A stretch of DNA of 64,000 bases, from positions 1 through 64,000 of IMG/VR virus record IMGVR_UViG_3300007960_000014; one strand, 5' to 3'. Positions within the stretch are counted from its first letter, which is position 1, and every line of letters starts with the position of its first letter. The notes below the pieces were generated by a model. It made no database searches. It saw only the letters and a list, made by a program, of their open reading frames with translations, and was not told the DNA's origin. Positions 1-64,000 of this stretch are shown one piece after another. The translations under genes and the position numbers were made by a program. Origin of the DNA: a virus.

Positions 1-63
1 GTCAGGAGCTAAGCCGTGTTCTAATACATTTTGTCTAGCTATTCGTCTTGGTACTCTGGGCAT
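1..63 (-). CDS. 5' part of a hypothetical protein running off the window edge (MPRVPRRIARQNVLEHGLAPD...)
   Basis: ATG at 63 lies just after the epimerase stop and is preceded by GGAGG; the frame stays open to position 1. Confidence 0.55.
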   Translation of the reverse strand, partial: MPRVPRRIARQNVLEHGLAPD

Positions 64-64
64 A

Positions 65-1060
65 TTATTTAACCTCCACATTATTTACTTGTTCACTAAT
101 CCAAGCGTAAGTTTTTTTAATGCCTTCAATTAGAGGTTGACTTGGTTCCCACCCCAAACACTTCTTAATCAGCCTGTTATCTGAGTTCCTACCGCGAACA
201 CCTTCAGGTCCAGGAACATTATCTATTTCTATATCCTTCCCTGATAGATTGATAATCATATTAGCTAGATTGTTAATACTAATCATTTCTTCAGACCCGA
301 CGTTAATTATCTCTGTGCAATCAGAGTCCATCAACCTTCTCACAGCCTCTACACACTCATCTATGTAAAGGAAGGAGCGCGTCTGGTCTCCCTTACCCCA
401 AACTTCAATAAACCCATCTTCAATCTCAGCTACCTTTCTACACAGGGCGGCTGGAGCCTTTTCTTTACCTCCTTGCCAAGTTCCTAAGGGACCGAAGACA
501 TTGTGAAATCTAGCGATTCTCACATCAAGCCCTTTGTTCCTAGCAAAGGACTTATAAATTCTCTCAGAGAAAAGTTTCTCCCACCCATACTCAGAGTCGG
601 GGTCTGCTGGGTATGCAGAGTCTTCAGAACAAAGTGGGTTATCAGGGTCTACCTGATTCCTTTCCGGATAAATACACGCGGACGAAGAGTAGAATATTTT
701 AGGAGGGTGTTTGAATAAGGAGGCGCAGTGGGCTACATTCAAGTTAATTGCGGCTGAGTTGTGCATTACATCGGCATCATTCTCTCCCGTAAAAATGTAC
801 CCGGCACCTCCCATGTCGGCAGCAAGTTGATATAGTTCATCAAAACCTTTTCCAAAGGATTGGTCTAGCTGCATAACAGTCTGTACCTTTTTAGGGTCTC
901 TTAGGTCTGCAATCACGAACTCGTCAGCCTCGGTATCTCCGAACTCTGGTTTCTTTAGGTCCACTCCTCGCACCCAATAACCTTCTCGCTTTAGACGAGA
1001 TACAAGGTGGTTGCCGATAAAGCCACCCGCCCCAAAAACTAATGCTGTTTTATTTTTCAT
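65..1060 (-). CDS. GDP-mannose 3,5-epimerase-like NAD-dependent epimerase/dehydratase
   Basis: GAGGFIG Rossmann motif plus QLAADMGG, SSSACIYP, YGWEK (YxxxK), RFHNVFGP and GGKEKAPAALCRK, all typical of GME; start placed at ATG 1060. Confidence 0.88.
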   Translation of the reverse strand: MKNKTALVFGAGGFIGNHLVSRLKREGYWVRGVDLKKPEFGDTEADEFVIADLRDPKKVQTVMQLDQSFGKGFDELYQLAADMGGAGYIFTGENDADVMHNSAAINLNVAHCASLFKHPPKIFYSSSACIYPERNQVDPDNPLCSEDSAYPADPDSEYGWEKLFSERIYKSFARNKGLDVRIARFHNVFGPLGTWQGGKEKAPAALCRKVAEIEDGFIEVWGKGDQTRSFLYIDECVEAVRRLMDSDCTEIINVGSEEMISINNLANMIINLSGKDIEIDNVPGPEGVRGRNSDNRLIKKCLGWEPSQPLIEGIKKTYAWISEQVNNVEVK

Positions 1061-1610
1061 AAATATACCAATCCTCAAAAGGCTTTCCTGGTTGAAACTC
1101 TACATCTTCTTTGTATAATGTATACCCTTGGGAAGCCATAAACTCTTTGGCTTCGTTTTTTACCCTCTCCACATGAGGAGTTTCTGTTGAGTTGGGATGG
1201 TCTTTTAAATACAGATTATGTTCAAAAGTTATTGCATTAAAAATATAATCATCAAAAGGCAAACTCTTCAACACATCTATATTCCCCGTTGTAGGGTCAA
1301 TATCAATACTAACGTACTGAATTATCTTAGGCAGGTTGTGCTTTTCAAATAATTTTTTGTAATCAATAGTTGTTGCGTCTGATACAATAAAAGTACTATC
1401 CGGTCTATGGGCATCCCAACCACTTTTGTACCCACTAAACATATCAATTCCTATACCTGTCCACCCAAAGTCCTTCTCTAAAAGCAATGTATTATTTTTT
1501 CTTTGGTAATCAGAACAGCCTATATCCACAAACACACCACCTGACATGTGCTTGTTTATTTGCAGGGCAAAAAAATCTTGCCCTGCGTCGGAGTTAGAGT
1601 TACTGTGCAT
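1050..1610 (-). CDS. FkbM-like SAM-dependent methyltransferase
   Basis: SDAGQD, FVDIGC, NNTLLLEKDFGWTGIGID, DAT, YVSIDID, ITFEHN and a C-terminal FEDWY follow the FkbM/Methyltransf_21 pattern. Confidence 0.75.
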   Translation of the reverse strand: MHSNSNSDAGQDFFALQINKHMSGGVFVDIGCSDYQRKNNTLLLEKDFGWTGIGIDMFSGYKSGWDAHRPDSTFIVSDATTIDYKKLFEKHNLPKIIQYVSIDIDPTTGNIDVLKSLPFDDYIFNAITFEHNLYLKDHPNSTETPHVERVKNEAKEFMASQGYTLYKEDVEFQPGKPFEDWYIYEK

Positions 1611-1613
1611 TTG

Positions 1614-2210
1614 TTAGTCCTGGTCTTTTGGTGTTAGTATTAAAAACCCTTGGTGCCTATAGTCTCTTTTCATATCATGAGACTCCCCGTAGCTTTCAGT
1701 AACAAACTCAATACCAAGTTCCCCGTACTTATCTTTGAAGGGTTGATTCAGCAGCTCAAAAGGACCATCCTCATAGATTTGTAAATCATCAATGATGAAT
1801 ACATCTTTGGCGTTAGGTCGAGCTTCTTTAATCAGTAGCACTTCATTCTTCAAAGGTTTGTGTAGTTTAGGTTCATCTTTTAGATGGTCATAATCATTAA
1901 ACTGAAAGTCTGCGCCAGGGAAGTGAGCATCCAACCAAAAGAAGACGCTCTCTTCATCTTTAACCTTTTCTAAAATACCTTCCAACCCATCAAGAGAGTT
2001 GTTATTGATAAACTCCACACGAGGGTCTTTGATTTCTTTTTTACAATGCTTCCACAACTCCTCCATTATCTCAATCGTGTATAGCTTTTCAAAAGGATAC
2101 CTTAGAGCATGTTGCACTCCGGTTCCTACCCCCGTGCCTGTTTCAACAAAGACGTTACACCCATACTTGTCCATGTACGGTTTTAAATCATGTAGGTAAA
2201 GTTCCCCCAT
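1614..2210 (-). CDS. Class I SAM-dependent methyltransferase-like protein
   Basis: FVETGTGVG, TIEI, NNSLDGL, FWLDAH, IIDD motifs; start moved to ATG 2210 (TAATG overlap with the upstream stop). Confidence 0.65.
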   Translation of the reverse strand: MGELYLHDLKPYMDKYGCNVFVETGTGVGTGVQHALRYPFEKLYTIEIMEELWKHCKKEIKDPRVEFINNNSLDGLEGILEKVKDEESVFFWLDAHFPGADFQFNDYDHLKDEPKLHKPLKNEVLLIKEARPNAKDVFIIDDLQIYEDGPFELLNQPFKDKYGELGIEFVTESYGESHDMKRDYRHQGFLILTPKDQD

Positions 2211-3184
2211 TACAGCTTTTCCAACCAGTAGTCTAGTAAGTCTTGCATAGTCTGGTCGATAGAATATGTGGGTTCCCATCCGGTTAATTCTTTTAGTTCT
2301 GTAGAATCGCCGTGCTGGTAATCGATATCAATAGGTCTGTAGAACTTAGGGTTTATCCATTTTTCAACGCCTTCTAATTTACTTAATTCTATTAGTTTAT
2401 CCGTGTAGAATCCCATCTCTCGGGGGGTATCTCCACAGACGTTAAAAATCTTACCTAGGCAGTCGTCGTTCATCATTGCCAAGTAGTAAGCGTTCACACA
2501 ATCCCTCACATCAATAACAACCCGAACAGTTTCTAAGTTTCCTACAGATAAAGTTTTATCTTGGTACCCTTTCATCATTCTAGCAATTTGGTGAGCATCG
2601 CAGGAGATAGAAAAATTCTTACCTCTTCTTGGACCTGTATGAGAGAATGCTCTAGTTATGAAACCTTTTAATTTACCATTAATCATGCGCTCTTGCATGT
2701 AAAGGTCGATAGCTGCTTTGGAAGCTCCATATGGGTTAGCCGGGAGCAAGGTATTATCAATTTTAATTTTTCTACCGTCTCTCCCTTCGTTTCCATAAAC
2801 TTCAGAAGTGGAGCAGAACATTAACTTACAATCAGGTTGGTTGTCCTCAATCGCCTTAATTAGATTTACTGTACCCATTACATTAGATTCAAAGGTTCCA
2901 ATAGGGTCTGTAAAACTTGTTGGAGGGTGAGATTGAGCTCCTAGATGAAAAACTCCATCAAACTTATGCTCTTTAAATAGTTTATCTAATGTACCGAAGT
3001 TGCATAAATCTGAATATAGAAAATTAATGTCCGAATATACTTCATCAGGGACAACATCTAAAATGTCCGCCTCCCTACCATTAGAACACCGAACGAGTCC
3101 AAAAATCTCATGACCTTCTTTGTGAAGGAGGTTGGCAAGGTGGGGTCCTGCGAACCCGGTAATACCTGTAATTAAAAATTTCAT
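2210..3184 (-). CDS. gmd: GDP-mannose 4,6-dehydratase
   Basis: ITGITGFAG, HLGAQSH, STSEVYG (catalytic Thr/Glu), PYGASK, HTGPRRG; the related Rmd reductase cannot be fully excluded. Confidence 0.78.
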   Translation of the reverse strand: MKFLITGITGFAGPHLANLLHKEGHEIFGLVRCSNGREADILDVVPDEVYSDINFLYSDLCNFGTLDKLFKEHKFDGVFHLGAQSHPPTSFTDPIGTFESNVMGTVNLIKAIEDNQPDCKLMFCSTSEVYGNEGRDGRKIKIDNTLLPANPYGASKAAIDLYMQERMINGKLKGFITRAFSHTGPRRGKNFSISCDAHQIARMMKGYQDKTLSVGNLETVRVVIDVRDCVNAYYLAMMNDDCLGKIFNVCGDTPREMGFYTDKLIELSKLEGVEKWINPKFYRPIDIDYQHGDSTELKELTGWEPTYSIDQTMQDLLDYWLEKL

Positions 3185-3187
3185 ACT

Positions 3188-3196
3188 TTATTATAG
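3188..3196 (-). promoter_or_regulatory. Putative -10-type promoter element CTATAATAA close to the gmd start (likely leaderless)
   Basis: Minus strand reads CTATAATAAAGT-ATG; the same motif recurs at 21192-21200 and 62418-62426. Confidence 0.4.
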
Positions 3197-3209
3197 TTTT
3201 ATTATTTTC

Positions 3210-3929
3210 TTAAAAGTGAGATAAATCCCAATTTTTTGCTTGCGTATAAGGGCGGTTATCTGTTATGCTACTTCTTTTAAGTAGGAATTTATCTTGAGGG
3301 AAATGGTCTATTGCTCCATCTATAAAACATTGAACAGAACTCTCTACACAATAAATTGCTTTAGCCTCTTTTATTACCTTATACCAATCAACAATATCGT
3401 AACCTTCAATTTCGGTTACATGAATTACGTCCCGTTTTTCCGAGTCTGGGATATTCGTAAAGTCGTTATGAGAACTTTGAGTAGCAGCGACAACGTATTC
3501 TCTACCTTGTAAATTACGTGTAACAGCTTCGTAAAGAGCATCTTCTTTTTCCTTGTCTCTGCTCCAAGTGAGTTTGTTTTTTTGTTCGATAGGAACTTCC
3601 GCTACTCTATACTTACACACTTCAAAGGTCTCCCACGGGTATTGAGCGGTGGGATGTGGACCTCTATCAGCCACGTTTATAACTTTATCATAGTCATGCA
3701 CCATAGGCAAAATCTTCAGCACATCTGACCTCAGCCAATCTGGGGCTATAACATCCTCCGATAAAATGATGGGGGTTACATAATCAAAGCGTTTGAGCGT
3801 GGACTCAAACTTTTTTTGAACCGCCCAAAAAATTTCATAACCTTGCTTTGCGTACCACTCAGCGATAGGCGCACACACAAATAGGTCTCCGAATGCTCCA
3901 GGTTGGATTAGCAGTGCTGTTGGTTTCAT
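3210..3929 (-). CDS. Putative GT-B (GT9-like) glycosyltransferase
   Basis: N-terminal IQPGAFGDLFVCAPI (xGD loop) and C-terminal DWYKVIKEAKAIYCVESS; glycan-cluster context. Confidence 0.55.
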   Translation of the reverse strand: MKPTALLIQPGAFGDLFVCAPIAEWYAKQGYEIFWAVQKKFESTLKRFDYVTPIILSEDVIAPDWLRSDVLKILPMVHDYDKVINVADRGPHPTAQYPWETFEVCKYRVAEVPIEQKNKLTWSRDKEKEDALYEAVTRNLQGREYVVAATQSSHNDFTNIPDSEKRDVIHVTEIEGYDIVDWYKVIKEAKAIYCVESSVQCFIDGAIDHFPQDKFLLKRSSITDNRPYTQAKNWDLSHF

Positions 3930-4615
3930 ACTACTATTATATTTCTAGAGGCAAATTCCTTAACTCTATTTGGCTTTATCCCATTAACTTTGTTAACTGT
4001 AGTCTCGTGGAGATAGCAAGGCATGTCTGTGGTCTCCATCAAAGCAAAGAAAGAACTGTACATAACGTGCCGTTCTTTAGCCTCCTCTAGTATTTTATAA
4101 AAATCAAAAAGAAGGTATTCGGGGTAATCATGGCTTCGTATAATCTGACCATCATACTCCACATCAATGTTATACCCCCTTGACGGGTCATCATGAACGA
4201 AAATAAAATTATCTTCTTTAACAATCTTATCGTAAACTTCCTTCTCCCTGTCATGGTCTCGCTGAACATGGAACGCCTCTTTCCTAAATTTAGGGTCTAT
4301 ACCAAAGCTAGAGTACCAACCGTCCTCAAAGAATCTTCCTTCTTCATCACTCTCCATCTCGGGTTTGAACATGTGATTTAGTTTAGGTCCTTGCCATTGG
4401 TGAAAAATAGAAGCTGCTTCGTGGTCACCCCGGCAAGAAATAATATTTATATTTTCTACATCTCGGAACAAAAACTTGACGTTATCCACATACCACTCTT
4501 TGGTTATGACAGACATAGTTTTGGACTGCTGTGCAATCAACCTCACTAAAGGAGACAGCGTAATATGGTCTCCTAAGCCTAAGTGATGGTATATTAAAAA
4601 ATCACCGTCTATCAT
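3926..4615 (-). CDS. Putative GT-B (GT9-like) glycosyltransferase, paralog of 3210-3929
   Basis: YHHLGLGDHITLSPL and DFYKILEEAKERHVMYSS. Confidence 0.55.
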   Translation of the reverse strand: MIDGDFLIYHHLGLGDHITLSPLVRLIAQQSKTMSVITKEWYVDNVKFLFRDVENINIISCRGDHEAASIFHQWQGPKLNHMFKPEMESDEEGRFFEDGWYSSFGIDPKFRKEAFHVQRDHDREKEVYDKIVKEDNFIFVHDDPSRGYNIDVEYDGQIIRSHDYPEYLLFDFYKILEEAKERHVMYSSFFALMETTDMPCYLHETTVNKVNGIKPNRVKEFASRNIIVV

Positions 4616-5483
4616 TTAAGTATTCCTGTAAGCATGTTTTCCACGGACGCATGATGTTCTTGCCCATAACGTTTAATCTGTTATTTACTAAAGCTTCGCA
4701 TGTAGGTCTAGGAGCGAAGTAATCTGCTGAGAAGAACTCGGAGTCTACTGGAACAACATCAACGTCCAAATCCAAGTGGTTTAGTATCTCGACAGCTACA
4801 TCAAATCTACTCACATGACCCTCACACACCATATTGTAAAGACCATACGATAGACGTTCGGTAAAGACAGCGTTATACAAACACTCGGAAAAATCTTTAG
4901 TGTAAGTAGGAGTTCCTTCTTTATCCTCTACTGCATAAATTGTAGATGCTCCAGCGTCTAGCTGTTTTAGGATTTTGCCAACGAACTTCTTGTCTTTCTT
5001 TCCTCCGCCCATCATCCATCCTGCGCGGAACACATAGGATTTGTGATAATTATGCAAGACGTGGCGTTCTCCGTCATACTTAGTTTTTCCGTAAACGCTA
5101 GTAGGTTCCGGCTTATCTTGCTCAGTGTAGTGGTCTTTGTCGCCTTTAAATATTCCCGCTGTGGAGATATAAACGTAAGGAATATCCAGCTCTTTTGCAA
5201 TCTCCATGAGGTTTTTTGCGCCAACATAATTGGTCATCAAAGCGTCCTTTGGATGCCCCTCACAATACTCTAAATCAGTTAGGGCAGCTAAGTTAATAAT
5301 TAAATCAGGTTTAAAAGGAACAATGTCCTCGCGCATCTGCACTTTATTCCGAACGTCCGCGTAATGCAACCATTCTTCGTTAAGGTCTATATCGGAAGCC
5401 TTAACTATATGTGTGCCAGAAAAAGCTTTGCACATGTCCGTACCCAGCATTCCCCCAGCTCCTGCAATATAAACTTTATTCAT
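4602..5483 (-). CDS. rfbD: NDP-4-keto-6-deoxyhexose reductase (dTDP-4-dehydrorhamnose reductase family)
   Basis: GAGGMLG, INLAALTD..CE, YIST, P.SVYGKTKYDGE, GTPTY..D, APRP. Confidence 0.85.
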   Translation of the reverse strand: MNKVYIAGAGGMLGTDMCKAFSGTHIVKASDIDLNEEWLHYADVRNKVQMREDIVPFKPDLIINLAALTDLEYCEGHPKDALMTNYVGAKNLMEIAKELDIPYVYISTAGIFKGDKDHYTEQDKPEPTSVYGKTKYDGERHVLHNYHKSYVFRAGWMMGGGKKDKKFVGKILKQLDAGASTIYAVEDKEGTPTYTKDFSECLYNAVFTERLSYGLYNMVCEGHVSRFDVAVEILNHLDLDVDVVPVDSEFFSADYFAPRPTCEALVNNRLNVMGKNIMRPWKTCLQEYLNDRR

Positions 5484-5698
5484 TTTGATTCACATAAGTG
5501 GTTAAAGGTTTCGTCTATTTGTATAAGGAGTTTTTGGCGCTTCTCTTGTAGTTTTTCACAAATCTCACCACCCTTTCTCCTTTCCGCAAACGACAGAGAA
5601 GAATCATTAGCGATGTAATGATTCTTCATCCAAGAACCCCATACATGAATAAGTTCTTCGATTAAATTATTAAAGTTGTTACTTTTTAGATTTGGCAT
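5480..5698 (-). CDS. Small helical hypothetical protein (possible paralog of 5679-5933)
   Basis: Overlaps both neighbours; LIEEL...R.KLLIQID helical pattern. Confidence 0.55.
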   Translation of the reverse strand: MPNLKSNNFNNLIEELIHVWGSWMKNHYIANDSSLSFAERRKGGEICEKLQEKRQKLLIQIDETFNHLCESK

Positions 5699-5933
5699 AA
5701 GTTTTCACGTTTCTTAGTGCTTGGTTTTTTTCTTCTCCACTTAGAACTTTATCAACTTTAGTATTTAAAAAATCCATAAGAGTTCCTCTGTTTTCGTTGA
5801 GGATATTCATTTTGTTCTCACATTCAACATACTCTTCATCAGTTATGTCTTCTTTGTGAATCTGTTCCCGCAATGAAAATATCTTCATATTCTCAATGAT
5901 TAGTTTATCTATTAACTCAGCAATACTAAGCAT
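5679..5933 (-). CDS. Small helical protein, DUF4254/DUF6165-like, of a type seen in glycan loci
   Basis: SIAELIDKLIIENMKI...LNENR; start moved to ATG 5933. Confidence 0.55.
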   Translation of the reverse strand: MLSIAELIDKLIIENMKIFSLREQIHKEDITDEEYVECENKMNILNENRGTLMDFLNTKVDKVLSGEEKNQALRNVKTYAKSKK

Positions 5934-6582
5934 TTCCTTCCTCCCAAGTCTTAATGTGGGGTTCATAGACACCACCTAGAAGGTGGGAGCCGGGGAATTC
6001 TCTAACTTCTCCTGAATTAAAATTAAAATCAAGACCATGAACCAAGCAATTGCCTCTGGCGTAGGGTAGGTACATGTACGCGCCTAGGAACCTCTGGTCT
6101 CGATACTTATCATGCTCGTCAGCTGAAAGTTCAAAGTGGCGAATAGATTCTCCCATGTTGAAAGGTAGTTCCTTAGGTTTTGCCCCCCAAAGACCTCCCA
6201 TCACAAAAAAATTGTGAACAGGAACACAGCGCATTATATGGTAAGGATAATCAGTCTTCATCCACTCGTCTACCGCTGCCTTGTCATGTTTATTTAATCT
6301 ATCATCAAGGTCTCTAACTATAAATCTGTCTACGGTCTTATCATCTGCGATACAATATCTCCAAAACATACCATACTTGATATTCATGGATTCTACAGAG
6401 ACAGTCTCCACTAGAGGGTGTTCGCTTAGAGCTTTTAGAGATTCAGCAGGGACAGTATGGTCGTGGTAAATCCTGATGCTCCACCCCGGAAAATGTTCTT
6501 CCACCAAATCAACGTTTCTAAACGCGCCTTCTAAATAAAGGGGATTATCTCCCCACAAACTATAAGCTATTATATTTTTCAT
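5926..6582 (-). CDS. Putative GT-A fold glycosyltransferase-like protein
   Basis: IAYSLWGDNPLY, GMFWRY, VRDLDDR (DxD), H.MR, MGGLWG, DQRFL; start at ATG 6582 (ATGA overlap). Confidence 0.6.
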   Translation of the reverse strand: MKNIIAYSLWGDNPLYLEGAFRNVDLVEEHFPGWSIRIYHDHTVPAESLKALSEHPLVETVSVESMNIKYGMFWRYCIADDKTVDRFIVRDLDDRLNKHDKAAVDEWMKTDYPYHIMRCVPVHNFFVMGGLWGAKPKELPFNMGESIRHFELSADEHDKYRDQRFLGAYMYLPYARGNCLVHGLDFNFNSGEVREFPGSHLLGGVYEPHIKTWEEGNA

Positions 6583-7391
6583 TTGTCTTGCCACGCAAAA
6601 TAAGTTTCGTAAATGTAATCTTCTGGAATCTCATACTTTTGTATTAGTTCCATGTTTTCCTTAACGGCATCTAACTTTGATTCATACAGTTCTTCCGTTA
6701 ATGAAGATAGGTCTAGGTTATGGTCTAACATGATAATGCCATCTGTGTTAAAATAATCCCCAATGTTAGGACAACCATAATACACAGGTATTGTTCCTGT
6801 CGCAAAACAATCACCTATCTTTTCTGTAAAGTAGTTTGGCATTGCACAATTTTCTATAGCGACTGAGAATCTATAATCTCTCAGAGCTTCTTCCTTTTTT
6901 TCGATAGGATTAAAACCTCTACCAAAAAAATCAAGCTTATTTTTAAATTTCTCTACCCATGCTAGTCTATAAAGATGACCAAGAACCATGGCTTTGTTAG
7001 ACGATACCATAGAAACGTTTTTAGTTTTTTCAAACATTTGGGGTTCTTCAATCCAATGGGTACCGACAGGAGCGAGCTTGAACCTTGGGTCTAGCTTAAG
7101 TAATGCTTCACTATGAGTAAAAATACAATCATACTTGTCTAGGACACTCGGTGCGTGAGCATATACTTGGGGGATAATAGCTTCCGATTCTAAAAGCCAA
7201 CCATATCTATTTTCCTTTTGTACATAGTCGGGTCCAGGTTGAAACAATCCCTCGTCTACGTGGAAGCTGGTGGGAGCTGTGCCATTACGTAACCATTCTA
7301 TATGATAAGAGTCTTTGCCGTGGGTAGCACATGGGTCTCCCGCAAAGGTGTCCCCAATTATATTCCATCTATTTTTGTTGTACTCGTTCAT
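6579..7391 (-). CDS. GT10 (alpha-1,3-fucosyltransferase-like) glycosyltransferase
   Basis: Signature YRFSVAIEN....YFTEKIGDCFATGTIPVYYG. Confidence 0.8.
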   Translation of the reverse strand: MNEYNKNRWNIIGDTFAGDPCATHGKDSYHIEWLRNGTAPTSFHVDEGLFQPGPDYVQKENRYGWLLESEAIIPQVYAHAPSVLDKYDCIFTHSEALLKLDPRFKLAPVGTHWIEEPQMFEKTKNVSMVSSNKAMVLGHLYRLAWVEKFKNKLDFFGRGFNPIEKKEEALRDYRFSVAIENCAMPNYFTEKIGDCFATGTIPVYYGCPNIGDYFNTDGIIMLDHNLDLSSLTEELYESKLDAVKENMELIQKYEIPEDYIYETYFAWQDK

Positions 7392-8121
7392 AAGGTTTCC
7401 TCATTGCGATTTCTCTACCGCATCTAACTTGGTCAGCTAGGTGTATCTTAAAATCATTGTTTGGAGTTTGTAAATTGTATATCATTAATTCATCTTCTAT
7501 GTACTCAATCCTGTCTTTTCCCGCCATTTCTAACATAGGAGTAAAGATAGCAACATCAGCACATGTAGAAAACAATTTACCGTTTGAGTCTAGGAAATCT
7601 CCCATCTTAATTTTATCCCACATCCATCGGTAGAAGGTTCTAACCTGTGAGAAACACCAGCCTCTAACTATCCACTCTCGGAAGTTATCACCGGTCTCGC
7701 TTAGAGGTTTACATACTGAGGGAGTTTTTCCATCAGAACACTTGTAGTTACCATAAGTCGCTAGGCACTTTGTTTCCTTGTACCTATCCGAAATCGTCTG
7801 CAATACGTTCTCGTGTGCGAACCAATCATCCCCATCCAAGTGAACTATAATATCGTTCGGCTTAGATAGTGAGTTTTCTACCCCCTGAATATGGCTATGC
7901 AGAGTTCCACATTTGTTTGGCACATGACCTAAAATATAACGGTCATCATCCCCTACTGCTTCAATAGCATTTTTAAATGTATCGTCCGTAGATGCATCAT
8001 CAATAATTACGTGCATAAAATTTTTATAAGTCTGCTTTTTAGTAGACTCGATACATTTACCAATCCATTCCTCTGCATTATGCACAGGGCTGATAACAAA
8101 AAGTTTACTTTCCTCTTCCAT
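7369..8121 (-). CDS. GT2 glycosyltransferase
   Basis: VISPVHNAEEWIGKCIES, IDDASTD, HLDGDDW. Confidence 0.88.
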   Translation of the reverse strand: MEEESKLFVISPVHNAEEWIGKCIESTKKQTYKNFMHVIIDDASTDDTFKNAIEAVGDDDRYILGHVPNKCGTLHSHIQGVENSLSKPNDIIVHLDGDDWFAHENVLQTISDRYKETKCLATYGNYKCSDGKTPSVCKPLSETGDNFREWIVRGWCFSQVRTFYRWMWDKIKMGDFLDSNGKLFSTCADVAIFTPMLEMAGKDRIEYIEDELMIYNLQTPNNDFKIHLADQVRCGREIAMRKPYERVQQK

Positions 8122-8713
8122 TTGTTCCCTCCAATTCAGGTCTAACTAAGTACGTTACCTTGCCCAGCCAATCCACGCTAAATCCTTTTGTATGGCATAA
8201 TAACACATGGAAGAAATCAGCATAGTCTTGTACATGGGGAGGTACTTCCGTGGAAAATGGGTTCTTTGTTAAGACATCAACCTTATAGATAGGAACAGCT
8301 ACGTTACCCATAACAACTCCTTTACTTTTATCCAGGCACATTTCCATTCCGTTGTTAAACAACAATCCTTGTACCCAAATATCTACGGAAGAGTCTCTGC
8401 TGATAGCATTTCTAATGATATCTCCTGCTCCTGGAGCAAGCTCATCATCGTCATCAACAAAAACCACATACTCTGTTTCAGTTAAGGCAACTCCAACATT
8501 AGCAGCTACCGCTCCGTAACAACCCCAGTTCTTTTTTAATTCAATGGCAGCATCCGCACCACCAACAATTAACTCACCAGTCTCTTGGTCATACAGAGGG
8601 TGTCCGTCAGAGACAACGACGACAGGAAAGCCCTCACGCTCCGCACTGTCTATAGCTTTCTGTAACGTAGGTCTTCCTATTGTTTTAACTATTGCTGTTA
8701 CTTTGCTCTGCAT
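8105..8713 (-). CDS. GT2 (GT-A) glycosyltransferase
   Basis: TIGRPTLQKAIDS, VVVVSDG, N.G, FVDDDD. Confidence 0.75.
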   Translation of the reverse strand: MQSKVTAIVKTIGRPTLQKAIDSAEREGFPVVVVSDGHPLYDQETGELIVGGADAAIELKKNWGCYGAVAANVGVALTETEYVVFVDDDDELAPGAGDIIRNAISRDSSVDIWVQGLLFNNGMEMCLDKSKGVVMGNVAVPIYKVDVLTKNPFSTEVPPHVQDYADFFHVLLCHTKGFSVDWLGKVTYLVRPELEGTNGRGK

Positions 8714-9896
8714 GTTTCTTCATAGCCTCTGCTTTGTATCCCATCAGTTGCTTGTACAGATGGTACCGCTCTCTTACATGATTGTTAATGTTGAATCGCT
8801 CATTTACGATTTGTCGTAAGTTCTCTCCCATTTGCTTACGTAATTTTTTATCTTTGTGAAGCAATGTAAGTTTCTTTACCCACTCGCTCTTAGGAGCTCC
8901 ATCAGGAATGAGGAATCCAGTCTCACCATCTTTAATAGTTTCGGCATAGCATCCAACGTCGCTAGCAACGAGAGGAACCCCGTACCTACCACACTCCATT
9001 AATTTGATATCAGATTTAGAATCGTTAAAGTTATTCATTTGTAGAGGAGCGATACTAATATCCATATCTCTATACATCACTCCGTAATGTTCTCCGTTCA
9101 TAGCATGACCAAAGAATATGTTTTTTCTTTGTTTCATTGGGACGCCGTACATTAGATGTCTCTCATATGCATCCCAAACGTCTTGTTGCCAATCTTTTTT
9201 TTCTCCTTTTTTCAGTGGAGGTCTGCCATGGAACGTCCATCGTAAGTTCTCTGCTCCAACCTTGGAGTTCATCCCTAAGATTACGCTTCTAAACTCTTTA
9301 ACATCTTCCTCGTGGTGGATGCCCCCCACCCAACCGATTCTGGTCATCCTTTTTTGTGGAGCGGGTTGCCACGGAACATTCCAGCAAGGTAGGTCGTAAT
9401 CAATAGCATTTTTGATTACGACGAGTGCCTTTGAGCAGAAAGGTTTAATTCTTTCTGCAAACTTAGATTGAGTAACACTAACAAGGTCCGCATTCCAATA
9501 GAGAACCTTCGATGCCTCATCTAACTTCTGTTCTTTATACACATCATACAACCGATGCCCTGTATAAAGGTCTGTTAATAAATCATCGGTGTCGTAGTGA
9601 GTGAACTTACCAAGCTCAGCTGCTTTAGCTAGAATATTTACTGTGTAAGCTCCTCCACGCGAGTGAATGTTGTGCGTAAAGACAACATCCGCCCACTTCA
9701 TATTTTCGAATTCGAAGTCCTCCGGAGTACACCTTTTTTCATCGTCGTACCCCAGAGGATTATCGTCAAAGCGAACCTCGACTACGTCTCCGCACTTTTC
9801 CGCCAGCTTTTTCATGGGCATGAGTATTCTATAGTACGCACATCCACCATGGTTAGCAGGGCAGCACAGAATACGTAGTTTTCGGTCCTTTTCCAT
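8685..9896 (-). CDS. GT4-like (GT-B) glycosyltransferase
   Basis: GCAYYRI..P, YDTDD, IKNAID, IGWVGG, DISIAPL..NNFNDSKSDIKLME, PLVASDVGCY, DGETGFL. Confidence 0.85.
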   Translation of the reverse strand: MEKDRKLRILCCPANHGGCAYYRILMPMKKLAEKCGDVVEVRFDDNPLGYDDEKRCTPEDFEFENMKWADVVFTHNIHSRGGAYTVNILAKAAELGKFTHYDTDDLLTDLYTGHRLYDVYKEQKLDEASKVLYWNADLVSVTQSKFAERIKPFCSKALVVIKNAIDYDLPCWNVPWQPAPQKRMTRIGWVGGIHHEEDVKEFRSVILGMNSKVGAENLRWTFHGRPPLKKGEKKDWQQDVWDAYERHLMYGVPMKQRKNIFFGHAMNGEHYGVMYRDMDISIAPLQMNNFNDSKSDIKLMECGRYGVPLVASDVGCYAETIKDGETGFLIPDGAPKSEWVKKLTLLHKDKKLRKQMGENLRQIVNERFNINNHVRERYHLYKQLMGYKAEAMKKHAEQSNSNS

Positions 9897-10654
9897 TAGA
9901 CGTTAACGTCCTTTAAGTTTTGCAGAAAACTATCGCCGTCATCGGAAGATGAATCTTCGTGAGTGGGCGCAGGGCGTTCAGGTCTAGTGATAGATTCAAT
10001 CTCCATAGCAAGAGACTTCAACTCATCGTATTCAGGAAGTTTGATAAGGGCATGAATATCATGCAACTCATCCATCCAAGTTGAAACTTGAGCTTCCGAA
10101 CCTGCTGGAGTGCTCTTCGGACGAGGAGCAGACTTGTCGTAGTTCGGGAACCCACCGATTTGTTCCTTGATGATTTTAAAATCCCAACCAGAAGCAACAT
10201 CAGTAATGTCGCCATAATCTTCATCAAAGAATGAATCTAGAATCTTACTGAACAGCTTTTGTCCCACGGATAGAATCTTAACACTCTCGTCTCTTCGGTC
10301 AACAACGTTCATATAAAAACGCTTGCGAGCCTTAATCTGACGAGCAGTATCAATCAGTGGTTGAGCTGCTGGGTTTTCTTTTCCAAGTTCGTTAACCTGC
10401 TTCCACAAACCGTAGTAAGTATCGCATACAGGACACTTGCCACCTTTCTCTCGCGGACAATGATAGTTCTTGTCGTTGATTCTGTGGATAGAAGTTTCAG
10501 AATAGAATTGACCATCAGGGTCGTTCGGCGGTAGGACTCTAACGTAAGAAGTTCCATCTTCCATCATGAAAAACTTCTTAAGAAATTCTTGGTTTCCTCC
10601 ACCAGGATTATTAATTTGTTGATATTTTTTACGTAGTTCGTCAATGTTAACCAT
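9896..10654 (-). CDS. gp32: Single-stranded DNA-binding protein, T4 gp32-like
   Basis: VRVLPP, Zn site H...C.....CPVC, acidic C-terminal tail; next to UvsY and helicase genes. Confidence 0.8.
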   Translation of the reverse strand: MVNIDELRKKYQQINNPGGGNQEFLKKFFMMEDGTSYVRVLPPNDPDGQFYSETSIHRINDKNYHCPREKGGKCPVCDTYYGLWKQVNELGKENPAAQPLIDTARQIKARKRFYMNVVDRRDESVKILSVGQKLFSKILDSFFDEDYGDITDVASGWDFKIIKEQIGGFPNYDKSAPRPKSTPAGSEAQVSTWMDELHDIHALIKLPEYDELKSLAMEIESITRPERPAPTHEDSSSDDGDSFLQNLKDVNV

Positions 10655-10673
10655 TAGTTATTACCTCAGTTTA

Positions 10674-11114
10674 TTAAAGTTCATGTAGTTTAATTTCCGC
10701 CCTTTTGTTAGCGGACATCTGAACCAACATATCTTTTTGATGGTCCAAAGAAGAGACTAGATTTTTAGCTAAGTTATATTTATGTTGAGCGTCTCTTACA
10801 ACAGAAGACTGCTCTCGTAAAGAGGGCACTGTCTTCAAGTAAGCGTCTAAGGCTCTATCAGTTGCTTTTTGTCCAGACTCTTGTAGTTCTTTTCTTCTTG
10901 CTTCTCTGCAAAGAGCTTCTTGATAATCGAAGTCTGCTTCCGCGTCGTTTAAAACATATTTTGCATGGGCTAGCACCGCTCCAAAAAAAGCATAGATAGA
11001 TGTATGTTTTTGTAGGCAAACATCCATGTTTTGGTCGGATACAGAGAGATAATCTTTCGCAAACTTTAAGTACAAGTCTTTGATGTTATCATACGCTTCA
11101 GTTATATCATTCAT
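10674..11114 (-). CDS. uvsY: UvsY-like recombination mediator
   Basis: 146-aa all-helical protein with KATDRALDAYL motif, located between helicase and SSB. Confidence 0.55.
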   Translation of the reverse strand: MNDITEAYDNIKDLYLKFAKDYLSVSDQNMDVCLQKHTSIYAFFGAVLAHAKYVLNDAEADFDYQEALCREARRKELQESGQKATDRALDAYLKTVPSLREQSSVVRDAQHKYNLAKNLVSSLDHQKDMLVQMSANKRAEIKLHEL

Positions 11115-11439
11115 CGCTACTAAATATAAAAGTAAAAAGTTCTTTATTTTGACCCCATAATACCTGCAACATATTAGAAGTTACGGTAGTAATAAATTCA
11201 TTACCAATTTGAGGCATCTCGTCGTCATCACCTAAACCCCATAAGTCCAAACCAACATGAATAATCTCATGTAGTAAAGTTCCTTTGTAATCAACCTCGC
11301 TCTGGTTAGGGTCTACAGTTATAGTTGCTTTAGGAAACTCAACACACCCGTATAAACTATCCTTAGTTAAAGGTTTTTGAACTATCTTAAAATCTTTATG
11401 TCCTGTGTGTAGGACTTCCGGGTGCTTCCATTTCTTCAT
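11107..11439 (-). CDS. Small zincin-like (HExxH) metallopeptidase-fold protein
   Basis: LYG, I.VD, TLLHEIIH, distal NE. Confidence 0.65.
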   Translation of the reverse strand: MKKWKHPEVLHTGHKDFKIVQKPLTKDSLYGCVEFPKATITVDPNQSEVDYKGTLLHEIIHVGLDLWGLGDDDEMPQIGNEFITTVTSNMLQVLWGQNKELFTFIFSSDE

Positions 11440-12725
11440 TATGCATCCTCAGAGATTACAAGCCTGTCGTAATCAATCTTTACGTTAACACAGAATCTAG
11501 CTCTGCCGTTCCTAGATTTCATCAAATACAATCGAGCTTTCTTCTCATCGAATTCTTGCTCAGATTGATTGATTGAGAATGCCAAATCACAAACACGAAT
11601 CTTACCATAAGAATCGGCAAGCTCTGCATCTGTAATAAGATTTACTTTCTTACCCTCTCTGTTGGTTTGAGTAGCTGTCCAGACCAAGCACTTATATTCC
11701 GTAGCCAGACCCCTAAGCTCTTGAGCGCACCTCTCTTGCGCCTGATATTCTTTTGCTTGTCCATCGGTGGACATCAACTCCAAGTAATCAATAATGATTA
11801 CATCAGGAACAAAGTCGCTGTAATTGCTTAATTGGTTTAGGAAGGCTCTAAGGTTTGATACTGTGCATCGCTTAGTAGGGAACTCTTTAATAATTAGCTT
11901 TCCTCTATTAGAGATTTGAGTTGAGACAGTATCCAACCTTTGCTTCAGGTCATCAATACGAGACTTCAACTGTCTCTGTTCAATGCGGGTAAAGATGCTA
12001 TCAAGTCTTTGTGCAACTCTATCTTCAGACATCTCAAGAGAAACATAAAGAACATTCTTGCCGTCCATACAGCTTCGCACCGCTTGGTTAGCCAAGAACA
12101 AAGACTTACCCACGCCTGGAGGAGCCACAACCATAGCCATTTCTTTAGCAGCCAAACCTCCTTCAAGCTCTCTGTTGATAGTCTCAAAGGGAGTTCGGAA
12201 CTCAGCGGCTACAGACTCGCTTGTAATACGCTCCCAGCGCTCATCAATGTCCGTAAAGTAATCGATACCTAAATCTACATTCCTATTGATAGAAAGCGCA
12301 CTACGAAGCTCAGATTCAATCTGAGAGAAGTTGGGCTTTGGTTGTTTAAGAACCTCAATAGAGTTCAGAATGGCACTTTTCATAGCCTCCGACTTAGCAA
12401 AGTCCTCAACCTTATCCAACAGGTAGTTGCTGTTATCTATTGCGGAAGTATCTAGAGAATTGATTGAGTCTATCTCATCCCGATAATCCCCCATCAACTC
12501 ATTAGAAGTCTTAATATCTTTAATACCTTCTAAGATTTGGTCGTCGCTAGGGAGATTCTTATACGCCTCATAGTGATTAGTAATCACAGTGTATATCTTC
12601 TGATGAGAGGGGAATTCAAAGTACTCCGCCTTAATCATAGGCATAGATTGAACTAAGAAATCTTGGTCTGATTTTACCAAGTAAAGGATTCCCTTTTGAA
12701 TTGATTCTTGAAATTGATACGCCAT
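11439..12725 (-). CDS. gp41: Replicative DnaB-family helicase (T4 gp41-like)
   Basis: Walker A APPGVGKS, YVSLEMSE, IIKEFPT, IIIDYLELM, WTATQTNR, LADS, KSRNG. Confidence 0.92.
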   Translation of the reverse strand: MAYQFQESIQKGILYLVKSDQDFLVQSMPMIKAEYFEFPSHQKIYTVITNHYEAYKNLPSDDQILEGIKDIKTSNELMGDYRDEIDSINSLDTSAIDNSNYLLDKVEDFAKSEAMKSAILNSIEVLKQPKPNFSQIESELRSALSINRNVDLGIDYFTDIDERWERITSESVAAEFRTPFETINRELEGGLAAKEMAMVVAPPGVGKSLFLANQAVRSCMDGKNVLYVSLEMSEDRVAQRLDSIFTRIEQRQLKSRIDDLKQRLDTVSTQISNRGKLIIKEFPTKRCTVSNLRAFLNQLSNYSDFVPDVIIIDYLELMSTDGQAKEYQAQERCAQELRGLATEYKCLVWTATQTNREGKKVNLITDAELADSYGKIRVCDLAFSINQSEQEFDEKKARLYLMKSRNGRARFCVNVKIDYDRLVISEDA

Positions 12726-13243
12726 TATTTTCCAGTAGAACCGAAGCCACCAGAGCCCCGTTCAGTATTATTATAGTCCTGGAATTCATCAAAAGAAACA
12801 CTTACTAGTGGAGGTTTTACAACAGGTCTAATTAGAACTTGTGCAATCCTGTCTCCTTTGTTGATAAAATGCGGCGTATCGCTTAGATTAGTTAGAAGAA
12901 CTTTAATTTCTCCTCTGTAATCTGAATCAATAATACCTGGGGAATTTGGAATGGTAATTCCTCGCAACCCCAAAGAGCTTCTAGGGGTAATCTCCGCTAC
13001 CATGTTTTCTTGTAGCGCAAAATACAACCCCGTACCTACTACCTTGGTTTCCCCTATGTCTAAAAATACGGAATCATCCGATGCGATATCAAAAGCGGCT
13101 GCGCCAGCTGTCTGATACCCAGGAAATTGATTTTCCGATTCGTTATAAATAATTACGTCGCCTAAATCCACTGCTTTATACCCCACATAAGTGTAATCAG
13201 TCCACTTTTTTGTTTTTCCCCATGTATTCATAGTCTTTCTCAC
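12725..13243 (-). CDS. dut: Trimeric dUTP diphosphatase (true start probably further downstream)
   Basis: All five motifs present: AAFDI, PRSS, GIIDSDYRGEI, GDRIAQ, RGSGGFGSTG. Confidence 0.95.
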   Translation of the reverse strand: MRKTMNTWGKTKKWTDYTYVGYKAVDLGDVIIYNESENQFPGYQTAGAAAFDIASDDSVFLDIGETKVVGTGLYFALQENMVAEITPRSSLGLRGITIPNSPGIIDSDYRGEIKVLLTNLSDTPHFINKGDRIAQVLIRPVVKPPLVSVSFDEFQDYNNTERGSGGFGSTGK

Positions 13244-13676
13244 TTAAATTTTCTACTGCTCTTTTTGCCATATTTTCAGATGCCTTCTTCCTCAGCTTGG
13301 CTTCTTTCTTGTCTACCTTCCGAACTACACCCTGCTTAGCGAGTTCTTCGTATGGAACCTGCCTTTCAGAATACGGTGAAGCTCCCTTGTTCGCATCTTT
13401 AAGAACTTGCTTAGTGTTTTCAATCTCTCCTTCTAGCCATTTCTCTTCATGCTCTTTGTTGCCTACGCCATAGTTATGATAAAACTTTGGAGTGCCCCCC
13501 TTTATGAGAAGACCCACGCCTTTGTCGGAGGGACGAGTCTTTGAGTCGTCCCAAGTCCTAGGGCAACCTCCTTTGCCGCATTCAGGGCACTCAGAAGGCT
13601 CCTCTCTATCATCATACGACCTTAGTTCAGTATGATTCATAAGGCACTGCTCGCAATAGTAATTGTAAGTTGGCAT
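13197..13676 (-). CDS. FmdB-family zinc-ribbon protein
   Basis: MPTYNYYCEQC...CPECG; TAATG overlap with the nrdJ stop. Confidence 0.8.
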   Translation of the reverse strand: MPTYNYYCEQCLMNHTELRSYDDREEPSECPECGKGGCPRTWDDSKTRPSDKGVGLLIKGGTPKFYHNYGVGNKEHEEKWLEGEIENTKQVLKDANKGASPYSERQVPYEELAKQGVVRKVDKKEAKLRKKASENMAKRAVENLSEKDYEYMGKNKKVD

Positions 13677-15580
13677 TATAGTTCGCACACTCCGTCAACA
13701 CAAGTTTCTACACTTTCAACCTGCTCTTCCAGTTTACCTTCTTGAATAAGTTTATCCAAATTAATGGTAGTATGGTCCACTGCTTCCAAAGGCTCGTTAC
13801 CTCTAGAGCCAGCTCGATAAAAAGTAAACCCTTTCATATCATTAGCATACATCAGCAGGTCATCGTACAGATTTTCGGGCTTGAAGTCCGCAGGAAGGTT
13901 GCACGTTTTAGATACCGCTGAATCAATATATGATTGCACTACAGCCTGTACCTTAATGTGCTCCTCTGGGGTAACGTCATACGCGCCGACACAATGTGAG
14001 ATATCACGACCACGCATATAGAGTTGCTTAAACAGAGGGTCAACCACAAACGTCTCATTCCAGACACCATCAGTGCCAGTCCTCCAACGACGCTTATAGA
14101 CAGGGGCAAATATGGGTTCGAGACCAGTCGAGACACCCAGAACCATACTGATAGTTCCAGTTGGAGCAACTGTAAGTAGAATGGCGTTTCGGAGACCATT
14201 CTTCTTAATGTCTGAGCGAATCCTAGAAGGCAACGTTTTAAAATACTTTTCATCCTTTAATTTGTTCCAGTCGTATGCAGCAAAGCTACCTTTCTCTTTT
14301 GCAAGATACATCGAAGCCTTGTATGCCTCGTTTCTTATTGTAGCGAATAACCGTTCCAAGAACTCCAAGCAATCTTCCGAGCCATACTTGTAACCCGCTT
14401 TGATGAGTAAGTAGTGTAGTCCGGTAACGCCCAGTCCGATTCGACGGGAACGCATTCCTCCTTCTTCACATTCCGGAATTGGGAAATGGTTCGCCGTGAG
14501 AATGTTATCCAAGAACCGAGTACCCGTGCGAATCGTACGGGCAAGCCTACGCCAATCGATAGTGCCGTCCATGTCAACCATGTTAGCCAGATTAACGTGA
14601 CCAAGACAACAGTTGCCATATGCAGGAAGCACTTCCTCACCACAGGGGTTAGTAGAAGGCATGTGCTCAAAATAAGAAACGTTAGTAAATTCGTTAGCAA
14701 AATCAATGTTGAAGATTCCAGGTTCTCCGGATTCAATAGCGTTATCTACGATACGCTCCCAGAGTTCCCTGGCGCGGATTTCTTTCTTCTTCGCTCCTGT
14801 AAATGTATCCGCGTAATGTTTAAGGTGGTGTAGCTTGGCTCTGCCTAATGCATCCTCCTCGCTTTTGGCAACCACAGCCACAGTATCATTGCCCGACTCA
14901 GATGTGCGCTCAACTTCATAAACAAAATACTGATTTTGTCTACCTCCAAAAGTGAAGTACCATTCTTCATCTCTTTCAACCGCCTCAACAAACCGCTTAG
15001 TGATTGCTACTGAGACGTTGAAATTAGTCAGTTCATTTCGGTCGAGTTTTACATGTAAAAACTCTAGGAAATCTGGGTGGGTGATATCCAGAATAGCCAT
15101 CAACGCTGTACGTCGATTCTTTCCTGCTCTGACATGGTGACCAATCTCATTAATCATTCTCATGACCGAGATAGAACCGGGAGCGGAATTTTTAATGTTC
15201 TGAATATTGTCTCCCTTAGGACGAATCTTAGAGAAGTTGAAGCCAATGCCACCACCGCCACAAGAAATCTTATACATATCGGAGATAACTTTACCGATAC
15301 TTTCTACAGAATCCTCAGGGTCGAGAACGTAGCAGTTGAGCATGTTCTGATGACTACGCCCTGCGCCAAACAAAATACGACCACCGGGACAGAAGTCTCC
15401 GCTATTAATAGCTTCGTAGAACTTCTGCTCAAACCTCTCTCGGTTCTCAGGGAACTCAGGGTCAGAAGCAGCTTTAGCTACTCTACGCGCACACTCTCTC
15501 CAGGATTTTTCACCTGGATATGCGTACTTGTCCATGAAGATAGTTTGCGCAAGAGAATTTTCTGGAATCTCATATGCCAT
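13676..15580 (-). CDS. nrdJ: Class II (adenosylcobalamin-dependent) ribonucleotide reductase
   Basis: PGGRIL, NCYV, GGGIG.NFS.IRPKG, RRTA.M, TNPCGE, CCLGH.NL, RRIGLG..GL, APTGTIS, GLEP, AVSKT.N, C-terminal CVDGVC; no ATP cone and no beta subunit nearby. Confidence 0.9.
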   Translation of the reverse strand: MAYEIPENSLAQTIFMDKYAYPGEKSWRECARRVAKAASDPEFPENRERFEQKFYEAINSGDFCPGGRILFGAGRSHQNMLNCYVLDPEDSVESIGKVISDMYKISCGGGGIGFNFSKIRPKGDNIQNIKNSAPGSISVMRMINEIGHHVRAGKNRRTALMAILDITHPDFLEFLHVKLDRNELTNFNVSVAITKRFVEAVERDEEWYFTFGGRQNQYFVYEVERTSESGNDTVAVVAKSEEDALGRAKLHHLKHYADTFTGAKKKEIRARELWERIVDNAIESGEPGIFNIDFANEFTNVSYFEHMPSTNPCGEEVLPAYGNCCLGHVNLANMVDMDGTIDWRRLARTIRTGTRFLDNILTANHFPIPECEEGGMRSRRIGLGVTGLHYLLIKAGYKYGSEDCLEFLERLFATIRNEAYKASMYLAKEKGSFAAYDWNKLKDEKYFKTLPSRIRSDIKKNGLRNAILLTVAPTGTISMVLGVSTGLEPIFAPVYKRRWRTGTDGVWNETFVVDPLFKQLYMRGRDISHCVGAYDVTPEEHIKVQAVVQSYIDSAVSKTCNLPADFKPENLYDDLLMYANDMKGFTFYRAGSRGNEPLEAVDHTTINLDKLIQEGKLEEQVESVETCVDGVCEL

Positions 15581-15867
15581 TACTTTTTCTCCTTCTTGCG
15601 AACTATTGCTTGAATATCGTCCTCTGTGATGAGGACGTACTCGTGCCCGTCCCGATTAATCTTCACACCAGAATACTCATCAAAAACTACATACTCCCCA
15701 GGCTTAATATTATCGCTAACGTCAAACCCAAGAGCCATAATAACTCCTTCGTTAATTTTTTTATCCCTAACTTCGTCGGGCAAAATAATGCCTCCAGCGG
15801 TCTTCTCTTCATGAAATACCTTTTGCTGAAGGACAAGAATCTTCTCTTTGTATGGTTCCAAATTCAT
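15580..15867 (-). CDS. groES: Co-chaperonin GroES
   Basis: L.P..., EEKTAGGIILPD, G.I.A.G, PGEYVVF.EYSG, E.DI.A. Confidence 0.92.
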   Translation of the reverse strand: MNLEPYKEKILVLQQKVFHEEKTAGGIILPDEVRDKKINEGVIMALGFDVSDNIKPGEYVVFDEYSGVKINRDGHEYVLITEDDIQAIVRKKEKK

Positions 15868-15881
15868 TGTATTTTTATAAG

Positions 15882-17492
15882 CTAATTATGTAGTATTTTA
15901 GTGATACCGTTACGTTTTATTACTTTAAACGTATCAGCTTCGTCCTCTATTAAAGAGTTCAAATAATCATTATGGGTAATAATAAATAACTTTTTGTCTT
16001 GAGTAATCAAATTAATCAATTCGTACAACCCTTTCACCCCTTCGAAGTCTAGTGAGTCTGCTATCTCATCAAAGAAAATTAGATTGGGTCTTTCTTTTCC
16101 AGTCACCACTAGCAAGTCATTAAGTGCCATGGTAACAGCCAAGGAGCATCTTTTCTTTTCTCCCCCAGACATGGAATCAAAGTATATTTCGTTGCCGTTA
16201 GAATAAAAGGTATCTTTTAGAGAATCATCAAACTCCACACTTATATTACCTGAACTCACAACACCAAGGTAATGATTAGCTCGTTCGTTAAAGAATTCCA
16301 AGATGTTTCTAATAACATACTTGATTAATCCGTTTTCTGAAAAAGCATATTCCCAAAACCTCATGATATCATATTGTTTTTGATGAACAGCAACTTTGTC
16401 TGCATGTTGTTTGCTCAGCTTTCTAGCTTTTCTTTTTTGCGCCCTCAGAACTTTAAGAGACGACTCAACGTTTATAAGTTTCTCCACTATATCAAAATCG
16501 GCGCTAGTTATAGGGACTGTAGTCTCGTCTATCTTAGCAGATAAGTCTTTTATTTCTTTTCTTTTTTCTGCTATCTCCTCGGACATCTCATGTATTTTAT
16601 CTCCAAGGAGTATCTTTTTCACCTTATCCTCTGGGTCCACGAACCCACAGTTGTCGCAGGAAGGGGAAGACTCTTTAACTTTAGCTTTTAATTTTTCTTT
16701 TTCACTTAGAAGGTTCGTTAATCTCATCTCTTGGTACGAACATTCCTTATCCAACTCGTGCCTTTTGTCCTCCATCTCTTTTATCTCGGACATGGAATAT
16801 TTTGTAACGAAGGATACTTTTTCAGGAGAAAGATACTTCTTAGCTGCTTTCTTTAATTTGTTTAGCTCGGATATTTCCGTTTCAAGTTTCTTGACGGAAC
16901 CTAAGCACTCGTCCTGTAACGTTGTGGCTATCTTCTTCTCCGAAAAAGAATTAGATTTCAATCCCTTGATTGCCCCCCTGTGTTTAAAAATGTCCTTGAC
17001 GCTGAGAAAGCTTTGAATTATCTCTCTCTTCTCTTCCGGGGATGCCGTTAAAAAGTTGGTAGAGTTTTGTTGTCCAAACACCATAGAAGCAAGAAACACA
17101 TTTCTGTTTGTGTTTAAAAAACTTTCTAAGTGTTGTTGAGTTTTTTGTATGGATTCTTTTGTTACATCCTCGCCTCCAGCCGTTACTATCAACCGTGGAG
17201 GTTTTTTAGTTCTCTCAATAATAACGTCATCATTAACAGTTATGGTAACTTTACATTTCCCTTTCGAATCATACCTTGTTAAATTTTTCTCGGAAGTCTT
17301 ACGCAACGTCTTTCCGAAAAGTGCAAAGACGATGGCTTCTATTACCGCGCTCTTGCCAGCTCCGTTGGAACCTTTAGGTTTAGAGTCGTGGTTATGCCCT
17401 ACAATCTGAACGAGATTAGAATAATCTTCAAAGTTTATGGCGGCTTCCTTAATGGAAAGAAAATTTTCTATTTTGATATTATTAATTTTCAT
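15882..17492 (-). CDS. gp46: SbcC/Rad50-like recombination ATPase (T4 gp46-like)
   Basis: Walker A SNGAGKS, Q-loop FGQ, zinc hook CDNC, signature MSGGEK, IFFDE, ITH. Confidence 0.9.
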   Translation of the reverse strand: MKINNIKIENFLSIKEAAINFEDYSNLVQIVGHNHDSKPKGSNGAGKSAVIEAIVFALFGKTLRKTSEKNLTRYDSKGKCKVTITVNDDVIIERTKKPPRLIVTAGGEDVTKESIQKTQQHLESFLNTNRNVFLASMVFGQQNSTNFLTASPEEKREIIQSFLSVKDIFKHRGAIKGLKSNSFSEKKIATTLQDECLGSVKKLETEISELNKLKKAAKKYLSPEKVSFVTKYSMSEIKEMEDKRHELDKECSYQEMRLTNLLSEKEKLKAKVKESSPSCDNCGFVDPEDKVKKILLGDKIHEMSEEIAEKRKEIKDLSAKIDETTVPITSADFDIVEKLINVESSLKVLRAQKRKARKLSKQHADKVAVHQKQYDIMRFWEYAFSENGLIKYVIRNILEFFNERANHYLGVVSSGNISVEFDDSLKDTFYSNGNEIYFDSMSGGEKKRCSLAVTMALNDLLVVTGKERPNLIFFDEIADSLDFEGVKGLYELINLITQDKKLFIITHNDYLNSLIEDEADTFKVIKRNGITKILHN

Positions 17493-18501
17493 AAGTTCGA
17501 ATTTGATTTAGTCCTTCTAGTAGTTCTTCTTTTGAAAAAACTACATCACTTTCATCAATGTATGTGTTTATGATGTCATCATCAATGGTTAGAAGCTTAC
17601 CTTCCTTTGAGTAGTTTGAAGTTAACTTTGGTAAAACATCATCAAATACAACTTCAAGGTGAGCCAGCGTATACTTAGAGAGGATTTCATATTTGATAGT
17701 GTTCTCGACATAAGAATCTAACGTATCTAATTTAAGGCGCAGGATAGTAAAGAAATCCTTAAACCTAAATTTAGCATTCATCTCGTCTATGTTATGTAAG
17801 CCACATGAAATATGTCGGATACCATAATCAATTTTTTTCCTATGTACCTCTACCTTTCCATCCCTAATCAAAAGAGAGGTTAGCCACTTCTGTGCATTAG
17901 CTTCTCCAAAGCTAGTTGAATATTGAGTACCTAAGATGTGGATATTGTCCTGTATCTGAGGTAGGTGGATATGACCGAGGAAAGAATACTTTCCTTTTGT
18001 GAAATGGCTACGCTTTAGGTAGGAATCATACTTATAGTTACCGTGGGACTGACAGCCGTCGTACCCGAAGTGCCCAAACATATGATTCTTTGATTCTTTA
18101 ACCGCTTTTACAATATCGCTTTCATGCTCAAAGTGCGGAATGAAATCAAAATCAACACCAGCAATTCTTTCTGTGCCGCACTCGGAGAATACTTTGGCTA
18201 TATCACTAAACAATGAGAGTGTAGTCTCTGTAGACCCACTCTTAGATATTGTGTCGTGATTTCCTCTGTTTATATAAATGTCTTGGCACTCCAAACCCTC
18301 CAACAACTCTCTGAAAGCTAGTAGCTCACTGCCTCTTGGATTGCGTCGGTGAAAGATATCACCGTTAATAACAACCGCGTCCGTGGGTTTTTGGTTTACC
18401 AAACGGGTCAGAGTGTCTACTTGAGTTTGTAAGTACCCTGGAATATAATCGCTTCTTAGGTGTAAATCCGTAAGAAGAACTACTCTTTTAGTTCTGGACA
18501 T
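17482..18501 (-). CDS. gp47: SbcD/Mre11-like metallophosphoesterase nuclease (T4 gp47-like)
   Basis: DLH, GDIFH, GNHD, GH, GHIH motifs; paired with gp46. Confidence 0.88.
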   Translation of the reverse strand: MSRTKRVVLLTDLHLRSDYIPGYLQTQVDTLTRLVNQKPTDAVVINGDIFHRRNPRGSELLAFRELLEGLECQDIYINRGNHDTISKSGSTETTLSLFSDIAKVFSECGTERIAGVDFDFIPHFEHESDIVKAVKESKNHMFGHFGYDGCQSHGNYKYDSYLKRSHFTKGKYSFLGHIHLPQIQDNIHILGTQYSTSFGEANAQKWLTSLLIRDGKVEVHRKKIDYGIRHISCGLHNIDEMNAKFRFKDFFTILRLKLDTLDSYVENTIKYEILSKYTLAHLEVVFDDVLPKLTSNYSKEGKLLTIDDDIINTYIDESDVVFSKEELLEGLNQIRTYEN

Positions 18502-20041
18502 AATTAATTAGTTCTGAGTGATTGGTAAGTACCCCTTCCTCAGTAAAGGTTGCCTCGATACCATCTCCGAAAGATTTACCAACTTCGATATCTACCTCAA
18601 AAGGCACAACAAAATCAAAACCATATAGAGCTGGCAGGTCTTGAGTAGACTGCAAGCAATATTTGAGCAGCTCTGATACTTTTTTTATCTCATCAATGTC
18701 GCACTGTACTTCAACCGAGTCGTGAACGGAAGCTAGAAGGTCTAGGTCCAGACCGAGATGGTTTGAATATTTTTTTACGCGCTCAATTCCATGTAGCATG
18801 AGGTCCGAAGCGGAACTTTGAATGATAAAGTTCATCCCCTGGCGGAGAGCTCTCTCTTGATGAGCACGGGATGGGCTGTTAACGTTTTTAAGGTGCCTCC
18901 TGCGCCCAAACAGACTTGTGGCATACCCATCAGACATAATCTTCTTTCTGCCTTCCTTAATCCACGAGAACACGTTAGGAAAGGCACGAGAGTAATCAGC
19001 AAAAATACCTTTGCAATATCCTAAATCTTTGCCCACCTGCTGTGAAAGTTTGTTAGGTCCGCCGCCGTAAACAATAAGGAAGCTTACCGACTTAGCAATC
19101 TGTCGTTCCTCTTTGGTGATGTCGTCAATCGCCTTTCCGTAAATAAGGGAGGCTGTATACTTGTGCAGGTCTTGACCTTCAGTGAACGCCTTAATTAGGT
19201 TAGGGTCTTGGCAGCACTGCGCAAGCACACGGAGTTCCGCCGTAGCATAGTCCGCAGCGACAAAGGCTTTTCCGTCTTCAGCTACCATCAGTTTTCGGAT
19301 GTTCACTGGGTCATCTGCACTTGGTCGTGGCAGGGTGTGGAACGAAACGCCTTTCTTGTATTCCTTGTTAACGTATTTATTTTTCTTATTTAATTCGCGT
19401 ACCTTAACATTAGGAGTTGAACAAGACAGGCGTCCCGTTACCACAGTTGAGAAGTTGTATTGGGAGTAAATCCTCGGCTCCTCATTCCAATCAACAGATT
19501 TGCGAACACCAGTAACATAGGTTTTGTGTTGCTTGATTCTAGTTTTATATTTTAATAGCGTCTCAATAAACTCTTTAGCTTCTTTGTTAGTAGTCTTTGC
19601 TTTAAGTTTGTCTAGATGCTCTTCAGTGATGGAAGGTAGTTTATTTACCTTAGAAAATATCTCGGGCTGCAAATCAAAACCATCAGACGTAAACAGTACA
19701 CCCGCCAACTCTAAAGTTGAGTTTGGATTAAACTCTTTAACGGGAGACAAATCATTTAGCTTAGCTGACAGAGTTTCTATCTCTTTAACGAGAATAGAAT
19801 CTAGCTCCTCCAAATAAGCCACATCTACCTTAATACCCCTGTTCTCCATCTCAGCCATAGTTAGGAGAATATCTTTTAGAATACCGTCGTACACCTTATC
19901 AACCTTCATCGATTTCATCTTAGGTCGCATTTCTCTATACGCACGTAAGGTAAACTTGCAGTCCATGGCGTTACCAAAAGCCATCTCGTCTAAGGGCATG
20001 TTTGCCCAATCTGTTTCTTTTCCGTTGTTTACTGTAAGCAT
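18488..20041 (-). CDS. polA: DNA polymerase family A, C-terminal part (ExoIII segment, thumb, palm, fingers)
   Basis: ME.RG, FNPNS, TGRLS, motif A ADYATAELRVLA, DLH, motif B RQIAKSVSFLIVYG, FGRRR, NF.IQSSASD, motif C SVHDS. Confidence 0.92.
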   Translation of the reverse strand: MLTVNNGKETDWANMPLDEMAFGNAMDCKFTLRAYREMRPKMKSMKVDKVYDGILKDILLTMAEMENRGIKVDVAYLEELDSILVKEIETLSAKLNDLSPVKEFNPNSTLELAGVLFTSDGFDLQPEIFSKVNKLPSITEEHLDKLKAKTTNKEAKEFIETLLKYKTRIKQHKTYVTGVRKSVDWNEEPRIYSQYNFSTVVTGRLSCSTPNVKVRELNKKNKYVNKEYKKGVSFHTLPRPSADDPVNIRKLMVAEDGKAFVAADYATAELRVLAQCCQDPNLIKAFTEGQDLHKYTASLIYGKAIDDITKEERQIAKSVSFLIVYGGGPNKLSQQVGKDLGYCKGIFADYSRAFPNVFSWIKEGRKKIMSDGYATSLFGRRRHLKNVNSPSRAHQERALRQGMNFIIQSSASDLMLHGIERVKKYSNHLGLDLDLLASVHDSVEVQCDIDEIKKVSELLKYCLQSTQDLPALYGFDFVVPFEVDIEVGKSFGDGIEATFTEEGVLTNHSELINYVQN

Positions 20042-20214
20042 TTTAGTTCTCTTATTAAAGTAGATAAATCAATAATTATGTTAGCATATGTAGAGCAAGT
20101 TCCTCCATCTTTTTGTGTATGGTCTCTCACATTTAAGATGTGCTCTAGCGCAGCCTTTAGTGTTTCAATACACTGGTTCACCGCTTCTGGGTGCAAATCT
20201 TTCCTTAACCCCAT
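20029..20214 (-). CDS. Hypothetical 61-aa protein between the two polymerase genes
   Basis: TAATG-coupled to the upstream gene; overlaps the polA start by 13 nt. Confidence 0.55.
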   Translation of the reverse strand: MGLRKDLHPEAVNQCIETLKAALEHILNVRDHTQKDGGTCSTYANIIIDLSTLIRELKCLQ

Positions 20215-21188
20215 TAGTAAGTCTCTAGCTCCGTGGGGAAAAATTCTTTAACCAAATCCATCAAGCCATGAGGTAAGTTCTCGTCAATCAAGGAGTGCAT
20301 CATCTGAGTATCCTCAATGTTGGCAAAATCAGAGATACCTAGATTCATCAAAAACTTCAAATCAAACTTGCAGTTATGGAAAATCTTTGCCTGATTTTTA
20401 TTAGCACATACCTCCTTAAGCCTAGAAATCATCTCATTCAATTCCGTGCCAACAAAGGGGGAATCCTTATGATGGACAGGAAGAATAAACGTAGCAGAGT
20501 CTGAGGCAATACCAATGGTCTGTACTTTATCCTTCTTATAATCAAGCCCTGTCGTTTCTATATCAACTGCAAGCTCGGTATCGTTCTTAATCAAATCGAA
20601 CTGCTCATGAATACTATCAACGGTATCACATAGAACGAAATCAAGCTTAGAAAGCTTATTGTTTCCTAGTACAAACTTATCATAAGCATTGTTTACATCT
20701 TGGATAAACAAAGTTCTTAGTTTGGGCTCTAGGTACAAAGACATTGGGTGGAGAGTTGGAACCACAGCGATTGGCTCCTTGCCCTCTTGCACAAAAGGAA
20801 ACTCTTTCCCCCTCTTGTTTGTAACCCCGGACTTCTTTATGACGGCTTTCATTGCCATATTGCCTAGAGGGATAATCAAGGTAGGGGAAATAGCATCTAA
20901 GTCTTCGTACAAGTACTCCCTGTGCTTGGTAAGCATGGCAGTATCCACATCTGATTCTCTAAAGCCATACGATTTAATCGCCGCAACAAACTGGTAGGAA
21001 TTGTTGGGGAGCTTGGTCTGCTCTAAAAGATGTGAAAGAACACCGAACTCTTCGTCAGTGAACTCATATGTTACTCCATTTTCTCTATGAAAAGAATCAT
21101 GAACAAAGACAATTTTAGCGTCTGTCACCTCTTCTCGGTGAAATTGTTCATCATTCATAAAAGAATTTAGTAAAGAATCAGAAATCAT
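20214..21188 (-). CDS. DNA polymerase N-terminal part: uracil-DNA-glycosylase-like domain plus 3'-5' exonuclease (ExoI, ExoII)
   Basis: P.LIIPLGN.A, KRG and VVPTLHP (family-4 UDG fold); AVDIETTGL (ExoI), FHNCKFD (ExoII), DT.MM..L.DEN. Confidence 0.85.
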   Translation of the reverse strand: MISDSLLNSFMNDEQFHREEVTDAKIVFVHDSFHRENGVTYEFTDEEFGVLSHLLEQTKLPNNSYQFVAAIKSYGFRESDVDTAMLTKHREYLYEDLDAISPTLIIPLGNMAMKAVIKKSGVTNKRGKEFPFVQEGKEPIAVVPTLHPMSLYLEPKLRTLFIQDVNNAYDKFVLGNNKLSKLDFVLCDTVDSIHEQFDLIKNDTELAVDIETTGLDYKKDKVQTIGIASDSATFILPVHHKDSPFVGTELNEMISRLKEVCANKNQAKIFHNCKFDLKFLMNLGISDFANIEDTQMMHSLIDENLPHGLMDLVKEFFPTELETY

Positions 21189-21204
21189 AACCTATTATAG
21201 ACAC
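21189..21204. promoter_or_regulatory. 16-bp divergent promoter gap centred on near-palindromic CTATTATAG
   Basis: TATTAT 6 nt before the plus-strand ATG (21205); TATAAT 5 nt before the minus-strand ATG (21188). Confidence 0.5.
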
Positions 21205-21606
21205 ATGGAAAGCTTAAAGAAAAATTATATTGATAATAAGCATTTTGAAAAAACTATAAGACTCTATCTTGAGGATAATGATACCTACGAAGAGGAAGTT
21301 GTTCGTTTATTCGACCTGCTTATTACCAATATATTATTATCTTTTAAATTTAAGATTGAATTTGATGACGCGAAACAAGAGTGTTTTTGTTTAGTCCTCA
21401 AAACATTAAAGAACTTTTCTCCTGAAAAAGGTTCAGCCTTTAATTATTTTACTACCGTCATCTTGAACAATCTAAAGCTTCTCTATACAAAAAGAAAGAA
21501 GTATATTGATAAGGTACACGAGTACCGAAAGATTATGGGTGATTTTGGGGTTCAGTCTCAGACTGAAAAAACTGATACAGATTTGAATACTCCACCTGGA
21601 CGCTAA
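21205..21606 (+). CDS. gp55: Late-transcription sigma factor, T4 gp55-like
   Basis: NYIDNKHF...DAKQEC...NFSPEKGSAFNYFTT matches the region-2 pattern of gp55-like sigma factors. Confidence 0.72.
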   Translation: MESLKKNYIDNKHFEKTIRLYLEDNDTYEEEVVRLFDLLITNILLSFKFKIEFDDAKQECFCLVLKTLKNFSPEKGSAFNYFTTVILNNLKLLYTKRKKYIDKVHEYRKIMGDFGVQSQTEKTDTDLNTPPGR

Positions 21607-21865
21607 CCCTACCATTCTTTGTCGTCAGTAACGACGGCACTGAAGTGATGGAAAAGCTGGAGAAACATTCAGGAGTATCCCAACTGTTAATCAGATAGAG
21701 GGTTTCGTCCCCTTCCTGCTGCGCCCACTGTTCAGCCATTTCCAGGATTTTAGCGCACCTCTTATCCCACAGAGAGTGGTACAAGACCAGGATATCTGTC
21801 TCGCTCTTAGACTTAAGAGCTTCGTTTACTTCACTATCCGTTGTTAGTTTCTTTAGCGTTCTCAT
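21533..21865 (-). CDS. Thioredoxin-fold protein with a degenerate active site (WDKRC)
   Basis: LVLYHSLWDKRC and FSITSVPSL (cis-Pro loop); start moved to ATG 21865. Confidence 0.65.
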   Translation of the reverse strand: MRTLKKLTTDSEVNEALKSKSETDILVLYHSLWDKRCAKILEMAEQWAQQEGDETLYLINSWDTPECFSSFSITSVPSLLTTKNGRVSVQVEYSNLYQFFQSETEPQNHP

Positions 21866-22163
21866 CGGACTTCTCGGACTTCTCGTATTCAGCCATGATT
21901 TTTGCTTTTTCTTCTTCTGGCATGTTGCTAATCTTTTCATTCAGCTCTTCCATGGTGGCGGAAATGCCTTTGAAAAATAAGATTTTAGCAAGGTCGTCAT
22001 CAGACATACCAGCAGCCAAAGCGTTCTTTACGTTTTTCCACCCGGTAGTCTCTTCCTGAGTAAGTTTAATGTATAATTTCATCCTTCGTGTTGAATATTT
22101 AATTTTAAAGTTGTAATTGTTAGGGTTCAAAGACCCCAGAGTAATTTTTTCAGATTTTACCAT
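21834..22163 (-). CDS. Hypothetical protein
   Basis: 109-aa ORF in the operon direction, overlapping the next gene. Confidence 0.65.
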   Translation of the reverse strand: MVKSEKITLGSLNPNNYNFKIKYSTRRMKLYIKLTQEETTGWKNVKNALAAGMSDDDLAKILFFKGISATMEELNEKISNMPEEEKAKIMAEYEKSEKSDENAKETNNG

Positions 22164-22183
22164 TTTAGTTACTATTATATTAA
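22164..22183. promoter_or_regulatory. 20-bp divergent promoter gap (ACTATTATATT)
   Basis: TATTAT 5 nt before the plus-strand ATG (22184); TATAAT 10 nt before the minus-strand ATG (22163). Confidence 0.45.
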
Positions 22184-22690
22184 ATGGGAAAAAAGATTGA
22201 AGACATTCTATCCCACGGCGAATTCAAACAAAAAAAGAGAATTAATAGCCGTAGAAAAGGAAATGCATTTGAAAGAAAAATCTCTACATTGTTAAACGAG
22301 AGATTTGAGACAAACGAGTTTTGCCGTTCTCCAGGTTCAGGAGCATTTGCAACAACTCATAAGTTACCTCAACACATTAAAGTCCACGGGGACTTAATTA
22401 CACCAGAAAAATTTAAATTTGTTATTGAGTGTAAATCAGGGTACACGGTTGAGCTTGACGATTTGTTCAAACCTAAATCAGATTTTTGGGCATTTATCGA
22501 CCAAGCTAAGAGAGATGCAAAAGCAGCCAATAAGGATTGGTTGATGGTGTACCAAAAAACTAGAAGAAAGGCAGTCGTGGTTTCTAATGTTAAATACGCT
22601 CTAAAGCATGTAGAGTTATTTGGAGACTGCTACATGTATAGCTTCGATGAGTTCATTAAGCTTCCTGTAAATTTTTTCTTCTCCGACTGA
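22184..22690 (+). CDS. PD-(D/E)XK nuclease, Holliday-junction-resolvase-like
   Basis: SRRKGNAFER, R.PGSGA, GDLI, VIECK. Confidence 0.78.
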   Translation: MGKKIEDILSHGEFKQKKRINSRRKGNAFERKISTLLNERFETNEFCRSPGSGAFATTHKLPQHIKVHGDLITPEKFKFVIECKSGYTVELDDLFKPKSDFWAFIDQAKRDAKAANKDWLMVYQKTRRKAVVVSNVKYALKHVELFGDCYMYSFDEFIKLPVNFFFSD

Positions 22691-25090
22691 ATTAGTATTC
22701 TCTGAGATTGCTGTTGCAAGTATATCAAAGAGTTTAGGTTTAATCTTTGCTTCCATCTTAGGATAGAACACTCCTCCACCCCGAGAAGTTTTTCCTCTTA
22801 GGTCAGTGGAGAACACAACCTCGTTACCTATAGTCCAAGTATAACCTCCAGATGGGGTTCTCGTAGGCTTAGCTTTGCTTAAAACATATTTGGCTACTTG
22901 ATGGTTGCCAGCGAAGCGTATCTCCCCTCTCATAGCTTTCATCATAGCGTCATCCTCTTCGGTGACGAAGGAGCTAATCAAATCATTCATTGCAAAACCT
23001 TCGTTTAGAGAAGGGTCTTGCTCTGCTTTCAACTGCCTCAGGCGACGAATAAAATTAATTCTAGCATTACCAATGGCAGTATTATCCTTGCTAGCTATGG
23101 CGGTATCGATTTCTTGTTGCCACTCACTAAGCATTCGTAGAGTATCCACATCCCCATCAGCCACGTCTCCTAACAAAACGGAGAATGTAGCTTTAATTGA
23201 AGAGCGAGCTCTAGCATCAGAGCCAAACATAGCCTCTGCTGAACGAGCAATAACAGCATCTACTTCCATAGCCTTCTCTGCTACATTACGCTGTGAGGGC
23301 TTTAAGAATTTCTTCCTGGTAGATGTAAACTCTGCTGCTTCCTCACACTTCTGCCTTTGTGCTGCAGTAGATAAAGTTTCGCAGGGGGTGTTGTGGTAAG
23401 CATATGCAGGAGTATAGTAAGAGCTGCCTGATGGAGTATCTTTATCAAACCCGCTTTGAGATTTTAGTGATACACCTACGCCGCCACCCCCGGTAGTGTC
23501 AACCGTTACCTGTCCTGCTCCCAAATCACTAAGGGCTTGAGCGAACTTTTGTGCATCGTTTACACTAGCAAACTCTACCATAAAATCTGCTTTAGTTGTG
23601 GCTGTAGAAACCTTACCTCTTGAAGTAACTCCAGTAGGGGATACCCCTGCATTTTTCGCTACCCGAGCTAAGAAATATGATTCTTTAATGGTGTCTTTTA
23701 TATAATCGACAGCAGCTTTGTTACAATTGTCGGTGTCTATGTCTTTTAGTAGAGATTCAGAAGCGACTCTAGCATCCTCATGCTCAAACGTCATGCCTAA
23801 GTTGCCATCAGTAACAACAAAGTTCTGTATTTGCTCTCCCAAATCGCAGACATCCTTGATAGCTTGAGCAAATGCTTCCATGGCTTCGACAGTGGTAGCC
23901 ACAGATTCGGTGCCGAAAAAAGTATTTAAAGTTCCAATCATCAAATCTTCTTTCTTAGTTCCTAAAACTTGATAGATGTTACCTGCCCCACCACCAACAC
24001 TAGAGTTAAAGATAGCGGGTCGGGTATCCCCCGTAGCGCTCCTCACTTCTATGCCTTTAAATTGAGAACAAATATCTTGAGTGTAGCTACCCATAGACAT
24101 GCCATACATCTCTTGCCCTGCGTATTGAGGGGAAGAAGCCATACCCTCTAAATAGGCTGCGAAGTTAGGGGCTACTCTCTTAACCGAGTCCATGGCTTGT
24201 CTTCTTCCAAACCAAGAACCCGCATTGGTTTTAGGGTTACGGCAAACAAAAGAATCTAAGAGTTTTCTTTCCCTGGGAGTTAAATCAGAATCATCAATGT
24301 AAGAGCCCTCTTTGATTTTTTTTGCTACGCCTATCAAATCCACATGCGCATTAAAAATTTCTTTTTGTACTTCTGGAGCTACCCACGGAGTATCCCCACC
24401 ACGTAGAGACCTTTTGAACTTCATCAACTTGGTGTTGGCACCTGTAGGAGCTAATGTGATTCTATCGAATAAATCCTGAGCATCTATACCAGGAATAACA
24501 CCATCCATCTTTTGCGCGGCTTTCTCTATCTCTCCTGGCTGAGCTTCATAAGGAACGTAGTCTGCTGTTTGGTCAATTTCTTGTCCTGTGTTTGTGTCGA
24601 ATACAGTTCCGTCGCTTTCTGTTTCGGGTGCCTGTTCCCCTCCAGGCTCAGCCTTTAAATTTGCTTGAGCTCCTTCATCATCCGCAATATCACCTTGCAA
24701 ATACTCTATAGCTCCCGCTAGAGTTTTACTGTTGATTCCTGTATGTCCCCCGCCAACACTAAGAGTGTATCTTGTTCCTTTTTGTGTGCGGAACTCCACC
24801 TTAGGTAATGAGCCAGCTTTTTGCGAAGGAATATACATGGGGTCGTAAGTCCCCCCAGTTCCTCTCATCTGTTCGGGAGGCACTTGTAATTTTTGTAGAA
24901 GGTCTGCTTTAATTTGATTCTTTTGTGCGTCGGGTAATTTTGCCGTACCCCCCATCATGGAATTATATCTTCTACTTAGCTCTTGACGACCTTTATCTTT
25001 AGTAGAGGCATCTTCCTGTTCCGTAAGAGAATATTTTCTCTTACGGATGGCTTCATAAGATTCCATTAGTTGGTCGAAGATAGATTCCAT
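22616..25090 (-). CDS. Large hypothetical protein, possibly head-packaged, with a putative PD-(D/E)XK motif
   Basis: 824-aa ORF; KADFMVEF...GVGVSLK; terminal L/I-x-E sites (LMES, LTEQ, ISEN, LNEL). Confidence 0.5.
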   Translation of the reverse strand: MESIFDQLMESYEAIRKRKYSLTEQEDASTKDKGRQELSRRYNSMMGGTAKLPDAQKNQIKADLLQKLQVPPEQMRGTGGTYDPMYIPSQKAGSLPKVEFRTQKGTRYTLSVGGGHTGINSKTLAGAIEYLQGDIADDEGAQANLKAEPGGEQAPETESDGTVFDTNTGQEIDQTADYVPYEAQPGEIEKAAQKMDGVIPGIDAQDLFDRITLAPTGANTKLMKFKRSLRGGDTPWVAPEVQKEIFNAHVDLIGVAKKIKEGSYIDDSDLTPRERKLLDSFVCRNPKTNAGSWFGRRQAMDSVKRVAPNFAAYLEGMASSPQYAGQEMYGMSMGSYTQDICSQFKGIEVRSATGDTRPAIFNSSVGGGAGNIYQVLGTKKEDLMIGTLNTFFGTESVATTVEAMEAFAQAIKDVCDLGEQIQNFVVTDGNLGMTFEHEDARVASESLLKDIDTDNCNKAAVDYIKDTIKESYFLARVAKNAGVSPTGVTSRGKVSTATTKADFMVEFASVNDAQKFAQALSDLGAGQVTVDTTGGGGVGVSLKSQSGFDKDTPSGSSYYTPAYAYHNTPCETLSTAAQRQKCEEAAEFTSTRKKFLKPSQRNVAEKAMEVDAVIARSAEAMFGSDARARSSIKATFSVLLGDVADGDVDTLRMLSEWQQEIDTAIASKDNTAIGNARINFIRRLRQLKAEQDPSLNEGFAMNDLISSFVTEEDDAMMKAMRGEIRFAGNHQVAKYVLSKAKPTRTPSGGYTWTIGNEVVFSTDLRGKTSRGGGVFYPKMEAKIKPKLFDILATAISENTNSVGEEKIYRKLNELIEAIHVAVSK

Positions 25091-25093
25091 GTC

Positions 25094-25128
25094 AATATAA
25101 AAGGCTCCCCACCATTAGATAGGAAGCC
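25094..25128 (-). terminator. Rho-independent terminator after the tail tube gene
   Basis: Minus strand GGCTTCCTATC-TAAT-GGTGGGGAGCC-TTTTATATT: 11-bp stem with G-U pairs followed by a U tract. Confidence 0.8.
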
Positions 25129-25151
25129 TTTTTGGGAACTTTAATTATTTA

Positions 25152-25817
25152 TTAGCCAAGCCCGGGAATGAGGCTTCCTAAAAAGTTTTCAAAGGCGCTA
25201 TCAGTGGTTTTATATTGTACAATCATATCGTACTTGATTTCGCAATCAATAGTTGCAAAATCATTCGTGCCATAAGAAAGTTCGCCAATAGACCATTTGA
25301 TTGGGAACGCGCCATAAAGCTTAGCTACCAGTTTTGGATTGCGCTGGTTATCTAATTGAATAACTTCTATCGTTCTCTTGAATTGGTCGCCTGCGATGAC
25401 AGGGTTCGAGTGGGTACCAAAGATTGGGTCATAAGTTGTTCTCATCCACGCATATAGTAACTTAGCAGTATCTCCTTTAATCATATTATCAAAGGAAATG
25501 GTAGCCGTTTGCGTAGAAGGTCGTCCAGGATAGTAAAATCTATCGTTAACTTTGTTAACGTCGATAGTTTCTACGTTATAGGAAAGACCAGTTACACGGC
25601 GAGCTGCTAACGTTAAGGTATCGTTGGTGTCAGTAAAATTAAAGAAGTTATCTACTGTACCAAGAATACCAGCTATATTAGGGATTCTAACAATCCACCC
25701 ATACGCCCGAAAAGAATCGTACATATGTGTGAGTTTGTGACCTTCGGTGATGTCGATATCAAGTTCACGGGAGCTTTGCCTCCAAAACTCGTCTACTGCT
25801 TCTACGTTAAATGCCAT
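25152..25817 (-). CDS. gp19: Tail tube protein (T4 gp19-like)
   Basis: YYPGR, ISFD, L.AW, QLD, LYGAFP.KW.IGELSY, IKYD; follows the sheath gene. Confidence 0.85.
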   Translation of the reverse strand: MAFNVEAVDEFWRQSSRELDIDITEGHKLTHMYDSFRAYGWIVRIPNIAGILGTVDNFFNFTDTNDTLTLAARRVTGLSYNVETIDVNKVNDRFYYPGRPSTQTATISFDNMIKGDTAKLLYAWMRTTYDPIFGTHSNPVIAGDQFKRTIEVIQLDNQRNPKLVAKLYGAFPIKWSIGELSYGTNDFATIDCEIKYDMIVQYKTTDSAFENFLGSLIPGLG

Positions 25818-25831
25818 TGTTTAATCTCCTG

Positions 25832-25841
25832 TATTATATAG
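25832..25841 (-). promoter_or_regulatory. Putative late promoter CTATATAATA
   Basis: Upstream of AGGAG RBS and gp19; the motif recurs before other structural genes. Confidence 0.55.
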
Positions 25842-25845
25842 GGTC

Positions 25846-28266
25846 CTAGCTAGCGCTTGCCACTCCTCCAGTCTGGCTAGTTACGTTGATTTCGAATACG
25901 ACAATTTCTGCAGTTTTCGTAGGCTGTACGATTACCTTACACCAGAGTTCGTTTCTATCGATTCTAGCTGGAGTATTTACTGTCTCATCGCAGATTACCT
26001 TAAAGGCGTCTAAGCCTCTACGGTCTTTAATGTCTTGCAAGAGTGGTTGCAGAACATCAACAATTTGTTGTCTAGTGATTGCATCATTAGGTTCGAACAC
26101 AAAGCGTCTAGTACCAGCTAGGATTTGTTTCCTAATTTGAATCATTAGTCGTCTTACGTTAATTCTATCCAGGGCGGTAGAGGCTCTTTGAGCAGTTCTT
26201 TGCCCGAAGATTACTAAACCGTCCTGAGGGAAGCTTACAATTGGGTTGATTACGTTGCCTCCAGCGTATAGAGTATCTCTGTCGCCTTGGTTAAGAGTAA
26301 CTTCAGCTTCAGTAGGCTTGGTTAGTCTGCCTCTTCTCAAACCAGCAGGAGCAAACCATGGGTCTGCAACTTCATCTGTGAATGCCATCTGTCTGACAGC
26401 AAACACACCTGGGTCTAGATACTGGTCGGTAGCAGTGAAGACATTGAAAGTCTTTAGCCATGACCAATAAATAGCAGCGTAAGAGGAGTTAAGTGGAGAA
26501 GTTCTTCCATCACCTTTTCCGTTATGCCAGTTGATGGCTTCTTGTGCAGTTTTCAATCCTTGTGGGGGAGATAGTACAGCTAAGAAGTTTTGAGTTTGCT
26601 CAGCAACTGTTACTAAGTTATTTTGAACTGATTGCGTAGTAATACCTGGAACTAGGCACAGAGATAGGTTTAAGGTATCATCTCTGAAAGCCTGCATACC
26701 GCTTCTGTTTACTTGGTTTCCAATCAGCGCTTGAGTTACATTAGTATTAGTTAGGCTGTTGTTGTAGCTACCTGCGTCACCATTTACCCCGCTAACAAAG
26801 TCGTAGTTTCCTGCGAGTACTTTAGGGAAGGTTAGTGTTTGTGCACCGTTAGCGTTGTTAAGAGCTAATGAAGCTGCGTAACTAATGCCTTGTTGGGCGT
26901 TACCACTAACACCATTTTGTGCAGCTGCCGTGAACGTTCCACTGTACGTAGTAGGTCTGGTAGTTGTAGCCGCTCCTGCATAGAAGTTGTTAGAGTCTAC
27001 GTAAGCAAATCTAGCGTAGTACAAGTCTGACGTTTCGTTATTGCCATAAGTATTGGTATTAAGCACATCCATAACATCGTAAAGAGTGCTGTTCGGGTCA
27101 TTAACAAAATCTACAATATTGCTCTCAGCGGTAGCGCCGTCACTTTGCATATCAAAGACGGTATCCTTGCCTCTCTTGGCAGTAACCGCAGCTCGCAAGC
27201 CATAGGTAGTGACTCCAGTGCCTGTATTAGTAGAAGAGTAGTTATACCCTAAGCCTGGATGTAGTGATTGTAGGTTAATCGTACCACCCGTTGCCGAGGT
27301 AGGAGCTATGGTATTACCTAGAGAGTATACGCCAGAGCCGACCCAGCCTGATGCGTCTGCATCAGTGGGAAGTCCCGATAGTCCACCTTCGGCAAATCTC
27401 CAACTGTGCTGAACGTCTCCCATGGCAGTATAATCAACACCAGGAGTTCCAAACAGTCTCAGACCCCCCGCAGGACCAGCCATAGAGCTAGGAGCTCCGA
27501 AAGGCTTATCGTCGTTGTCTAAGAAGCCAGCGTTACTTCGTAAATCACTTACAGAAGGTTGAGCTACAGTTCCTCCAGGTCCTTGTAGAGATACATCTCC
27601 ACCACCAGCGACCTGACCAGTAGAGCCTAAAGCGCTAAAGTGGCTTGCAGTACTGGCAAAACCGCGAACTTTCATGTAAGCACCTGCGCCAGCGAACTTA
27701 GAAACGAAAGCGCCAACGTGTCCTTCATCGCCGCTAACGAAAGTAAACGGAGCAGATTCATCTAGGTACGTGGCTACAGTTTCGTTAATAGTATTAATAA
27801 CTTGGTCTTGGTCAGTAGAGCTTGGCACACCGACAACGTAAGGGTTATCAGGGCTTACTTGAACTCCATCTTGGTTCCAAACATCAATGAGGAAAGCGTA
27901 AGAAACTCCAACACCAGCCGATTCGTTAAGACCACTTAGGGAGGAAACCCAGACAGCAGGCTGAGTACCAGCCGATACGTTTACGCTAGCAGCACTTTGT
28001 GTTTGAGCTGCTGCACGAACGAAGTAAACTGAGTTTGTTCTCTCCAGAATTTGGTAAGCACCCCACAGACCCTGACCGCCAACAACAGTTCTTGGGTCAC
28101 CAAAAGTGTTGATTAACTGCTCTGCATTAGATACTAAGATTGCCTTATCTACGGGACCTTTAGACCCAAAGCCGAGAACCCCAACAACACTGCTGTTGAG
28201 GGAAGGGATGTAATCAGAAAAATCTTTTTCTATTACATAATTTCCGGGACTTACGAAACTTGCCAT
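25846..28266 (-). CDS. gp18: Contractile tail sheath protein (T4 gp18-like)
   Basis: FVSPG.Y..E.D, KGPVD, FG.P, PWFAPAG..RG, INPI, GQRT, DRINVRRL, FEPND, CDETVN. Confidence 0.95.
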   Translation of the reverse strand: MASFVSPGNYVIEKDFSDYIPSLNSSVVGVLGFGSKGPVDKAILVSNAEQLINTFGDPRTVVGGQGLWGAYQILERTNSVYFVRAAAQTQSAASVNVSAGTQPAVWVSSLSGLNESAGVGVSYAFLIDVWNQDGVQVSPDNPYVVGVPSSTDQDQVINTINETVATYLDESAPFTFVSGDEGHVGAFVSKFAGAGAYMKVRGFASTASHFSALGSTGQVAGGGDVSLQGPGGTVAQPSVSDLRSNAGFLDNDDKPFGAPSSMAGPAGGLRLFGTPGVDYTAMGDVQHSWRFAEGGLSGLPTDADASGWVGSGVYSLGNTIAPTSATGGTINLQSLHPGLGYNYSSTNTGTGVTTYGLRAAVTAKRGKDTVFDMQSDGATAESNIVDFVNDPNSTLYDVMDVLNTNTYGNNETSDLYYARFAYVDSNNFYAGAATTTRPTTYSGTFTAAAQNGVSGNAQQGISYAASLALNNANGAQTLTFPKVLAGNYDFVSGVNGDAGSYNNSLTNTNVTQALIGNQVNRSGMQAFRDDTLNLSLCLVPGITTQSVQNNLVTVAEQTQNFLAVLSPPQGLKTAQEAINWHNGKGDGRTSPLNSSYAAIYWSWLKTFNVFTATDQYLDPGVFAVRQMAFTDEVADPWFAPAGLRRGRLTKPTEAEVTLNQGDRDTLYAGGNVINPIVSFPQDGLVIFGQRTAQRASTALDRINVRRLMIQIRKQILAGTRRFVFEPNDAITRQQIVDVLQPLLQDIKDRRGLDAFKVICDETVNTPARIDRNELWCKVIVQPTKTAEIVVFEINVTSQTGGVASAS

Positions 28267-28276
28267 TTATATTCTC

Positions 28277-28519
28277 CTAGTTTTCATTTGTTACTTCAAT
28301 TAACCTATTCTGAAGATGTGAATTTGCGGTGGAAGAAAGAGTAACCCTGGGAACTGAAATAGCGTCACCCGGATTTAGCCAGAAATGTTGCCACTCACCT
28401 TTAATCATCAGAATAAGTTCTAGTCCACTACCGCAAACATTAGCGACTCGCATAGTTTTAGGCGTAACAACGGGAGTAGTTTTGGGAGTTGATTTTTTAG
28501 TTGTGGTTTTTTTAGCCAT
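28277..28519 (-). CDS. Hypothetical 80-aa protein
   Basis: ATG-start ORF preceded by the late-promoter motif; Lys/Thr-rich N-terminus. Confidence 0.65.
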   Translation of the reverse strand: MAKKTTTKKSTPKTTPVVTPKTMRVANVCGSGLELILMIKGEWQHFWLNPGDAISVPRVTLSSTANSHLQNRLIEVTNEN

Positions 28520-28532
28520 TCTCTTCTCTATG

Positions 28533-28542
28533 TATTATTTAG
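28533..28542 (-). promoter_or_regulatory. Putative late promoter CTAAATAATA
   Basis: Variant of the recurrent motif, upstream of the sheath operon. Confidence 0.5.
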
Positions 28543-28571
28543 AAGTTTCCGACGAGATAATGGTAAACTTT

Positions 28572-29339
28572 TTATGTAAGTTCTGTAGGAACAACCAAAC
28601 TCTTAATCTTCCCGTTAGTTGCAAGGAGATATTTGTGCTGTGGAAGGTATCCCTCCACGTTAACGGTAAAAGCTTTTTGAACTATTCTATCCTGTCTATC
28701 CCCTACACTCAAAGTTGATTGGTCTGTAGAGTACGCAATGAATGCTGGAGTGCCCTTTCCGAAAGAAGTGGTAACTGGCATGGAGGGTCTGAAGCTGTCC
28801 TCCAGCTGCTCGGAGAGTTGGTTTAAATCTTCGATGTACTTTGCCCACAAGTTTATCCTATACATCAGGTTCAGGGCTTTAGGAGCTAAGGAAACTACTC
28901 TCTGAGCCCTTCTAGTCTCAACGTCAAACTTTCTTTCCATAACAACATTAAAATCAGGCTTTCTTCTGTTTACATCTTCCTGGGTGTTGATAATAGAGAC
29001 GGAAACTAGAGGTAATTTAAAAGTTCTTGTTTCAGATAGTTTAGCAACAGCTCTCTCTTGGTTGGCAAAGATAACCTCAATATCTTCTATAGCTCTCCCC
29101 TGCGTATCTACGATACTAAACCCTCTAAGATTATCCATCAGGGACTGAGTATACTCCCGATAAAAATTTACTCTGTTATTATTTTTCCTATCCAGCTCTT
29201 GAAGCTCATCGTACAAGTCGTTGTATAGTTTTGCACTAGAGTTAACAAAACCCGAGGCACTATTAATAACTAGTATCTCCTGGTCAACAGGAGGATTAGG
29301 AGGAGTTAAGTTTCCAGATAAGGTAGTTTTAGTAACCAT
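28572..29339 (-). CDS. Tail completion / sheath-terminator protein (T4 gp15-like)
   Basis: FAN.ERA, LP.VS, P..L.Y.INLW.KY..DLNQ..EQ...F.P, VEGY; located between neck and sheath genes. Confidence 0.65.
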   Translation of the reverse strand: MVTKTTLSGNLTPPNPPVDQEILVINSASGFVNSSAKLYNDLYDELQELDRKNNNRVNFYREYTQSLMDNLRGFSIVDTQGRAIEDIEVIFANQERAVAKLSETRTFKLPLVSVSIINTQEDVNRRKPDFNVVMERKFDVETRRAQRVVSLAPKALNLMYRINLWAKYIEDLNQLSEQLEDSFRPSMPVTTSFGKGTPAFIAYSTDQSTLSVGDRQDRIVQKAFTVNVEGYLPQHKYLLATNGKIKSLVVPTELT

Positions 29340-30226
29340 TATCCAAAGGTAGTGAATGCGGCTGGCGGTTCTTCGATTTCAGTTAGAAGCTCTTGTAATA
29401 GTGTAGCTTTCTCAGCTTCAGACTCTTGTGATAGTTGAGGACCATTTAGCTGTGCTCCACCAGCAGGAGAAGGTAGTGTAGTATACTTACCTCTTATTTG
29501 ACCAAGAATACCTTTAGACACAGCGGTAGCATATCTTTGCAGCCAATTAATATAATAGTGGTGAAGTGTAGGAGTGTTTAGAGCTTTGAATATAACCACA
29601 ACCTGTTCGTTAATACTCGTAGGGACAGGGAACAGCTGTAGGTATTCACCATTAACCACGTTAAACATACCCTCTCTACCTAGAACTCTTCTCATGGTTT
29701 TTAAAGAAGTTTGTAGGATAAAGAAATCAGCTACTCCAAAATCTTGGAACAAGAAGTTTTCCTGGAAATATTTAATGAAGAAATCAAACTCTAGAGTTCC
29801 TGATTGCTCTGCAATAGACAATAATGTTTTTTTGTATGCTGCGTATTGTAGATTATTTAAAACGAACTTAGGTAGTTTATATAAGCCTACACCCAGCTGT
29901 GTTTGAAACGTCATATAGTTTATACACCAATCAGGAGCATGATAATCTAATCTAGATATAGCTTCATCTATAGCAGTTAATATCTGGAAGTTTGTTAGTT
30001 CTACTCTTACTACTGGATGTCCTAATCTAGCTTTTACAGAATCTTTTATAATAGTATAAAACTCATTAAAGGCAACTCTATCGGTAAAACGACGACGATT
30101 TAGCGAATCAAAATCAATTTCATTGCCAGAAGTGGTTAACGCAGACGCGGCAACTCCTGGGTCTTCTCCTACTCTAACGCCAAAAGTAGAGCCGTAGGAA
30201 GAATTAGGTACAACAAACTTAGCCAT
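29339..30226 (-). CDS. gp13: Neck/head-completion protein (T4 gp13-like)
   Basis: LGHPVVRVEL...QI..AIDEA, WLQRYA.A..K..LG.IRGKY..LP...G..LNG; start moved to ATG 30226. Confidence 0.82.
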   Translation of the reverse strand: MAKFVVPNSSYGSTFGVRVGEDPGVAASALTTSGNEIDFDSLNRRRFTDRVAFNEFYTIIKDSVKARLGHPVVRVELTNFQILTAIDEAISRLDYHAPDWCINYMTFQTQLGVGLYKLPKFVLNNLQYAAYKKTLLSIAEQSGTLEFDFFIKYFQENFLFQDFGVADFFILQTSLKTMRRVLGREGMFNVVNGEYLQLFPVPTSINEQVVVIFKALNTPTLHHYYINWLQRYATAVSKGILGQIRGKYTTLPSPAGGAQLNGPQLSQESEAEKATLLQELLTEIEEPPAAFTTFG

Positions 30227-30234
30227 GGGTATAC

Positions 30235-30244
30235 TATTATATAG
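30235..30244 (-). promoter_or_regulatory. Putative late promoter CTATATAATA
   Basis: Just downstream of the capsid terminator and 8 nt before the gp13 ATG. Confidence 0.55.
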
Positions 30245-30250
30245 CCCAAT

Positions 30251-30286
30251 AAAAAGAAGAAGCCCACTCAAAAAGAGCGGGCTTCT
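30251..30286 (-). terminator. Rho-independent terminator after the major capsid gene
   Basis: Minus strand AGAAGCCCGCTC-TTTTT-GAGTGGGCTTCT-TCTTTTT. Confidence 0.85.
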
Positions 30287-30308
30287 ATTATTAATCAGTC
30301 GTTATCCG

Positions 30309-31910
30309 TTAGGGAGCGACTTGGCTATTCAGAGATGCCTTAGCGAACGGAGTTAACAGGTAGTTAGAGTTCGCGCCGATAATACGGATGATTCGGTAGA
30401 ATCTGGACTCAGGTCCAATACCGACCTTGCCGTACCTAGTGAGCAAGCCCTTTCTAGGTTGGAAGGTTTCTGGGTCCGTAATGGTTGGTAGCATCTGGAG
30501 CGGAATGTATGGGCAGTAGCAGTAGCCAGCATCCATAGGTGAAGAACCTTTGTAGCCCAGCATGATTTCATCATCTGGGTAAAGCGGGTCAACGTAAACG
30601 TCGAACTGACCCATGAACTTACCTTTGTATTGGATGTTAGCACCGAGAGTGCCGATTTCCTCCTTAGGTGCGCCACCCTCAAGCTTAGAAGCTGAGTAAA
30701 GGATAGCAGCCATGAATGGAGAAGTAACAATCCAGTTAGCAGCACCACGCAAGGTACTCTTGTAGATATCTTGCGAAGCGAACTGAATCGCAGCCAACAA
30801 GTTGGCATATACTTCACCAACGTGACGAGGAGCTAGACCAAGTGCACTCGTACCAAAGTCCACAAGAAGGACGTTTTGTAGCGAGCCAGCAGGGTTAGTA
30901 CCAAAGTAACCGTTAGTGGAATCGTATTGGTCGGTAGTAACACCAAACTTGTTGGCATTATCGACACCATTCATAGCGTAATCGAATGCGCCTGGAGTAA
31001 AGTTTACGCCATCGCTACCAAAGTTGTTAGCGTTAGGCTGTTCCAGGCTGCCACGATAACCCCATGCAGCAGAGTTCAGACCCCAATCGTAAGCTAGGTT
31101 ACGAATGTCTTCGATGATTTCACGGTCAATCTCAAGAGCAACTTCCTTACCAAGAAGGTCAGTCAGTTCACGCTCTAGGTCAAGGTTGTGATAAGCACGA
31201 AGGTCTTGTGCAGCCTCTAACGTCCAGAGAGCACGGAACTTACGGGTACGAGCCGTAACTGCCTGCTGTTCGATGTGGAAGTTAATTTGAGGAATAGCTG
31301 AACCAGAAAGTCTTTCACCAGCAGATACGTTGTACTTAGCACCGTAGTAATCAGTTGGAGCAACAGAACTTGGGAAGTTCGCAATGAAACCACCGACTGT
31401 ATCAGGTGATGCAGTAAAAGCGTTACCAGAAAGACCAGATAGAGTCTTACCGCCAGCGCCAGCAGCGTCAGTGCTTACATCAAGTGCGCCTAGGTTACCC
31501 TGGGTAGTAGCAATCTTGCCTGCATAAGTGATGTTAAATCTGCTGTACATAGTGTTACCTTCACCACCGGCAGGGTTAGTAACTCGGTCACTACCTAAGT
31601 AGAATACCTGAGAAACTGGACCTTGCATGGGCTGAACACCAGCAATCTTGTTAGCAATTAGTTCCGGGAACACGCGGCGAACTAGTGGGAAAGCGAACTT
31701 TTGAAAGGTACCGAGGTTGCCTACAGTAGTATCTTCTGAAAGCAAGCCGCCGTTCTCTTTCTGCATGTCAGTAAGGACGCTACGAGCTTGGTTTTCAAGA
31801 AGGACAGCAGTAGACTCGCGAACATACGCGTCATCAATACCCTCAAGAATAGGCTCCCACTTATGAATGAGAGGATTACCCTCTCTAGAATTTTCAGTGA
31901 GATATTGCAT
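30309..31910 (-). CDS. gp23: Major capsid protein (T4 gp23-like)
   Basis: KWEPILEG, AVLLENQ, PLVRRVFP.LIA..I.GVQPM.GP, ARTRK..A.WT.E.AQDL...H.LD.E.EL, EIDRE, YCPYIPL, DP.TFQP..G..TRYG. Confidence 0.96.
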   Translation of the reverse strand: MQYLTENSREGNPLIHKWEPILEGIDDAYVRESTAVLLENQARSVLTDMQKENGGLLSEDTTVGNLGTFQKFAFPLVRRVFPELIANKIAGVQPMQGPVSQVFYLGSDRVTNPAGGEGNTMYSRFNITYAGKIATTQGNLGALDVSTDAAGAGGKTLSGLSGNAFTASPDTVGGFIANFPSSVAPTDYYGAKYNVSAGERLSGSAIPQINFHIEQQAVTARTRKFRALWTLEAAQDLRAYHNLDLERELTDLLGKEVALEIDREIIEDIRNLAYDWGLNSAAWGYRGSLEQPNANNFGSDGVNFTPGAFDYAMNGVDNANKFGVTTDQYDSTNGYFGTNPAGSLQNVLLVDFGTSALGLAPRHVGEVYANLLAAIQFASQDIYKSTLRGAANWIVTSPFMAAILYSASKLEGGAPKEEIGTLGANIQYKGKFMGQFDVYVDPLYPDDEIMLGYKGSSPMDAGYCYCPYIPLQMLPTITDPETFQPRKGLLTRYGKVGIGPESRFYRIIRIIGANSNYLLTPFAKASLNSQVAP

Positions 31911-31912
31911 TT

Positions 31913-32545
31913 TTACTTTCTCCCCTCATTAATCAATTGTGAGAGTCTAATAACATCCTCGGATAGGAAGCGATTGGCGCTTGCCTGCTCGGAGAGTACC
32001 TTTCGGTCTGGGTCATTAGTGATTACTACAGCGGATTCAGAAGACTTGAAGGGCAGTGAAGCTGCCTCTTCTAAGTTTGCTCGTTGCTCTTGTAGATTAG
32101 CAACGCCTTCTTCTAATTCCGCGTTGGATTCTTCAAGGGTTCTAACTTTACCCTCAAGAAGAACGTTCTCCTGTGCAGCGATGTTTAAGCTTTCGTTCAG
32201 ACTTCCAACGGATTCCTCCAGTTCAGAAATCTTAGCTTCATACTCGCCTAAGGCAGAATTCATGTCTTCATGGTCTATGTCGGTTGCAACCAAAGTCTTA
32301 ACGGCTTCATATATTTTTAAAGCGCGAGCATTCTCATCACTTGCTTCGAACTCTTGTCTTGCAGCATGACGCATCTCATCTAATTTAAGACGTAAAAAAG
32401 AACTAACTTTTGATTCAAGAAGATTAACTTGCTCTTGAACTCGTTCTTCTACAACTTCATCAACCAGAGAACACACTTCTTCAACACTTTGCTCCGAAAT
32501 ACCTTCGGTCAAAGTGCCAATGATTTGTTGAATTTTGTTTTCCAT
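31913..32545 (-). CDS. Prohead core scaffold protein (T4 gp22-like)
   Basis: Glu-rich coiled coil with many L-x-E sites, between protease and capsid genes. Confidence 0.75.
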   Translation of the reverse strand: MENKIQQIIGTLTEGISEQSVEEVCSLVDEVVEERVQEQVNLLESKVSSFLRLKLDEMRHAARQEFEASDENARALKIYEAVKTLVATDIDHEDMNSALGEYEAKISELEESVGSLNESLNIAAQENVLLEGKVRTLEESNAELEEGVANLQEQRANLEEAASLPFKSSESAVVITNDPDRKVLSEQASANRFLSEDVIRLSQLINEGRK

Positions 32546-32562
32546 GGTTTCCTCTAGTACAG

Positions 32563-32570
32563 TTATTTAC
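32563..32570 (-). promoter_or_regulatory. Putative late promoter variant GTAAATAA
   Basis: Upstream of the GAGGA RBS of the scaffold gene. Confidence 0.35.
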
Positions 32571-32599
32571 TTGTTTAAAATCCAAACGCTAAAAAAATT

Positions 32600-33214
32600 T
32601 TACTTTTTGCGCAGTTTTTTCTTTAGCGCAGTAATAAAAACTTTTTCTGCTTTTAAGTTTTCAAGATTCTCTACTATATGCTCCCTTTGTTCGGACACTA
32701 GTTGAGATTCTTGAAGGGTAGGGAATGCTCCCTGACAGGAGGGGTCGGACACCATATCCCATGTAATCATCTTTAGGTTGTCTCCAACTTGCATATGGTT
32801 TTCACCTACAATAGGAGTTAGTGTTCCGGTGCCTCTAGATGAGATACCAATCTTAACACCTGCCTTTAGTAGTTCTTGAAGAACTTTACCGGAAGGGGTG
32901 TTTAAAATCTCTGCTTCTCCTATAACTTGGTTGCCTTCCATATGCAAACCAGTTATTAAATGGGAAGCATTAGTTAAGTGAACTACTTCATTAGAAGGAT
33001 GGTCTAGCTCACCGACTAATCTTCTTTCGGCAATCATTTCCTGCAATCTATTAACTTCTCGCGCAAGAGTATCTTTTTTATAGATTCTTTTGTTACCATT
33101 CGCTTTTTCTGCCTCTTGGAACAGACCTCTAACTTTCATGTTTCCATTTCCGCCACGAGACTCACTAATAATTTCAACGTGACCAAATCCATAAAAATCT
33201 CTTAGTAAACTCAT
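32600..33214 (-). CDS. gp21: Prohead protease (T4 gp21-like)
   Basis: G.FQ.AE..N.N.RIY, GELDHP, SH.I, ILNTP.G, GISSRG.G, D.V.DPS. Confidence 0.93.
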   Translation of the reverse strand: MSLLRDFYGFGHVEIISESRGGNGNMKVRGLFQEAEKANGNKRIYKKDTLAREVNRLQEMIAERRLVGELDHPSNEVVHLTNASHLITGLHMEGNQVIGEAEILNTPSGKVLQELLKAGVKIGISSRGTGTLTPIVGENHMQVGDNLKMITWDMVSDPSCQGAFPTLQESQLVSEQREHIVENLENLKAEKVFITALKKKLRKK

Positions 33215-33882
33215 TTCTTTCTCCTTTTAATTTTTTGTGGCTTTCCCGTAAAGTATACGGTTGAACTATCGGGAATCTTGGTTACAATGCCAGAGTTCCA
33301 TGCTTTAGAAAACATCGGGTCTCCTTGAACTACATGCCCTTCGGCAACCTGAACTTTTTTCTTTTTCTTTTTCTTCTTATCCTTCTTAAGACCTGGGTAC
33401 GAATACGAAGGAGCAGGTGTATGTCCTGGTCCTCCCATATTCACGCCAATGGCACCTACCGTAGTCATTTCTTGAAGTATGTGTCTAGCAGCTTTAAGAA
33501 CTTCAATTTCTTCCTTAGTTAAAGTTTTCTTCAGCCGTTTCGATGCATGCCTATTTTGTTGCCCTGGGCGGAAGTTAGGGTCATTAATGTTCTTTAATTT
33601 CTTTTGAGCCTCCTTATCACCTTCCTCAGCCTTTATCTGCAAATCTTTCATTTTACCTTCCGCAAGTAAAGCAGATTGAATAAAAAGATTTCTTGCATTA
33701 TCAGTACAAGGAGGAAGAGCTTCGTGAACAGGAACTCCAGCGGAAGATGCCTTGGGTAATCTAGGGGATTGCATGGACTCATTGATGCTCTGAGTAGGAA
33801 AGGATTGAACATTACCTTCCTCATCAGAAACACCATAAGTGCTGAGTATTTCATCAGCCATTTGAGCCATGCTTTTTGCCAT
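33211..33882 (-). CDS. Basic putative prohead core/internal protein
   Basis: INES, LAEG, LQEM, VAEG cleavage-like sites; poly-Lys tract; upstream of gp21. Confidence 0.55.
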   Translation of the reverse strand: MAKSMAQMADEILSTYGVSDEEGNVQSFPTQSINESMQSPRLPKASSAGVPVHEALPPCTDNARNLFIQSALLAEGKMKDLQIKAEEGDKEAQKKLKNINDPNFRPGQQNRHASKRLKKTLTKEEIEVLKAARHILQEMTTVGAIGVNMGGPGHTPAPSYSYPGLKKDKKKKKKKKVQVAEGHVVQGDPMFSKAWNSGIVTKIPDSSTVYFTGKPQKIKRRKK

Positions 33883-34409
33883 TAGTTTACTTCCTTAACA
33901 TAAAGAGCGTGCTCATACTCATCGTCTTCATCAACGACAATAAATTCACCGTTTTCATCTTCAGATAAGAAAGCGACAAAATCCGCATCCTCTTCACTCT
34001 CACAAACAATGTAGTCTCTACCTTCAACGGTTAAAACAGTTTCGTTATCTTCTTCTGCTTCAACGTCTTCAGTAAGACCGACATAGTATTCACCTTCGAT
34101 TTCGTAGATGTCCTCAGACAGTCCATACTCAACGTCATTAAATACTACGTTTTCAGTTATAACATTAGATTCAGTAAGTTGGCTGTACTGAGTGTCTGAA
34201 AGTTCTGCTAGCTTTAAGAACATAAAGTCTTCGTGCTCATAAACAGTTTCTTCCAAACCAAAAACACTACCATTGTTCTCGTACAGAGCGGGGATTTCTT
34301 CAGCCTCACCGACTGGAGCAGCTCCTAAACCTTCCATAAGGTGATTTACAAAATCTTGGGGAACTCCTTTAATGCCTAAAGAGTTGTTGTCTTGCGCGAT
34401 ATATTTCAT
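33882..34409 (-). CDS. Highly acidic putative prohead core protein (gp67-like position)
   Basis: Asp/Glu-rich with many L/I-x-E sites and an internal repeat. Confidence 0.55.
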   Translation of the reverse strand: MKYIAQDNNSLGIKGVPQDFVNHLMEGLGAAPVGEAEEIPALYENNGSVFGLEETVYEHEDFMFLKLAELSDTQYSQLTESNVITENVVFNDVEYGLSEDIYEIEGEYYVGLTEDVEAEEDNETVLTVEGRDYIVCESEEDADFVAFLSEDENGEFIVVDEDDEYEHALYVKEVN

Positions 34410-34411
34410 AA

Positions 34412-34858
34412 TTAATTCTCCTCAACTAAAAGACGCGCACCTTCGGGCGTGGTCTTTACTATTGATTCTAATTTATCTAGTCTTTGCTTATACAAATCAA
34501 CTTCTTTTTTTGTTTTTTTTGCGAAGTTAGTAGGTAAAGGCATATTATCTTTTGCCCATGTTCTAAACCTCTTACTTAGGAGCGGTACCACAACAAAGAT
34601 AAGTAGGTACCAATAACCAACTTTTTGGAGAAGGTCACCTGCTTCATTAAGGGAAGAAGCTACCGGTCCTATTGGCTCCGGGTCAGAAGAGTCGTCGGGA
34701 AAGGTACTTTGGGCTACCGCGACTCCTACTGCTGCTCCTGCTGCAGCTCCTCCTGGACCCGCTAAACTTCCTGCTGCTGCTCCGCCAGCACCGAAGCCAA
34801 TCGGGGCGAGCATTGAGCAACTAGCAAACAGAAGAGTAAATGCGACTAGGAGCCTCAT
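34412..34858 (-). CDS. Lipoprotein with glycine zipper and a second transmembrane helix (spanin-like candidate)
   Basis: MRLLVAFTLLFAS/C lipobox; GAGGAAAGSLAGPGGAAAGAAVG; TM YWYLLIFVVVPLL followed by basic residues; start moved to ATG 34858. Confidence 0.6.
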   Translation of the reverse strand: MRLLVAFTLLFASCSMLAPIGFGAGGAAAGSLAGPGGAAAGAAVGVAVAQSTFPDDSSDPEPIGPVASSLNEAGDLLQKVGYWYLLIFVVVPLLSKRFRTWAKDNMPLPTNFAKKTKKEVDLYKQRLDKLESIVKTTPEGARLLVEEN

Positions 34859-34959
34859 ACCGCAAAAACACCAAGGACGAACCCCGCGACTAGAGCGAGG
34901 AGCCAATCCCAGTTTCGGGCGATAGCAGCGTTCAGTTGTTCAAGAATGGTTTTCCACAT
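34855..34959 (-). CDS. 34-aa single-pass membrane peptide MWKTILEQLNAAIARNWDWLLALVAGFVLGVFAV (not in the ORF track)
   Basis: ATG at 34959 just after the late-promoter motif; its TGA overlaps the lipoprotein ATG (ATGA). Confidence 0.65.
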   Translation of the reverse strand: MWKTILEQLNAAIARNWDWLLALVAGFVLGVFAV

Positions 34960-34965
34960 AATAAG

Positions 34966-34973
34966 TTATATAG
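34966..34973 (-). promoter_or_regulatory. Putative late promoter CTATATAA
   Basis: 6 nt before the ATG of the 34-aa ORF. Confidence 0.5.
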
Positions 34974-34979
34974 TATTAA

Positions 34980-36611
34980 TTATCCGCGTTGCAATGCAAT
35001 TCCTGTGGTGTAGCCAACTACTTTGTAGTATACTCCCTCGTCAAACCTAAGAGGAATTTCATATTGAATCGCGTTATCCCCAGAATCGTCCCTTCCTACT
35101 GGTTGCCAGTTGGCACCTCCACCAGCGCCGGTTAAGTCTCGCGAACCAGCAGCACGACATGCCAGAGCAACGAACATTGCATATCCTGGAGCTCCTACTT
35201 CAAGTGTTCCTGCACCGTTTTCGAAGCCTCCGCCGTCAGGTCCAGCCTGAAATGCATAAGCGGTGAATAAAATGTTAGTGATTTGGCTATGTATGTTTTC
35301 TAACCCAGGAATAGTTTTAAGCTTTACGGTTGTTAAAGGTTTAGTGCCGGTAACATTACTAAGGATTGTGTATGGAGTTGAAAGCCAAGACACGGACGTA
35401 CCTACTGTTTGCTCTCCAATAATAGGAATATTGTCTACTTGAGCTTGGAGAGTTCCAATTAACGTATTGAGCTGGTCTATTTGAGATTGAATGGTGCCTG
35501 CACTGAAGTTTCTATTAATTTCGTAGGCAAACTTTTTATTAATCGACCGTAGAGTAGTGAACGGATTTAGTATGTTAGGAGCATCAGCAGTAGCAATCGC
35601 CTGTCTTTCAGGTAATGTTAATTCATTAGACCTAAAGAATGGTCTTATATCAATGAGATTATCTTCTGTTAATGCCGTGCCTTCAATATAATTGAAAGGA
35701 ACTAGTACGTAACATATAGGTAATCCAAAACTACTATTGCTTTGGCTAGCAACATAATCAACTAAATCAGCAACATTGATAGACGCTCCATCAGGACTTT
35801 GGCGAAGCGGAGTGTTTTCATATCCTTTTGAATTTAAAATATCAGCAGTAGGAACAGTTGTAAATAAAGGTTTGCCATCTCCAGGGTTAGTCTTTGCTTC
35901 GATTAATACAGGAGGTACATTATTTACATCCTGAATCATTGTTCTAGGATTGCTCTTTGTGCCAGTGTTTTCGTATCGAGGTAGGTCGGTTCCTGACCTG
36001 CCGAAAGCACCGTTAGCTCCTCTAATAAAATAAGCTCCTCGTAAAACAGACAAGGACGGGGTTCCTCCGTCTTGGTCTTCGGATTTCTCTGCTTTGACGT
36101 ACACTAAGTCTAGTCTGTACGCAGGAGGCAGGGAGTCTGAATCTGCTGGGTAGTCCTCTACGTTTCCGGCAGAAATCGGAACACTAGGTACGGTGCCGTC
36201 TTCATTTAATCTTAGTCTAACTAAAGACGTTCTCGCAGTTCCGCTAGCAAGAAATTGCGCATTTGATTCTACGTCAGTGGTTTTTACGTCAGCCGTTGGT
36301 AAACTTAAATCCTGATTGTCTTGGGTTTCTTCTAGTCCCGTAAACCTGTCGGACGCTGAATCCATTCTCGCCAAAAAATTACCAGGGTTAACAAAGACTC
36401 TACCGGGGTCGCCGTCTGATAAGAAGGGTTTTAGTTCCCCGAATGAAGCTCGTCCCTGAGTAACATCCAATTGGGAGCGAAGGTCGTCAATCTGAATCTG
36501 AAGTCTCTCATCGTTCGTCAACAAATCTTGCAAAGGTAGATTATCGACCTCGTAGTAATACGGGTCGTTTGGTAAGTAATACCGAATATTTTTATTAATT
36601 TTATCAGTCAT
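34980..36611 (-). CDS. Putative tail/baseplate structural protein
   Basis: 543 aa; N-terminus YYYEVDNLPL resembles that of the upstream 1334-aa protein; R.DLVY and IDIRPF motifs, coiled-coil segments. Confidence 0.55.
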   Translation of the reverse strand: MTDKINKNIRYYLPNDPYYYEVDNLPLQDLLTNDERLQIQIDDLRSQLDVTQGRASFGELKPFLSDGDPGRVFVNPGNFLARMDSASDRFTGLEETQDNQDLSLPTADVKTTDVESNAQFLASGTARTSLVRLRLNEDGTVPSVPISAGNVEDYPADSDSLPPAYRLDLVYVKAEKSEDQDGGTPSLSVLRGAYFIRGANGAFGRSGTDLPRYENTGTKSNPRTMIQDVNNVPPVLIEAKTNPGDGKPLFTTVPTADILNSKGYENTPLRQSPDGASINVADLVDYVASQSNSSFGLPICYVLVPFNYIEGTALTEDNLIDIRPFFRSNELTLPERQAIATADAPNILNPFTTLRSINKKFAYEINRNFSAGTIQSQIDQLNTLIGTLQAQVDNIPIIGEQTVGTSVSWLSTPYTILSNVTGTKPLTTVKLKTIPGLENIHSQITNILFTAYAFQAGPDGGGFENGAGTLEVGAPGYAMFVALACRAAGSRDLTGAGGGANWQPVGRDDSGDNAIQYEIPLRFDEGVYYKVVGYTTGIALQRG

Positions 36612-39600
36612 TATACTAAGGAATCTAAATCAAAGATGTTGAGTGAACGCACCCCAGGACTAAAATCTACGGCAGTAGGAGAACCATCTCTGCCTTCACC
36701 TCCCGTAGACACGGTGCTTCTGTATATAGATATGCCTCCAATTTGTCTAGTGGCTAGGTGTTTTGCATTTTGGAATAAGCAGGCTCCCGACTCATCTACA
36801 AAGTTTCTCATGTATCCTTGCCAATCTCCGTGAAGTGGTGGGATGGCAAACGCAGGAGAAGCAGTTATATTTGTTAAACCAGAATCAGTATTTTCAATAT
36901 ATGGGTTAATGTCCATACCTGAAGCGCTGCCTGGGTTAAAGCTAGCCGGGGTATAGTAGTTAATATCCGGGTTAACATAAGAAGCAACTCCCATAGTACC
37001 AGCAGGTAATCCAAAACCAAACACATAATCAGCTCCAGAAGTACTAAATCTGTCTTGGGTAGCTGGGTTTATTTGAGTGAAGTACCTTCTACCTTGAGCA
37101 CCATTCGATAAAGCTCCAGGAAGCGAGTTACCTTGTCCAAAGAAACTCATATATCCTTGAGAGTTGATTTGGTCTAATGCCCAACCTTCCCCGTCAGCGC
37201 CGAAAGTATATTGGTAAGAGCCAGATGTTGGCGTCACACTATTTTGCCACAGGTCTGAGCTAACTCCATAGAAAGTTTTAACATCCCCTCTGTGTCCTAG
37301 CATCAACCTAAAGATACCATAGTTTTGGAACCCAGCAGCTCCCACTTCACCATTATTGTTAGGGTTACCCGGAGTATACGTTGCATACCTTTGTGCCGCA
37401 CCAAATTCACCGAAATAATCCAAGGCTACTCCATTACCCCATTTGCCGGAAGGTCCATGATATCCTTTAGATACGCATTCCGAGTATGGGTTATTACCAT
37501 TAATTAATACATCTTGAACTTTGATTCTGGAAGTATCCGCGATATTCCAAATATGCAATCTAGTTCCAAAGCTAGATGCTTGGAAATGTATAGGAGGCAT
37601 TTGTGAACAATCTGAAGAGAAATCGTACTGATACTGATTGCCTTGACCTATTCCGCCTTCGTAAGCACCTCCACCTCCATTTCCTTGGAAACCTCCACTT
37701 GTGGCTTGGTCTCCCCAATCATTTCCGGGTTCTCCATCAGGATACTGTTCGCGTCCATAATTAGTAGGATTATAAACTACCCCTGATAAGTTGTGCTTAT
37801 TAACATCCATCTTAAAGTTTACACCAAGAACATCGATGTAACTTCCGTTAACAGCCCTTGCAACCATACCTCCCGTGGTAACGTTATCCATGGCTTCGGA
37901 CGCGGTATCAACAAGTAATCTACTTTGTCTGTGAGCTTTGCCCGTAGCTGAGGTTGCAGCATTGTACGCAGCTGGAGTGTTTGTGCTGAAGCCATTAGGA
38001 TACGTTTGCACGTATGCTCCACTACAGGAACTCCACCACAGTGAAGACGTTATATAATTTTCGCTCTTGTAAAGACCTGAGTACTTGACTGATATCGAAG
38101 AAGGTGCTGTGCCTTGTCCTGCGGCTCCAGGAACACTGCTTACAAATCCGAACGGGAATCCGCCTAGGTTTTCTAATATAATTCCTGAGTTTTTATTTGC
38201 AACAAAGCAGGCTCTACTAGAGTGCACTTCTACCTGAGTATGATTTCTACTATCTAGGAGACCATACTTAACCACTTCCGGGATAGCTCCGTTTGAGGGA
38301 GTAGTGAACTTAACTAGAGAATTGTTATCCGCTAATGCGCCAACTCCAAATCTAGAAATTTTAGTAGGTCCAGTAAGTTCAATAGTCGAACCATTATCCG
38401 CACAGATAGGGCTAGAAGTCCAGACTCGTGCTTGAGAACCTATAGTTCCTCCACTAGTATCCAAGAAGAATGTAGTATTAGACGCATTCGTTCCTCTAAA
38501 CGCTACTTTAGAACCGTCTGTTACGTAGGCGATTCTACCTTTGCCTGGAGAGTTCTCCTCGGCAGCTGCGCAGAAGTTAACTAACTCCACATCAGAGTTT
38601 CCTTCAACAACCACACAAGGAACATCGGTTGCGCTGCCTCCATTATACCCGGCGTCATTCTTATACCTAGAATACTCCGAGCCGTGCCAAGTTGCAAAGC
38701 TTCCGGAAGCAGCATTATCAGTGTCGTTTCTTCCTTCGTAGTAATCTATTGATTGTCCTCCCCAGTTGCCCATGTAGTCTGGGATAGAGGAGGCATTTGT
38801 ATCTTGGTACCAAGGTTTTACTGAAGAGTTGTTAGCTGCCCTTAGGTTCTGTCCATTATAGCTTACCGCAAAAGCGGGTTTGCTTTGTAACCAAGTTCCG
38901 TTAAAAACCTGACCCCCGTTGGGTATTCTGTAATTTCCACCGGCATTATATCCATAAAGCTCGTCTCCTCGGTAGCCGTATACTAGTTGAGAGCCCTCTA
39001 AATTAATGCCTAGTCCTTGGTTATCATCAGACGTAAACTGAGGAGACCTCATAACACTGTTTAATAATTTAAATCCTTCTCTATTATTAAACACATCCCA
39101 ACGTCCCAAATAATTTAACTCAGAGTTAATAGCCTCCACGCCGTAGAGATAATTTTGATAGGATTGAATAATGCCTGTAGTATAATCAAGACCTCCAGCG
39201 TTAGGACGAACTTCTCCATCTTGGAAAGTGCCTCCTTCAATTGTCGAGTTATTTAATTGAATTCCAATATCATTCTTAGCGAACGTAACTTGGAACCGGT
39301 TGAATGAGGTTAAAACCCCCGTGCCTAATGGGGTATCAGAAAAAACAATAGTAGAATTATTTGATTTCAGTCCCGTACCAAAATACTTTTTACTTCGCGT
39401 TCCATCAGTATTTTTTGGGTAAACTCTATAGGCAATCATGTTTCCCAAAACACCAATCTCGGAGTTTCTGAAACGGAAGCCGCTAGACCGTGTTCTACAA
39501 ACCGCTGCGTTTTGTAAAATAATATCAGAAGAGTTTACGTCGAATCCGTGTTCCGTATTGTGGCTTAGCAAGAACGAAGCTTCAGAGTCTGTTCCACTAG

Positions 39601-40615
39601 CTCCGTCAACACAGATATTTGTAAACTTAATATCCCCGTTACAGTTTTTTACCGTAACCCCACGGAAATAGTTGCCATACATAGCAACGGATAATCTGTT
39701 TTTACCGTACGTAGCTGCAGCTTCATTATCATCATCTAGCTGCACTCTTCTTATTTCTAAGTTTTCCCCGAACCCTGATTGGGTTCTAGGAGCAAAATCG
39801 GTTCTAGTGGCTACGACACTACTAACAATAGATTTGTCTATGCTTCTTTTATATGGATTAATGGTTATCTCATCAGTAGCAGTGAATTCAGCTCCTTTAG
39901 AGAAGTACATTCTATCCGATTCATTATTTGTGTCGGGAGCTTTCTGAGCAAAGACAGTGGTAAAATAATTTTTCGTTACAGTATCTTGTTGTGCTAAGGC
40001 AGTGCCATTATAAAAAATTTCCCCTAGGCGTACTGAGGAGACTGCTTTAATACTGCCTTGAAGTCCACTAGCCTCATTAGGGCTATGAATTTTAGTTAGA
40101 GCGCTAAACTGTAAAGTAGTACCGGACGGGTTTGTAATTTGGTCATTAATACTAGCTTCAGTTTTCCCGGCGGCTGTAAGAGCAACCACAGTCTTGGTTA
40201 CGGCAGAAGGTCCATAGCCAAAGTTTTGGTTTCTAACTTCAAGCTTTCCTTGACCAACTGTAGTAATATCATTGAAGGTTACTGCTCCTAAGTCCCCGTA
40301 AGTACACAATTCAATAAGTAAGGGGAAGGATAGCCTGTTTGGAATCCGAGCAATAATATCATCCATGTTATCATAGATTCCGTTAGCCTCATCAGCTACA
40401 GAAGATAACGTCATAGTAGTGGGTTTGTATTCTTCTCCTGGATAACCAGCATACTGATGAAGCAAATTAGTTCTTTCGATTAATTTAGCAAGAGGAATGT
40501 TATCTTGCTCCCAGTTATAGAACGTGCTGGCATCGAATAAATACCCCTCCTCAAATGTTCTCTTTAGAACATTGTTGCCTCCAGCGGAGCTAAAATCAGT
40601 TATATTAGTAGCCAT
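36611..40615 (-). CDS. Large tail spike/fibre-like protein with right-handed beta-helix repeats
   Basis: 1334 aa; repeated N..G(F/I).L.NS turns (HGFDVNSS, SGFRFRNS, IGIQLNNS, YGVEAINS, EGFKLLNS). Confidence 0.65.
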   Translation of the reverse strand: MATNITDFSSAGGNNVLKRTFEEGYLFDASTFYNWEQDNIPLAKLIERTNLLHQYAGYPGEEYKPTTMTLSSVADEANGIYDNMDDIIARIPNRLSFPLLIELCTYGDLGAVTFNDITTVGQGKLEVRNQNFGYGPSAVTKTVVALTAAGKTEASINDQITNPSGTTLQFSALTKIHSPNEASGLQGSIKAVSSVRLGEIFYNGTALAQQDTVTKNYFTTVFAQKAPDTNNESDRMYFSKGAEFTATDEITINPYKRSIDKSIVSSVVATRTDFAPRTQSGFGENLEIRRVQLDDDNEAAATYGKNRLSVAMYGNYFRGVTVKNCNGDIKFTNICVDGASGTDSEASFLLSHNTEHGFDVNSSDIILQNAAVCRTRSSGFRFRNSEIGVLGNMIAYRVYPKNTDGTRSKKYFGTGLKSNNSTIVFSDTPLGTGVLTSFNRFQVTFAKNDIGIQLNNSTIEGGTFQDGEVRPNAGGLDYTTGIIQSYQNYLYGVEAINSELNYLGRWDVFNNREGFKLLNSVMRSPQFTSDDNQGLGINLEGSQLVYGYRGDELYGYNAGGNYRIPNGGQVFNGTWLQSKPAFAVSYNGQNLRAANNSSVKPWYQDTNASSIPDYMGNWGGQSIDYYEGRNDTDNAASGSFATWHGSEYSRYKNDAGYNGGSATDVPCVVVEGNSDVELVNFCAAAEENSPGKGRIAYVTDGSKVAFRGTNASNTTFFLDTSGGTIGSQARVWTSSPICADNGSTIELTGPTKISRFGVGALADNNSLVKFTTPSNGAIPEVVKYGLLDSRNHTQVEVHSSRACFVANKNSGIILENLGGFPFGFVSSVPGAAGQGTAPSSISVKYSGLYKSENYITSSLWWSSCSGAYVQTYPNGFSTNTPAAYNAATSATGKAHRQSRLLVDTASEAMDNVTTGGMVARAVNGSYIDVLGVNFKMDVNKHNLSGVVYNPTNYGREQYPDGEPGNDWGDQATSGGFQGNGGGGAYEGGIGQGNQYQYDFSSDCSQMPPIHFQASSFGTRLHIWNIADTSRIKVQDVLINGNNPYSECVSKGYHGPSGKWGNGVALDYFGEFGAAQRYATYTPGNPNNNGEVGAAGFQNYGIFRLMLGHRGDVKTFYGVSSDLWQNSVTPTSGSYQYTFGADGEGWALDQINSQGYMSFFGQGNSLPGALSNGAQGRRYFTQINPATQDRFSTSGADYVFGFGLPAGTMGVASYVNPDINYYTPASFNPGSASGMDINPYIENTDSGLTNITASPAFAIPPLHGDWQGYMRNFVDESGACLFQNAKHLATRQIGGISIYRSTVSTGGEGRDGSPTAVDFSPGVRSLNIFDLDSLV

Positions 40616-41190
40616 TAGAATTCAATTGTCCATCTAAAATCTAGAATAAAGTCCGACGTTTTTGTTATGTCGTTAAATTTTCTATAAGCACATAAGTAAG
40701 ATTTGCCTATTGTCGTTTGGTGTGGGTTTTTACTGAACAAGCCTATCTCATTTAAAACTTGGCTATTCGCAGTGTTTTCATCAAGGATTATGCGCCATCT
40801 AACTTTTGTATCCGTTACTTTATCTATGTACGCATTGGGAATTACACCAAAACCCTCCCCTCTATGCTCGATGCCTGACGCAACTAAACTTTGTTCTACC
40901 GTTTCGATTGTGTCGCCATAAGCTGTTCTTGCAATCGCAGCTCCTAGTCTACCATTGGAAGATACTTGATAGTTAAAAGTGCTATCGCCCTCAGTTCCAA
41001 GTTGGAACAAAGTAATTTGAAAATTTCTTATATCTGAAGTTGCTGAAGCACCAAAAGCTAACGCCAAGCTAGCTCCCATTCCACTACAAACAACATTGTC
41101 TTCTTCAAAGTGCAACTCCTCACCTCCATCTGGAAAAACTTTCCAAATCTCTAGGTGTCCCTTGTAATCGCAGTAGTCGTTAAAATTCAT
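40615..41190 (-). CDS. Baseplate / fibre-attachment protein
   Basis: G.LEIW, NVV..G, LG, LNEIGLF, RKF..ITKT...DFRWTIEF pattern of fibre-attachment domains. Confidence 0.65.
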   Translation of the reverse strand: MNFNDYCDYKGHLEIWKVFPDGGEELHFEEDNVVCSGMGASLALAFGASATSDIRNFQITLFQLGTEGDSTFNYQVSSNGRLGAAIARTAYGDTIETVEQSLVASGIEHRGEGFGVIPNAYIDKVTDTKVRWRIILDENTANSQVLNEIGLFSKNPHQTTIGKSYLCAYRKFNDITKTSDFILDFRWTIEF

Positions 41191-41191
41191 G

Positions 41192-44100
41192 CTAAAAATA
41201 TAGTGTCCATATTATAGTTAGTTTATCTGAGTTATCTCCAAGTTTTAATCCTCCTGGGAAAAATACTTTCTTAGCAAACAAATCAAACACGGGTTCATTT
41301 TCAATTAATTGTTCTGAGGTATATAGGCTACTATCGTAGTATGCACCATCATAGACTCTATCAATACTCATAAAGTTAGGAGCGCTCCAATCTGTGCTGA
41401 ACGCACTTACATCATTGTCCAGATATCCGGAATCAGTGAGGGCAAAATTATAGTCAGCAATTACATCCCCATTTGTAGTATTAGTTAATTTAACTTCGTC
41501 TAATCTAATCTCATTCCTGCCTGCCAACGAGGTTTCTTGGTCTTTGGCGAAGTACCACATGACATCATTTTCGCCTGCGGCAGACGCTGCTATGGAGAAT
41601 GATTTATTGAAGCTTTGCCATTGATTTTGTTTTCCAGCAAGCTCAACAACTCCAAAATGAGGAGAGCTTACATACCCTTTGGGAGTTCCTTGAGTCCCTA
41701 AATCGTCAACAACTTTATATTTAAATGATAAGGTCATTGCGTTTCCAACCCCTGAAGCCCAGCCCGATGGGTCAAAGGAAGGAGAACCAAAACCTGTATG
41801 GAACAACCGAGAAACATTTTTTCTATTAACGTTATCCACAGGCTCTTCTTTTGCCCGCAAACACATAGAGTTTCGATATTGGGCTCCTTCAACAACGGCA
41901 GCGGGTGTAGGAGCTCCAGCATACCCAGCCAAATCACCCAAAGTCATTGTACTACTAAAGGGATATTGTGAGCCTGAAACCAAATACGGGGGAACAGCCA
42001 TAGCTCTTTCGCTTCCTCGTTTCCGGGCTGTTTCTATCAAATTCATTGTATGCAAACCAACAGATTCAATGCCTCCATATTTCTTATCAAGAAGCTCCCA
42101 TTCATCCCGTGATAGTGTAATCGCATACTTAACTCTAGGCTGTGCCATATCATCTCCAGGAGCACAAAGTCTCCTCAATGACAGATTGTCTACAGCCATG
42201 ACTGATGAAACAGCGTTTGCTGGAGATGCTGCACCCAGTGTATCATATATAAGGTTATGCCATTGTAGGTGACCATCAAGCTCCCCAGTCAGTGGCTCGT
42301 AAAAACCTACCGCGCTGACGGAAGAAAATTCATTTGGACTGTTATCTTGTAGCCACTTCATCTCTGTGTCAGAGGCTAAGACTAAGAACTCTGTATCCGT
42401 TCCGGTATCAGACTGCTCTAATAGCGCTACCGTTTGGTCCCGCCCGTCTCCACCTAAAAATTGAACATCTTGCTCCGCCAAATAGTTATAACCACTTGGA
42501 GCTGTTTCTTGATTAAACGAATAAGACAGTCCTTTAAGGTTTGCAGGCTCACCATCGTCGTCTCCAGACAATACTAAAGACCATCTAGAATCCCCTGGCT
42601 TCGAAGCATAAGCCCACTGTTGACCGGGGGTTGTATTCGGGTTGGTTCCTGATGTTATGGAAGAAAGGAAAGATATAGAGTCTCTTCCTTGTAGTCCTGT
42701 ATACCAATTGTTTGCTCCGTCATGGTCGTTAGTGCTTCCGCTAACCAGATAACCTCCTTCAAAGTTACCGTTGCTTCCCATCACATCAACTGAGGAAACG
42801 GATAATAAATTATCAGTTAAGTAAAATACTCCGTAAGAACCTACGTGCGGAGCCTTTGTCTTAGCAGTAGAGGAAAAATAAACATCGTAACACGGCTGCA
42901 TTACAAATCCACAACTAGAATCAAACAAAGTACTTTTGCCATAAGGCATTCTTTGCTGCTCTAGAATGTAACCATTAGGAGTGATTACGGAGAACCGGTT
43001 AAGATTTCCATACAACGTCGTGGGAGTATCTGTTGCTGCTCCTCCCGCGCCCGACATATACAATATCCCTTCCGCAGGGGGATAACATCCATCAACCAAG
43101 GCTTCTTCTAAAGTTTTATCTCCAGTTGCATAATTAGCCGAAGTATAGAACTCAATATTGTTTAAGAAGTGACCTAGCTTTCCAGGAGTTCCTGGCGTGG
43201 CAGGTTGAATTGAAGTATCTTCTGGGTTTGGGAACTCAGGATAGACAGAGCTAACATCTTTATAGTCATACTGAGAATAGAACCTAAGGTTCCGAAGGTA
43301 AAACTGACCTTTGCCCGTCTGCGGAGCAAACATTACAGTAAATATTCTTGGGTCAGAGGTTCTGCCTTCCCACTTAGGAATACTAATACCACTAGTAATC
43401 CAGTCATGTCCTGGGTAGTAATCTTTTAAAGACTCGTTTGGAACCTTAAAAGGCTTCGTAACCTTTCTATACTTTGATAGCGAAAGAGGATAATTGTCGT
43501 TATCTACCAGCCACGTATTTGTTGTGAAATCCCATACCTGCCGTTCTTTCGTATCTGTGTTGTATATTTGGAAAGCTTTGTACAGACTATCGAAACCTCC
43601 GCCCCAATGGTCTACAGCAACGGAAGCTTCTTTACTAGTAAAGCCAAGGTTAGATATGTAATCTGAGTAGCAAATAGTAGGCTTCTGGTACTTGGTCGTA
43701 TCCGAACCAGAAACACCTAAGAATTGAGTGCCGGAAAAATCTCTTACAAAGATTTTAGGAATATCAGGCTCGTCTGTTTGAGGGTCTACAAAGTGAGTAT
43801 GCCACCCTCCTACTAAGCCTACAGGAACATTGTCTACCTCTTCTGAAGTAGAAATGTTAGATTGATTAGATAGAATCGGACCGCCGTAAGCTCCTAGGGA
43901 AACGTCAACTAGCTCAACTTTATTTATTTTTACAGAACAGCCCTTGTTAAAGATTAAGAACAAGCTGTAAGTACTATTTTCGGTTGCACTTCCTTTCGCC
44001 GCGAAAGATGTTCCGTCGCTTCCGTTGGCTAGTGTTCCCATCATCTCATTCATACCATGAATAGGAATACAGATTTGGCTGTTGCCGGATAGTGAATATT

Positions 44101-47100
44101 CAGTGCTTGGAATTCCTTCCCCTAAAGAACCACTTAGGCTTTGTGGAGAAACAGCAAACAAGTCGCTTTCACTAGTTCCAATTTTAGTCCAAGTCCCATC
44201 CCCATCATAAAAGAATACCCTTGGTTGAATAGCCTCAGTAGGTACGTCCGCTAAATTATATTGGAAGTGAGCTACAGTATCAGTGCACGTAGGATAGTTT
44301 CCTCTTATTGAGAAGTCTGTAACGTAGCATTGTTGATTTGCTATACTCTCTGCGCTCGTATCGTCCTTATCTACGTCTCCATCCTTTGCAATCGTAAAGA
44401 ACTCGAATCCCGCGCTAAAGGTATCATCATCGTTTAGTATCCACGCAGCCTGTCTGTTAATAGCTGGAGTGTAAACTAGCTGCTCTTCGTTTCTAATCTC
44501 ATTAAACGGACTCCCTCCCTTACTAAATCTAAATCTATAGTTTTCTATATCCGGGTCTTCCGCAGCGGGCTTGTCTCCGACAAAACGTTTGAGAGAAAAA
44601 TTATAATAAAAACGAGTAGACTGAGGTCCGTTTAAAAATAAGTAACAACCAACATCTCTACTATCTGATATTGCATTAGATTCTAGTTCAGAGGTGTAAG
44701 TGGCGGATAGTTCGCGTCGTGCGCTATCCACACTAAAAGTATACTTAGAGTTAGGAGCTAACGGAACATACAAGAATTGAGAAGGATGAAATTGTACTGC
44801 CCTCTCATCTCTATTGTGGTATTCTGGGTTAGTAGTAGGAAGACCTCGATAGGAATCAACCTTTCTATCCGCAGCGCAGGGGTTTAGTATAGAGTTATAT
44901 CCTGTGTATAAATTACCGGTGTTGTTTCCGCCTCCGTTTACCCCGTGATATATTCCGATTAATTTAGCAACGTCGGACTCCCCGTTCTGATTGTTTGTAT
45001 AATCTGAATGCCATAACGAAACCGCTATTGAAGAGTCTTGGTTAAGTTGCTGCTTCTCAGCATCGATAATTAGATTATATTTTTTGTTTGGGTCGATGTC
45101 TGAGAAGGTTTGACCTATGTAGGTCAGCTCATCAAAGTTACTACCGTTGGTTGCATTGAAATTGGCTAATGCGTCAACCGCACTAAACATTATTCCCGTG
45201 CCGTGGACTCCTCCTGGAAGTTGTAGCGAGGAGCGATTTGTAAGAGGATTGTTATTTAAGGCTTGGTGCCCGTACTCCCAGCCTTTCAGTCGTCCGAAAC
45301 GAATATTCTTAACAATGTACTTTGCAAGATGGTCAGCTCCGTCAACACCATCAGCGTCAATAATTATTCTAAACTTATCTCTAGTGTACGCTGTGGGTAA
45401 TGTAATAACTTTAGATACGCTTACAAACTCACCGGAAACAGCATTGCCATTTGCCTCACTAATCTCAAAAGGAACATTAGTTCCCCATTCCCCTTCTACA
45501 TACCCAGATGCATCGTCAGTCCTAAAAGCGTAGTAAGTATCTTTAGATTCATTTACCAAACTCACTTTAATTCCTTTTGAAGTCGCAGACGCCACATACA
45601 CATCCATAGACATAGTCATTATTGGAGTGTGCATACCTCCGTCATTTAACTCTACCGTAGAGAACCACTCCGCCGCATAGTTAGGAATATTAAAAGATTG
45701 AGATATACTTGCACAAGCACTTAGGTCAAACGATTGCAACGCAGATGCTTGCAGCACCGCTCCGGTTTCTCCTATCGAATTACGATACAGGGTTACTGAA
45801 CCCAACGCACTAGCTTCATCAATTGGGTTAGAAGAGTTGGATAGAGGATTTATTACATCCCAGTTGGCAAAATCCACTAACCCTAAAGAAGACGCTAAGT
45901 AATCTGGAGCGTTGGTTAAGAAGGAGTATTTGCTTAAATCAGAATTAAAGAGATAATTCTCTCTCTCACCAAACGTTGGATTAGCTACAGAATAAACGTC
46001 ACTATCGACAAGCTCTATACTTTCTAAAGCAACGAAGCCTTTTTCGTACAAGTATCTTCTAGGTAATATAAACCTAGCGACAAAATCACTACGAAGGTTA
46101 ACTAGGAAGTTATCTTCTCTTTGTGGTAGCGGGTCGAAGGAAACAACAGTAGGTTGATTTGGTTTTAATTCAACTGTTTTATAATCTTCATAGGGTGTGA
46201 ATATCTTCCGCTCAAAATTAAAATATTCTTGTTTTTCGTATGCAGTACTGAAAGGAACATTAGGCTTAGTTCTTCTATAAAATGCTACTTCAAAAGGAAC
46301 ACTAGATTCCCCGTTTAAGCGCAGAGTTATAGGCTGCGTTGGAAGTGAAGGAATGGGAGCGTCAACTATAACGTAATCCTGTCCTTTGGTTTTGGTCACG
46401 CAATAGGCATCTACCGTATCTCCTTTAGCATTAGTATAAGAATACTTAATCTCAGGCTCCCCTTCTACTTGAGTTTCAGGAAGCAGAGATGTACTCCTAG
46501 CTTGATTTCCATAAGATAGTTGCGCGGCTACGTTTTTATTTCCTTTATTTCCTACTGTATCAAAAATATGGTTATTAAGAGAAGGAGCTTTAGCAAATAT
46601 AACAGAGCTAACGCCACTCATCTCTAAGTATTGTGCGCTGGCTGCAGTATAGTTATACTGCACTCCGTACCGGGAATCATGAGCGTCAAAGTTCTGTTTA
46701 GCAGAACCCAAGGTCATAGCTTTTATTTGGTAGTTTCCTATTTCATCTAGATTAGGAGTCTTGTTTGTGTGCAGGCGGCGAACAACCACATTGTCTATGA
46801 AAAGTTGTGATTCGTCAAAGTTACTAGTGTTCGAATACGCAAAAGCATCTAAACACATAGTAGTTCCAGTGGTTGGTTGCCTGAAATCGTAAACCCCACT
46901 AACTGTAAACCAATCGTTGGTTGCCCACCCTGAATTAGAACTAGCTGCTAAAGTTACACTAGAAGTTGCGATATTGCCAGGAGTTAACTGTCTAAGCTTT
47001 ATGGTCTTATCGGCAATAGAACCATTACCGTTTTTAACGTCCGCCTGAACGTAATAGAAATATCCTGAAGGACAGGAGATACTACTAAGAACTAACCTAG

Positions 47101-47548
47101 CTCCTATTTCATCATCACTTCCTGGGCTCGTAGCACTTACGGCAAGATATCCGTCAGACTGATTACTAGTTGACGACCATATTAGTGCTACCTCATCTGC
47201 GGGGGTTGTCTTCCCCCAAAAAATATCAGATACTATTCGGAAGTTGTCGTCTGTTGGAGGGAAGTTTTTAACAGCTCCAGCTCCTGAATTCTTAGTGGAG
47301 GATAAAAAAGAACTGGAATCAAAGTACGCAGAGTTATAATTGGAATCAGCAACCAGATTAGTGCCTAAGTAAAAGATACTTCCATCAGGAGTTTTATAGG
47401 TATCAACAGCTCCAGAAGGAGCTGGGATATGGGTTAGCATATTGACGATAGTTTGTTTTCCACCGTCTACAATCATGTTATTATCCCGATAAACAACCTC
47501 AGAACCTCCGGATTGTTTATGTTGAACTACTTCTACGATTCCTCTCAT
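41192..47548 (-). CDS. Giant (2118-aa) baseplate/fibre protein: the 191-aa-type core with large beta-sandwich insertions
   Basis: Four segments align by eye with 40615-41190; inserts are S/T/G/N- and aromatic-rich; start moved to ATG 47548. Confidence 0.65.
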   Translation of the reverse strand: MRGIVEVVQHKQSGGSEVVYRDNNMIVDGGKQTIVNMLTHIPAPSGAVDTYKTPDGSIFYLGTNLVADSNYNSAYFDSSSFLSSTKNSGAGAVKNFPPTDDNFRIVSDIFWGKTTPADEVALIWSSTSNQSDGYLAVSATSPGSDDEIGARLVLSSISCPSGYFYYVQADVKNGNGSIADKTIKLRQLTPGNIATSSVTLAASSNSGWATNDWFTVSGVYDFRQPTTGTTMCLDAFAYSNTSNFDESQLFIDNVVVRRLHTNKTPNLDEIGNYQIKAMTLGSAKQNFDAHDSRYGVQYNYTAASAQYLEMSGVSSVIFAKAPSLNNHIFDTVGNKGNKNVAAQLSYGNQARSTSLLPETQVEGEPEIKYSYTNAKGDTVDAYCVTKTKGQDYVIVDAPIPSLPTQPITLRLNGESSVPFEVAFYRRTKPNVPFSTAYEKQEYFNFERKIFTPYEDYKTVELKPNQPTVVSFDPLPQREDNFLVNLRSDFVARFILPRRYLYEKGFVALESIELVDSDVYSVANPTFGERENYLFNSDLSKYSFLTNAPDYLASSLGLVDFANWDVINPLSNSSNPIDEASALGSVTLYRNSIGETGAVLQASALQSFDLSACASISQSFNIPNYAAEWFSTVELNDGGMHTPIMTMSMDVYVASATSKGIKVSLVNESKDTYYAFRTDDASGYVEGEWGTNVPFEISEANGNAVSGEFVSVSKVITLPTAYTRDKFRIIIDADGVDGADHLAKYIVKNIRFGRLKGWEYGHQALNNNPLTNRSSLQLPGGVHGTGIMFSAVDALANFNATNGSNFDELTYIGQTFSDIDPNKKYNLIIDAEKQQLNQDSSIAVSLWHSDYTNNQNGESDVAKLIGIYHGVNGGGNNTGNLYTGYNSILNPCAADRKVDSYRGLPTTNPEYHNRDERAVQFHPSQFLYVPLAPNSKYTFSVDSARRELSATYTSELESNAISDSRDVGCYLFLNGPQSTRFYYNFSLKRFVGDKPAAEDPDIENYRFRFSKGGSPFNEIRNEEQLVYTPAINRQAAWILNDDDTFSAGFEFFTIAKDGDVDKDDTSAESIANQQCYVTDFSIRGNYPTCTDTVAHFQYNLADVPTEAIQPRVFFYDGDGTWTKIGTSESDLFAVSPQSLSGSLGEGIPSTEYSLSGNSQICIPIHGMNEMMGTLANGSDGTSFAAKGSATENSTYSLFLIFNKGCSVKINKVELVDVSLGAYGGPILSNQSNISTSEEVDNVPVGLVGGWHTHFVDPQTDEPDIPKIFVRDFSGTQFLGVSGSDTTKYQKPTICYSDYISNLGFTSKEASVAVDHWGGGFDSLYKAFQIYNTDTKERQVWDFTTNTWLVDNDNYPLSLSKYRKVTKPFKVPNESLKDYYPGHDWITSGISIPKWEGRTSDPRIFTVMFAPQTGKGQFYLRNLRFYSQYDYKDVSSVYPEFPNPEDTSIQPATPGTPGKLGHFLNNIEFYTSANYATGDKTLEEALVDGCYPPAEGILYMSGAGGAATDTPTTLYGNLNRFSVITPNGYILEQQRMPYGKSTLFDSSCGFVMQPCYDVYFSSTAKTKAPHVGSYGVFYLTDNLLSVSSVDVMGSNGNFEGGYLVSGSTNDHDGANNWYTGLQGRDSISFLSSITSGTNPNTTPGQQWAYASKPGDSRWSLVLSGDDDGEPANLKGLSYSFNQETAPSGYNYLAEQDVQFLGGDGRDQTVALLEQSDTGTDTEFLVLASDTEMKWLQDNSPNEFSSVSAVGFYEPLTGELDGHLQWHNLIYDTLGAASPANAVSSVMAVDNLSLRRLCAPGDDMAQPRVKYAITLSRDEWELLDKKYGGIESVGLHTMNLIETARKRGSERAMAVPPYLVSGSQYPFSSTMTLGDLAGYAGAPTPAAVVEGAQYRNSMCLRAKEEPVDNVNRKNVSRLFHTGFGSPSFDPSGWASGVGNAMTLSFKYKVVDDLGTQGTPKGYVSSPHFGVVELAGKQNQWQSFNKSFSIAASAAGENDVMWYFAKDQETSLAGRNEIRLDEVKLTNTTNGDVIADYNFALTDSGYLDNDVSAFSTDWSAPNFMSIDRVYDGAYYDSSLYTSEQLIENEPVFDLFAKKVFFPGGLKLGDNSDKLTIIWTLYF

Positions 47549-47549
47549 T

Positions 47550-50500
47550 TTAAATACTGTACGGTGTCCAACCGCTAACTTGGTAATCAATAGTTGATTC
47601 TAATGGTCCTCCCCAAGGTTCTAGATATTCAGACCTAGCGCCGCCTTTAGTACCCAAACCTAATTCTTCACCTTTAGCCAAATCTCTAGTAGCTGTCGTC
47701 AGCCTTAGGGTATTAAAGTATTCTAAGAAATTTTTTGCCTCAGTTGTCGTCAAATTTTTAACTGATTCATTATACTCAACGTCCACAATGTTCAAGTTCC
47801 TCAGCCTGATATAAGGTCTGTTGGCATCGCTAATCACTTGTCTTTCCGGCATGAGTGGTATAAACTCCAGAGTATAGGAAGTATCAGAAGTATGTATGTT
47901 TCCATACTCCGGACCTCTACTTATAGACATAAGCTGTCGCGTTTCAGGGTCTATCGGACCTCGGTGATTGTCTGTAGTGAACTCGAACTCAATCTTTTTA
48001 GTTTGAGGTACAGAGCCAGAAAGAACATCTATAAACGGAGGCAACTCCTGCATGGAGATGTTCATATTTTTACTTAAATCTCCAGGAGAGTTTAGTTGCC
48101 ACCTAGCTCCAACACCGTTCCAGTCGTAAGCAAAACTCTTCATTGCGGAACCATTCACTAAAGGATTAGGAGTTGTTACTAATCTAATTCCTAAATAATC
48201 GGTTAAGCCTTCCGGGTCATGATAATCCACATACACCTCGGCTCTATACTTTCTATTAGGATACAAAGTATTTGATTGTTGCTTGGATATCGTCGCTTTG
48301 AACAACATATCTAACGTATAACTGCCGGTATTAGCACTAGAATACGGAGCAATCCACAACTTCCACCTGTCAGTTGGGGAGAAGGTTATATTTTGCGAAA
48401 CATTTCCATCTATATTAGCAGAGACGGGAACATTAAACTCTTTAGATACTGTGTAAGATTTATTAGTAATCTCTCCCGCAGCAGGAGCTAAGCGATAGAA
48501 GGCAGTTTCCGTTCCCCAGGTGCCGTCGGATGGTTTATAAAAAACGTTCTTTGTTACGTTTCCGAGCACGAATCCAAATCCAGCAGTAGCCGCTAGTGAA
48601 GAAGCAGTTAATTCAATCTTGTAGTTCTCTCCGGGGATTAATGTTAAAGGACTATTTACAGCTTCTTCTTGCCTGCCTTCGTTTACGGTCGCAATCATTG
48701 ATTTCTCATTGCCGCCGACCAAGGTAGGAGGATTATCTTTACTAAAGAATACGAGAACATCTTCGTAAGTTCCTGGAACCCCACTGTAATCTGCGAAATT
48801 AACTGAGCTAGGAGTTACCCAACCATAATTAGAAGGGAGAGCGCCGCTCCGGAACCTTGGAGTTCGTAGTGGGTCTAGAAGTTCCCAGTTAGATACCGCA
48901 GACAAAGAAGAACTTTCTAAGGTTCTGGCGGATGTGGGTTCTAATTTAAAGTCTCCGTTAGCAAGGAGATTAAAGTTTTTAGATAATGGGAACCTAACTC
49001 TAAGAGCATTGGACTTATCTGTAACATCTTCTTTACCCCCGAACACGGTAATACTCTTGTCTAATGCTGTAGAGGTAAGATATGGGTTACATCCGTCAGT
49101 AAAATCTTTATAGTTAAATACTGCTAAGTTGTTAGTGCCTTCTTTACACACCAACTCAATTCCAGATAAGATAGATTGGTTAGCCCAGATGTTGGTCTCT
49201 TTCCCAAACTCATACGTATCAAACACACTCTTATAAGAACCAAACCCTTGGCTAAAAATCAAACCTCTTAACGTGGCAGCTATCAGTCTACCGTTAGGGT
49301 CTTCAAAGGATTCCCCTACAATGCCGTCACTTCCAGCAATGTTTGCAAACTGTAAAGAACTGAGAGCAGTTCTATCTCCATCCCTATACGCACGCAACCC
49401 AGAGAACTCGTAGTCTTGCCCAGGTAAGTTAGTGGCGGATGCGGCGGGACCACGCGTATTAAAGTCGTTGTTAAATACTAAAGGTCCGAAGGCGAAAGCT
49501 AATGCGTCGTGTCCACCTCCAGATAGATTTAAATTAAATTTACTAGGGTCCTTATAATCTAACCATAGCTGATGGAACCCGGAACCAAACTCAGAATATA
49601 TCATGTTATGCTCTGAGAAGTCTAGGAAGGAGTAATCATCTTTTCCTCTACGCAATGCGTAATCGATAAAGATTTGCTTAGGAGATTTAGTAAACTGCCT
49701 TCTCTTTTCGTTGCTGCTACTACAGTCCAGTAACTCTTCTATCGCACGGTAAGGGAAGGAAAGATTTACAGGGACTCCTAAAATATTTGCATCAGGAGCA
49801 TTACCCCGAATAACATTTTCATCAATGAATGCCGTATTTGAGGCATCGTAAATACCGCTCATAGCATTAATTGCAGGAGATATAAAGTTCTGTCCGGAGA
49901 AGTTAAATCCCTTCGGAAGATATTGAGGTAAGTAGCCTGTTTCTGTTGGTATCAGGTCTAGTCTTCCACTTGTAGCGAAGGCGTTAGATATCGGAGCAGA
50001 CCGTCCTTCTCGATTATAATTAGAACCGCTTAGGAGGTACCGATAACTTCTTCTCCTAATGGAGTTCCGCTCTAAGCCAGCGGCGGGTTCCCAAAATACA
50101 GGAGCTACCTTAACATTGGCAATACCTAATACGCTAGTTTCTGAATGAGCAGTGGTATACCCCCCAGCGCGTCTATACGCAAACGCTCCAAACCAGACCG
50201 AAGGACCAACTAATGCGGACGGGTTCAATGAAGATGTAGAGGAAACCCCTATGCTTCCCCCGTCACTGGGATATTCAAAATCCTGTTCTTTATAATGCCA
50301 TGCCGTTCCTGAGGCTAAGGTGGAATCATTATTAGCAACCAAATTGACAGTTTCTATGTCCTCTGAATCAAAGGGTTCAGCTTGCTGAATATTAAAGGAT
50401 ATGGACTTGTCTCGTTTATCTCCTGTCGCCGCTCTATACCAGAATGAGATTCTATATCTTTGACCTGGAGTAAATCTACTCGGGTCCATAAAAATAACAT

Positions 50501-52976
50501 TTCCCCTGGTGTTAGGACCGAGATTTTCACCGAGGGTTAACGACGCACTAGCATAAAGCCCAACATCTCCGGAAGCTCCAGCGCCGTCGCCTGCCGACAC
50601 GAAAGACTTTATTGAGTTTGGCGCATCGTCAGTCTTGAACTCACTTTGAAAGGAGCCATATCTTCTAACTGCTTCATAGATAGCAACGCCTTTTCTTTGT
50701 TCTTCACTTAGAGTAGGGTACTCTTCAGCGGTTGGGAAATCTGTGTTTATGTCTATTGGGTCATAGACTATGTAATTCCCATCAGGGTCCTGTTCATTCC
50801 ATCTACATGTACCACCCCTAAGAGCTGGTTCATCTAAGAGGTTTCTCCCGGAGGTTCCCGGAAGGTATCTATTTTCTATAGTTGTTGTTGGGGGAAGCGG
50901 ATTGTTTACGAGTTTAGCTAATCCCCCCGTGCCGTGAGTTCCCACCCAAGAAGACACGATATTGTTTTGCATGGCGACAGTATTAGTTTCTTGTAGCTGT
51001 CCTTTTATAACCATACACATGCCAGCGTCTGTGTTTTGTTCTTCTGGCGTATACCCGTCACCGCTAAGGTCGACTCCCCCGTAAATTCTACTAAGAGTGT
51101 GTAGTGGAGTGTACTCTCTTAGAACATCAGAGATTCCTCTAATATCAAACGCAGTTAATTTATCAGTGCCGTTAAGAGAAGCTTCGGGCAGAACTAAGTA
51201 TAAGTTAGAAGACTTAGAGCTCCAATAATCTAGAACTGAAATCTCTTGATTTGTTCCACCATCTACAACCGCAGAAAAGTTAGGAGCAATTGAGTTACCG
51301 GATGTGAAGAACTTAAGACCATTGTTGTCCCCAAAGAAGAAGTCTGCAGTGGATTCAGTCCCTAGCGTAGTGGAGCTGAGGATATAGTTTTCTAGTGCAT
51401 CTACAAACGAAGAAGGAACTCTAAATCCAAAACTAGCATTTTCTTGGCAATCTCCTTCTAGAGCTTTCCTTAGGTACACAAGAACTTCATTAGTTATTCG
51501 CGTGTTCTTGTAAAACGTATCATACTCAAATGGAGGTACAGCTAGTGTATATCCTTGTCTAGCTTCAAATCCAACACCCTTTGAAATATCTGCTAAAGAT
51601 TTATGATTAAATCTCATAAACCCTGTGTTCTTTTCGATGAATTCTAAGATAGCATCTACAGAGAACCTAATGTTTTTGTCATGGTCATAGGGGTCGATAT
51701 TAATCGTAAGACCAGATACATTATTTACTTGGGTTTGTAGGTAAGTTGATAGAGACGAAAAATCAACGCAAGTGGGAGATTCCGTCTTAAGAGTATAATA
51801 AATTAGATTGGGCAGGTACGACTCCCAACACTCTCTTATATCTGACGAAGCATCAAACGTACTAAGCTCTTTTGGGAATACAATCTTTATGGCATCTACT
51901 AAAGCCTGTCTTGTTCCTTTTGCTTTGTAAGTGTAAACCGCTCTACGCAGCTGTCCTCTCCACATAGAAACATCATCGCCTAAGAATCTCCATCCAATAA
52001 CCGAAGCTAAGTGGTCTAAGAATTGAGGAGGACAGTTTTCAATATCAAACAAGTCCTGCATAGATTCAACAATCATGTCCAGGTCGTAAAAAGCCCACGA
52101 AGCAGCTTTCATAAACTTGGTAAAAGGACCAGAAGAATCGAACTTAGAATAAATCAAAGAAGACCCTTCAAGAGCTTCTAGAGAGTTACGAATAAACGGA
52201 GAGTCCTGGTCTTCCTTGTTTAGCCATACAGATAGTAAAGTTTGTAGTCTTTCTAATTGTTGGATGCCCGAAGCAAAGGTAACCCCTGATATAGAGGAAG
52301 TAGGTTTGTCGAACTCTGGGGGAAGGTATCTTCCGAACTCGGGAACAGCATCTCTGTTTTTCCAAATGTATTCAAAAAGCACATTTGCGGCAGTCTCTTC
52401 GGTAAACTCGCCACCATTAGAGTAGTAAGCGCTTGTTACATAGTCTGCTAATACTGCTGATAACTCCGTGGTCGCATTTGCGTTAGACGAAGTATTAAGC
52501 ATGTACAGCAAGCCCACCGTATCAACTAGCCCAGAGTGAACTTGGGCGGATACTGTGTAATCATTATTAGGGTTAGAAGACACCCCAGACACAAAGGTGT
52601 CTGAAAGATGGCTAAGAACCATATTAGGCTGAATTGTTCCCGAAAAATAATTCTTAAAATCATCTTGGTTTTTAAAAGAATTAAAAGATTTATTTAAAGG
52701 AGCTAAGATAGCATCAGTAAATGTATTTGCATCTACTCTTGTAAGTCTATTCTCAGGGACAAAGAAAGGTTTAATAGAACTTAAAGCATACCCAGAGACA
52801 GTAAAGAATGTATCGCACTCATTTGCAGCAAGTAAATACTTTCCTAATAATTTATAAGCTATCTCTTCAACTTTTGTTTCACCTTTTTCTTCTGAAATGT
52901 ATACCTCTGGAAGAAGCTTGGTTATCTTCTCCACATAGTTGTACTTAAATACATCTTCATTACCGCGATAAGGCAT
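47550..52976 (-). CDS. Large baseplate wedge protein with a P2 gpI-like domain plus carbohydrate-binding-like modules
   Basis: DLFDIENCPPQFLDHLASVIGW...WRGQLRRAVYTYKAKGT; P.HT motif; NLLANGDF. Confidence 0.72.
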   Translation of the reverse strand: MPYRGNEDVFKYNYVEKITKLLPEVYISEEKGETKVEEIAYKLLGKYLLAANECDTFFTVSGYALSSIKPFFVPENRLTRVDANTFTDAILAPLNKSFNSFKNQDDFKNYFSGTIQPNMVLSHLSDTFVSGVSSNPNNDYTVSAQVHSGLVDTVGLLYMLNTSSNANATTELSAVLADYVTSAYYSNGGEFTEETAANVLFEYIWKNRDAVPEFGRYLPPEFDKPTSSISGVTFASGIQQLERLQTLLSVWLNKEDQDSPFIRNSLEALEGSSLIYSKFDSSGPFTKFMKAASWAFYDLDMIVESMQDLFDIENCPPQFLDHLASVIGWRFLGDDVSMWRGQLRRAVYTYKAKGTRQALVDAIKIVFPKELSTFDASSDIRECWESYLPNLIYYTLKTESPTCVDFSSLSTYLQTQVNNVSGLTINIDPYDHDKNIRFSVDAILEFIEKNTGFMRFNHKSLADISKGVGFEARQGYTLAVPPFEYDTFYKNTRITNEVLVYLRKALEGDCQENASFGFRVPSSFVDALENYILSSTTLGTESTADFFFGDNNGLKFFTSGNSIAPNFSAVVDGGTNQEISVLDYWSSKSSNLYLVLPEASLNGTDKLTAFDIRGISDVLREYTPLHTLSRIYGGVDLSGDGYTPEEQNTDAGMCMVIKGQLQETNTVAMQNNIVSSWVGTHGTGGLAKLVNNPLPPTTTIENRYLPGTSGRNLLDEPALRGGTCRWNEQDPDGNYIVYDPIDINTDFPTAEEYPTLSEEQRKGVAIYEAVRRYGSFQSEFKTDDAPNSIKSFVSAGDGAGASGDVGLYASASLTLGENLGPNTRGNVIFMDPSRFTPGQRYRISFWYRAATGDKRDKSISFNIQQAEPFDSEDIETVNLVANNDSTLASGTAWHYKEQDFEYPSDGGSIGVSSTSSLNPSALVGPSVWFGAFAYRRAGGYTTAHSETSVLGIANVKVAPVFWEPAAGLERNSIRRRSYRYLLSGSNYNREGRSAPISNAFATSGRLDLIPTETGYLPQYLPKGFNFSGQNFISPAINAMSGIYDASNTAFIDENVIRGNAPDANILGVPVNLSFPYRAIEELLDCSSSNEKRRQFTKSPKQIFIDYALRRGKDDYSFLDFSEHNMIYSEFGSGFHQLWLDYKDPSKFNLNLSGGGHDALAFAFGPLVFNNDFNTRGPAASATNLPGQDYEFSGLRAYRDGDRTALSSLQFANIAGSDGIVGESFEDPNGRLIAATLRGLIFSQGFGSYKSVFDTYEFGKETNIWANQSILSGIELVCKEGTNNLAVFNYKDFTDGCNPYLTSTALDKSITVFGGKEDVTDKSNALRVRFPLSKNFNLLANGDFKLEPTSARTLESSSLSAVSNWELLDPLRTPRFRSGALPSNYGWVTPSSVNFADYSGVPGTYEDVLVFFSKDNPPTLVGGNEKSMIATVNEGRQEEAVNSPLTLIPGENYKIELTASSLAATAGFGFVLGNVTKNVFYKPSDGTWGTETAFYRLAPAAGEITNKSYTVSKEFNVPVSANIDGNVSQNITFSPTDRWKLWIAPYSSANTGSYTLDMLFKATISKQQSNTLYPNRKYRAEVYVDYHDPEGLTDYLGIRLVTTPNPLVNGSAMKSFAYDWNGVGARWQLNSPGDLSKNMNISMQELPPFIDVLSGSVPQTKKIEFEFTTDNHRGPIDPETRQLMSISRGPEYGNIHTSDTSYTLEFIPLMPERQVISDANRPYIRLRNLNIVDVEYNESVKNLTTTEAKNFLEYFNTLRLTTATRDLAKGEELGLGTKGGARSEYLEPWGGPLESTIDYQVSGWTPYSI

Positions 52977-54619
52977 TATACAAACTCAAAGTTAAGTTCA
53001 AAGTTGTTTAACTGTATGATTTCATTAAAGTTTACGAAAATATCTTCGTCATAATTCGTCACTTTAAAAAATCTAACGTCCGGATTATTCATCACAAAGT
53101 TAGCCAGCTCTGGGAATCTTAAAGGTTTACCAAAATCCATGCTGTCATAGGACAGATATTCTGTTATACTTCTACTCACACCCGCCTTTACATTTTCTTG
53201 GAGCGCTAACTTATTTCTATCTACAAAGACTGTTGCTACTAAATCAACAGTTCTCACTAGACCATCTACAATCGTCAACTCATCAGTAAGCATCTTATAG
53301 CTGTTAAGATGATTTAGTAAGTCTGATTTAAACGGCAAGGATGCTCTCTGCAGTTGGGTGTCTGTAGCTTTAGCTAAAACATAAATATCAATCATGTTTC
53401 CACCTGCTCCAGACTGACGAGCAACAGCTAGAGCTTTGCCCGTTTGACCTGTAGTTCCAGCATAGCTATTTGCAATAGCTGTATAGTCTTCTCCAGTAAC
53501 AGCTCTATACTGAGTTCTGAAGAAGTATGGTGCATATTTCTTTGCGTGAGCAACAGTTTCGGCATTTGCTCCACCAGCAGCCACTGTTGTATTTGTAATT
53601 GTACACTCTACAGGCGAACTTCCATTTTTCAATCCATTAACCTGAGTTCTTATAGCTCCTTCTACAATATCTCCACGGTTACCTCCACCAACTCTATAAA
53701 CTACAGTGTAGTCCTGACCGTTCTGAGGGCTCTTACCTCTGATGTCGTCACCAAACAGTAGGCTGCAAGAATAATCGTCGTTGTAAATTTTCTCAAAGAC
53801 CGCGTCAGTGCTGCCTGAAGCTAGACTAAGGCTTTGGATTTCAGAATATACTTCATCTCCAGACGAGACAAAAATACTTCCTTCGATAATCGAAGGGTCA
53901 GGAACTCTAATTCTCTTGGAAGACTGCGCGGTAGAGAAGGTTCCTTGCAGAGTTTTGTAAGTACCCTCCAATAACACAAGACCCGTGAAGTTAGAGCCCT
54001 CACCATAGCTGTTATAATCCAGAAGAAGGTCTCCCGTTTGGGCGGTAGTTGCTTCATCAATAAGTCCCGTAGCTTTGTTTATTTTATAAAGAGTATAGGT
54101 TAGTTGGGTGTTGTCTCGTTGTGAAGTGGTCGTTACTGTTCTTTGATTACTAGGTATAGTTAATGTATCACCCCCGGCAAAAGATACGCTACTCTCTGGA
54201 GTTAGAAGAGCCGTAGCTTTACTGGCTATCGGACCTTTCATTTTTACTCCAATTAGTTCTAAAACTTTTCTTAAGTTTTCTGGAGTCTTAACAGTGCTTA
54301 AATAAGACTCATTAGCCAAGAAGTCTGCTTTTAAAGAAAGCACTGAAGCTAGGTAGGCAAACAATTCAATAAAAACAACACCTAGGTCTGATTGTACGAA
54401 GTTATTGTAATCATCAGGATATACAGCCTTAACATAATCCATCAAGGCTTCTTTGAATTCATCAAAGTCCGCAACCGAATAATCAATCAGTTGAGATTTG
54501 GCTAGCTCTTGGATTTTACCAAGTCTCATAAAATCTGACTGCACAGTGCCATCAAAAGCCGAAGCGTTATACCTGATAGGGTCGGCAGCAGCGGGAGGAA
54601 TATAATTTAAATTTGCCAT
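52976..54619 (-). CDS. gp6: Baseplate wedge protein (T4 gp6 / baseplate-J-like)
   Basis: DF...K.AL..Y, F..SD.G..FIELFAY, NESYL.T, FGD...G..P, YRVGGG..G, GG...ET, Q.RAVT.EDY. Confidence 0.88.
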   Translation of the reverse strand: MANLNYIPPAAADPIRYNASAFDGTVQSDFMRLGKIQELAKSQLIDYSVADFDEFKEALMDYVKAVYPDDYNNFVQSDLGVVFIELFAYLASVLSLKADFLANESYLSTVKTPENLRKVLELIGVKMKGPIASKATALLTPESSVSFAGGDTLTIPSNQRTVTTTSQRDNTQLTYTLYKINKATGLIDEATTAQTGDLLLDYNSYGEGSNFTGLVLLEGTYKTLQGTFSTAQSSKRIRVPDPSIIEGSIFVSSGDEVYSEIQSLSLASGSTDAVFEKIYNDDYSCSLLFGDDIRGKSPQNGQDYTVVYRVGGGNRGDIVEGAIRTQVNGLKNGSSPVECTITNTTVAAGGANAETVAHAKKYAPYFFRTQYRAVTGEDYTAIANSYAGTTGQTGKALAVARQSGAGGNMIDIYVLAKATDTQLQRASLPFKSDLLNHLNSYKMLTDELTIVDGLVRTVDLVATVFVDRNKLALQENVKAGVSRSITEYLSYDSMDFGKPLRFPELANFVMNNPDVRFFKVTNYDEDIFVNFNEIIQLNNFELNFEFV

Positions 54620-55053
54620 TATCTTATTACTACGTCAATAACTTCTTCCTCATAGGGCGTTGCAGTGAAGCCCACATTTAAGGCTACGTAAATGCTGTTG
54701 GGGTCAGACTCAGGACCTTGAACAACTTTTAAATCTTTTACAAAAACTCTAGGTTCGTATACTTGGATAACATTTCTAATATCTCTGTTTAGCTCTTCAA
54801 GAAGCGACCCCGTTAAGGGTTCGAACAATGCTGCTTTTAGATTAGTGCCGTAGTCTGGATACATAACCCGTTCCCCTTTTTGAGTAAGGAGAAGCTGTCT
54901 TAAGTTTTGGTAGACTACTTCCTTATCAAAGCTTTTGGGGAAAAAACCTCCATCCGCAGGAGCCGTGGGCAATGGAAACCTAAGACCGACAATCCTATCT
55001 CTTCTTGAGGTAGTAATGTAGTCTAGGTTATTTGCGAATAGAGTATCAGTCAT
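54619..55053 (-). CDS. gp25: Baseplate wedge / sheath initiator (T4 gp25-like)
   Basis: NLRQLLLTQKGERVMYPDYGTNL...LFEP, YEPRV. Confidence 0.92.
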   Translation of the reverse strand: MTDTLFANNLDYITTSRRDRIVGLRFPLPTAPADGGFFPKSFDKEVVYQNLRQLLLTQKGERVMYPDYGTNLKAALFEPLTGSLLEELNRDIRNVIQVYEPRVFVKDLKVVQGPESDPNSIYVALNVGFTATPYEEEVIDVVIR

Positions 55054-55054
55054 T

Positions 55055-58000
55055 TTATGTTATATTAATATTTTTGAAATATCCTTTTTGTGCGTCAAAG
55101 TTTTTCTCAACTTCATTTGTATTTAGGGGTCTTGTGTAAAGCTTAAAACTTCCAACATATCCGTCCAACCCACTTCGAGGAATATTCCTATTTACGCCAG
55201 AGTACGTACACCCTCCAAGACCGGGAGTATGCTGTCCTGTAATTCCACCGCTGGAAACTTCAGCTACCTTGGTAAAATATGTATCATTTGTATTGCTTCC
55301 CAAGAATCCAAATGGAGTGGTATTAAACCCAACCTCCTCTTGGACTTCATACGAACGTGGGCATGTGTCGGTAAACCCTCCACCAATAATCCAAGGAGTT
55401 TGCATCGGTAACTCAGGAGCTATAACTGAACCCTCATGCAAACTTTCCGTGTAATTATCTGCTTTTGAGACGCTGGTTCTAACACCTAGGCTATTTTCAT
55501 ACCCGAAATTCTTTTCTACAAAGCTAGGTACATTTAAGGGCTGCGCGGCGTCTAAGTAGAATGCATCAGATATAGAAGACGATATAAGTTTCTTACCATC
55601 CAGGTAAAGAGAAATTTCGTTTCCTTTATAATTTACTGATACATGGGTGTGCATGAAGGTATCCTGCACACTGCTGATAGAGACTCCCGACAGCGCTCCT
55701 GCTTCTGTAAACACGTCAACAGGAACTTTAAACCCTAACTCTGTGTACGTAGAGTTTGGGTCATAAGGGTTACTAGGAATGCCTGCAATGGCTACGCTGT
55801 GCCCAAACTTTCCATCTGGTTTATTTTGGGATACGGTCGGGAGAACAACAAACTCAAGTTGATTGATGTTACTGTTCGTTGAAGCCATGCCATCAGTGGC
55901 ATTATTTTTCTTATCTCTCCAACCCATAATCAAACCGTGAACTTTAGACGGGTCTCTTTCCTTAGAGACTCTACCATCAGGCAAAATTGTGTTTGGGTTT
56001 TCAGTTACAGCACCAGCGCTTCCTAAGCCCAGAGCTTGACCTGAGTTTTCACAGCCAAAAATAACACGGTACCTATGCCAGCTTCTCAAAGAACTCCATA
56101 CCTCTGGGATGTGAGCCCAGAAATCCACTGAGAATCCTGCATCAGAGTATGTTAGTCCGTCAAGACTTTCCGTAAACGGAGTTAGCTCACCCTTACTAAT
56201 ATTATTTTTTAGCCTGACGTAACTTCCGTTCGGCACATTAGAGTACCAGGGTTCTGGAGAGAACTGTCCTTCTGCATCATACAAAACGCCTCGCAAATAA
56301 GGAATTGATAATCCTGAAGGGAATACGTCCGTGGCAGTTTTACCAACCAGTTTTCCGTTTAGGTGAGTGTATGATGAAGCTTTATTATCTAACTTATAAT
56401 CTAAGGAAGACGGAGCCTCGACATCACCTTTCAAGAAGTTGTAACATACAATCAGGGAATCCGTCTCGATACCGTCATCAAGAGATTTTATAAAAGGCTT
56501 AACACTAGAAACAGATGCGTAGTCTGCAGGGCTGGTTTCTATGTGGGGGAAATCTGTGTTGCCTTCTGGTGATACATTTAAATCTCTTAGGAATACCGTG
56601 TTTTGGTTTGCCGCTTTTATAAACTTAGGAGCAATAGGTAGAATAATCCCTGAAACATCCGCAGACTGTAGGAGAGCTTCTTGTTGGAATTGTAAATCAG
56701 GGACAAGACCGCTCCCTTTTAAATAACCAAAATCGTTCAAAGGGATTCTGTCTAATATTTTATGAACTGTAACTCCCCGTTCCTGGGTTTCGGTATTAAA
56801 GTATACTATGTTGTCTGGAGATATGGTATATCCCGGAGGGAAGTTTTCTATATCATACCTAGCACCAGACGAATCTAAGATATACCCTCCGCCTAAAGGA
56901 AAAGTTTTTTCCGTGATGGTGTAAGTTCCATACAAGCCAGCAACTTGAAGCTGCTTTCTTCTTTTTCTAATTTTATCGTCGTAGCTATATGCGATAGCCG
57001 CAATACTTCTATAGTAGTTTTGTACTATAGCCGATGACCTAGTGTACCCTGAAGCAACAAGTTCTGATATTTGACCGGAGACTTCATTAGTTTGAATTGC
57101 CTTGTCTGAGATAAACGACTGTAGGATGTCGTCATTCTTATACAAGAATTCAACAACGTCATTAGTCTCTGTGTATTCGTCACTGAATACGGTATTTGAG
57201 TAGTCTTTTAACCTATCTTCATGCAGCAAAACACCTTTACCACCTTTGTTCGGGTTGTACTTTAACTGCCAGTTGCTCGCTAGGATTTCTTGGGCAACTA
57301 CATTAGGCACTCCTCCTCCACGAGAATCGTAGTATAGACCATCGCGGGATAAAATAAACTTTCCTGAGGTGGAAATTGGAGGACCAAAGATAATATCGAA
57401 AGGATTTTCTTCTTCTTCCGTCTCCTCTTGTACAGCCTTGAACTGTGCTTGGTATGCTGCTATGCCTGCCGCGTTTTGTTCGTAAGGCTTTACAATATTG
57501 TTTAGTGCGAACTCTTTGTATCTTTCTATTCTTGCTAGGTCTCCTGGCTCTAAAGAATCAACATACTCCGAAAGGTCTGGGTTAGACCAATCAATCTTGG
57601 GCTCGGTAAGGGTTCCGTCAGCTCTGCCTTGCAGGGTTTCACTAACTTTTTGAGAATCAGCTAACAGCTTAATAATTAATGCCATTACAGCAGCGCGAAG
57701 AGCGGTAAGAATAGCTAACTTAATCGCTGCGATAAGAATCATCGCTAGGCTGCTGAACGGATTCGAAATCCCAAAAGCGTTTAATTCAAGTCCTAATGTT
57801 GGAATACTACCAATACAAGCTACGTCAATCGTATCGATTTGAAATGGGTTCCCTATAGATGTAAGATTTTCTAAAGAGGTAATGGCTTCACCCAATGCGT
57901 CGTCGGGTTCGTTTTGAATCGCCTCTAACTCTGCAATCTGAGCATCAAGACTAAGTAACTCCGCTTGAAGACCGCTTAGTTTTTCGCTGATAGCATTATT

Positions 58001-58117
58001 AATAAGGGTAAGAATCTGAGACGAAAGCAAGCTCAATACACAAGTGCTTATCTCTTGACCTATATCAAGAGCTGCAGTTTCAGCTGTTCCCTGAAAAATA
58101 TCTTCGTACGAAACCAT
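55055..58117 (-). CDS. Structural protein with an N-terminal helical/hydrophobic region and a C-terminal LamG/ConA-like domain
   Basis: FSVDFW, H..V, LYLDG, W.IGG, GYVGSFKLYTRPLN..EV..NF. Confidence 0.65.
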   Translation of the reverse strand: MVSYEDIFQGTAETAALDIGQEISTCVLSLLSSQILTLINNAISEKLSGLQAELLSLDAQIAELEAIQNEPDDALGEAITSLENLTSIGNPFQIDTIDVACIGSIPTLGLELNAFGISNPFSSLAMILIAAIKLAILTALRAAVMALIIKLLADSQKVSETLQGRADGTLTEPKIDWSNPDLSEYVDSLEPGDLARIERYKEFALNNIVKPYEQNAAGIAAYQAQFKAVQEETEEEENPFDIIFGPPISTSGKFILSRDGLYYDSRGGGVPNVVAQEILASNWQLKYNPNKGGKGVLLHEDRLKDYSNTVFSDEYTETNDVVEFLYKNDDILQSFISDKAIQTNEVSGQISELVASGYTRSSAIVQNYYRSIAAIAYSYDDKIRKRRKQLQVAGLYGTYTITEKTFPLGGGYILDSSGARYDIENFPPGYTISPDNIVYFNTETQERGVTVHKILDRIPLNDFGYLKGSGLVPDLQFQQEALLQSADVSGIILPIAPKFIKAANQNTVFLRDLNVSPEGNTDFPHIETSPADYASVSSVKPFIKSLDDGIETDSLIVCYNFLKGDVEAPSSLDYKLDNKASSYTHLNGKLVGKTATDVFPSGLSIPYLRGVLYDAEGQFSPEPWYSNVPNGSYVRLKNNISKGELTPFTESLDGLTYSDAGFSVDFWAHIPEVWSSLRSWHRYRVIFGCENSGQALGLGSAGAVTENPNTILPDGRVSKERDPSKVHGLIMGWRDKKNNATDGMASTNSNINQLEFVVLPTVSQNKPDGKFGHSVAIAGIPSNPYDPNSTYTELGFKVPVDVFTEAGALSGVSISSVQDTFMHTHVSVNYKGNEISLYLDGKKLISSSISDAFYLDAAQPLNVPSFVEKNFGYENSLGVRTSVSKADNYTESLHEGSVIAPELPMQTPWIIGGGFTDTCPRSYEVQEEVGFNTTPFGFLGSNTNDTYFTKVAEVSSGGITGQHTPGLGGCTYSGVNRNIPRSGLDGYVGSFKLYTRPLNTNEVEKNFDAQKGYFKNINIT

Positions 58118-58120
58118 AAG

Positions 58121-58128
58121 TTATTTAG
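58121..58128 (-). promoter_or_regulatory. Putative late promoter CTAAATAA
   Basis: 3 nt before ATG 58117. Confidence 0.4.
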
Positions 58129-58130
58129 AG

Positions 58131-59561
58131 CTATCCTAAGACTAATATGGGTTTCCCATCAACGCTAATTGTTGGGCATGTATGAATGTCTACACCAAGA
58201 ATACTTCTTAGTCCTAAAGATACCGTTGGGTGACCTACAAAATTAACAACGGTTCCTGAATCAACAGTAACAACACCAGTAAATGTGCTTGCTCCAGTAA
58301 AAGATTGCAACCCATTAAACTCAGTATCTCCATTAAAAGTAGTTTGCCCTGTTATAGCCGCAGTAGAAGCCATGCTAACTGCTCCTCCTATATTAACGAT
58401 GCCTTCTAAATTTATTACCGGAGAAGTTACGGAATATTCTGTAGTTGCGGAATGGCTTTGAGTAAGGAAAGTTGAGGTAAACTCGCCTAACAAGGATTGT
58501 ATTTGAACTCCTAAGGGAGTAAATGTTTGAAACGTTAACGCTCCTTCCGTCAAAGGCTTGGAGTTTATTGGATTGACCAAAACGCCGCAACCTAAAAATA
58601 AGGACGGGTCGGTAGGAACTAGTTGTGCGCTACCCGGAGTTGAGACAACTTCCGCTGTATCCGCTACGATTCCTGCGCCCACTGGAGCTGTGGGGTTTGT
58701 TGTCGCAAGAAAATCAAAACCCGCCTGCCCAAAGGTGCTAACTGTGCCTCTACTTGATTCAATATTTATTGAGCCCGCCTGAGTTCTATTGTTTACGTTT
58801 ACGGTACCGCCGCTGTTTTTTATATTTTTTATTCCAATATCAATCAAACCTCCTTCCGTAGTAAGCTCCGCTTTATTCTTTGCGTGAACTTCGACTGAAT
58901 CGGTAAACTCGTCAATCTGAACTCGATTGTTGTTTCTATCCGAAAGAAGGATTCTGCTTTTGCTGGGCTCTACCTTATCTTTCTCCCCGGTTATTTTGTT
59001 TGGGAGTTTTCTTGGATTAGGACCTGAAGGAAATCCAGGAGGGTTTTCCTCCATTAAAAGTTTTTTACCAGAAGCTGTTTTTAATTCTACGTAATCACCT
59101 CCAGCCTCTGAGCCTTTTGAACTCATTCTCAGCCTTGCTCCTTTCTTATCTCTTAATTGGACTACTGCGGGGACACCATGTTCTTTGGTGTATGCGTCAG
59201 GGGGAACTTGTCCAAAAACATTAAGCGCTCTACCTTGAGTATTTGCATCTTGCCCTTCAATAACTTCAGGGTATTTTGCTACGTCTGTAGTGGAGTGAGG
59301 AGTCGTTTCTTTATCTAATCCCAGAATAGAGGGTTGTGCTACCTGATTTATCCAATAATACGACTTTTGGTTCTTTTTTATATAAGCACAAACAACCATT
59401 ACATACTCCCCTTTGCCCGGAATGGCGAACATGTTTGGCGGTCCTGCGTAGTAGACAGGCTCGTCGGGACTTATAAGAGGATTCTCTACAAAAATCTTCC
59501 CGTCAGGCGCATCTGATGTTACCTGTGTTACTTTTGCTACGAGAAGAGGAATGTTTTCCAT
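58131..59561 (-). CDS. Baseplate central spike (gp5/gpV-like; no lysozyme domain recognised)
   Basis: N-terminal OB-like IPGKGEYVMV; beta-strand stack (LKTASGKKLLM); 6-residue repeats TFNGDTEFNGLQSFTGASTFTG; between hub and gp25. Confidence 0.6.
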   Translation of the reverse strand: MENIPLLVAKVTQVTSDAPDGKIFVENPLISPDEPVYYAGPPNMFAIPGKGEYVMVVCAYIKKNQKSYYWINQVAQPSILGLDKETTPHSTTDVAKYPEVIEGQDANTQGRALNVFGQVPPDAYTKEHGVPAVVQLRDKKGARLRMSSKGSEAGGDYVELKTASGKKLLMEENPPGFPSGPNPRKLPNKITGEKDKVEPSKSRILLSDRNNNRVQIDEFTDSVEVHAKNKAELTTEGGLIDIGIKNIKNSGGTVNVNNRTQAGSINIESSRGTVSTFGQAGFDFLATTNPTAPVGAGIVADTAEVVSTPGSAQLVPTDPSLFLGCGVLVNPINSKPLTEGALTFQTFTPLGVQIQSLLGEFTSTFLTQSHSATTEYSVTSPVINLEGIVNIGGAVSMASTAAITGQTTFNGDTEFNGLQSFTGASTFTGVVTVDSGTVVNFVGHPTVSLGLRSILGVDIHTCPTISVDGKPILVLG

Positions 59562-62413
59562 TAGTTTATTTCAGCGAACGGCTGTCTTAGTAGTTCGAAC
59601 GTTGTAGTGTACATAGAACCCGCAGAGATATTGTGGGTATAGGAAGTTATAATATATATGCCCGAAGTCCAGTGCTTCGGTCCCTCAGGCAATCTAGGGT
59701 TTGATATTTGAAGTCTTATCTTTCTAATATCCCAATCTACAATCCAGTCGCTTACTTCCGGAATACCTAATGTTGTTACAGTGGCTGTAAAAGGAAATTC
59801 AGCATAATTTTTCTCCCACAAACCTTTTTTTCTTAAAAATTCTTGTAGGCTGTACACATTATCCATGTCCGAGAAAAAGGATTTATCGATAATGTATCGA
59901 GGTTGAGATTTAATTTTTATTGATTTCCCATTCACGGAATAAGTTGCTACGCTTCCATCTTTTTTCATAAACATGTCTCTGAATATCGTGCTGTTTACAA
60001 AAGAATATAAAGCATTTAGTCTATCCTCTGTGTCGTCAGAACTATGAAAAGCTCCAGATTGATTTATCTTTTGAAACTTTGTATAGTACTTGTTCATTTG
60101 AATTAGAAATTGAGTAAAGTCTATTTCCTGAGGATTCGCAGCAGCTTCCTCTAGAGCTTTTACAGTCTTAAAAGCTTCTGTATTAAGACCTAAAATTTCT
60201 TGTAAGTCTGAGCCTCCTTGGAACGTGCTTCTAATTGTTTGCCCAATCGATGTCGGTGTAGTTTGTTCGGTTGCAGTTGTAATTACATAAACAAACGTAC
60301 CAATCAAACTGGAAACGGAAAATCCTCCAGCTCCCCCTTGCCAAACTTCATCCAACTTGATAATGTCGCTTTGCATTTGCCCAGCGCCAGCTAAAGGAGC
60401 AAATATATCTTGATTGAATCTAAAATCAGTAACAATGGAATCGTTGTATCCTACTCTTAAATTTAACAAGCTAGTAATACTACCATCCTCAACATTTGAT
60501 ACATTTTGATTTGGTAAATCTTCACTCAAGGAAGGGAATGATTGCAGTGCAGCTAACTCTTGAATTTCACTAGTTCTATCGGCTGCGTCGTTAGTTAGAG
60601 CTCTTTTATGAGTGTTCCCATCCGCGACAACCAACAAAGCCTCCGTGTCGTCAGGCGTGTTTCCATTTTCGAACGTAGTGGTAACTCTCTCCCACCCATT
60701 AAAACTAGGGGGACCTGCGCTTTGCAAAGTAGATTTATAATAAGGTCTGACCTCAAATGCGTCATCAGACTCCTCCAGGATAGGAAGATAAAAATCATTA
60801 ATAGAACGTATGAGAGCATTTAGTATAGTCATCAAGGAAGTATACTCGTTCTTTGTTATTGATGCTCTAATAAAGGGTTTTGGTTTTGCGGCAGGAGGGG
60901 TTTTTTCTGGCTCTGGTTGTTTTGCGTGGGTTTTCGCATCATTATCCCCTTCATCTGTAAACACGCTTACCGCAGTAGCGTATGTTGTGGCTTCCCAAAG
61001 TGCCTGACTATTAGCTACAGCAACATAGAATCCTTGCGAGATTGTAGAACTACTTCTATTCTTATTTAAGGGAAAATATCCAGTTTCAGCGATACTGAAA
61101 ACTTGTGCGGGGGTCGCAGTTCCTCCATCTTTGGATTCTCCATGAAATCCATATCCGAAGGGTCTCCACGGTATGGCATTTGGGAAACCCCAGTCACTTG
61201 CATACGAGCCATCGATGCTGCCGCTAAGCTCAGGAGGTCGCTCCCATCTTTGACGGCTGTTGTCGATATTAAAAACTTCGTTACGCACAAAATCATGATT
61301 CGGGTCGTCTTCATTATTTAAAGCTAGAAGAGCCGTTCTTACAGTAAGTCCTGTATCAGTGGGCGGGATAAAACCCTCATTCCTTACAATCCGCAAGTTA
61401 TCGCCTAATCGTATGTCATTGAGTTTTGGAAGAGGTTTATCTGAATTTCTATTTACCCTCGCCTGAGGATTTTTAGGGGTGTCTTCGGACTCGCTGCGGT
61501 TTTGTTTTAGTTCGCTTGCTCCAAAACTAATCCCTAAGTACCTAAAAACCATATCATAAGCCTGTCTAGCTGCCCACCTCGGGGAGCCAGCCCCGTTTAT
61601 AATTAAATTTTTATAACCAACCCATTGAGTATCCTCTCCTATGCCGTACGAATCTAGTAGTTTCTGGGTTTCTGCATCTAGAGGTCTGGAATAATCCCCG
61701 TCATCTGGAATGACGGCGGAGTTTGACCCGAACCCATCGGACAAACGGTTGGTTAGTTCAGCCCACGCTTTATCAATAAAGGACAAATCAATATCGTGAT
61801 AAACTACTCCTCTTAGATTAGGAAATGCTCCTAATATTTGCCCAAGCAAATCTTTTACAACTTCAGAAGGAGCAACTAAACTCCCGTCATCTTTTAATAT
61901 GTCTGGATACTCAAAGGTTTGAGCTACTCCGTTATTTGCTTGGACGTTTGGATTTTTTGTAGTATCAAAACTTAACGTATCCATAAACGTTAACGAGATT
62001 ACCCTTTCAGCATCATCCGTAACACTGTAATTTACGTTAGTTAAAATACCCGTTACTAATTTGGACATACCTTGGTCTTCACTACCATAGCCCCATCTCA
62101 TATAAAACGTTATTGGTTCAAGTTCGTCTGTCGTTTGTCCGACCCCTAAACTACTAGTCTTAGCGCTGTTGGCAAATAAGTTTCTAAAGACTGGTGTAAC
62201 CGCTCTCTCAAACTCTTGGGTAGGGTTAATAACAGTAAGGTTTACTTGAAAACTGTTTGAAGCGGCACCAGGAAGACCAGCGGTATAATTAAATTCCGTG
62301 AGAGTATCGAATAAACCAAACTCATCTTTGTAGCCAGCAACATCAATCAATGCTTCTTTGTCCTTAGAAAGCATTACGATAGGCAGTCTATCCTTTCCTG
62401 TGAGAGCGACCAT
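59561..62413 (-). CDS. Putative baseplate hub protein (gp27-like)
   Basis: RWGY motif near the N-terminus; C-terminal ATVTTLGIP...SGIYIITSYTHNISAG.Y.TTFEL typical of hub proteins. Confidence 0.6.
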   Translation of the reverse strand: MVALTGKDRLPIVMLSKDKEALIDVAGYKDEFGLFDTLTEFNYTAGLPGAASNSFQVNLTVINPTQEFERAVTPVFRNLFANSAKTSSLGVGQTTDELEPITFYMRWGYGSEDQGMSKLVTGILTNVNYSVTDDAERVISLTFMDTLSFDTTKNPNVQANNGVAQTFEYPDILKDDGSLVAPSEVVKDLLGQILGAFPNLRGVVYHDIDLSFIDKAWAELTNRLSDGFGSNSAVIPDDGDYSRPLDAETQKLLDSYGIGEDTQWVGYKNLIINGAGSPRWAARQAYDMVFRYLGISFGASELKQNRSESEDTPKNPQARVNRNSDKPLPKLNDIRLGDNLRIVRNEGFIPPTDTGLTVRTALLALNNEDDPNHDFVRNEVFNIDNSRQRWERPPELSGSIDGSYASDWGFPNAIPWRPFGYGFHGESKDGGTATPAQVFSIAETGYFPLNKNRSSSTISQGFYVAVANSQALWEATTYATAVSVFTDEGDNDAKTHAKQPEPEKTPPAAKPKPFIRASITKNEYTSLMTILNALIRSINDFYLPILEESDDAFEVRPYYKSTLQSAGPPSFNGWERVTTTFENGNTPDDTEALLVVADGNTHKRALTNDAADRTSEIQELAALQSFPSLSEDLPNQNVSNVEDGSITSLLNLRVGYNDSIVTDFRFNQDIFAPLAGAGQMQSDIIKLDEVWQGGAGGFSVSSLIGTFVYVITTATEQTTPTSIGQTIRSTFQGGSDLQEILGLNTEAFKTVKALEEAAANPQEIDFTQFLIQMNKYYTKFQKINQSGAFHSSDDTEDRLNALYSFVNSTIFRDMFMKKDGSVATYSVNGKSIKIKSQPRYIIDKSFFSDMDNVYSLQEFLRKKGLWEKNYAEFPFTATVTTLGIPEVSDWIVDWDIRKIRLQISNPRLPEGPKHWTSGIYIITSYTHNISAGSMYTTTFELLRQPFAEIN

Positions 62414-62417
62414 TTAG

Positions 62418-62426
62418 TTATTATAG
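62418..62426 (-). promoter_or_regulatory. Putative promoter element CTATAATAA
   Basis: Overlaps the gp53 stop, just before the hub ATG. Confidence 0.3.
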
Positions 62427-62723
62427 TACTGGAATCTTGATTTCGTCTCCAGATTTTAAACCGCTCAAAGCATCTTCAATACCATTTGCCAAAAGAATAA
62501 CCCACCAATATCCCGGTGTTCCATAGGCTGCTTGAGATATTAGGTCGGGTCGGTTTTCAAACCTGGGCGATATCGTAGCCAGTCTAAAATCAGTGTTTCC
62601 TAGGTCGGAATAAAATATATCAAACTTAGGGGAGGAAGTAATATCTTTAATAATCTTTCCCCGGTGCGTTATCTTTGTAGGAGAGTACAAAGTAAATCGC
62701 GATGTGTTAGAATAAGATATCAT
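62421..62723 (-). CDS. gp53: Baseplate wedge protein, gp53/LysM-like
   Basis: RPDLISQAAYGTPGYWWVILLANGI...G..IKIP. Confidence 0.85.
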   Translation of the reverse strand: MISYSNTSRFTLYSPTKITHRGKIIKDITSSPKFDIFYSDLGNTDFRLATISPRFENRPDLISQAAYGTPGYWWVILLANGIEDALSGLKSGDEIKIPVL

Positions 62724-63772
62724 TATACGTTACCCCTGGGAATACCTCCCGAATCAAATATAGTGTTCCAACCGAATGGACCTTGTTGCCCTGAGTTTAC
62801 AATGCCACCTTCTTGGCGGAACTCCTCCAGAGCAAGTTTTACTCTTATCATTCTTGAGTAAAAAGTTGCGTTATCCATTCCCGCACGGAATGGGTCTATC
62901 TCAATCTTGTAAGATTTTACAATACATGGAATATAATCATATGCGGTACCGAATTTTAGGTACGCAATCGGAGGACCATACTTTACTTTTTCTGCTGCTC
63001 CTGCATCGACAGTAGAGATTATGGAGCTTCTTATAATATTCATAAAGTAATCTACCAACCCAGCAATCATAGAATGATAATCACTATCAAGCGCGTTAGC
63101 TCTAAAGAACCCTTTACCATCTAGCTCGTTCCTTTCTCCTAATCTAACAGGTTGGTTTACTGGCATTCTAGGTCCAGCTGTTTCATAACTAGTTGTATTC
63201 CCCGCTGCAAAGTCGGCATCGGTTATCGCAGTTCCAGCTTTATAACCTACAACTTTACCTCCTACGCTAACAAACCCAGTAGCTCCTGGATAAAGTTGCG
63301 TATTTCCTTTAGTTGCTTCGTCTCGCTTTAATATTTCTTTGTACCTCGTTACTGTGTCTGCAATCTCTTGTCGTTGTTGGTCAGTACAAACACGCTCATA
63401 ATAATTATTATAAAAAGCTCCGATATGAGGAAGAGTATACATAAGCTCAATATCAAACTTAGTAGCACCTGCGCCAGTAAAAAGACGAACAGGTTCATTT
63501 CTCATGAAGATGGATGTCTCTGCGTAAGAAGCTCCTCTAGATTCATTTATTCTTGGGTTTTCAAAGAATGGAAGCTTCCTAATTGTATTGGTGGTAGCCA
63601 TCCCCGGCACTGTTGGATATTTAAATTCAATAAACCCTCTCTCTTCGATGGCGTGGTCATAGCGAGGAGTTCCAGTCTTGTCTCCTGCATACTCGTCCCA
63701 GATAATGTCTTCAGGCGGAAAAGGGCTGAAGGCATCTAATAAAATATTGACTCCTAGTGGTATGTTTGCCAT
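62723..63772 (-). CDS. Putative tail tube initiator (gp48/gp54-like)
   Basis: I.ES..ASY.....RNEP, PP...L.FG, PCIVKSY.I, RVKL.LEE; upstream of gp53. Confidence 0.6.
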   Translation of the reverse strand: MANIPLGVNILLDAFSPFPPEDIIWDEYAGDKTGTPRYDHAIEERGFIEFKYPTVPGMATTNTIRKLPFFENPRINESRGASYAETSIFMRNEPVRLFTGAGATKFDIELMYTLPHIGAFYNNYYERVCTDQQRQEIADTVTRYKEILKRDEATKGNTQLYPGATGFVSVGGKVVGYKAGTAITDADFAAGNTTSYETAGPRMPVNQPVRLGERNELDGKGFFRANALDSDYHSMIAGLVDYFMNIIRSSIISTVDAGAAEKVKYGPPIAYLKFGTAYDYIPCIVKSYKIEIDPFRAGMDNATFYSRMIRVKLALEEFRQEGGIVNSGQQGPFGWNTIFDSGGIPRGNV

Positions 63773-63775
63773 TTA

Positions 63776-64000
63776 TTACTCTCCCAACCCGAGGGACTCT
63801 ACAAGGTATCTAGTTTGTTGACGATTTGCTTTTCTCAACTCTGCAGTAAGTCCCCTAATAGCTTCTTCAGAAGCATTGGCTTCCATTGCGTCCACCAGCC
63901 TCGATAGTAAATCTGCTTGTACGCCTAAAAGGTCCTCGTCTCGACCCCTGATATTTTGCCCAAGGACCCCCCGAGTATCTTCAATCGTTCGATTTGCCTC
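63776..64000 (-). CDS. 3' end of a helical protein entering from outside the window (possibly tape measure)
   Basis: Open frame EANRTIEDTRG...LVESLGLGE*; product guessed from gene position only. Confidence 0.45.
   Translation of the reverse strand, partial: EANRTIEDTRGVLGQNIRGRDEDLLGVQADLLSRLVDAMEANASEEAIRGLTAELRKANRQQTRYLVESLGLGE

Follow-up and report, generated by a model that had tools for sequence, protein, structure and literature searches.

The replicative family A DNA polymerase (PolA) encoded in the window, the whole 64,000-nt stretch of viral DNA analysed here (positions 1 to 64,000 of IMG/VR record IMGVR_UViG_3300007960_000014), is very probably a naturally fissioned enzyme, in which two chains would pair non-covalently as a heterodimer and build the exonuclease site between them, and for which the 61-aa gene lying between the halves would be facultative. 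It is an old split, one that has become fixed throughout a large clade of uncultured marine T4-like myoviruses. In the proposed mechanism, the first gene would supply the UDG-like domain and the portion of the proofreading domain that bears ExoI and ExoII, and the second gene the ExoIII helix followed by the whole polymerase domain. The two chains would be translated separately and then associate non-covalently, with the RNase-H-like fold of chain 1 taking up the ExoIII helix of chain 2, which would rebuild a DEDD exonuclease site whose four carboxylates are supplied by two polypeptides. The new intergenic junction would act as a slot for accessory genes that come and go, holding in the window just the 61-aa helical-hairpin gene, presumably translationally coupled on both sides.

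Gene layout and domains of the two pieces

The three ORFs of the initial annotation were found at their given positions, all on the minus strand, with TAATG upstream and a 13-nt overlap downstream of the 61-aa ORF. The features of the locus are as follows.

20214..21188 (-): PolA piece 1, 324 aa, UDG-like domain and first two thirds of the 3'-5' exonuclease domain
20564-20556 (-): D209/E211 of piece 1, in ExoI DIETTGL
20363-20361 (-): D276 of piece 1, in ExoII HNCKFD
20212..20216 (-): TAATG, in which the piece 1 stop overlaps the ATG of the 61-aa ORF, read off the sequence
20029..20214 (-): 61-aa ORF, helical-hairpin family member by family HMM, probable facultative cargo of the gap between the halves
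20029..20041 (-): 13-nt overlap of the 61-aa ORF end with the polymerase-piece ATG, translational coupling probable
18488..20041 (-): PolA piece 2, 517 aa, end of the exonuclease domain (ExoIII helix) and full thumb, palm and fingers
19963-19961 (-): ExoIII Asp, D27 of piece 2
19252-19250 (-): motif A, D264 of piece 2
from 19093 (-): motif B, K317/F321/Y325 of piece 2
around 18721 (-): motif C, H440-D441 of piece 2

Piece 1 ends in ...FPTELETY, and the stop of the 61-aa ORF (20031-20029) lies just beyond the polymerase ATG (20041-20039). Residues 193-321 of piece 1 match the Pfam family DNA_pol_A_exo1 (PF01612, E 2.7e-18), and the piece 1 profile aligns with Klenow residues 329-435. The Pfam UDG match is slightly below the cut-off (E 6e-5; 23.6 bits against 24.3 bits); PF03167 is recorded for many piece 1 relatives, and the piece 1 profile matches the family-4 UDG 4zbx (E 2.4e-10). 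Pfam and profile matches thus confirm the UDG-like domain, ExoI and ExoII of the initial annotation, and establish a UDG-PolA architecture, with a family-4 UDG-like fold N-terminal to the exonuclease. Among 32 piece 1 proteins (47-77% identity), D209 and D276 are invariant and E211 is conserved in at least 90%. The piece 1 profile matches small DEDD exonucleases as far as position 139 (of some 210) and no further; the exonuclease fold ends there, so that piece 1 is structurally incomplete alone. This incompleteness, together with precedent, suggests that the halves associate.

Piece 2 is a family A polymerase (DNA_pol_A, PF00476, E 1.8e-80) containing motifs A, B and C, and is complete as originally described. 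Its AF2 model (pLDDT 84) superposes on Klenow 457-928 with Z 30 and rmsd 3.5 over 436 aligned residues, and on Bst with Z 35.5. In both the Klenow superposition and the profile alignment (11-457 of piece 2 to chain 162-587), D27 corresponds to Klenow D501. All of D27, D264/E269 (motif A), K317/F321/Y325 (motif B) and H440/D441 (motif C) are invariant in 29 piece 2 sequences, and motif C reads HDS rather than HDE, also invariantly, in the clade. The reading of the N-terminus of this ORF as the ExoIII helix holds for the Asp (D27), but not for the Tyr: the position of Klenow Y497 is occupied by an invariant Gly (G23) in the clade, a change that may have altered or weakened the chemistry of proofreading. 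The four DEDD carboxylates are thus all conserved, three of them invariantly, and are spread over two chains.

The replaced ExoIII Tyr, together with the sub-threshold UDG score and the fact that the two genes can be kilobases apart, could also be taken to mean that the halves are no longer one enzyme, with piece 1 acting alone as a UDG-like DNA-binding protein or partial nuclease and piece 2 as an exonuclease-deficient polymerase. This is very unlikely, since nothing would keep D27 invariant on piece 2 if the remainder of the site were absent, nor D209 and D276 invariant and E211 near-invariant on piece 1, whose exonuclease fold is itself truncated; furthermore, the order and orientation of both genes are kept in every locus.

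Conservation of the break and contents of the junction

The break was compared across 72 loci containing both halves, taken from IMG/VR only. It falls at the same residue in all 72, and the 61-aa insert is present in only about a third, which answers the initial question of whether relatives break alike. Piece 1 ends in ELE.[FY] followed by the stop, or in EVLED in three loci (L070, L072, L080), and piece 2 begins with M-L-T-[VI] throughout. The N-half is represented by 423 protein clusters, with lengths of 287-332 aa among the best 120. Fused UDG-exo-pol relatives are few and distant, the closest having only 23-31% identity; GenBank phages gave no match in a DNA-level search, and protein-level matches of at most 31% identity. 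A fused relative (P0122) aligns colinearly with both halves, and split and fused forms alike have about 41 residues between ExoII and ExoIII. The cut is positioned in a linker variable in length and sequence, and no residues are lost there.

Both halves are under strong constraint, with dN/dS of 0.02-0.06 wherever dS is unsaturated. The locus thus has the properties of a natural split polymerase: a conserved breakpoint flanked by a separate stop codon and start codon, purifying selection, and retention of the catalytic residues. Further fission is tolerated: in one subclade (L009-L015, L055), monophyletic in a quick, midpoint-rooted tree, a second cut divides piece 2 into 157 + 371 aa, which overlap by ATGA, giving three pieces. 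A two-subunit PolA with a trans-assembled exonuclease site, as put forward in the initial annotation, is supported by the shared break, the conserved stop, start and carboxylates, the selection on both halves and the presence of a single PolA, and is on these grounds the probable arrangement.

The bare fact of a stop codon within a domain is all that would speak for pseudogenisation, or for a sequencing or assembly error in one genome, and the chance of either is negligible. All 72 relatives share the cut, and the dN/dS values and retained catalytic residues disfavour decay, which the initial annotation had doubted from the clean coupling and intact motifs. The junction stretch is present in 19 runs of 12 studies, and misassembly is countered by independent contigs from three separate studies, which span the junction with 0 indels. 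One metatranscriptome contig covers 19700-19834 only, inside the polymerase piece and off the junction. The 84,206-base record (77% complete) gave a single PolA match and no second PolA, although another polymerase in the missing quarter is conceivable. The combination of an intact polymerase elsewhere with relaxed selection on the halves, which would have undermined the two-subunit reading, was thus not found.

The gap between the halves ranges from -1 nt (TAATG; L015, L021, L065) to 3732 nt (L046), and the relative reading frame of the halves takes all three values (25:22:15 over 62 distinct junctions). In other relatives the gap contains whole genes, encoding GS-like, ThyX, saccharopine-dehydrogenase-like, PD-(D/E)XK and DUF3310 proteins, and in some, free-standing PD-(D/E)XK nucleases of a putative homing type lie directly upstream of the polymerase piece. 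One PD-(D/E)XK slot gene is located at 6975-7460 of L051. The gaps of L054, L062, L071 and L073, for which the ORF filter listed no genes, are not empty spacers, since tblastn gives GS-like, ThyX or PD-(D/E)XK homologues in them. The junction is a hot spot of auxiliary metabolic genes (GS-like, ThyX, saccharopine-dehydrogenase-like), which makes it useful as an anchor for studies of cargo turnover in marine phages.

These observations bear on the alternative raised at the outset, that the halves are rejoined into one chain at the RNA or protein level, by a group I/II intron, bypass, frameshift or split intein. Phage polymerase genes often contain introns or inteins, introns of SPO1-type PolA being cited in PMC10580990, and the TAATG overlap is located at the cut. 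However, a gap of -1 nt to 3.7 kb filled with unrelated protein genes, combined with all three frames, excludes splicing, bypassing and frameshifting, and conservation extends to the piece 1 stop and the piece 2 ATG. A programmed frameshift or bypass would have a fixed frame and a short conserved site, unlike the frames and gaps seen here. An intron- or intein-interrupted gene is likewise contradicted by a search of the gap against Rfam, in which no family matched, intron families included, as well as by the differing gap genes, the zero-length gap and the absence of extra terminal residues. The equal ExoII-ExoIII spacing of split and fused forms leaves no extra length at the termini, and no intein blocks are present; the earlier observation that intein termini are missing is thereby borne out, there being neither room nor motif for them. 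Rejoining is accordingly rejected as extremely improbable.

Comparison with known split polymerases

To our knowledge, the first description of split family A polymerases dates from 2023, and in these the exonuclease domain is carried entire by a single chain. In the clade described here, it is the proofreading active site itself that appears to be divided between two polypeptides, across a large, globally distributed group of marine T4-like phages, one subclade of which cuts the thumb too.

The S-SBP1-like and S-TIP37-like (clade B) T7-like cyanophages (Czernecki et al. 2023, PMC10201439; PMC12695635) likewise contain two adjacent, separately translated PolA genes, an arrangement that is fixed in their marine clade, and a prediction has the split T7-like PolA coming together again in a complex (PMC10201439). 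Their cut separates the exo domain from the pol domain, and the S-TIP37 exo piece aligns with T7 gp5 1-184 and contains the ExoIII Y-x3-D. By contrast, the cut between ExoII and ExoIII in the present clade would result in a composite active site. The lineages also differ (UDG-PolA as opposed to T7-like PolA), and the cyanophage genes overlap without cargo, whereas the junction described here accommodates up to 3.7 kb of variable genes. The cultured LUZ24-like Pseudomonas phages (Bruynoghevirus) also encode their PolA in several pieces with unrelated genes in between, annotated in NC_010325 (LUZ24) as gp25 'DNA polymerase exonuclease subunit', gp34 'DNA polymerase part II' and gp36 'DNA polymerase'. 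Unlike in the present clade, however, ExoI, ExoII and ExoIII are together on the single 169-aa chain of gp25, the other cuts are within the polymerase domain, and a UDG-like domain is lacking. The split PolAs examined (T7-like cyanophages, LUZ24) keep ExoI-III on one chain, unlike the present clade, in which the cut separates ExoI/II from ExoIII.

The MEP401-type OM43 phages (PMC10580990) likewise have a two-ORF PolA with one small ORF of unassigned function between, kept in related metagenomic genomes. There, the cut lies inside the polymerase domain, with ORF13 comprising the exo domain and the N-terminal pol domain, and the authors considered an intron possible. The single-chain UDG-PolAs (SPO1/SP-10 type, N4-like cluster 17; PMC10201439) share the domain order of family-4 UDG-like, 3'-5' exo and then pol, and are the nearest GenBank phage homologues (23-28% identity; PMBT14 is a fused example). 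They consist of one polypeptide and retain the ExoIII Y-x3-D, as opposed to the two chains and Tyr-to-Gly replacement of the present clade. For the split family B polymerase of PhiKZ (DNAP-N/DNAP-C), a stable and active 1:1 complex was demonstrated experimentally (bioRxiv 10.64898/2026.09.30.755723); its cut is in a palm insertion and the exonuclease domain is whole on one chain.

The clade offers a natural system for studying trans assembly of a DEDD exonuclease site, and ready-made split points for PolA engineering. Domain-based virome annotation undercounts or mislabels such genes, often as "uracil-DNA glycosylase family 4" or hypothetical.

The 61-aa ORF and the slot

The 61-aa ORF belongs to a conserved family of 60-70 aa proteins, in which T33 and Y43 are invariant (17 homologues). 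It is under purifying selection (dN/dS of 0.24-0.55). The AF2 model (pLDDT 83) contains helices at 9-33 and 41-60. The family HMM detects members at 25 loci in addition to the window; every one of them lies in the gap, and the surrounding ~6 kb contain no other. Since only about a third of the relatives have a copy, the ORF appears to be facultative cargo, one of many alternative gap genes rather than an obligatory subunit; its absence from the other two thirds makes the gene dispensable for the polymerase.

Alternatively, the protein could belong to the split polymerase as a clade-specific third subunit, or help to assemble it, for instance by clasping the cut with its helices. Its confinement to the gap, the selection acting on it and its occurrence in several deep branches of the clade in the midpoint-rooted tree are in line with such a role, as is the same 16-nt overlap with the polymerase start in 11 of 18 distinct family members (15 overlap it somehow), which suggests coupled translation. 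It is nonetheless unlikely, because about two thirds of the loci lack the family within ~6 kb, including those in which the halves are directly coupled (L015, L021, L065, L068, L070, L072, L080, L081), because another gene lies between the family member and the polymerase piece in L016 and L039, and because no residues are missing at the cut for it to replace. In a three-chain complex prediction that scored the 61-aa protein as the partner, ipSAE was 0.00 in both runs with no controls folded, which speaks neither for nor against binding.

The cut might, as a long shot, be a regulatory device, with the exonuclease site formed only when the chains meet. Slot proteins such as the 61-aa hairpin would then bind the cut and tune assembly, and hence fidelity or tolerance of modified bases, and PD-(D/E)XK nucleases would keep the slot open.

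Searches with the 61-aa ORF against Pfam, PHROG and PDB gave no match, a protein atlas search returned unnamed clusters only (0.77-0.78), and Foldseek with its model gave generic helical hairpins only (E >1). NblA, which marine phages carry and which also folds as a helical hairpin of some 60 aa, was rejected as the identity of the ORF, since Pfam NblA does not match it even at E 5. MukB_N matches 5 of 17 family members at a lax threshold (best E 6.4e-5), which was taken as coiled-coil noise. The occurrence of the family in the gap only, and its usual overlap with the polymerase start, may leave room for a functional link to the polymerase.

PolA pieces and the position of the cut

The family A DNA polymerase (PolA) of the window is divided between two minus-strand ORFs with a 61-aa ORF between them, ExoI and ExoII being on one chain and ExoIII on the other, confirming the split inside the proofreading domain proposed in the initial annotation. 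The final 13 nt of the 61-aa ORF overlap the ATG of the 517-aa ORF, as read from the window sequence.

Features in the window
20214-21188, minus strand: PolA piece 1 (N-half), 324 aa, ending ...FPTELETY; Pfam DNA_pol_A_exo1 at residues 193-321 (E 2.7e-18) and a UDG match slightly below cut-off
20216-20212, minus strand: TAATG, in which the TAA stop of piece 1 overlaps the ATG of the 61-aa ORF
20029-20214, minus strand: 61-aa ORF between the halves
18488-20041, minus strand: PolA piece 2 (Pol-half), 517 aa; Pfam DNA_pol_A (E 1.8e-80)
25846-28266: tail sheath
30309-31910: T4-type major head protein

Genes near the pieces encode, by Pfam, SbcD-like, SbcC-like, small sigma-70-region-2-like and PD-(D/E)XK proteins, and elsewhere the window encodes an RNR, a DnaB-like helicase, a dUTPase-like protein, the tail sheath and the head protein, which is ~30-32% identical to T4-like cyanophage and Flavobacterium phage (including immuto) proteins. 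This set of structural and replication genes points to a distant T4-like myovirus as the source, one whose replication uses a polymerase of family A, not family B. Head-to-head with piece 1, the clade conserves a protein of 133-141 aa that weakly matches sigma-70 region 2 (window 21205-21606, plus strand; 3427-3852 and 5587-5991 in the related IMG/VR loci L001 and L015).

Both pieces align colinearly with fused UDG-exo-pol relatives. The N-half profile covers Klenow 329-435 and matches stand-alone small DEDD exonucleases only to position 139 of ~210, so piece 1 lacks the last third of the exonuclease fold. In the Pol-piece profile, position 11 falls on residue 162 of the Klenow chain (residue 485 in Pol I numbering), and this alignment places D27 on the ExoIII aspartate, D501. 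An AlphaFold model of the Pol piece, with pLDDT 84, disorder at residues 1-8 and a first helix spanning 17-44, superposes on Klenow 457-928 with Z 30 and rmsd 3.5 over 436 aligned residues. The DEDD carboxylates are distributed over two chains, D209, E211 and D276 in piece 1 and D27 in piece 2. The conserved PHGL motif that follows ExoII lies ~41 residues from the ExoIII motif in split and fused forms alike, and in the fused proteins the stretch at the cut site varies both in length and in sequence; the cut sits in a linker, with no residues lost. Throughout the split clade, an invariant glycine replaces the ExoIII tyrosine of the fused UDG-PolAs (window 19961-19975, Pol-half residues 23-27), and motif C is invariantly HDS instead of HDE; either could alter proofreading or metal binding.

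Other split polymerases are known. Czernecki et al. described the separate exo and pol genes of S-SBP1-like T7-like cyanophages as the first case of gene fission in PolAs (PMC10201439); the S-TIP37 exo piece spans T7 gp5 residues 1-184, ExoIII included, whereas here ExoIII lies on the Pol piece. The LUZ24 annotation has an exonuclease subunit and polymerase parts likewise interrupted by other genes, but its gp25 carries ExoI-III together. In MEP401-type phages a small unknown ORF also intervenes, but the cut falls within the polymerase domain (PMC10580990). A limited literature search turned up no account of a PolA whose break separates ExoIII from ExoII. The split family B polymerase of PhiKZ forms a stable 1:1 complex (bioRxiv 10.64898/2026.09.30.755723).

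Two chains or one rejoined gene

N-half homologues form 423 protein clusters, the best 120 of which (287-332 aa, 47-99% identity; the sources are marine or other aquatic metagenomes, with contigs as long as 118 kb) carry no annotation or that of UDG family 4. The closest longer, fused proteins are 23-31% identical to the N-half (best E 7e-20), and GenBank phages reach no more than 31% identity. Both pieces are contained in 72 of 84 related loci taken from IMG/VR. Whether relatives break at the same residue, a check proposed in the initial annotation, could be answered positively: all 72 do, with an insert in some only. Piece 1 ends in ELE.[FY] (EVLED in the loci L070, L072 and L080), and piece 2 begins with M-L-T-[VI].

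The same cut throughout, the retained catalytic carboxylates and the selection on both pieces (dN/dS 0.02-0.06, for pairs with unsaturated dS) support, at the sequence level, a two-subunit PolA with an exonuclease site assembled in trans. The alternative, that splicing or bypassing rejoins the halves, is contradicted by the junctions: the gap from piece 1 stop to piece 2 start is -1 nt (TAATG) in L015, L021 and L065, 1-2 nt in L068, L070, L072, L080 and L081, 172-175 nt in the window, L001, L002 and L038, and up to 3732 nt (L046), piece 2 lies in frame 0, +1 or +2 relative to piece 1 in 15, 25 and 22 of 62 distinct junctions, the gap genes are unrelated, and the window's gap matches no Rfam family. 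Split-intein length or residues were not found at the piece termini, consistent with the earlier reading. Both pieces are under strong purifying selection, and the polymerase motifs are all invariant in the Pol-piece alignment. The stretch is present in 19 runs from 12 studies, and contigs of three studies cover the junction with a few substitutions and no indels; these contigs, the selection and the single PolA match in the whole source record (a viral contig of 84,206 bases, 77% complete) likewise disfavour decay or assembly error. Given the gap range, frames, gap genes, dN/dS and independent contigs, neither decay or misassembly nor splicing, bypassing or frameshifting can stand as a general explanation.

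One subclade, monophyletic in the quick tree with support 100 (L009-L015 and L055), has a further break in piece 2, near window Pol residue 143-147; the resulting ORFs of 157 aa and 371 aa overlap at ATGA, giving a three-gene PolA (polymerase pieces at L015 6981-8566 and L010 3661-5246), all pieces being directly coupled in L015. The lineage clearly tolerates PolA fission, and such repeated fission fits non-covalent assembly.

Variable contents of the gap

The 61-aa ORF, described initially as filling the break, is a real gene in the window's gap but not a fixed one, since it is missing in ~2/3 of loci, including every locus with directly coupled halves. Its family (60-70 aa; 18 distinct sequences, 23-49% identical to the window copy) has invariant T33 and Y43, a conserved core ...G..TQ.D...N..Y.N.I... 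and dN/dS of 0.24-0.55, and the AlphaFold prediction (pLDDT 83) is a hairpin of two helices, 9-33 and 41-60. A search with the family HMM locates members in 25 loci in addition to the window, every time within the gap, and nowhere else within ~6 kb; Pfam, PHROG, the protein atlas and PDB contain no relative. It overlaps the polymerase start in 15 of the 18 distinct members, by an identical 16 nt in 11, and is separated from the polymerase piece by another gene in L016 and L039. We read the ORF as a real gene and facultative cargo; that its protein is an optional polymerase accessory seems improbable. Its dS is 0.2-0.7, vs 1.3-2.7 in the flanking PolA halves of the same genome pairs, which, in a sample of ~60 codons, may reflect recent cassette exchange or RNA constraint.

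Longer gaps hold whole genes, encoding glutamine-synthetase-like (GS-like), ThyX, saccharopine-dehydrogenase-like, PD-(D/E)XK nuclease and DUF3310 proteins and several unknowns. The commonest, the GS-like gene (~40 loci, 319-361 aa, Gln-synt_N and a partial Gln-synt_C match), often begins at the TAATG of piece 1, and is absent from the window.

Examples of cargo (coordinates of each IMG/VR locus)
L004 3762-4847 and L047 6963-7928: GS-like
L029 6783-7838: saccharopine-dehydrogenase-like, 351 aa
L007 6963-7661: ThyX, 232 aa
L051 6975-7460: PDDEXK_11 nuclease, 161 aa

Near-identical relatives in a quick N-half tree differ in cargo: a gene of an 80-107-aa family is present in L066 vs absent in L068 (branch lengths 0.003), the GS-like gene in L077 vs L081, and the saccharopine-dehydrogenase-like gene in L029 vs L021. 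The findings support a PolA split so that its proofreading site is composite, with a cargo slot of variable content at the junction; chain assembly and exonuclease activity are predicted. The PD-(D/E)XK genes always lie directly upstream of, and overlap, the polymerase start (L037, L051, L060, L062 and, by tblastn, L073), a position that would suit a free-standing homing-type nuclease, possibly driving cargo turnover.
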